The notes beneath the pieces are model-generated. The model was not told the origin of the DNA. It worked only from the letters and a program-made list of their open reading frames with translations, and searched no databases. A program made the position numbers and the translations under genes. DNA of 25,600 nucleotides from Candidatus Woesebacteria bacterium UBA925. Lineage in GTDB: Bacteria; Patescibacteriota; Microgenomatia; UBA8517. Location of the stretch: the NCBI GenBank assembly GCA_002293705.1, contig DBDT01000033.1, positions 1 through 25,600 on the forward strand. The letters are read 5' to 3'. The first letter of the stretch is position 1. Each line of letters starts with the position of its first letter. Of this stretch, positions 1-25,600 are shown one piece after another.

Positions 1-17
1 AGATGTGTATAAGAGAC
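1..17 (+). other. Tn5/Nextera mosaic-end adapter remnant (library artefact)
   Basis: AGATGTGTATAAGAGAC matches 17 of the 19 nt of the engineered mosaic end AGATGTGTATAAGAGACAG; it is followed by TAG rather than AG. Confidence 0.9.
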
Positions 18-680
18 TAGTGCAGATGCGTGATTGCCTTCTCTACCCGACACAAGGTTGACCCAGCTGCGCAAGTCATGCCTACCATTGCTTTTGGGCT
101 CTGCTCCTTCCAAGGCGCTTGCAATAACATCTAATACTGGGGCTGTGTCGACGATGGCCTTAAAAACCTCACCATCTGCTACTTTATTGGTAAAATCCAC
201 CCCCCATGCTCCATCCAAACCAGCAGAGACAGAGATGCCTCCAACTTCTTGCCCCTCTTTACCAAAATTAAGAGCATAACTCCTAACTCCACCCAAAGAG
301 TCTTTGATTGACAACATAAGACCGCGACCCGAGTCACCTGAGACCCTCTCAACTCTTGTTTCAATACCCTCTTGCCCTTTAAAACTTTCTTCTACTGCTC
401 CAATCTGCTCATCTGAAAACACTCTTGGGACTTGCGATCTTAAAAGACCGTAGACTTTTGCGTTCACCCCATCTACTGTCAACCCAATTGTTGAATTAAT
501 GTCTTCGACGCCTTTTGGCTCTGCTTTAAGTAGCGCAACACTAATAATTGAGTCTGGGTTATCGATCTGAAAATCAGCAATCCTGCCAAGAGTTGAGGAT
601 ACATGGTAGGGCCTAATGTCTACAAAGGAGAGTCTTTTTGATTCAACCTGATCCGAGTTGACTTGTTCTTCTTCACCCAT
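18..680 (-). CDS. Hypothetical protein, 3'-truncated by the window edge (~220 codons visible; absent from the ORF track)
   Basis: Manual translation from ATG at 680 (MGEEEQVNSDQVESKRLSFVDIRPYHVSSTLGRIADFQID...SWVNLVSGREGNHASAL) is open to the adapter with no stop. TG-T-TATTAT lies 5 nt upstream of the ATG. No family recognised. Confidence 0.75.
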
Positions 681-707
681 AAAACATAATAACACCTATC
701 ATTAATG

Positions 708-716
708 TGATACAAT
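708..716 (+). promoter_or_regulatory. Extended -10 promoter (TGaTACAAT) for the 749/1056 operon
   Basis: TGATACAAT at 708-716; SD-like GGGAGG at 739-744 before ATG 749. Confidence 0.5.
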
Positions 717-748
717 AACTATAAGTCAATTAGCTTGAGGGAGGACCC

Positions 749-1042
749 ATGATATTAGTGGCCATAAGACTCATGATCAGATTTGTTGTAATGGTAATAT
801 CTTTTTCTTTTGGCCTATTGTGGGGCTCGATTATTCCCTACAATCAATCGATTGAGCCGGTGGCTGGATCTACTTGCCTACTAATTTTACTGGTTGTTTT
901 TGCCATCGTGGTGCTTTCAATCAAAAAGAGGGTTGAGGGTAAGCACGGCAAACAGGAGCAGCTATATCCTACCTTGCTACTGCAAGTTTGGTTACTTGCA
1001 GTGCCTATTACCACTGGGGCTATTCTTGGCATCTTTATGTAA
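749..1042 (+). CDS. Small membrane protein (about 3 hydrophobic segments), unknown function
   Basis: 97-aa ORF with SD GGGAGG and hydrophobic stretches separated by a basic loop (KKRVEGKHGK). Confidence 0.65.
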   Translation: MILVAIRLMIRFVVMVISFSFGLLWGSIIPYNQSIEPVAGSTCLLILLVVFAIVVLSIKKRVEGKHGKQEQLYPTLLLQVWLLAVPITTGAILGIFM

Positions 1043-1055
1043 AGGGAGAGTATCA

Positions 1056-1565
1056 TTGAGGATTTTAATGTCTGTCTTAGTTTTGACCCTCCTCGCTGTT
1101 TCTAGTGCCCCTTACACAGACACCAAGACGGGTGGAGCTGAACCATCAGTGGCCCCTGAAACGGTTACAGCGTTCATTGGCCCAATGGTTAAATATACAT
1201 CCACTGAAACTTTCTGGTTCAGGGAAGCTGTTACGATCTCCAACAAAAACCAGGAGATCAGGGTCGCATTTGAAAGAGTGTCACTTGTCCACTTCGGACA
1301 AATACTTGGCGTAATAGTGGCAAGGGATACTACAGCGGAATGGTTAGCCTTAGCAACAAGCAATCAAATTGACCTGACAGTCTCAGACGGCTCCACGACT
1401 GAATCATTCAGTCTTGAAGCAGACGAGCTATTGGTTATCTGGATTGAAGGGTCAAGTATTCACCCATCTTTGGTTGCACAAGTGTGGCCAATGCAGTTTT
1501 GGGATGAATTTGGATTCAAAGGCAATAATCTGGAAGTTCAATCAATCGTTGAACTTAATCAGTGA
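1056..1565 (+). CDS. Secreted hypothetical protein (~169 aa; start moved from 894 to TTG 1056 or ATG 1068)
   Basis: AAAGGGAG at 1041-1048 precedes in-frame TTG 1056. The N-terminus (M)RILMSVLVLTLLAVSSA looks like a signal peptide. The 894 start would overlap the upstream gene by 149 nt. Confidence 0.65.
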   Translation: MRILMSVLVLTLLAVSSAPYTDTKTGGAEPSVAPETVTAFIGPMVKYTSTETFWFREAVTISNKNQEIRVAFERVSLVHFGQILGVIVARDTTAEWLALATSNQIDLTVSDGSTTESFSLEADELLVIWIEGSSIHPSLVAQVWPMQFWDEFGFKGNNLEVQSIVELNQ

Positions 1566-1585
1566 TTAAGCCATATCACAAGATG

Positions 1586-1615
1586 TCACCTGGCGCAGGA
1601 AAATGTGCCAGGTGA
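1586..1615. terminator. Hairpin between convergent genes (probable bidirectional terminator)
   Basis: TCACCTGGCGCA-GGAAAA-TGTGCCAGGTGA: 12-bp stem with one G:U pair; no strong U-tract. Confidence 0.65.
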
Positions 1616-1655
1616 ATTTAATGGACTACAAAGACGATTTGCTCTTGGAGGGTAA

Positions 1656-2852
1656 TTATTTAAGAACAATCGTAAGATTATCTACGTGAGCTGTTCCAGG
1701 GAAACCAAAGTTCTTGACTCCAATAAATATATTTCTTGATATCTCAGAAGCTGTAAAGGTCTTTGTAAAGGTTAGCTTTTGCCATCCTGATGATCTTAGA
1801 TCTTTAGCATTTGCCAAACCACAGTTTGAAGAACCAAGATCTTGGAAGAATGAGCAAGTTAGTCTTGGTGCACCCCAACTTCTTCCTTCCCTAACCACCT
1901 TAACGTAAGCAGATATTTCGTATTGCACACCAGCTTTCAACAAAGTGTTGATCTGTCTTCCTACATATGAGTTGTTATTTGTAAGTATCACCCCATTTGT
2001 ACCAGCATAAAACGCCGTGTTAGAAATCTTGGCTCCAGAAATGACAAATGAAGTTAGCCCACCAGTTTCAAATGAGCCATCAAACAATGCTGAGCCAGGT
2101 ATCTGGGTTGGAGCAGGGGTAGCAGAAGGGGTAACAGTTGGTGTTGCTGAGATTGTTGAGGATGGTGTTCTAGTTGCAATAGGTGTTTGTGTTGGAGCAA
2201 CAGTTGCAGTAGGAGCAGGTGTTGGGCTTGCTGTTGCTACAACTTGAGTGACATTGACTGTTGTTGATGGCATATCGCTTTGAGCCAATAAATTTGACTG
2301 AGTTGCACCAGAAACTGCTGCAACAGTTTTATTGGTATCAAAGGAAATGGTGTGAGTTCCAGCTGTTAACGGCGAGAAAACTAAATTGACCAACACAGTA
2401 GAACTTGTTTGTGCGGGGGTTAGTGTATTTGAAGACAAGTCAAAGGTGGCAGCCGACATACTGATTAAACCATTAGTGTTTGCAGAATTAACAACATTAA
2501 CAGAATCAAATCCACCAGAAGGTAAAAATGGCATAAAGGATTTCATATTTGAGTTTGTGTTTGGCTGAATGCTAATAAGCCGGAGAGCATTTTGTGGGAA
2601 TCTGATGGCAAGGTCTACCGAACGCAAGTTTAAGGCACGCTGATTTGTGACACTGAGTGAATAAGTGAACTGTTCCCCAACTCTTGCCGAAATTGTGCTT
2701 GGAGGGACAAGAGAAATACCGTTTGCAGCTCTTGAGTTGATAAGAGTTCGTATCTGACCAATTGCCACAACCAATGCAGCCAAAAGTAGCACAGTAGGTA
2801 GTATCAAAATTAACCTAGTTTTTTTGTGATGAAATAGTCTATTTTTTCTCAT
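1656..2852 (-). CDS. Membrane-anchored cohesin-domain protein with PT-rich linker and C-terminal CBM4/9-like beta-sandwich
   Basis: Basic N-terminus plus one TM helix. Cohesin-like segment (VGEQFTYSLSV...SVDLAIRFPQNALRLISI...VLVNLVFSPLTAGTHTISF, ~2250-2710). ATASPTPAPTATVAPTQTP linker. Then LFDGSFETG...YEISAYVK...WQKLTFTKT...AHVDNLTIV, typical of CBM_4_9-like domains. ATG overlaps the upstream stop (ATGA, 2849-2852). Confidence 0.7.
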   Translation of the reverse strand: MRKNRLFHHKKTRLILILPTVLLLAALVVAIGQIRTLINSRAANGISLVPPSTISARVGEQFTYSLSVTNQRALNLRSVDLAIRFPQNALRLISIQPNTNSNMKSFMPFLPSGGFDSVNVVNSANTNGLISMSAATFDLSSNTLTPAQTSSTVLVNLVFSPLTAGTHTISFDTNKTVAAVSGATQSNLLAQSDMPSTTVNVTQVVATASPTPAPTATVAPTQTPIATRTPSSTISATPTVTPSATPAPTQIPGSALFDGSFETGGLTSFVISGAKISNTAFYAGTNGVILTNNNSYVGRQINTLLKAGVQYEISAYVKVVREGRSWGAPRLTCSFFQDLGSSNCGLANAKDLRSSGWQKLTFTKTFTASEISRNIFIGVKNFGFPGTAHVDNLTIVLK

Positions 2853-5800
2853 TTTTGCATTATCTGGCTTGGCGAATTAATGATAACAGCTGGATCTCCT
2901 TGGTACATATCTACAACACCACTTACTGTAATTGTTGACCCAACTCCATACTGGTGCAATGGGTTTTCTTCAAATTGATCAATTACAGTTGATGGAATTA
3001 TTACCTTAAAGTAATCAACGTGCGGATCATTAACTGAAAGCACTAACTGCTTTCCATTGTTGTGAGCATACGCAACGGTCATTGTTGTTGATATCAACTT
3101 ACCCTGGTAGTGTCTGGCCAGCTGCGGAGACACAACTACCGCTTGACTCTCGAAAGGATCAGAATCGGTGGAAGATGCCACAGTTGAGACAACTTGACTG
3201 TCAGCTGTCGGCGATCCTGAGCTGAAGGCTATGATTGCACCATCGGAACTCCTGAAATACAACTTATTGTTGCTTGCCACATATGAGGCGTATCCACTCC
3301 AATAGGAATCGTAGATTCTTGGTTGGTTGTAGTAAATGTAAAAACCGTAAGTAATATCTCTAGCATCACCATCATTGGTTAGAGTTGATCCAGAATAATG
3401 ACTAGTTGAAAGTGGAACATTTGAGGCCGATGCCACAATGTATGGAGCCACTGTTGTTGTAATAGGATTTGTGTACGCACCTCTTGAGTCAGACCTGTCA
3501 TTGATTCTTAGTGCATATCCGATCATCCAGTGACCACCTAGAACATAGTTACCCATTACAGACACATTTGGTTGTTCGTCGGTAACAAATGGAGGATTAT
3601 TAGGATCACTAATCCAGCGCACAAAGCCTGCTTGATAACCTGGAACTGTATTGTTGTTCAAGATAAGTTCCCCAAAGTTACTGTCCCACCTTCCATCGAC
3701 TCCAGTCTTACCTCTAATTACTGTATAGGCAACCTCTTGTCCGTTTGCCAATCTCTTTATCGCAGGCTGTGGACCCATTGGCATGTAGTTGTTGTCACCA
3801 TATCCACCGTGACCCACGTTGGTGATAAATGGAATTGATCCATCTGTCAGGCTTAGTGCATACAAAGCTTGCTGGTTTGGCTGAGACTGCAAATTAGATA
3901 GAATTGCAGCATTTGTTGTTGGCCAAGGACTCCAAGTCCAAAGAGTGTTCCAGTCTCTTCTAACCTTGATAAGAACTAAGTTGTTAGCATCAGACACCAC
4001 TGGCCAGCCATACTGAACCTCAGCATATGCTCCATCAGAGGCAACTCTTGATCTCCAAACTCGCGCAGCGTTTGAATTATTGATTCCATGAACGTTTAGA
4101 TCAGAGCTTGCAACAATAACCAAATTTCTAACCTGAGAGTAAGAAGGAGGTGTGTGTATGGTGCTACCTGCATCATAAGTCCACAAAACTTGCATAGTTG
4201 ACTTGTTTAGAGCAATAGCTTGATTACCAGACACAAACACTACCCTGTCTGATAACACTAATGGTGGCAGCGGTAGTGTGCTTGTTGCGGATGACTGATA
4301 TTGACCCAAACTTGCACCAGTTGCTGCGTTTAGCTTGTACAGTGTTCCATTGGTTGAATAGCTAAACACTGAGTTTGTGGTTGAGTCATACGCAACTGTT
4401 GAGTTCATACTTCCACCAGGATTTGATTGCCAGATCTGGCTACCAGTATTTTCATCCAAGGCGAACACTCCTCTTGTTCCAGCCGCAACATACACCCTTC
4501 CACCACCAGTTACGGGTTGAACATTTCTTGGTAGAACAGTCTTACCAGACACTGGCCTACCAGATGCATCAGGACCATTCCAACTCCACATCCATCTCCA
4601 TGGATGGGCCACTTCTTGTGGTGAGTAAGATGTTCTTTGGGCATTAAATCCATGCTGACTCCATTCACCAGAGACTGAAGTGATTGGAGTAGTAGGTGTT
4701 GGCGACACAGTAGGCGAGGGGATTGGATTTATAGTGGTGGTAGGGGTAGGTGTGGCTGCAATAGTTGGTGTTGGTGTGGATACTGGTGTAGGCACAACTG
4801 TTGGGCTAGGGGTTGAGGTTTGAGCGGTTGTTAAGATGTTTGAAACGTAAGCAAAGTCAAGAGCGTTAACCACCCCATCTTTGTATTGATCAAGTGCTGA
4901 GGTGGTGGCAACGGACATTGATGACAATATTGTTCGCAGGTCTTGCTGGTTAACTAGTCCATCTTGATTTGCATCACCATTCCCATGCACTACTGGAGTT
5001 TGGGTAGGAGTAACAGTTGCAACAGGAGTTGCGGTAGGTGTTGGATTTACAGTTGGAACTGGAGTAGCACTAGGAGTGGTCGATGGAATTCCAATAACCG
5101 ATTGTGGTGTGATTTTGTAAGCAACATCGCCGACCAAAGAGGTGATGGTTACGTCTACTGATCCTGATTGAGATGACCTCACAGTTTGAGTTGTAGAGGC
5201 CCCTGTACTTGTGTCGTATCTTTGTAGATTAAAGTCAGTAGAAGCTGGAAGACCACTGACAGTAACTGTAGATGTTACAGCTGCTGGGTTTGTATTAGCC
5301 CAACCATAAGATCTGTTTTGAGCCCAGAAATAGGCAATACCCCTTGAGGTGTTTTTCTGTCCAACAACTCTTAGATTTGAGTTACTTACATTTGCCGCCA
5401 AATCCACATAACCACCTCGATTTACATCTAGGTTTTTAACAAAGTTCCAAAACACTGTGGCAATTTGTTCCCTGTTGATAAATCTAACGTGATCTGTAAA
5501 CCAATAGTTTGGTGCAGAGAATGATCCAGAGCCAATACCGCTCCAAATAATATGCCTGTACCAAATGCCTGGATTGTTTGAATTTAGACCTGCTTGCATT
5601 GATGGTCCCCACCAATTAGGCATCTCAGATAGACCCAACTCAGCAATGACCACTGGCTTGTTTGCAGGTTGTGTTCTAAACATGTTTGCAAGACGAGACA
5701 TGCCCTCGGCAACATCAGTTAGGTAGGTAAACGAGCCAAGCTCGTTTAGAGAAGAATTGCCTGAATATTCATGTAGATCAGCATAGTCAATGTTCCCAAA

Positions 5801-7537
5801 AGAACTGCCCGACCAAAATCTAGGCCTCCAGCAGCACCAAAATGAAGTGGTTGCCAAGTGTCTGTGATAATCAATTGAATCAATGTATGAGGCAAACTCT
5901 TGAGCTGCAGCCCAGTGGGGTGAGCTTCCAGAATTGGCCGGATCTTCATTTGGAGGTCCTTCATTTACAAGTTCGAATGAGTGAACATTGGTTGAATAGC
6001 CCCACCTTGCCACAACATATCTATACCACTGTCTCCTAAGCCATCCTGCTTTTGTTGAGAATGGCTGGAAGTAGCCATCGCCCAAGGTTTGCCAGTTACT
6101 CGTCCATGAGCCGTTCCTGTAAAGCCTATTAAAGATTGGGTCATTTTTGTCATGAACCACAAACTTCAAATAAACCCCACCTCTTTTTGCATCATCTAGT
6201 AGCCAGTCAAATGCTGCAGCAGCTGTTTGCTCAACATATGTGTGGATGTCTGACTTTGAATTTCTGATCAGCTCCCCACCCAAGGTATAACCAGATGTTG
6301 GACAAGTTGAAACATTGGTTGGGTTAACCACTTCTCGAACAGAAAATTCATTAATGTAAGCTTGGCCACCGGTTACGTTATCAAGATAGATGCTAAAGTC
6401 GCTGTCAGCTGAAGTGGTTCTTCTAACAGTTTGGTAGGTTGTCCACTCATTGCTTCCAGTAAAGTGAGGGGTAAGCTGTGGATATCTTCTTAGGTCGGTG
6501 TCAATTGCATTGGGGGTTGAACCATTAATCCAGGCATGATGTCTAACAGTTAGCCCATAAGGACTACTTGAATTTCTAGGACCTGTCACATTTACAGTTT
6601 TGTAGACGAGCTTAATCTGATAACAAGTGTTGGCTTTTAGCTGAGCTTGTCCTGGTCCATTTGAAAAGCCGCTTACCCACATCCTGAATCCGTTTTGAAT
6701 ATTGTCATCTGAAGCGTTACTGTCTGGGTTGCCGTTATACCAAAGTGGGTATGACATCTCAGATCCAGGGTAAACATTTTGAGTATCAAACCTTGTACTA
6801 AACCCTTCATTTCCAAGTCTCTCAGCAGAAGATATCCACCTTGCCCAGTTTCCCGAGTATGCTCCCCAACCTGCCATCCATGGTCTGTCAAAATTTACAC
6901 CTGTTCCAACATATTGTGCGTAACTGATATCAGTAGCTGCTGGATTGGTGGATTTTCCTTTGTTATCTAGCCAAGCAGGCCCTATTGGCCAAAATAGTGA
7001 CCTGTTTGAGAACTCAAAATACCTGCTGTCAGATTGGCTAACCTTAACAAATCCTGGATTTGAAGAAGAAACCACATTCACTGTACCCACTGAATATGTT
7101 GATGAACCATCGGCATCGGTTGCCTTTAAGACAATAGTGTGTTGTCCCAGCTCTTGGGGTGAAAATCTTAATGCCCAATATGATTCACTCTTTTGCTGAA
7201 ACCTGTGGGTAGTACCTGAAACAAACCTTTCAGCCTCTGTCATATAAAAGGCTGGGTGTGTGGCGACCCTTCCACTTGGAGAGCGGATCTCACCTTCCAC
7301 AGTTATTCCAGTTCTTGAACCTACTCCTTGTGGGGTAGAAGTTGAGTATTCAAAGAACAAATTTTTAGCAGAAGTTGATACGTCAAATTTAACTTCATAT
7401 TTTTCATAAAGACCAACCTGTGTTGGAGCAGTCCTGATGCCAGTTATTGTGGCGGCTCTTGAATCTACAGGAAGCAGTGCTGAGAGGAAAATAAACGTTG
7501 TAAAAAATGTCAAAAAGACAGCAGACTTTAACTTCAT
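2849..7537 (-). CDS. Giant secreted multidomain glycoside hydrolase: signal peptide, DUF5060-like N-domain, clan GH-A (GH5-like) catalytic domain, dockerin, PQQ-like beta-propeller, C-terminal OB-fold (~1562 aa)
   Basis: Signal peptide MKLKSAVFLTFF...VDSRA. VGLYEKYEVKF (DUF5060-like start). Catalytic pair FELVNEG (Glu codon 5960-5962) and VVIAELG (Glu codon 5639-5641). Two PT linkers flank the EF-hand-like repeats DANQDGLVNQQD and DQYKDGVVNALD (~4844-4984). WSQHGFNAQRTS and ALDENTGSQIW mark PQQ-type blades (~3220-4669). The tail ending ITVSGVVDMYQGDPAVIINSPSQI is OB-fold-like. Start taken as ATG 7537, 6 nt after TATAAT. Confidence 0.8.
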   Translation of the reverse strand: MKLKSAVFLTFFTTFIFLSALLPVDSRAATITGIRTAPTQVGLYEKYEVKFDVSTSAKNLFFEYSTSTPQGVGSRTGITVEGEIRSPSGRVATHPAFYMTEAERFVSGTTHRFQQKSESYWALRFSPQELGQHTIVLKATDADGSSTYSVGTVNVVSSSNPGFVKVSQSDSRYFEFSNRSLFWPIGPAWLDNKGKSTNPAATDISYAQYVGTGVNFDRPWMAGWGAYSGNWARWISSAERLGNEGFSTRFDTQNVYPGSEMSYPLWYNGNPDSNASDDNIQNGFRMWVSGFSNGPGQAQLKANTCYQIKLVYKTVNVTGPRNSSSPYGLTVRHHAWINGSTPNAIDTDLRRYPQLTPHFTGSNEWTTYQTVRRTTSADSDFSIYLDNVTGGQAYINEFSVREVVNPTNVSTCPTSGYTLGGELIRNSKSDIHTYVEQTAAAAFDWLLDDAKRGGVYLKFVVHDKNDPIFNRLYRNGSWTSNWQTLGDGYFQPFSTKAGWLRRQWYRYVVARWGYSTNVHSFELVNEGPPNEDPANSGSSPHWAAAQEFASYIDSIDYHRHLATTSFWCCWRPRFWSGSSFGNIDYADLHEYSGNSSLNELGSFTYLTDVAEGMSRLANMFRTQPANKPVVIAELGLSEMPNWWGPSMQAGLNSNNPGIWYRHIIWSGIGSGSFSAPNYWFTDHVRFINREQIATVFWNFVKNLDVNRGGYVDLAANVSNSNLRVVGQKNTSRGIAYFWAQNRSYGWANTNPAAVTSTVTVSGLPASTDFNLQRYDTSTGASTTQTVRSSQSGSVDVTITSLVGDVAYKITPQSVIGIPSTTPSATPVPTVNPTPTATPVATVTPTQTPVVHGNGDANQDGLVNQQDLRTILSSMSVATTSALDQYKDGVVNALDFAYVSNILTTAQTSTPSPTVVPTPVSTPTPTIAATPTPTTTINPIPSPTVSPTPTTPITSVSGEWSQHGFNAQRTSYSPQEVAHPWRWMWSWNGPDASGRPVSGKTVLPRNVQPVTGGGRVYVAAGTRGVFALDENTGSQIWQSNPGGSMNSTVAYDSTTNSVFSYSTNGTLYKLNAATGASLGQYQSSATSTLPLPPLVLSDRVVFVSGNQAIALNKSTMQVLWTYDAGSTIHTPPSYSQVRNLVIVASSDLNVHGINNSNAARVWRSRVASDGAYAEVQYGWPVVSDANNLVLIKVRRDWNTLWTWSPWPTTNAAILSNLQSQPNQQALYALSLTDGSIPFITNVGHGGYGDNNYMPMGPQPAIKRLANGQEVAYTVIRGKTGVDGRWDSNFGELILNNNTVPGYQAGFVRWISDPNNPPFVTDEQPNVSVMGNYVLGGHWMIGYALRINDRSDSRGAYTNPITTTVAPYIVASASNVPLSTSHYSGSTLTNDGDARDITYGFYIYYNQPRIYDSYWSGYASYVASNNKLYFRSSDGAIIAFSSGSPTADSQVVSTVASSTDSDPFESQAVVVSPQLARHYQGKLISTTMTVAYAHNNGKQLVLSVNDPHVDYFKVIIPSTVIDQFEENPLHQYGVGSTITVSGVVDMYQGDPAVIINSPSQIMQK

Positions 7538-7543
7538 GTATTC

Positions 7544-7574
7544 ATTATATGTACTCAACTCACTAGCTTGTCAA
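7544..7574 (-). promoter_or_regulatory. Sigma70-type promoter of the GH/cohesin operon
   Basis: Minus strand TTGACA (7574-7569), 19-nt spacer, TATAAT (7549-7544), 6 nt, then ATG 7537. The spacer is slightly long. Confidence 0.55.
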
Positions 7575-7593
7575 TCACAGCTATGGGCAACAG

Positions 7594-7923
7594 CTATCTA
7601 TTGTCACCAGTGCTTGCAATTTTACCCTCAGACATTCTCTTTTTTAGCTTCTCTAAATTCATCTGAACAACTTCTTCCATGCTTATTCCAAGCTCAGTTG
7701 CAATTTGTGACACATACCAAATTACATCACCAAGCTCCTTGGCAAGCTCCACCTTAGCCTCATCACCAATCACTCCGTTATCGTTTCTAAATAGTTTTTT
7801 AATCTTTTCAACAACCTCACCACTCTCGCCAGCCAATCCAAGGGCAGGGTACACAATCTCATGGCCTATTTTTGGGTAAATTGCTGTTTTTCTGCTTTCT
7901 TTTTGGTAGGTGTTAAAGTCCAT
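7594..7923 (-). CDS. MazG-like nucleoside triphosphate pyrophosphohydrolase
   Basis: LGLAGESGEVVEKIKK and ELGDVIWY carry the ExxE...ExxD metal-binding motif; single-domain, 109 aa. Confidence 0.9.
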   Translation of the reverse strand: MDFNTYQKESRKTAIYPKIGHEIVYPALGLAGESGEVVEKIKKLFRNDNGVIGDEAKVELAKELGDVIWYVSQIATELGISMEEVVQMNLEKLKKRMSEGKIASTGDNR

Positions 7924-7942
7924 AAATCATTATTACATAACA

Positions 7943-7971
7943 TTGACTATCTTATAGTAATAAAATATAAT
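7943..7971 (+). promoter_or_regulatory. Near-consensus sigma70 promoter for the 8012 gene
   Basis: TTGACT (7943-7948), 17-nt spacer, TATAAT (7966-7971); SD-like AGGTGA at 8003-8008. Confidence 0.65.
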
Positions 7972-8011
7972 TATTGTATTGTCTTTTCTTGTATTAAAGG
8001 GTAGGTGACCA

Positions 8012-8644
8012 ATGAGGTTCGTTTTAGCAATCATGGTGATTTCTGCGGTGTTTTTTTCAGGCTTTAGCTGGGTTAATTCAGGTGTTGAATGTGTAATCGA
8101 TATCAACACAGCCACAAACAGTGCGATGGACACAGACACAATCAGTTCCATAGGTATTGTGGTTACTGCCACTGGTGCATCGTTTGATGCACTTTACATA
8201 AGACACATGCCGCAAGATTCTTCTTCTTTTTTGGTAAGCGATCGCGCAAGAAGAAGAGTCATGGCTGTTGTATCTAATTACATCACATACACACCTGGTC
8301 AACCGAAAGAGTGGAGAGATGAAGTCAGGCTTCAGATGACTCGTCTCATCGCTGCACCAATACCGCCTGGCATCACCACTCAGGAACAATACCAATACGT
8401 AGTCAGTAGGGATGCAAAGGGCATAGATACAGGGGCTTACAGAACAAGGTCGGGTCCCATACTAGAGGTATTATCGGCGGACAATGCAAGAGTAACGGAA
8501 GATGTGTACCTGGATAACACATTCTTCTTTGAGTACGATTCGCCAACTCAAGAGGCCGAAGTTAGTTTTTCGGTGATAAATCCGATTACTGTTAGCGATT
8601 TGACAGTTGAGGTGTGGGACGGCTACACCCTCCTGGACTGCTAG
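8012..8644 (+). CDS. Secreted or membrane-anchored hypothetical protein
   Basis: 210-aa ORF with N-terminal hydrophobic signal (MRFVLAIMVISAVFFSGFSW), its own promoter, SD and downstream hairpin; no family recognised. Confidence 0.75.
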   Translation: MRFVLAIMVISAVFFSGFSWVNSGVECVIDINTATNSAMDTDTISSIGIVVTATGASFDALYIRHMPQDSSSFLVSDRARRRVMAVVSNYITYTPGQPKEWRDEVRLQMTRLIAAPIPPGITTQEQYQYVVSRDAKGIDTGAYRTRSGPILEVLSADNARVTEDVYLDNTFFFEYDSPTQEAEVSFSVINPITVSDLTVEVWDGYTLLDC

Positions 8645-8661
8645 CGGTGACGATATCTAAG

Positions 8662-8685
8662 ATTACCGGCCACACGGCCGGTAAT
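8662..8685. terminator. Perfect hairpin between convergent genes
   Basis: ATTACCGGCC-ACAC-GGCCGGTAAT, 10-bp perfect stem, 1 nt from the lon stop codon. Confidence 0.7.
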
Positions 8686-8686
8686 T

Positions 8687-11089
8687 TCATGCCAAAGCAA
8701 GATATTCAGTTTGCTTTGACTTTTTCCCCTCTTTGAATGGGGATTTTACCAAGGCAGTTTTCAATACCTCAGAAACATCTTCAAAAAACATAAACTGTAT
8801 TTCACCTTTTACATTTTCTGGCACCTCTTCCATGTCCTTTTGGTTGTCTTGTGGAAGGAGAATTGTCTTCAGTCCAGCCCTGTGGCCTGCTACCACCTTT
8901 TCTTTCACTCCACCAATTTCAAGTACCCTACCGCGCAGGGTAACCTCACCAGTCATACCCACACTTCTTTTGACTGGTATTCCGGTTAATGCTGAGACCA
9001 AAGCTGTTGTCATTGCAACACCAGCAGATGGTCCATCTTTAGGAGTAGCACCTTCAGGGACGTGAATATGAACATCTGTCTTTTGGAGGATCTTTTCAGA
9101 TAGTCCAAGCTCATGGGCATGAGACTTGGTCCAAGTGAAGGCAGCACGAGCCGACTCCTTCATCACATCGCCCAACTTTCCAGTTAGGGTGAGTCTGCCA
9201 CTTCCAGGCATCAAGGCCACTTCGATGAATAATATCTCTCCCCCAACACCTGTTACCGCCAAGCCTGTTGACATTCCAACTTCGTCAGCTTTTTCTGCAA
9301 TTTGAGAGCTAAACTTGGTTGCACCAAGATATTTTTTGACCTCATCAACTCCAAGTTCAAAGTTGCCCAGCGCCCCCTCTGCCACCTCTCTGGCAATCTT
9401 CCTACAAATGGTTGCCAGGTTTCTCTCAAGCTCTCTAACCCCCGCCTCCCTAGTGTATCTTTTGATGACAAAGTGCAAAGCCTCATCAGCAATTGTGACC
9501 GACCTTGAAGACAGGCCATTTGCTGCAATCTGCTTTTTCCAAAGATATCTTTTTGCAATCTCAAACTTTTCATCTTCAATATATCCGGCAAACTTTATTA
9601 CCTCCATCCTGTCTCGAAGAGGGCCTGGAATTTCTTCCAAAACATTGGCAGTACAAATAAACATAACTTGAGACAAATCAAATGGGACATCCAAGTAGTG
9701 GTCTGCAAACTCCTTGTTCTGCTCTGGGTCTAGAATTTCAAGAAGTGCAGAAGATGGGTCTCCTCTGTAATCCATGCCAAGTTTGTCCACCTCATCAAGC
9801 ATAAAGACAGGGTTTTTTGTACCAGCATCTTTAATACCTTGGATAATTCTTCCAGGTAGTGCTCCTATATATGTTCTTCTGTGCCCTCTTAGCTCAGCCT
9901 CATCCCTTACTCCACCAAGAGAAATTCTTACAAATTCACGACCCAAAGACTTGGCAATTGACCTACCGATAGATGTCTTTCCCACACCTGGAGGACCAAC
10001 AAAACACAAGATGGTAGGGTGGTACTGACTCTCTTTCTTGTCTTCACTCTCATCCTTAAGTTTCATAACAGCCATAAATTCAAGAATTCTCTCTTTGGCC
10101 TTACCTAGTCCATAGTGATCTTGATCCAATATTTCACTGGCTTTGGTTAATGAAACCTCTGACTTTGAAGTTTTGTTCCATGGAACATCACATAGCCACT
10201 CTAGATAATTTCTTACATAACCCATCTCTGGGTTGTGAGGGTTCATGTTTTTCAACTTCTTAAGCTCCTTCATCGCCTTTTCATGAACAAGCTTAGGCAT
10301 CTTGGCTTTTCTAATCTTTCCGACCAATTCAGCTATATCATCCTCATCGTCAAGTTCTTCTCCAAGCTCTTGCTCGATTGTTCTTTTTCGCTCTCTTAAT
10401 ACGGCCTTTCTCATCTGGTCTTCAAATCTCTTTTGTGTTTTGGTTGAGATTGAACGCTCTATATCTAAAACTGACAACTCTTGAGAGAGTAGATCAACAA
10501 CTCTTCTAAGTCTTGATAGAACTGACACTTCCTCCAAAAGTAGCTGCTTGTCTTCAGCCTTAATATCCAAAACTGCTGCAATTGAGTCAACCACTTCCGA
10601 TGGATCAGTCTGAGGCGAGAGAATTCTCATAATTGTAGTAATTTCTACTGGCTTACCCAAGTTAACTGCTTTTCTAAATAGCTCTACAGCTTTTTTGGAA
10701 AGCTCTTCAAGCTCTTCCCCTTCTATATCTATCTCTGAAATTTCGGTCACCTTACCAACCAGGTATGGCTCTCGTGCTACCACCTCAGAAAGCTTTACCC
10801 TTGCCTGACCTCTGACCATCGCGTGAATATCACCATCTGTGCTCATCATTTGAGAAATTACAACTAGTGAGCCAATTTCATATAGGTCTTCAGCTTCAGG
10901 ATCCTGCTGATTGGGGTCTTTTTGAGTAAAAACGGCAACTAGCCTATTTTCTTTGTAGCTGGCTTCAAGGGCAGCAATGCTTTTTGCTCGACCAACTGAA
11001 ACTAGGGTGTCGGTGTGAGGGAAAACAACTGATCCACGAAAAGGAACAATGGGGATTGGCAAGTTGTCAAAAGCTACAGAATTTGTCAT
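8687..11089 (-). CDS. lon: ATP-dependent Lon protease (endopeptidase La)
   Basis: LON N-domain (PFRGSVVFP), Walker A GPPGVGKTS, Walker B FMLDEVDK, catalytic Ser in PKDGPSAG and Lys in GGVKEK; 800 aa. Confidence 0.98.
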   Translation of the reverse strand: MTNSVAFDNLPIPIVPFRGSVVFPHTDTLVSVGRAKSIAALEASYKENRLVAVFTQKDPNQQDPEAEDLYEIGSLVVISQMMSTDGDIHAMVRGQARVKLSEVVAREPYLVGKVTEISEIDIEGEELEELSKKAVELFRKAVNLGKPVEITTIMRILSPQTDPSEVVDSIAAVLDIKAEDKQLLLEEVSVLSRLRRVVDLLSQELSVLDIERSISTKTQKRFEDQMRKAVLRERKRTIEQELGEELDDEDDIAELVGKIRKAKMPKLVHEKAMKELKKLKNMNPHNPEMGYVRNYLEWLCDVPWNKTSKSEVSLTKASEILDQDHYGLGKAKERILEFMAVMKLKDESEDKKESQYHPTILCFVGPPGVGKTSIGRSIAKSLGREFVRISLGGVRDEAELRGHRRTYIGALPGRIIQGIKDAGTKNPVFMLDEVDKLGMDYRGDPSSALLEILDPEQNKEFADHYLDVPFDLSQVMFICTANVLEEIPGPLRDRMEVIKFAGYIEDEKFEIAKRYLWKKQIAANGLSSRSVTIADEALHFVIKRYTREAGVRELERNLATICRKIAREVAEGALGNFELGVDEVKKYLGATKFSSQIAEKADEVGMSTGLAVTGVGGEILFIEVALMPGSGRLTLTGKLGDVMKESARAAFTWTKSHAHELGLSEKILQKTDVHIHVPEGATPKDGPSAGVAMTTALVSALTGIPVKRSVGMTGEVTLRGRVLEIGGVKEKVVAGHRAGLKTILLPQDNQKDMEEVPENVKGEIQFMFFEDVSEVLKTALVKSPFKEGKKSKQTEYLALA

Positions 11090-11123
11090 CGTCTTAGCAG
11101 TCTATTAATATGAGTGCCAAATG

Positions 11124-11588
11124 TCAACCCCTCTTTTTTCTTTTTAGAGAGACTTGGACCTTATATCTATCTACAAACAGCGCAACTGACACTCCAACAA
11201 GCATACCAAAAGCAATATCAGTTGGGTAGTGAACAAGAGCAACCACCCTTCCTAAGGAGAAAATGGTTGCTAAAAACAAAAGAACTCCTCCAATGACCCT
11301 TCTTCGTAAAACAACACTTGTGGCCAGCGCAAATGACAAAGCTGCATGCCCACTTGGAAAACTTGGCAAATAGTCAGCCCCTGCGGCTGAGACCACCTCG
11401 TAAAGCTCATAAGGACGTGGCCTATCAACTAGCTCTTTAAGAACAACAGTAACCAAAAGAGTTACAGCCAATGATGTTAGGCAGTTAAATAGAAGTGTTT
11501 GGTCTTTTTTGTAGGCTAAAAAAAGGATAGTTAGAAAAATAACTAGAAAAACTCCGTATGAGTTTAATATCCAAATAACACTTCCCAT
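11124..11588 (-). CDS. PAP2-family phosphatase (BcrC-like undecaprenyl-diphosphate phosphatase)
   Basis: PAP2 motifs KxxxxRPRP, SFPSGHA and RxxxxxHYPTD, with 4 hydrophobic segments. Confidence 0.9.
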   Translation of the reverse strand: MGSVIWILNSYGVFLVIFLTILFLAYKKDQTLLFNCLTSLAVTLLVTVVLKELVDRPRPYELYEVVSAAGADYLPSFPSGHAALSFALATSVVLRRRVIGGVLLFLATIFSLGRVVALVHYPTDIAFGMLVGVSVALFVDRYKVQVSLKRKKRG

Positions 11589-11590
11589 GC

Positions 11591-11620
11591 AATCATAATA
11601 CAGTGATCTATATAATGATT
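11591..11620. promoter_or_regulatory. Symmetric back-to-back -10 promoters (PAP2 / dgkA)
   Basis: AATCATAATA...TATAATGATT inverted repeat (1 mismatch) gives TATTAT-GATTGC-ATG on minus and TATAAT-GATTTT-ATG on plus within a 34-bp gap. Confidence 0.6.
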
Positions 11621-11622
11621 TT

Positions 11623-11991
11623 ATGAGTAAAAAGAGAGACGTAGTAAGAAGTATTGGCTACGCCATAGATGGGATTAAAGAGGCAACACTAAATGAGCCA
11701 AACATGAAAGTCCATCTTGGTTTTACAATTGCAGTTACTGTTTTTGGTTTTATTTTTTCAATTAGTTCCACAGAATGGCTTTTAATCACTCTTTGTGTTG
11801 CATCTGTATTTATCCTTGAGCTTTTAAATACTGCAATTGAAGCTGTTGTTGACTTGGCTTCCCCCAAAAAACACCCCAAAGCAAAATTGGCAAAAGATGT
11901 TGCAGCTGGCGCAGTTTTGGTTGCTGCAATAGCTTCAGCCATTGTGGGAATTTTCATATTTGCCCCAAAAATCGTGAGTTCTATCTTGTAA
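11623..11991 (+). CDS. dgkA: Diacylglycerol kinase family protein (DgkA/UdpK-like undecaprenol kinase)
   Basis: YAIDGI...EPNMKVH, ELLNTAIEAVVDL, AKLAKDVAAGAVL; 122 aa with 3 TMs. Confidence 0.93.
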   Translation: MSKKRDVVRSIGYAIDGIKEATLNEPNMKVHLGFTIAVTVFGFIFSISSTEWLLITLCVASVFILELLNTAIEAVVDLASPKKHPKAKLAKDVAAGAVLVAAIASAIVGIFIFAPKIVSSIL

Positions 11992-12730
11992 AAAATAGTA
12001 CGATAGCGGCCAAAAGGAAGCAGTAGTAACCAAAGTATTTAAATTTCTTTGAAGTTAAAAGTTTCATTAGTATCCCTATGGAAAAGTATCCAACAATGAA
12101 AGCTGAGAAAAAGCCAGCGATGTAGTTTGGAGAGAGCAACAAAGATCGATCTGGTAAATCTAAATATGATAGTAGGTTGGCTCCAAGTATTGCTGGAATA
12201 GACATAAGAAAGCTGAACTTGGCAACCTGTTTTCTGTCCACTCCTGTCAAAAGACCGGCAAAGATGGTGGCTCCTGACCTTGATATGCCCGGGGAGATTG
12301 CAATTGCTTGCCCCAAACCCATAACTACAGCCTCCCAGACTCCAACTTTTCCAGACCTAACTCTAAGCTTGTCAATTAAAACACACAGAAATCCAGTTAG
12401 AATCAGCTCAAAGGCAACATATCTCACACTTTGGAATAAAAGCTCAAATACATCTTTTAAAAGTAGTCCAACCACAACCGCAGGAATTGTTGCAATCCCC
12501 AGAAGAAAGATGTCTTTGAGCTTAAATGAAATAATGTCTCTTCTGAAGTAAATCAAAACGGCCAAAAGTGTTCCCAGGTGCAAAAGGATATCAAAACTAA
12601 CACCGATTTCAGAAAACCCCGGAAGAAGGCTTTTGACTATAACCAGGTGGGCCGAGGAGCTGACTGGCAAAAACTCAGTTAAGCCTTGGACCGCTCCAAC
12701 TAATGCTGAAAAAAATAAATTCTCACTCAT
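11981..12730 (-). CDS. uppP: Undecaprenyl-diphosphate phosphatase (BacA/UppP)
   Basis: QGLTEFLPVSSSAHL, HLGTLLAV, PGISRSGATI, FSFLMSIPAI. Confidence 0.95.
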   Translation of the reverse strand: MSENLFFSALVGAVQGLTEFLPVSSSAHLVIVKSLLPGFSEIGVSFDILLHLGTLLAVLIYFRRDIISFKLKDIFLLGIATIPAVVVGLLLKDVFELLFQSVRYVAFELILTGFLCVLIDKLRVRSGKVGVWEAVVMGLGQAIAISPGISRSGATIFAGLLTGVDRKQVAKFSFLMSIPAILGANLLSYLDLPDRSLLLSPNYIAGFFSAFIVGYFSIGILMKLLTSKKFKYFGYYCFLLAAIVLFFTR

Positions 12731-13385
12731 TTGATAGATTTATATTACTCTCCTTCAACTCCTCAAGTGTTTTGGCGTCATCAATTGAGTAGTCTCCTAT
12801 TTTAGTCCTACGAAGAGCAGAAAGATGGCCACATGTTCCAAGCTTTGCAGAAATATCTCGACCCAAAGACCTAATGTATGTTCCCGCACTTACACCCACC
12901 TTGAATTCAATCTCATCTTTTTTCATCTGCAAAAGCTTAATTGAATGGATTGTGATTTTGCGCTCTTTAATCTCCACTTTTTGGCCATCACGAGCAAGCT
13001 CGTAAGCCTTTTTGCCTGAAAGCTTAATAGCAGAGTAAGCTGGTGGAACCTGCATACCCTCACCCAAAAAACTATTCAGAACTTCTTCAACCTGACTCTC
13101 AGTAAGAGCCGGGACATCGCAGGATTTAACCACTTTGCCTTCTGCATCTAGGGTGTCAGTTTCGCTGCCAAGCTTTAGTGTGGCAATGTACTCCTTGGTT
13201 GTTCCAGTTGTAAGCTCTCCAAGTAGTTTGGTTGACTGCCTCCCAACTCCAACTATCAGTAGGCCTGTAGCCATGGGGTCTAGTGTTCCAGCATGACCCA
13301 CTCTTTTTTCTCCAGTAATCCTTCTGACTCTGTCCACCACATCGTGGCTGGTAATACCCTGAGGCTTGTCTATTAATAGAAGCAT
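12723..13385 (-). CDS. truB: tRNA pseudouridine(55) synthase, short form lacking the C-terminal PUA domain
   Basis: DKPQGITSHDVV, VGHAGTLDPMATG (catalytic Asp), QVPPAYSAIK, GTYIRSL, LRRTKIG; 220 aa. Confidence 0.95.
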   Translation of the reverse strand: MLLLIDKPQGITSHDVVDRVRRITGEKRVGHAGTLDPMATGLLIVGVGRQSTKLLGELTTGTTKEYIATLKLGSETDTLDAEGKVVKSCDVPALTESQVEEVLNSFLGEGMQVPPAYSAIKLSGKKAYELARDGQKVEIKERKITIHSIKLLQMKKDEIEFKVGVSAGTYIRSLGRDISAKLGTCGHLSALRRTKIGDYSIDDAKTLEELKESNINLSNE

Positions 13386-13413
13386 TCAGTAGTTTAACAA
13401 ATGCAGGCTAAAT

Positions 13414-14034
13414 TTACTTAGTGCCAAGATAGCCTCTGGCTTTTTGAAGATTTTCCTCGACCTGTTTCCAATTTAGTACATGCCAAAAGGCATCAACGTA
13501 GTCTGCTCTTCTATTTTGATATTTAAGGTAATATGCATGCTCCCACACATCAAGACCAAGTATTGCATCTTTTTTCTCCATCCATGGGGTGTCCTGATTA
13601 GGAGTTGTGCTGATAGAGAGGGTGTTTTCATCCGTAAGTACTAGCCATGCCCAGCCGCTGCCAAAGCGAGATAATGCAGCCTCTTTAAATTTTGTCTTAA
13701 AAGTTTCCAAGTCACCAAAATTGCTAATCAATAGTGAATTGGTTTTCTCAAGAGGGGTTTGATCAAACTCAGGTGTAAGTAATTTCCAGAAGAATGTGTG
13801 GTTTGCGTGTCCACCACCATTATTTCTTACCTTAAGTCTAATTTCTTCTGGGATTGATTCTAGGTTGGTAAGTAGTTCCCAAACCTCTTTGTTTTGCAGT
13901 TCAGGAAACCCTTCAATCGCCTTGTTTAGATTATCAACATATGCCTGATGATGCTTATCATGGTGGATTTGCATGGTGAGACTGTCAATGTAGGGCTCGA
14001 GAGAGATTCCAGCTAAAGTATTTAAGGTATGCAT
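13414..14034 (-). CDS. sodA: Fe/Mn superoxide dismutase (Mn-type signature)
   Basis: [35 protein letters not shown]. Confidence 0.95.
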
Positions 14035-14072
14035 TTGATTGTAAAACTATATTCGGAGAATAACTACCACAC

Positions 14073-14357
14073 TCAAACACTGACTTGATCCTTCTTGGGA
14101 TTCAATCTACCAGACAAACCAGTTCCTGGACTAGAAAAAGCATTCATTGCCATCTTTTTTTTATTGACTTCTGCTTCCCGATTCGCAACAATGTCTGCAA
14201 GTGCCCTCTCTGCTGCCATTTGCTTCTCATGGGCCAATTTTTCAGTCTCACTTAGGGTCTCACCTGTTCTCATCTTTTCTGCTGCAGACTGGAAAGGGTC
14301 ACCACTTCTTGTGGTAAACTCTTGTTCTCTTCCTTCTGTTTCTTCCATTTTGTTCAT
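14073..14357 (-). CDS. Small charged hypothetical protein
   Basis: 94-aa E/K-rich helical ORF that fills the gap in the same orientation as its neighbours; TACTAT just upstream. Confidence 0.6.
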   Translation of the reverse strand: MNKMEETEGREQEFTTRSGDPFQSAAEKMRTGETLSETEKLAHEKQMAAERALADIVANREAEVNKKKMAMNAFSSPGTGLSGRLNPKKDQVSV

Positions 14358-14376
14358 TGTATAGTAATTTCACTAT

Positions 14377-15366
14377 ATGTTCAAACTTATTATTCGTCAA
14401 CTTATTGCTATCCATACTCTTGCGTTCTTAGTTTTTATTCTAGGTATACTTACAGGCGATGTTTATGCTTCAAATAAGTTTGGGATACATGTACTCACTG
14501 AATCAGAATTCCCTGTGGCTTCAAACCTTGTAAACAGTGATGGCAGGGAATGGGGGCATGTCACCTTTGTCATACGCGAAGATGAGATGGACAAGGCCAG
14601 GTGGACACAGGCATTTCAAAAACTTTCTGAATACAAACTCACTCCAATAGTAAGAATTGCAACTAAACAAGTAGGCGGTATGTGGGAGAGACCAACCAGT
14701 GAAATGGCGCCTGTCTGGGCTGAGTTTTTAAACTCACTACCATGGCCCAACAAAAAACGAATAGTAAGTCTTTGGAATGAGCCAAACCACGCCAAAGAAT
14801 GGGGTGGAGTAATTGATCCAGCTGGGTACGCTCGGCTTTCAAGAAGATACTGGGAGGAGCTGAAAAAAGCTTCCTTTGATTTCTATGTTCTTCCAGCAGG
14901 ATTTGATGCCGCAGCCCCGAATGGAAGAGCTACTATGAACTCAAAAGATTACTTTGACCAAATGAGTGAGCATGATCCTTTAATCTTTACTCTCTTTGAT
15001 GGTTGGGCAAGCCACAGTTATCCAAATCCTGGTTTTTCAGGCTCTCCAAGTGATAATGGAAAAATGAGCATTCGAGGGTTTGAATGGGAGCTTGACTACC
15101 TTAGAAAGTACCACCTGTCAGACAATATTTCGGTTTACATAAAAGAGACAGGTTGGGCAAATGATGGAAACGACCAAGAAAAGATTGCAGATTACTACAA
15201 GCAGGCGTTTTCAGAAGCATGGAGTCACCCTCAGGTAGTTGCCGTTACCCCTTTCATACTTAAGTATGACAGCGCTCCTTTTGATCAGTTCAGCTGGATT
15301 ATTCCAAAAACAAATATTTTGTATCCTTACGGACGAGTGATGGGAGCAACCGATGAAGAAAGTTAG
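14377..15366 (+). CDS. Secreted clan GH-A glycoside hydrolase (GH5/GH39-like)
   Basis: Signal peptide ending VYA|SNKFGIH, acid/base motif LWNEPN, WASHSYP, nucleophile motif YIKETGW. Confidence 0.8.
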   Translation: MFKLIIRQLIAIHTLAFLVFILGILTGDVYASNKFGIHVLTESEFPVASNLVNSDGREWGHVTFVIREDEMDKARWTQAFQKLSEYKLTPIVRIATKQVGGMWERPTSEMAPVWAEFLNSLPWPNKKRIVSLWNEPNHAKEWGGVIDPAGYARLSRRYWEELKKASFDFYVLPAGFDAAAPNGRATMNSKDYFDQMSEHDPLIFTLFDGWASHSYPNPGFSGSPSDNGKMSIRGFEWELDYLRKYHLSDNISVYIKETGWANDGNDQEKIADYYKQAFSEAWSHPQVVAVTPFILKYDSAPFDQFSWIIPKTNILYPYGRVMGATDEES

Positions 15367-16127
15367 TAAGTAACTAACTCGTTAATTTTAGCTTTTGCTC
15401 TGAGTCCTTCAACCATAGTATTAAACTCAGTTGAAAGTTTTTGCTGTGTTAGCTGGTCTTTTACTTCAGCTTTTTGATCTTCTTCACTCATCCCCTCAGG
15501 AAGTGAACTTGCGTTGTTTTTGATGTATTCGGCTATCTCTTGATCGCTTACTGTCACTTTGTCGGAAAGAATCTTCTCTGCTGCTTTAGCTACTACAATC
15601 TGCTTTCTAAGGTCTTCCATAGTCATCCCCTGGAAGGTAAGTAGTGTTGCTAGGTCTTGTCCACTAGCTTTTACTCTTTCCTCTATCTTTTTAATCTCAT
15701 CTTGGATTTCGGTTTCTGAAACTGACATATTTTTGCTCCTCAACTCTTGCAAAACTAGCTTTTCGGTAATTATTGAGTCCAAAGCTTGCCTACCAAATCT
15801 CTTTTCAATCTCCCCTACTACCTCTAGCCTACTAATTGGCTCACCATTAACAGTTGCTGCAACCAAAAGCCCTCTATTGATGTAAAGAAGTGCTACAACT
15901 GCAGAAAAGCCAGCAACTATTGCGATTTTGGTTTTAAGAGACATTTTCTTGGCAGCCATCTCAGGGGTAGACACCTCAACTTTAGGTTCAACAACCATAT
16001 TGGCCACATTAACTGAAGTTGATGACTTTTTGTTTTTCACTGGAGACTTGACTGCTTTTGCGGATTTTTTAACAGAAGACTTGGCGACCTCTTTTTTGCT
16101 TTCAACTGATTTCTTTTTTGCTGCCAT
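15363..16127 (-). CDS. SurA N-terminal-domain / PrsA-like membrane-anchored chaperone without a parvulin domain
   Basis: Lys-rich N-terminus, one TM, AATVNGEPISRLEV, ALDSIITEKLVLQE, VSETEI, VTVSDQEIAEY, LRAKAKI; no HIL/parvulin motifs. Confidence 0.8.
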   Translation of the reverse strand: MAAKKKSVESKKEVAKSSVKKSAKAVKSPVKNKKSSTSVNVANMVVEPKVEVSTPEMAAKKMSLKTKIAIVAGFSAVVALLYINRGLLVAATVNGEPISRLEVVGEIEKRFGRQALDSIITEKLVLQELRSKNMSVSETEIQDEIKKIEERVKASGQDLATLLTFQGMTMEDLRKQIVVAKAAEKILSDKVTVSDQEIAEYIKNNASSLPEGMSEEDQKAEVKDQLTQQKLSTEFNTMVEGLRAKAKINELVTY

Positions 16128-16152
16128 ACGACAATCGAGTATAGTGTAGAAA

Positions 16153-16854
16153 ATGGGTCAAGTAAATACATCCAGTTCATGGCAAAAGGCCAAAGTGGTT
16201 AATACAGTTCAAATAGCCTCAAAAATTAAGGAGGTAGCACTTGAATTACCAGAAAAATTCACCTTCACCCCGGGCCAATACATCAAAGCTAAAATTCATA
16301 TTGGTGACCAAAACATCGAAAGATATTATTCAGTCAGTGCAGCTATTGGAGATAACATACTTAAAATTGCAGTAGAGAAAATTAAAGGAGGAATACTAAG
16401 TGATTTTATCCACAAACTTAAAATAGGGGAAACAATAGCAGTCAAAGGTCCAGCTGGAAAACATTTTATTCTAAATAGACCCAATAGTTTGTTTATATCA
16501 GGAGGGATTGGTATTGCCCCTTTCATGTCAATTGATGAAAAGGTTGCAGAGAGTTCACTTTTTCTTGCAAGTTTCAGGCTTATGAAGGAAATCCCTTGGA
16601 GTGAAAAACTTGGCTGTTGCGACAACGTAAAGTTGTTTGTTACAAGAGAGAAAAACTTAACTACAAGCAATCATGGTGGATTCATACCAAGAAGAATGAA
16701 TATTGCAGACATAAAAGATGCTGTTTTGAAACTTGGGGCGGCTGGGGTATCAATTTACATATGTGGAAGTACAAGCTTTGTTGAAAGTATAAAAACAGAG
16801 ATTGCAGATGCAGAACTTACTGAACTTGAAGTCTTTACCGAAATGTTTGGTTAA
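16153..16854 (+). CDS. FAD/NAD(P)-binding oxidoreductase (ferredoxin-NADP reductase-like)
   Basis: FTPGQY, RYYS, GPAG, ISGGIGIAPFMS, YICGS and terminal EMF; no 2Fe-2S domain. Confidence 0.88.
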   Translation: MGQVNTSSSWQKAKVVNTVQIASKIKEVALELPEKFTFTPGQYIKAKIHIGDQNIERYYSVSAAIGDNILKIAVEKIKGGILSDFIHKLKIGETIAVKGPAGKHFILNRPNSLFISGGIGIAPFMSIDEKVAESSLFLASFRLMKEIPWSEKLGCCDNVKLFVTREKNLTTSNHGGFIPRRMNIADIKDAVLKLGAAGVSIYICGSTSFVESIKTEIADAELTELEVFTEMFG

Positions 16855-17609
16855 CGCTTGTCAAAGTAGAGAGTGACAACAGAAGTGATAGTCTGAGTTC
16901 CTGCTGACAAATCAGCTGCACCACCTGCTGCTGGTACTGAAAGAGCTGCTTTTTCGTAGGCATACATTGGCATTGGGGAGATTACCCCAGGGCTTGATTC
17001 AACAACATTTGTAACAGAACCTAATCTGATTCCAAGACTGTCTGCAATCTTCTTTGCTTGTTCACGAGCGTTAGCAATAGCTTTGTCTCTTGCTTCTGCT
17101 CTGTATTTTTCTGGTGAATCTACAACAAACCTAGTGCCAAGAATTTGATTAGCACCTTCTTTGGTTGCAGTGTCTACTATCTTTGAGGCCAAACTAATAT
17201 CGGTTGTTTTTACTGAAATGTTGATGTTTCCATTGTATCCATTAGGAGTGTTCCTGCCATCAGTCCAGTCGTAGCTTGGAAATACTGAGAAGTTTGTTGT
17301 TTTGATATCTTCTTCTTTAACACCCAAAGCTTTGATGGCTGCAATAAGCTGATTGTTTCTTTCTGAAATTCTTTTTTGAGCATCATCAGCAGTTGGGGCC
17401 TTCTCAACTGAAATGCCAAGCTCAACATAAGCTGTATCTGGAGTGACATCGACTTTACCCTCACCTACAACTGATAGTTCAGTTGAAGTCTGGGATGTTG
17501 TGACAGTAATCGGAAGAGAGAGATTAAATGCTCTAATGGCCCAAAAGCCAAGAAGGACAAAGACTAAAACCAATACGTACTTTGCATAGCTAGACTTAAC
17601 TAAATTCAT
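16851..17609 (-). CDS. SIMPL domain (DUF541) protein
   Basis: N-terminal TM, LSVVGEGKVDVTPDTAYVELGI, ARDKAIANAREQAKKIADSLGIRLG, TQTITSVVTLYF. Confidence 0.92.
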   Translation of the reverse strand: MNLVKSSYAKYVLVLVFVLLGFWAIRAFNLSLPITVTTSQTSTELSVVGEGKVDVTPDTAYVELGISVEKAPTADDAQKRISERNNQLIAAIKALGVKEEDIKTTNFSVFPSYDWTDGRNTPNGYNGNINISVKTTDISLASKIVDTATKEGANQILGTRFVVDSPEKYRAEARDKAIANAREQAKKIADSLGIRLGSVTNVVESSPGVISPMPMYAYEKAALSVPAAGGAADLSAGTQTITSVVTLYFDKR

Positions 17610-17615
17610 AAACTA

Positions 17616-17644
17616 ACAATACAATAGCCCAAAGAGTTTTTCAA
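17616..17644 (-). promoter_or_regulatory. Sigma70-type promoter of the SIMPL gene (probably leaderless)
   Basis: TTGAAA (17644-17639), 17-nt spacer, TATTGT (17621-17616), 6 nt, then ATG 17609. Confidence 0.55.
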
Positions 17645-17691
17645 TAATATGGCCTGGAAAACATAAGCCCTTGGTGATATATTCCAAGTTA

Positions 17692-18018
17692 ATGAGACTA
17701 CAAATAGTTGGAGACGGAATCGAGATTGATGACAGGATAAAAACAATTATTGACGAGAAGTTTGTTTACGAAATTGACAAGCTATTGCCTCAGATGGATG
17801 AGGATTTAAAAACTGGAACTCTTAGGCTCACCAAAGAAACCCATCACGACAAAAAATATCGACTTATCTTCAACATGGATCTTCCGGGACAAGGTGGGGT
17901 GATATTTTCTGAAGAGAGTGGCGAGGACATGTTAAATGTTCTTATTGCACTCAAGAAAGAAGTTTCAAGGCAAATCAAAGACTACAAAGAAGAGAGAGAA
18001 GACGCACGAAAAAGCTAA
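17692..18018 (+). CDS. hpf: Ribosome hibernation factor HPF/RaiA family, short form
   Basis: MRLQIVGDGIEIDDRIKTIIDEKF...KLL...LPG...SEESGEDM...LKKEVSRQIKDYKE fits the S30AE/HPF pattern. Start moved to ATG 17692 after TGaTATATT. Confidence 0.75.
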   Translation: MRLQIVGDGIEIDDRIKTIIDEKFVYEIDKLLPQMDEDLKTGTLRLTKETHHDKKYRLIFNMDLPGQGGVIFSEESGEDMLNVLIALKKEVSRQIKDYKEEREDARKS

Positions 18019-18054
18019 GGTCTGAATTGAGGTATCAAGCATAGGAGGTAGTGA

Positions 18055-18342
18055 ATGTATACACTGATTGTTTTCGTAGTAATACTTGTCACAAACAGTT
18101 TTATCGCAGGCTTAGCCATTTACACCAAGAGCAAGGGGCCAAGATGGCTCGAGCTGTTACTGTCAATTGTCTATGGACTGCTAAACCTGCTCTCCTTTTG
18201 GTCGCTTGCCCTACTAGTTAGGCTAGATTTTGGAAATTTTGATGAAGTACTAGCTTGTGGTCTGTCGGTTGTGATGACTTTAGTTTTAATCGCAGTGTCT
18301 TGCGAGATAGGTGTTCTCATATCAAAAACCCTTAAGGGTTGA
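18055..18342 (+). CDS. Small membrane protein (about 3 TMs), unknown function
   Basis: Strong SD AGGAGGT at 18043-18049; 95-aa hydrophobic ORF. Confidence 0.7.
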   Translation: MYTLIVFVVILVTNSFIAGLAIYTKSKGPRWLELLLSIVYGLLNLLSFWSLALLVRLDFGNFDEVLACGLSVVMTLVLIAVSCEIGVLISKTLKG

Positions 18343-18358
18343 TGGCAAGCATCAATTT

Positions 18359-18378
18359 CTCTGCGCTTCGGCGCAGAG
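18359..18378. terminator. C(UUCG)G tetraloop hairpin between convergent genes
   Basis: CTCTGCGC-TTCG-GCGCAGAG abuts the typA stop; followed by TTATTTT on plus. Confidence 0.75.
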
Positions 18379-20199
18379 TTATTTTCCACTTCTTTCTGCT
18401 CTTCTGCGGTCTACCTCAGTGAGATGCTTTTTTCTAAGCCTCAAAGAGTGAGGTGTTATCTCAAGTAGTTCATCAGACTCCAAAAAGTCCAGAGATTGCT
18501 CAAGTGACAGAGTTGTAGCTGGGGCCAGCTGAATTATTCCATCGCTACTGGTGCTTCTCATATTTGTAAGCTTTTTGCCTTTACAAATATTCATGATCAT
18601 GTCCTCCTCTTTGGCATTTTGACCTACAATCATACCCTCGTATACTTTTGTAGCAGGCTCGATAAAGGTAACACCTCTCTCTTGAGCTGCTGCTAGTCCA
18701 TATGCCAAGGCCTCACCCATCTGATCGCTGATAATAACTCCCCTCCTCATGCTTGGAATTGACTTTCCAACAGGTTCATATCCCAATAGTTGAGAGCTCA
18801 TAAGAATTGTTCCCTTGGTCATTGTGAGAAGTAGACTTCTTAATCCAATAAGAGCACGGGTTGGCATTCTGTAGACAAATTGTGTCTCAACCTCACTGGC
18901 TGGCTCTTGAGAAAGCATGACACCAAATCGCTTGCCAAATTCTTGATTAATTACCCCCTGGAATTCATTTGGAACAACTACTGTAACCTCTTCAACAGGC
19001 TCAAGCTTTCCATTTTCAGTATCTTTAACAATAACCTCTGGCTTGGCAACTTCCATTTCATAGCCTTCTCTCCTCATGGTCTCAAGAAGGACTGATAGGT
19101 GCAACTCTCCCCTGCCTGACAAGAGAAACTTTCCATTACCCATAAACTCAACACGTAAACTTAGGTTACTTTCAAGCTCTCTTCTAAGTCGCTCCTCGAT
19201 TTGCCTACTAGTAGTAAACTCACCTTCCTGGCCAGCAAATGGGGAGGTGTTGGGACCCATAAGCATGTGCAAGGTTGGCTCAGCAATTGCTATGGCTGGC
19301 AAGCTCTCAGTGTCACTTGGATCAGATACTGTCTTTCCGATTGTTACATCAGAGATTCCAGAAAACGCCACAACATCTCCAGCGTAAGCCTCTTCGACTT
19401 CTATCCTCTCTAGGCCTCGGTATGAGAAGACCTTCTCTACAGTCTTGATTGACTGTGGCTGATCAGTAACTATTACTTTTTGCTTTGAAGAAACCTTGCC
19501 GCTGTTGATTTTTCCGATAATGATTCTGCCTAGATGTGGGTCATAATCCATCGAGGTTACAACCATCTTGAAAGCTGCATTGATATCAGCTTTTGGAGCA
19601 GGAACTGAGTCTAAAATGGTATCAAGTATTGGAGTTACATCCGCCTCTTGATTAATATCATCCGGCATCTCGACAAAGGCTGCTCCACGTCTTCCGATTG
19701 CGTAAAGTACTGGGAAATCAAGCTGTGAATCATTTGCAGCAAGCTCCAGGAACAAAGTCTCGATTTTATCTCTAACCTCAGTAACCCTGGCGTATGGTTT
19801 GTCAATTTTATTGATAACCACAATGATTTTGAGCCCCAAAGAGAGAGCTTTTCTTAATACGAATCTTGTTTGAGGCATTGGCCCCTCGTGGGCATCAACA
19901 ATTAGTAGTGCCCCATCAGCCATTCCAAGGGTTCTCTCAACCTCACCTGAGAAGTCAGCATGGCCGGGTGTATCAATGATGTTGATTTTGGCGTCTTTGT
20001 AGATAATTGCGCAGTTTTTTGCTAAAATTGTGATACCGCGTTCGCGCTCAAGCTCATTACGGTCGAGTATTCGCTCCACCTGCATTTCTTCCTGATTTTC
20101 TCGGAAAGTATGTGTTTGTTTAAGTAGAGCATCAACCAGTGTTGTTTTGCCGTGGTCGACGTGCGCAATCACTGCGACATTTCGGATAGTTTGAGACAT
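18379..20199 (-). CDS. typA: Translational GTPase TypA/BipA
   Basis: [41 protein letters not shown], and C-terminal [14 protein letters not shown]. Start moved to MSQTIRN (ATG 20199). Confidence 0.97.
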
Positions 20200-20216
20200 A
20201 GGTACATAGTATAGCA

Positions 20217-20705
20217 ATGGGAACACCTAAGTACAAAAACCAATTAGAAAAAATCAGTTTTGCCATCATCAGATGGACGGGTACGCCGTGGGCAATTTTG
20301 GTCCACACGCTCGTTTTTGCATCATTTTTTGGTCTAATCTTTCTTGGAGTTGATAGCGACAGCATAATGCTTATTTTGACCACAGCGGTGTCACTTGAGG
20401 CAATCTACCTCTCTTTGTTCATCCAAATGAGTGTTAACAAAAACACAGAAAGTCTTTCTGAAGTTGAAGAGGATATCGACCGAACTCAAGAAGATGTTGA
20501 AGACATTGAAGGAGCCTTAATAACTGTTGCTTCGTCTGTTAAGGAGATAGAAGAAGATGTTGAGGATATTAGCGAAGAGGTGGACGAAGATGGGGATGAG
20601 ACTAGTGCACTTAAAAAACAAGTAGACGCCCTGTCTCACGACGTTGCCATTATAAAAGAGGCAGTGCTTCAGTTGAAAAACTCTTCTACTCGCCTCTCCT
20701 CCTGA
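20217..20705 (+). CDS. DUF1003-like membrane protein with acidic coiled-coil tail
   Basis: Two TMs, LTTAVSLEAIYLSLFIQMSVN motif, then an EEDVEDI-repeat acidic helix. Confidence 0.7.
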   Translation: MGTPKYKNQLEKISFAIIRWTGTPWAILVHTLVFASFFGLIFLGVDSDSIMLILTTAVSLEAIYLSLFIQMSVNKNTESLSEVEEDIDRTQEDVEDIEGALITVASSVKEIEEDVEDISEEVDEDGDETSALKKQVDALSHDVAIIKEAVLQLKNSSTRLSS

Positions 20706-21067
20706 GATGGCTTCAAGATTTTCACGTTAATTATTGCCAATATTGCAAAGGCGACAATACCCAAAAGAACATCTGACGCGGTTAAGTCTGGCTTTAATAG
20801 CTTTCTTGCAATCACAAAGGTCAAAAGGTCAGACACTGCGTGTATGTCGTGTGTAACCAAGAGCCTTACAAGCTCAAAGGCAACTAAGGCTATAAGTATC
20901 CTATTGATAAATTCATAGAAAACCACGCTATCGCTCCAGTTGGACGACAAGAGGATAGAAATCGTCCCAAATGAATAAAGAACAACACCAACTAGCACAG
21001 GAAGTGCCAGTATTTGCTCCCCGAGGTAAACAGATTTTCTAATAATTATTTTTAGATTCGATAACAT
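20669..21067 (-). CDS. PsiE-like small membrane protein
   Basis: 4 hydrophobic segments with ILIALVAFELVRLL and LLTFVIARKLL, resembling the phosphate-starvation-inducible PsiE family. Confidence 0.6.
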   Translation of the reverse strand: MLSNLKIIIRKSVYLGEQILALPVLVGVVLYSFGTISILLSSNWSDSVVFYEFINRILIALVAFELVRLLVTHDIHAVSDLLTFVIARKLLKPDLTASDVLLGIVAFAILAIINVKILKPSQEERRVEEFFN

Positions 21068-21092
21068 GGCATATTATGCCGTATAATTGACT

Positions 21093-21737
21093 ATGGGGTC
21101 AAACTTGTTACAAAAAATTGAGAGGCGATACGCAAAAAAGTACATCAAGAGTTTTAAAAACGATGAACTAATCCTGGGCAGACTGGTTGGACAGGGATTG
21201 TTTCATGTTGTTTACAAACTTGGTAAAAACAAAGTAGTAAAAGTGCCACTAAGGCCGCCGATTTCAAAAAAATTAGTTAGACAACTTTATGAAAATGAGC
21301 TGCAAAGCATTAAGCTGTTAAACACTTACTTCAAAGGCTTAATTCCAAAAACTGAAGTTATTTTAAGCCCAAAAAAGCACAAGTACATCATCATCCAAGA
21401 AGTGGTTCAGAGGGGAAGTCCGGTTTTGCCTACCCACAAAGAGATGGTTCGAAAAGTTTACCTAAAAAACAAAGAGTTGATAAACAAAGAGGGTCTTGCC
21501 CTGGACTTTTTGGGTTTGGTTGGCCTAAAAAGCTGCCTAAATGCAGTCTTCAACAAAGAGATAATCCCAAAAATGACAAATATTCTAATTTCAAAGTCTA
21601 ATAGAGTTTTCATTGTGGACACAAACCTGCTTGAGCTGAAACTACACACAAAGACTGTAAGAACCATTATATTTTGGATTAGAGATAGATTTCGCTGGGA
21701 GTTGACTAAATTTTTTCTGAAGATGTATTTTTTGTAA
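21093..21737 (+). CDS. Atypical protein-kinase-like fold protein
   Basis: GQGLFHVVY Gly loop, VVKV Lys, ELQSIKLL, IIIQEVV hinge, NILI and FIVDTN (DFG-equivalent). Start taken as ATG 21093, 5 nt after TATAAT. Confidence 0.6.
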   Translation: MGSNLLQKIERRYAKKYIKSFKNDELILGRLVGQGLFHVVYKLGKNKVVKVPLRPPISKKLVRQLYENELQSIKLLNTYFKGLIPKTEVILSPKKHKYIIIQEVVQRGSPVLPTHKEMVRKVYLKNKELINKEGLALDFLGLVGLKSCLNAVFNKEIIPKMTNILISKSNRVFIVDTNLLELKLHTKTVRTIIFWIRDRFRWELTKFFLKMYFL

Positions 21738-21744
21738 GGCTAGT

Positions 21745-21773
21745 GTTGTGCCTGGGGAAAACCCAGGCACAAC
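21745..21773. terminator. Perfect hairpin between convergent genes
   Basis: GTTGTGCCTGGG-GAAAA-CCCAGGCACAAC, 12-bp perfect stem. Confidence 0.75.
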
Positions 21774-21792
21774 CACCGTATATCCTTAAGCA

Positions 21793-22368
21793 TTACTTTG
21801 GAAGTAAAACAGTATCAATAACATGTATTACCCCGTTGCTTGCCGCAACATCGACCGCAACAACATTTGCGTTGTTAACCATCACTTTTCCTTGATTTAC
21901 CGTAACAGCAACTTCTTGACCTTGAACTGTTTTTGCTGATTTAAGCTTAACCACATCAGCAGAACCCACCTTACCTGAGACAACGTGGTAAGTAAGAACT
22001 TCGGTTAACTTTTTAGGGTCAGCCAAAAGTGCATCCAGGGTTGCCTTAGGTACTTTTGCAAAAGCTTCATCAGTTGGCGCAAACACGGTAAATGGGCCAT
22101 TTGAAGACAAGGTTTCAACCAAGCCAGCGGCTTGTACTGCAGCAACCAAAGTATTGAAACTTCCATTTGCAACAGCAACATCCACTATTGTTCCTGGCAT
22201 TTTTTCATCCATGCCATTTGAACCCATTTTGTTTTCAGTGTTAGCTTCCTTTGAAACTGGTGAAGAAGTAGGAGCCGGAGCTTGAGAGCTACTTCCTTGA
22301 CTGACAAGAAAAGCAACAACCAAACCAACAGCAATAACACCAATAATTATAGGCATTGTGTTTTTCAT
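21793..22368 (-). CDS. Fasciclin (FAS1) domain surface protein (MPB70/83-like)
   Basis: N-terminal TM/signal and P/S linker, TIVDVAV...[54 protein letters not shown] overlaps the tetR stop. Confidence 0.95.
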
Positions 22369-22961
22369 TTAGTTTTGATCTTCACCCCCTTTCGATTGTC
22401 ATCAATTTTCAAATTTTCAAATGCGCCAGGATAGAGAAATTCTGTAACATAGTCGACCAACTCTTCTCTCTCTGAATTTGTTGGCATATTAGGGAAATAT
22501 TCAAGAGCAAATCCATTTACTGCATGGGTCATAACTTTAGCCTTTTGCATACTGTCTTTTGTATCACCCAATATTTCAAGCATGTGCGTGCATGCAGTTT
22601 CAGGTACATAACCTGATTTATTTTTAGGAAAGTTGTTTTTGAAGTGTAGAAAATACTTCATAATCGCAACTATCTCCTCCATGTGCTCTATCTGAAAATC
22701 CACTCTTTGCCTTAATAGTTCTTTTTTGTCTTCAGTTGGTGGTAGATTTTTTCGCGCCAAACCAAGTTGCTTTGTAGTGAAATTAAACATCTCCAAAAGA
22801 AGTGAGTCTCGGTCCGAATAGTAGTGATAAAAAACTGAAGGTGATATACCAACTTCTTTGGCCAAGCTTCGCATGCTTGCACCCTCAGGGCCACTTAAGG
22901 CAAAAACTCTTCTCACATTTATCAAAATCTCTTCCTTGGATGCAATCTTTTTGGTTGGCAC
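22365..22961 (-). CDS. TetR/AcrR-family transcriptional regulator
   Basis: N-terminal [49 protein letters not shown]; GTG start. Confidence 0.92.
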
Positions 22962-22967
22962 AAAATC

Positions 22968-22989
22968 ATTTTATAGAACACTTGTTCTA
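22968..22989. promoter_or_regulatory. -10 box (TAAAAT) plus palindromic TetR-type operator
   Basis: TAGAACA-CT-TGTTCTA (22974-22989) is a perfect 7-2-7 inverted repeat directly upstream of TAAAAT (22973-22968), which lies 6 nt before the tetR GTG. Confidence 0.75.
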
Positions 22990-23008
22990 AAAGAAAGTGT
23001 TAACCAGT

Positions 23009-23446
23009 TTATTCTCTGTTGAGGTTTGTTTTTCTAACCAATCTTGCCTGAAGGACAATTTGTCTCAACTCTCCATCTGAGCCTTCAAACTCACTTGATC
23101 CTGTGGTTTTTTGGTATTCACGCAATAAATCAGAGAGGCTCTCCTCTTCTTCTTTGATATCCGAAGACATGGTTTCAACTTTAGAACTTAGATCTTTACC
23201 CTGTGGTGTACCAAGTAGCCTTTTTTTAACTTCCGACTTATTAGCTGATGCTTTTTTGGCCAAAGCCGTAGCTTCTCTATATGTGTCATCATTTTCTAGG
23301 TAGGAGTTAAGCATTTCTTTGTGAGGTCTTATTTCTTCTCTTAACTTCTCAATTCTTTCGATTTTCTCTTTAATGGTCGCATCAAGGCTCAAAAGAGACT
23401 GTGCCTCAACCATTTCTGCTTCCTGAATTTGAGTTAGATCATCCAT
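23009..23446 (-). CDS. Coiled-coil hypothetical protein of a type I recall from Microgenomates genomes
   Basis: E/K-rich helical ORF ending in EFEGSDGELRQIVLQARLVR; start taken at MDDLTQ (23446). The family link is from memory, not a search. Confidence 0.7.
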   Translation of the reverse strand: MDDLTQIQEAEMVEAQSLLSLDATIKEKIERIEKLREEIRPHKEMLNSYLENDDTYREATALAKKASANKSEVKKRLLGTPQGKDLSSKVETMSSDIKEEEESLSDLLREYQKTTGSSEFEGSDGELRQIVLQARLVRKTNLNRE

Positions 23447-23547
23447 ACTGCAGTCCAATCTACCTGTTTGGTTTTAAGTTGTAAACCATCATTTTTGCTC
23501 TCTAAAAATGGCAATGGGCATGCATTTAGGCTAAAATGCACTGTTAT

Positions 23548-23618
23548 TGCCCGATCGTCTAGCGGCAGGACGTCGCACTCTGGATGCGAAAACTGGGGTT
23601 CAAATCCCTGTCGGGCAG
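23548..23618 (+). tRNA. tRNA-Gln (anticodon CTG), CCA not encoded
   Basis: Acceptor TGCCCGA/TCGGGCA (U1:A72), D-arm GTCT-AGCGGC-AGGAC, anticodon stem TCGCA/TGCGA with loop CT-CTG-GA (anticodon 23580-23582), T-loop TTCAAAT, discriminator G; TAAAAT at 23532-23537. Confidence 0.95.
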
Positions 23619-23627
23619 CAAAACGCA

Positions 23628-24800
23628 ACCGTTCCACAAACGGTCACCTACCTAATCAGGCTTAGTAATTCTTCAAATTTATCTTTATTTTTCAATGTCA
23701 GCTGGATTGAGGCTGGACCATTTAGGTGCTTGAATTTTGTACTACATGAAGTGAAAGGCTTTAGTCTTCTTCTTACAAAGTAGGCATTTAACCAGTTGTC
23801 GGCAGATCGGAATTATTCAAAACCTTTTATGTTTCTCACTCTTCCCTGTAGGTGTGAGTTGTAGCTTTCAATTAGATTGTTGGTCTTAGGTGTTTGAGTC
23901 ACTTTTCTGTAGGCTAAAAGCTGTTCTTGTCTTTTTTCTATATCAAGAAGTATTGACTGTGCAACGATGTTGTTCTTATATCGGGAGTAGATCTTGAAAG
24001 CCTCAATATTAAACTCGCCTTCGCTTTTCTTGCTGCTAAATAGCCTTGTAATGCTTTCCATCAAATCATGGTGCGTGCTGTCTGACCTCACACCAAGTTC
24101 ACTCCTTATATTTTCCAGGTAGTGGTTTTTGACAAAGCTGGGTTATGGCTTTTGGGTAGACAGAAAGACATGAATTAAATATGTTTTGATTGTCATCGCT
24201 TATAATTGACTGCAGGGGATATTTAAGGAGCCTAAGTGAGGAGAAAAACTTGTGCATAGTTTGGTAGTTTTCAGAAACAGACAAGATGTAAGTGGGTATG
24301 TCGTGGGTTAGGTAATCAATCCCATACACAACAGGAATCTTTTTGTCATACACTTTTATCTTTATGTACTTACCATCAACCAATAGTATCCCCGAAAACC
24401 TACTGCAGTACTTTCTTGTAATATCGGCACAATGGGGAAGATTTTTTAAAGACTGTTTATATCTTCTGTGCGCTGTTGTGACTCCAATTGATTTAATCTC
24501 AGCAATGCTTCGAAACGACTCACCAGCAAGATGGGCTAAAAGATACGTTCTATTGTCCTCTTTTCTTTTTCTGTTTATTTGAAACCAGCCAAGACAACTT
24601 TTGCACAAAAATTTAATCTTGCCTCGCCTTACACCTTTTCTGATGGATATCCCACCACACTTGGGGCAACTATATGTTTTTTTAACCTTCACCCATACAT
24701 AAATACAAAAACTAAAAAGGGTCCCCACATAGTCAAAAAAGAACTTTTACCCAATTTTTCCCAACTTTATTATCAAACCAGGTGACCAAAGTGGAACGGT
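23628..24800 (-). mobile_element. Insertion sequence (~1.17 kb, IS256/Mutator-like DDE) with imperfect terminal inverted repeats
   Basis: Left end ACCGTTCCAC-AAAC-GGTCACCT (23628-23649). Right end AGGTGACC-AAA-GTGGAACGGT (24780-24800), whose reverse complement is ACCGTTCCAC-TTT-GGTCACCT. No clean target-site duplication. Confidence 0.75.
23648..24692 (-). pseudogene. Transposase pseudogene (frameshift plus nonsense codon; ~347 aa when repaired)
   Basis: Zn ribbon CPKC...CKSC and HTH, then LLVDGKY (D) and IISDDN (D). Removing one base from the T5 run at 24126-24130 restores QLCQNHYLENIR (CxxH). NLIESYNSHL supplies the E. An in-frame TAA at 23813-23815 is followed by open frame FRSADNWLNAYFVRRRLKPF...LIR to TAG at 23648-23650. 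Confidence 0.85.
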
Positions 24801-24801
24801 C

Positions 24802-24918
24802 TCAGATAAAACTCCTGAGGAATTCGCTCAAGTCCACAATGAATGGTATGCAAAAGAGCTGGCCAAAGGCTATCCAGTCGTTTGGGTATATTTTAGGGTC
24901 CTAGAGATATTTGAGTAG
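24802..24918 (+). pseudogene. 3' remnant of a gene cut by the IS, ASCH-domain-like
   Basis: Open frame starts at the IS right end: SDKTPEEFAQVHNEWYAKELAKGYPVVWVYFRVLEIFE*, with no start codon. The EE...Y.KE...Y.VV.I/V.F spacing resembles ASCH C-termini. Confidence 0.4.
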
Positions 24919-25057
24919 TATTTACAGCAATTTTGACTGATTGATTTAGTTCTCCTAAGTAATCGACCAGCGCACCGCAAATTACGAATCAGGTTTAGTT
25001 AGGTAAAACTCCCATAGTTAGTAATTCGCCCTCCAGAATGCTAAAATAACAATTTGA

Positions 25058-25581
25058 ATGGACGAAATTAATGAAAAAATACGCTATCTAAATGAAAAAG
25101 GGTTTCCAGTAATGCTCATGGTCACTGGTAATAATTCGTCTGGGAAAACAAGACTAACGAATGAATTGATAAAAAATCTAGACTTTTACCAAACTATTAA
25201 TTTAGGACTCGCCAGTAAGCTTGTTCGTTATTTTAGGCCAGATATTGATGCTTCACACCTAGAAAATTTCAACGGCAATGAAGCAACTAAAATTTTCAAT
25301 GATTTAATAGAGCTTATTATTGATTCGTACTCAAATACTGGTGTAAATGTGATTATTGAAGGGGTTCAAATAGATACGGCCAAACATTCAAAAGACCTCC
25401 GTATTTTAGGTGGTGTTATCTTAGAAGTTGATCAAAGCAAGGCAATTCAGAGGGGTATTAATCCAGAAACACACTTTCTCCGAAATTTAATGAAAAAGGA
25501 TCTAAAGCATATTAAATATGAAGAGAATACCCTGTTTCGAAAGATTGACAACAACAATAGTTTCACAGATACCTATAAAAC
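25058..25581 (+). CDS. P-loop nucleotide/sugar kinase-like protein, 3'-truncated (absent from the ORF track)
   Basis: MDEINEKIRYLNEKGFPVMLMVTGNNSSGKTRLTNEL...NVIIEGVQID... is open to the adapter. Walker A GNNSSGKT plus VIIEGV resembles 2-phosphoglycerate-kinase/AAA_33-type kinases. TGcTAAAAT at 25039-25047. Confidence 0.75.
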
Positions 25582-25600
25582 CTGTCTCTTATACACATCT
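25582..25600 (-). other. Tn5/Nextera mosaic-end adapter (library artefact)
   Basis: CTGTCTCTTATACACATCT is the exact 19-nt mosaic end. Confidence 0.97.

Follow-up and report, generated by a model that had tools for sequence, protein, structure and literature searches.

Does the overlapping gene pair at positions 1,656 to 7,574 of a 25,600-nucleotide stretch of Candidatus Woesebacteria bacterium UBA925 (contig DBDT01000033.1, assembly GCA_002293705.1; hereinafter the window) encode a cellulosome-style complex, in which a dockerin-bearing hydrolase is joined to a cohesin partner of its own? An initial annotation, made from the letters alone, had proposed as much and had placed the DNA in a probable CPR bacterium, in keeping with the nearest named Lon neighbors, which are from Ca. 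Woesebacteria (60–68% identity). We predict that the pair indeed specifies such a two-part complex, which appears to be real but not unprecedented: a two-gene operon for an exported enzyme and a one-cohesin mini-scaffoldin, which would form a heterodimer, somewhat more likely targeted to a substrate than tethered to the membrane. To this explanation as a whole we assign a probability of roughly 0.6.

Both genes and all features described below lie on the reverse strand. The enzyme gene, P0001 (2849..7537), codes for 1562 residues from an ATG at 7537, matching the secreted protein of about 1560 residues that had been anticipated, and the database copy of the enzyme (P0005) likewise begins at the ATG and has 1562 residues. 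The reading frame is open from a TTG at 7558, seven codons before the ATG, and our residue numbers for P0001 are counted from there; this TTG was rejected as the start because it falls within the promoter and lacks conservation. The partner gene, P0002 (1656..2852; 398 residues), overlaps the end of P0001 in an ATGA stop/start at 2849..2852, read directly from the DNA, upstream of which no Shine–Dalgarno sequence is visible. The promoter (7544..7574) consists of TTGACA at 7574–7569 and TATAAT at 7549–7544 with a 19-nt spacer; it is absent from the list of a generic scanner because that scanner allows only spacers of 16–18 nt, and shuffled sequences yield promoter-like matches at least as often as the region does. 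Two close relatives (94% and 85% protein identity; L001 and L003) retain the gene pair, the overlap and the promoter hexamers with their spacing, with variation in the spacer and the upstream DNA, so that both of these signals in the initial annotation are present and conserved. Since the ATG lies only 6 nt past TATAAT, the enzyme transcript is probably leaderless. Expression is thinly documented: short contigs from one soil metatranscriptome match the enzyme gene only and might stem from DNA carry-over.

The enzyme displays, in order, a signal peptide, a DUF5060 domain, a GH5 barrel, a PT linker, a dockerin, a second PT linker, a PQQ-type propeller and a small C-terminal domain, with no recognized CBM of its own. 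The Sec signal peptide (MKLK...PVDSRA/A; 7454..7537, residues 8–35, with a hydrophobic stretch at 10–33) is predicted to be cleaved at SRA/A, the slash marking the putative site. It is followed by the catalytic region (5099..7453, residues 36–820), which comprises the Ig-like DUF5060 domain, the (β/α)8 GH5 module with an insertion of ~215 residues (234–448), and a C-terminal β-sandwich. GH5 enzymes employ an Asn-Glu acid/base on strand 4 and a Glu nucleophile on strand 7; conservation and alignment to the structure of ManDH5 identify these as E533 (codon 5960–5962) and E640 (codon 5639–5641). None of 99 homologs departs from N532, E533, H596 or E640, and conservation is at least 96% for R225, Y598 and W672. 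ManDH5, the GH5 β-D-mannanase of Dictyoglomus thermophilum (PDB 9gmj, 9gpa, 9gpc-g), is the nearest solved relative (9gmj; E 2.4e-19 with a single sequence, 1e-66 by profile), and the AlphaFold (AF2) model of the module (mean pLDDT 90, pTM 0.91) retrieves it by Foldseek with E 5e-32 and a TM of 0.77 by target, the runners-up being other GH5, GH140, GH30 and GH44 barrels. With the barrel, the catalytic Glu pair and the signature residues all in place, the clan GH-A assignment of the initial annotation is refined to a ManDH5-like GH5.

The two enzymes share an N-terminal DUF5060 domain followed by the GH5 barrel, an NE acid/base motif in which E303 corresponds to E533, and a nucleophile motif in which GEFG aligns with AELG. 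ManDH5 is the only characterized relative, a β-mannanase according to its PDB titles, and by virtue of the likeness a β-mannan-type substrate is our best guess. However, its substrate is not confidently transferable because the identity is only ~16% in the structural alignment and the present family has the ~215-residue insertion and an extra C-terminal sandwich. Beyond the dockerin, the PQQ_2/BamB-like β-propeller (3299..4666, residues ~965–1420; Pfam PQQ_2 E 1e-21) is found in L048 as a separate dockerin-bearing gene adjoining the GH-Doc gene. The C-terminal domain of ~100 residues (2852..3151) is possibly an OB fold, with faint matches only to the tRNA_anti-codon OB family. Its homolog in L045 (E 8e-23) is a separate 155-residue protein with an N-terminal hydrophobic segment, whose gene is placed between the enzyme and cohesin genes.

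The duplicated Ca-binding dockerin first described between two PT linkers was located at 4829..4996 (residues ~855–910), flanked by linkers at 4982–5095 (residues 822–859) and 4667–4834 (residues 909–964). It has two loop/helix repeats, with tandem 12-residue EF-hand-like loops DANQDGLVNQQD (residues 862–873) and DQYKDGVVNALD (residues 890–901). As a type I dockerin (PF00404), it matches the Pfam Dockerin_1 profile with 22.7 bits by hmmscan (cut-off 22.9) and 29.7 bits in a six-frame search, and the lineage profile with 67 bits. All 15 dockerins compared have aspartate at positions 1 and 12 of both loops (D862, D873, D890 and D901). Position 3 of loop 2 is Tyr rather than Asp or Asn and, as a result, this loop lacks one side-chain Ca ligand.

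In P0002, an N-terminal hydrophobic segment is followed by a cohesin that a PT linker connects to a CBM_4_9 module. The cohesin (2256..2732, residues ~41–199) is recovered by Pfam, a lineage HMM, PDB profiles, Foldseek and Atlas. The Pfam Cohesin profile (PF00963) matches residues 53–186 with 23.8 bits by hmmscan (cut-off 24.1) and with 25.1 bits, above the cut-off, in the six-frame search; the leave-self-out lineage HMM yields 34 bits, with 500 shuffles reaching at most 12.7, and a profile including this domain matches PDB cohesins (ScaB cohesin) at 8e-14. The top 27 PDB matches of its AF2 model by Foldseek are all cohesins (E 7e-9 to 4e-5; TM by target mostly 0.6–0.75, lower for multi-domain chains), and structural matches to cohesin clusters in the Atlas have TM values of 0.59–0.73. 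The model shows the nine-stranded β-sandwich (jelly-roll) fold with a core pLDDT of 70–93, and ~15 inserted residues that are poorly modeled at 105–124. The PT linker (2097..2240, residues 205–252) leads to the CBM_4_9-like module (1659..2090, residues 255–398; PF02018, 27.0–29.5 bits against a cut-off of 25.9), which is modeled with low confidence (pLDDT <50) because only three homologs are aligned in that part. The three modules ascribed to this protein are all found, and both the cohesin and the dockerin folds are genuine. An alternative, that the two modules are decayed relics that no longer bind, leaving enzyme and CBM protein to act freely and independently, might be read from the hmmscan scores of both domains, which fall just below the Pfam gathering cut-offs, from the Tyr in loop 2, and from the inserted residues of the cohesin. 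We consider it extremely unlikely, given the invariant loop aspartates, the conserved overlap and promoter, the confident co-fold (see below), and the fact that a distant ortholog set retains both the Phe/Tyr variant and the cohesin insertions, implying purifying selection.

Do these two domains, then, pair with each other? Searches with Pfam models and lineage profiles found a single cohesin and a single dockerin in the 758-kb assembly, from which others could be missing because the genome is only 73% complete; for a sole cohesin and a sole dockerin, landing in neighboring genes by chance has a probability of roughly 2 in ~800 genes. In line with the proposed pairing, co-folding of the two domains predicts a complex with ipSAE values of 0.90, 0.90 and 0.89 in three runs, against 0.05 for the best of three controls, and both dockerin helices touch the cohesin sheet in it. 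Of 80 solved complexes, 58 attain this ipSAE mark, as do 2 of 110 mismatched pairs. Cohesin–dockerin complexes are abundant in the PDB, and the high score may for this reason reflect family likeness or memory rather than the affinity of this particular pair.

The relatives offer a further line of evidence. P0010 has the same GH-Doc-PQQ architecture at 43% enzyme identity to P0001, and downstream of its gene the C-terminal domain recurs as a split-off copy, with a cohesin protein that has the unusual insertions of P0002 coming next. In the sister genus G129, the orthologous GH-Doc-PQQ gene is followed by two further genes, for a dockerin protein and then for a cohesin protein anchored by a C-terminal TM segment. 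Order-wide, cohesins are present in 50 and dockerins in 60 of 139 genomes, and 32 of the 39 genomes holding both encode them within 2.5 kb of each other, with a chance expectation of ~1–2 genomes; the adjacency on which the initial annotation had staked its proposal is hence kept in relatives. Because of the genome uniqueness, the co-fold, the co-inherited ortholog set and the order-wide adjacency, we predict that the P0001 dockerin and the P0002 cohesin are likely a cognate pair. Alternatively, both domains could be genuine without being mutual partners, each binding another cohesin, dockerin or ligand, with adjacency reflecting shared regulation only; the cohesin of the P0001 dockerin would then be missing from the incomplete assembly or reside in another organism. 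Cross-species cohesin–dockerin recognition is documented (PMC13487519), and no cohesin lies near seven of the GH-Doc homologs on the contigs or flanks covered. We nevertheless deem this very unlikely in light of a 758-kb assembly with just one of each domain, a co-fold that beats all three controls, the co-inheritance of enzyme and cohesin with common insertions at 43% enzyme identity, and dockerin–cohesin adjacency being the rule across the order.

The destination of P0002 is the point on which we part from the initial annotation, which had cast it as a membrane-anchored surface anchor. Its hydrophobic segment (2757..2816, residues 13–32) is followed by SRA/ANG and may act as a signal peptide or stay in place as a signal-anchor. 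P0002 has no LPXTG-like signal, hydrophobic tail, SLH or C-terminal TM anchor and ends in the CBM. Of 27 cohesin proteins from relatives, 12 have [LI]PxxG and a hydrophobic tail at the C-terminus, and another 4 have variant motifs there; the genome encodes 3 sortases. The relatives' N-terminal signal peptides are probably cleaved, as the same proteins end in LPXTG-like sorting signals. As P0002 carries a CBM where relatives have sortase signals, substrate targeting is at least as likely as membrane anchoring, and whether the complex stays on its producer would depend on the cleavage of the N-terminal segment. We regard the originally proposed uncleaved signal-anchor as a somewhat doubtful alternative; P0002 would then be a membrane-tethered one-cohesin anchor displaying the enzyme on the producer's surface, and its CBM would help the cell stick to a glycan surface, possibly that of a host cell. 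It accords with the long h-region (~20 residues, KD up to 2.9), with the 10 residues from there to the candidate cleavage site, more than is usual in a c-region, and with the single continuous helix at residues 8–43 of the AF2 model. Moreover, the terminal cohesin protein of G129 is membrane-anchored via its C-terminal TM segment, most relatives' cohesins are wall-anchored, making surface display the lineage norm, and the retention of products near the cell would be sensible for an ultra-small cell. On the other side, SRA/A is the same motif as in the enzyme and aligns with the conserved AAPA site of the probably cleaved relatives, P0002 is devoid of LPXTG, SLH and C-terminal TM anchors, and a cohesin plus a CBM with no anchor is the architecture of the cell-free ClcC type.

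We somewhat favor a cleaved, substrate-targeted heterodimer over a membrane-tethered one. The operon would be transcribed from the TTGACA-N19-TATAAT promoter, and its second gene would be translated via termination–reinitiation at the ATGA overlap. The first gene would give rise to a Sec-secreted, retaining GH5 glycanase with an internal dockerin, a PQQ-type propeller and a small C-terminal domain, and the second to an exported protein in which a PT linker joins a single cohesin to a CBM_4_9 module. Extracellularly, the dockerin would plug into the cohesin in a Ca-dependent manner, and P0002 would thereby act as a one-cohesin mini-scaffoldin supplying a CBM in trans to the enzyme. That translational coupling sets a 1:1 stoichiometry is speculation, as is the erosion of host or biofilm glycans.

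Across the order, the dockerin-bearing exo-enzymes include GH5, a phytase–CBM96 protein and a CBM_4_9-bearing protein. As tails, the cohesin proteins bear sortase signals, TM anchors or further dockerins, and P0002 bears a CBM. We tentatively posit, at slightly less than even odds, an operon-encoded plug-and-display arrangement throughout the lineage, wherein each dockerin exo-enzyme is followed by its own cohesin gene and the tails are interchangeable. If so, the tail would decide whether the enzyme is destined for the cell wall, the membrane, a higher-tier scaffold or a substrate, and P0001/P0002 would stand at the substrate-targeted end of a lineage-wide system not described in the literature.

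Cohesin and dockerin proteins have come up in CPR bacteria before: they are expressed in a Ca. Shapirobacterales metaproteome (bioRxiv 10.1101/2021.08.21.457207), a dockerin protein is essential in Southlakia epibionticum (PMC10633639), and such proteins were proposed to act on glycans (both reports). However, those reports list the domains only; they give neither a cognate pair nor an operon structure, and predict no partner. With classical cellulosomes (Acetivibrio thermocellus CipA/OlpB/SdbA and the Ruminococcus flavefaciens Sca cluster) the Woesebacteria pair shares a duplicated Ca-binding dockerin on a glycoside hydrolase, a cohesin β-sandwich on a non-catalytic CBM-bearing partner, and PT-rich linkers. 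It differs in having one cohesin rather than many and a single enzyme, with no multi-cohesin scaffoldin in the assembly; in the absence of SLH or sortase anchoring from P0002, as against 16 of 27 relatives with sorting-type ends; and in that cellulose is not indicated as the substrate. The cohesins of Clostridium perfringens GH84C/NagJ (2jh2, 2o4e) and Archaeoglobus fulgidus (2xdh), which are among the structural and profile matches of P0002, likewise offer a pairwise plug-and-socket outside the cellulosome, but they join toxins or glycosidases or are orphans, whereas P0002 is a dedicated CBM protein from the same operon.

The closest parallel is clostridial. The initial annotation knew of no characterized coupled cognate pair, a claim now overtaken by ClcC (CBM3-X2-cohesin) and ClcD (GH5-dockerin) of the Firmicute Cellulosilyticum lentocellum, reported in 2026, which form a heterodimer that raises activity on insoluble substrate (PMC13487519). 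The Woesebacteria pair differs from it in its Patescibacteria lineage; in its enzyme-first order with an ATGA overlap, as opposed to a 40-bp gap and separate ribosome-binding sites; in its internal dockerin, followed by the propeller and an extra domain; in its ManDH5-like GH5 with DUF5060 and a 215-residue insertion, in place of a GH5_1 cellulase; in its CBM_4_9, in place of CBM3 and X2; and in that its binding is predicted in silico only. The design is nonetheless almost identical, and P0001/P0002 belongs to the same minimal single-pair type, with the caveat of a 73%-complete genome: in either case the only cohesin and the only dockerin of the genome are encoded by adjacent, co-oriented genes under one promoter, with the enzyme combining GH5 and a dockerin without a CBM of its own, and the partner combining a CBM with one cohesin and no SLH or sortase anchor.

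The dockerin of P0001, the GH5-dockerin-PQQ enzyme, and the cohesin of P0002, its 398-aa cohesin-CBM_4_9 partner, probably pair, as indicated by four independent lines of evidence. The assembly that encodes them (758 kb in 92 contigs; 73% complete) was rightly suspected to derive from a CPR bacterium, the neighbouring Lon protease being 60-68% identical to that of MAGs titled Candidatus Woesebacteria, Microgenomates or Patescibacteria. The Lon proteins of many public MAG records titled 'uncultured Gammaproteobacteria bacterium' (L049, L050, L053-L055 and others) are also 61-71% identical to that of the window and fall among the Woesebacteria records; these titles are probably wrong. Bioreactor-sludge metagenomes contain DNA nearly identical to the window, and those from soil, wastewater and algae-associated sources contain related DNA.

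The two genes lie on the minus strand, with P0001 first called as an ORF with a TTG start at 2849-7558 and P0002 at 1656-2852. Upstream of the enzyme gene, the promoter described in the initial annotation is present as TTGACA (7574-7569) and TATAAT (7549-7544) separated by a 19-nt spacer, with an ATG at 7537 coming 6 nt after the latter hexamer. The hexamers, their spacing and this ATG are kept in both of two relatives from public assemblies, whose partner proteins are 94% and 85% identical to P0002, while the spacer sequence and upstream DNA vary. This promoter is likely to be real; a generic scan, whose limits do not extend to 19-nt spacers, returned no statistical support for promoters in the region. 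The TTG at 7558 was dropped as a start as it sits within the promoter spacer and is not conserved. Since the ATG is conserved in them and the TTG is not, we place the start of P0001 at 7537, giving a 1562-aa protein that begins at the same position as its database copy, P0005. The P0001 mRNA is probably leaderless. Residue numbers used here count from the TTG, and subtracting 7 yields those from the ATG. The stop codon of P0001 and the start codon of P0002 overlap as ATGA at 2849-2852 (minus strand), as had been read earlier, and do so identically in both relatives. Given this conservation and that no Shine-Dalgarno sequence is visible upstream of the P0002 ATG, it is reasonable to regard P0002 as translationally coupled to P0001. 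A terminator scan 3' of P0002 gave no convincing candidate. In one soil metatranscriptome library, contigs of 151-229 nt with 0-15 mismatches match the enzyme gene at 3722-7379, including the dockerin region, and none matches P0002 or the gene junction. This evidence for expression is thin, could reflect DNA carry-over, and is insufficient to claim co-transcription.

P0001 opens with a signal peptide of typical form (aa 8-35, ending SRA|A), followed by a single conserved catalytic unit (aa about 36-820), with 1747 representatives in a metagenome library of 1.8 billion proteins at E <= 0.001, of which 260 reach E <= 1e-30. Pfam detects just a weak DUF5060 in the catalytic units of the relatives. 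Chains 9gmj and 9gpc match this unit at an E-value of 2.4e-19 (1e-66 with the family profile) and are identified in the Foldseek output as the Dictyoglomus thermophilum GH5 beta-D-mannanase ManDH5; weaker profile matches are to fungal and bacterial GH5 beta-mannanases. An AlphaFold model of residues 31-830 (pLDDT 90, pTM 0.91) likewise retrieves ManDH5 in Foldseek (E 5e-32; TM 0.77 by target). N532, E533, H596 and E640 do not vary across 99 homologues with 25-49% identity, in which R225, Y598 and W672 reach at least 96% conservation; this set is the GH5/clan GH-A signature. E533 aligns with ManDH5 E303, which is mutated (E303Q) in the deposited substrate complexes. Together, the predicted signal peptide, this signature and the ManDH5-like model uphold the proposal of a secreted clan GH-A hydrolase. 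Relative to ManDH5, the family of P0001 shares an insertion of ~215 aa (residues 234-448), and Atlas and Pfam searches with the region spanning aa 230-450 gave no match. We found no paper on 9GMJ/ManDH5 and nothing useful in the DUF5060 literature. P0001 differs from its family in having Phe528 (window 5960-5977, minus strand), 5 residues ahead of the catalytic Glu, in place of a Trp found in 93% of members, and Arg668 (window 5555-5557, minus strand) in place of a His found in 94%; lying near the active site, these might alter specificity or activity. Based on the affinity to ManDH5 and the GH5 mannanases, the substrate is most likely a beta-mannan-type or related beta-glycan, which is a guess given the low identity and the large insertion. 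A beta-mannan-type substrate would fit the sludge, soil and algal habitats. More generally, these observations point to a large uncharacterised GH5-related family combining DUF5060 with an interrupted barrel, many members of which are dockerin-tagged.

As had been proposed, the catalytic unit is followed by a duplicated Ca-binding dockerin motif, with loops DANQDGLVNQQD and DQYKDGVVNALD, between two PT linkers (aa 822-859 and 909-964). In this family, from metagenomes as well as from the order, the common architecture is a GH module with a dockerin directly after it. In 15 dockerins attached to the same GH family D1 and D12 are invariant in both loops; loop 2 of P0001 has a Tyr at position 3 and is missing one Ca ligand. 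Positions 10-11 of the repeats are the usual rule for distinguishing single from dual binding modes (PMC13487519), and their divergence in P0001 (QQ versus AL) argues for a single mode. Beyond the second linker lie a PQQ_2/BamB-type beta-propeller (aa about 965-1420) and a C-terminal domain of ~100 aa (window 2852-3151, minus strand) with faint OB-fold hints; Atlas and Pfam searches with the C-terminal 100-170 aa gave faint leads only. Both elements occur separately elsewhere. An unrelated metagenome contig (L048:4651-13251) carries four consecutive dockerin-bearing genes, namely unknown-Doc, GH5(DUF5060)-Doc, PQQ-propeller-Doc and pectate-lyase-like-TSP3-Doc, such that the GH module and propeller fused in the window are there encoded by separate adjacent genes. 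Similarly, in a distant ortholog locus, that of the homologue P0010 described below, the C-terminal domain (E 8e-23) forms a stand-alone protein of 155 aa whose N-terminus has a hydrophobic segment (L045:5936-6403), its gene sitting between those of the enzyme and a cohesin protein and overlapping the latter by 4 nt. That each is a neighbouring gene elsewhere argues that the propeller and C-terminal domain would act together with the enzyme, and this fusion or fission marks the C-terminal domain as a third conserved component.

The cohesin of P0002 (aa about 43-200, minus strand) is borderline in Pfam, scoring 23.8 bits by hmmscan against a cut-off of 24.1 and 25.1 bits in a six-frame search. 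A profile of the relatives' cohesins built without P0002 nevertheless scores it at 34 bits, where 500 shuffles reached at most 12.7, and the lineage profile matches solved cohesins with E-values down to 8e-14. The core of the AlphaFold model is confidently predicted; cohesins make up all of the model's first 27 PDB matches, and the ESM Atlas model agrees with this fold. The cohesin-like domain of the initial annotation is thus recovered, as are its PT linker (aa 205-252) and CBM-like module, a CBM_4_9 of 27.0-29.5 bits (cut-off 25.9) that AlphaFold models without confidence. Word-based searches with the whole of P0002 or its cohesin region returned two near-identical relatives and nothing further, and a whole-genome protein search gave mostly PT-linker matches.

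By Pfam and lineage-specific profiles, the assembly encodes exactly one dockerin and one cohesin, in these adjacent genes. Co-folding the cohesin (aa 40-200) and dockerin (aa 853-912) with two Ca ions gave ipSAE values of 0.90, 0.90 and 0.89, compared to 0.05 for the best of three controls; the score would express likeness to binding pairs, many cohesin-dockerin complexes having been solved, rather than affinity. Of 80 solved complexes 58 attained that mark, as did 2 of 110 mismatched pairs. In the predicted complex both dockerin helices rest on the cohesin sheet. A comparable locus comes from unrelated samples: P0010, a homologue with the same GH-Doc-PQQ architecture (43% identity), is followed by the 155-aa homologue of the C-terminal domain noted above and then, with a 4-nt overlap, by a 475-aa protein whose cohesin shares the unusual insertions of P0002 (30% identity over aa 79-247, extending into the PT linker). 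Pfam found no cohesin next to P0010 or two further homologues, P0009 and P0032, and it was a lineage-specific HMM that revealed this one, implying that Pfam alone under-calls these cohesins. A search for loci related to that of P0001 found none. Within the order, L132 (1349-8263) has three abutting or overlapping genes, coding for a 1530-aa orthologous GH5-Doc-PQQ protein, a 365-aa protein ending in a dockerin and a 408-aa cohesin-fn3-CarboxypepD_reg protein anchored by a TM segment at its C-terminus, an apparently hierarchical set. In two other genomes (G011 and G098) cohesin genes lie directly upstream of the GH-Doc gene. Cohesins are present in 50 and dockerins in 60 of the 139 genomes of the order, and in 32 of the 39 with both the two lie no more than 2.5 kb apart on the same contig (counted from listed coordinates plus one cohesin match from the whole-genome protein search), against our chance expectation of roughly 1-2 genomes (~2 cohesins and ~3 dockerins per 0.9 Mb). 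In about 19 of the 32, the dockerin-bearing gene is immediately upstream of the cohesin gene. Adjacency is conserved in this order, with varying cargo: within the same family, a 1290-aa Metallophos-phytase-CBM96-Doc protein directly precedes a 444-aa cohesin protein at L134 (1844-7055), and a 1132-aa protein bearing CBM_4_9 and a dockerin directly precedes a 351-aa one at L133 (998-5570). Counted against the pairing are several GH-Doc homologues whose short contigs or retrieved flanks show no cohesin, together with the borderline Pfam scores, the missing loop-2 ligand and the incomplete genome.

How the complex would be deployed depends on the termini of P0002. Among 27 cohesin proteins of relatives sharing its N-terminal layout, 12 terminate in [LI]PxxG and a hydrophobic tail, a further 4 in variant motifs, 3 in a TM segment with a charged tail and 5 in a dockerin. 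As most single-cohesin proteins (L014-L043) end in LPXTG-like signals and the genome itself has three sortases (C3:23060-23452, C90:5943-6350 and C27:9056-9463), sortase-anchored cohesins appear to be the common state in this order. P0002 itself has no sorting signal, and its CBM stands in the anchor position of the relatives. Its N-terminus comprises basic residues, a 20-residue hydrophobic segment (aa 13-32) and then QIRTLINSRA|ANG. The hydrophobic segment proposed as a membrane anchor therefore exists, and its long h-region and long c-region would suit a tether. However, the N-terminal signal peptide is normally cleaved from sortase substrates, and the SRA|ANG of P0002, echoing the SRA|A of the enzyme, aligns with the conserved AAPA site of relatives whose sortase signals imply a cleaved N-terminus. 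Given this alignment, the lack of a sorting signal and the replacement of the anchor by a CBM, we consider it somewhat more likely that P0002 is a cleaved, secreted cohesin-CBM 'mini-scaffoldin' lending the enzyme a CBM than that it is membrane-tethered.

CPR genomes are tiny and encode few enzymes, and to our knowledge little is established about how these bacteria deploy the few exo-enzymes they retain. With two proteins and one predicted interface, P0001 and P0002 offer a clean test case that can show if cohesin-dockerin docking operates in Patescibacteria and can separate substrate targeting by a CBM in trans from cell-surface display. The closest known system is ClcC (CBM3-X2-Coh) and ClcD (GH5-Doc) of Cellulosilyticum lentocellum, the sole cohesin and sole dockerin of that genome, which are encoded by adjacent genes under one promoter and form a demonstrated heterodimer with raised activity on insoluble cellulose (PMC13487519). 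The sole cohesin and dockerin are likewise in adjacent genes here, with their pairing being predicted. Within CPR, cohesin and dockerin proteins are reported to be expressed in Ca. Shapirobacterales (10.1101/2021.08.21.457207) and a dockerin protein is essential in Southlakia (PMC10633639). As the concept is established in Firmicutes and the domains are known in CPR, the advance is incremental; what is particular to P0001 and P0002 is that the host is a CPR bacterium, that the enzyme cargo belongs to an uncharacterised GH5-related family, that its dockerin is internal and that a CBM stands where an anchor is usual. The most interesting extension would be an order-wide pairing written into operons, in which the tails of the cohesin proteins are interchangeable.
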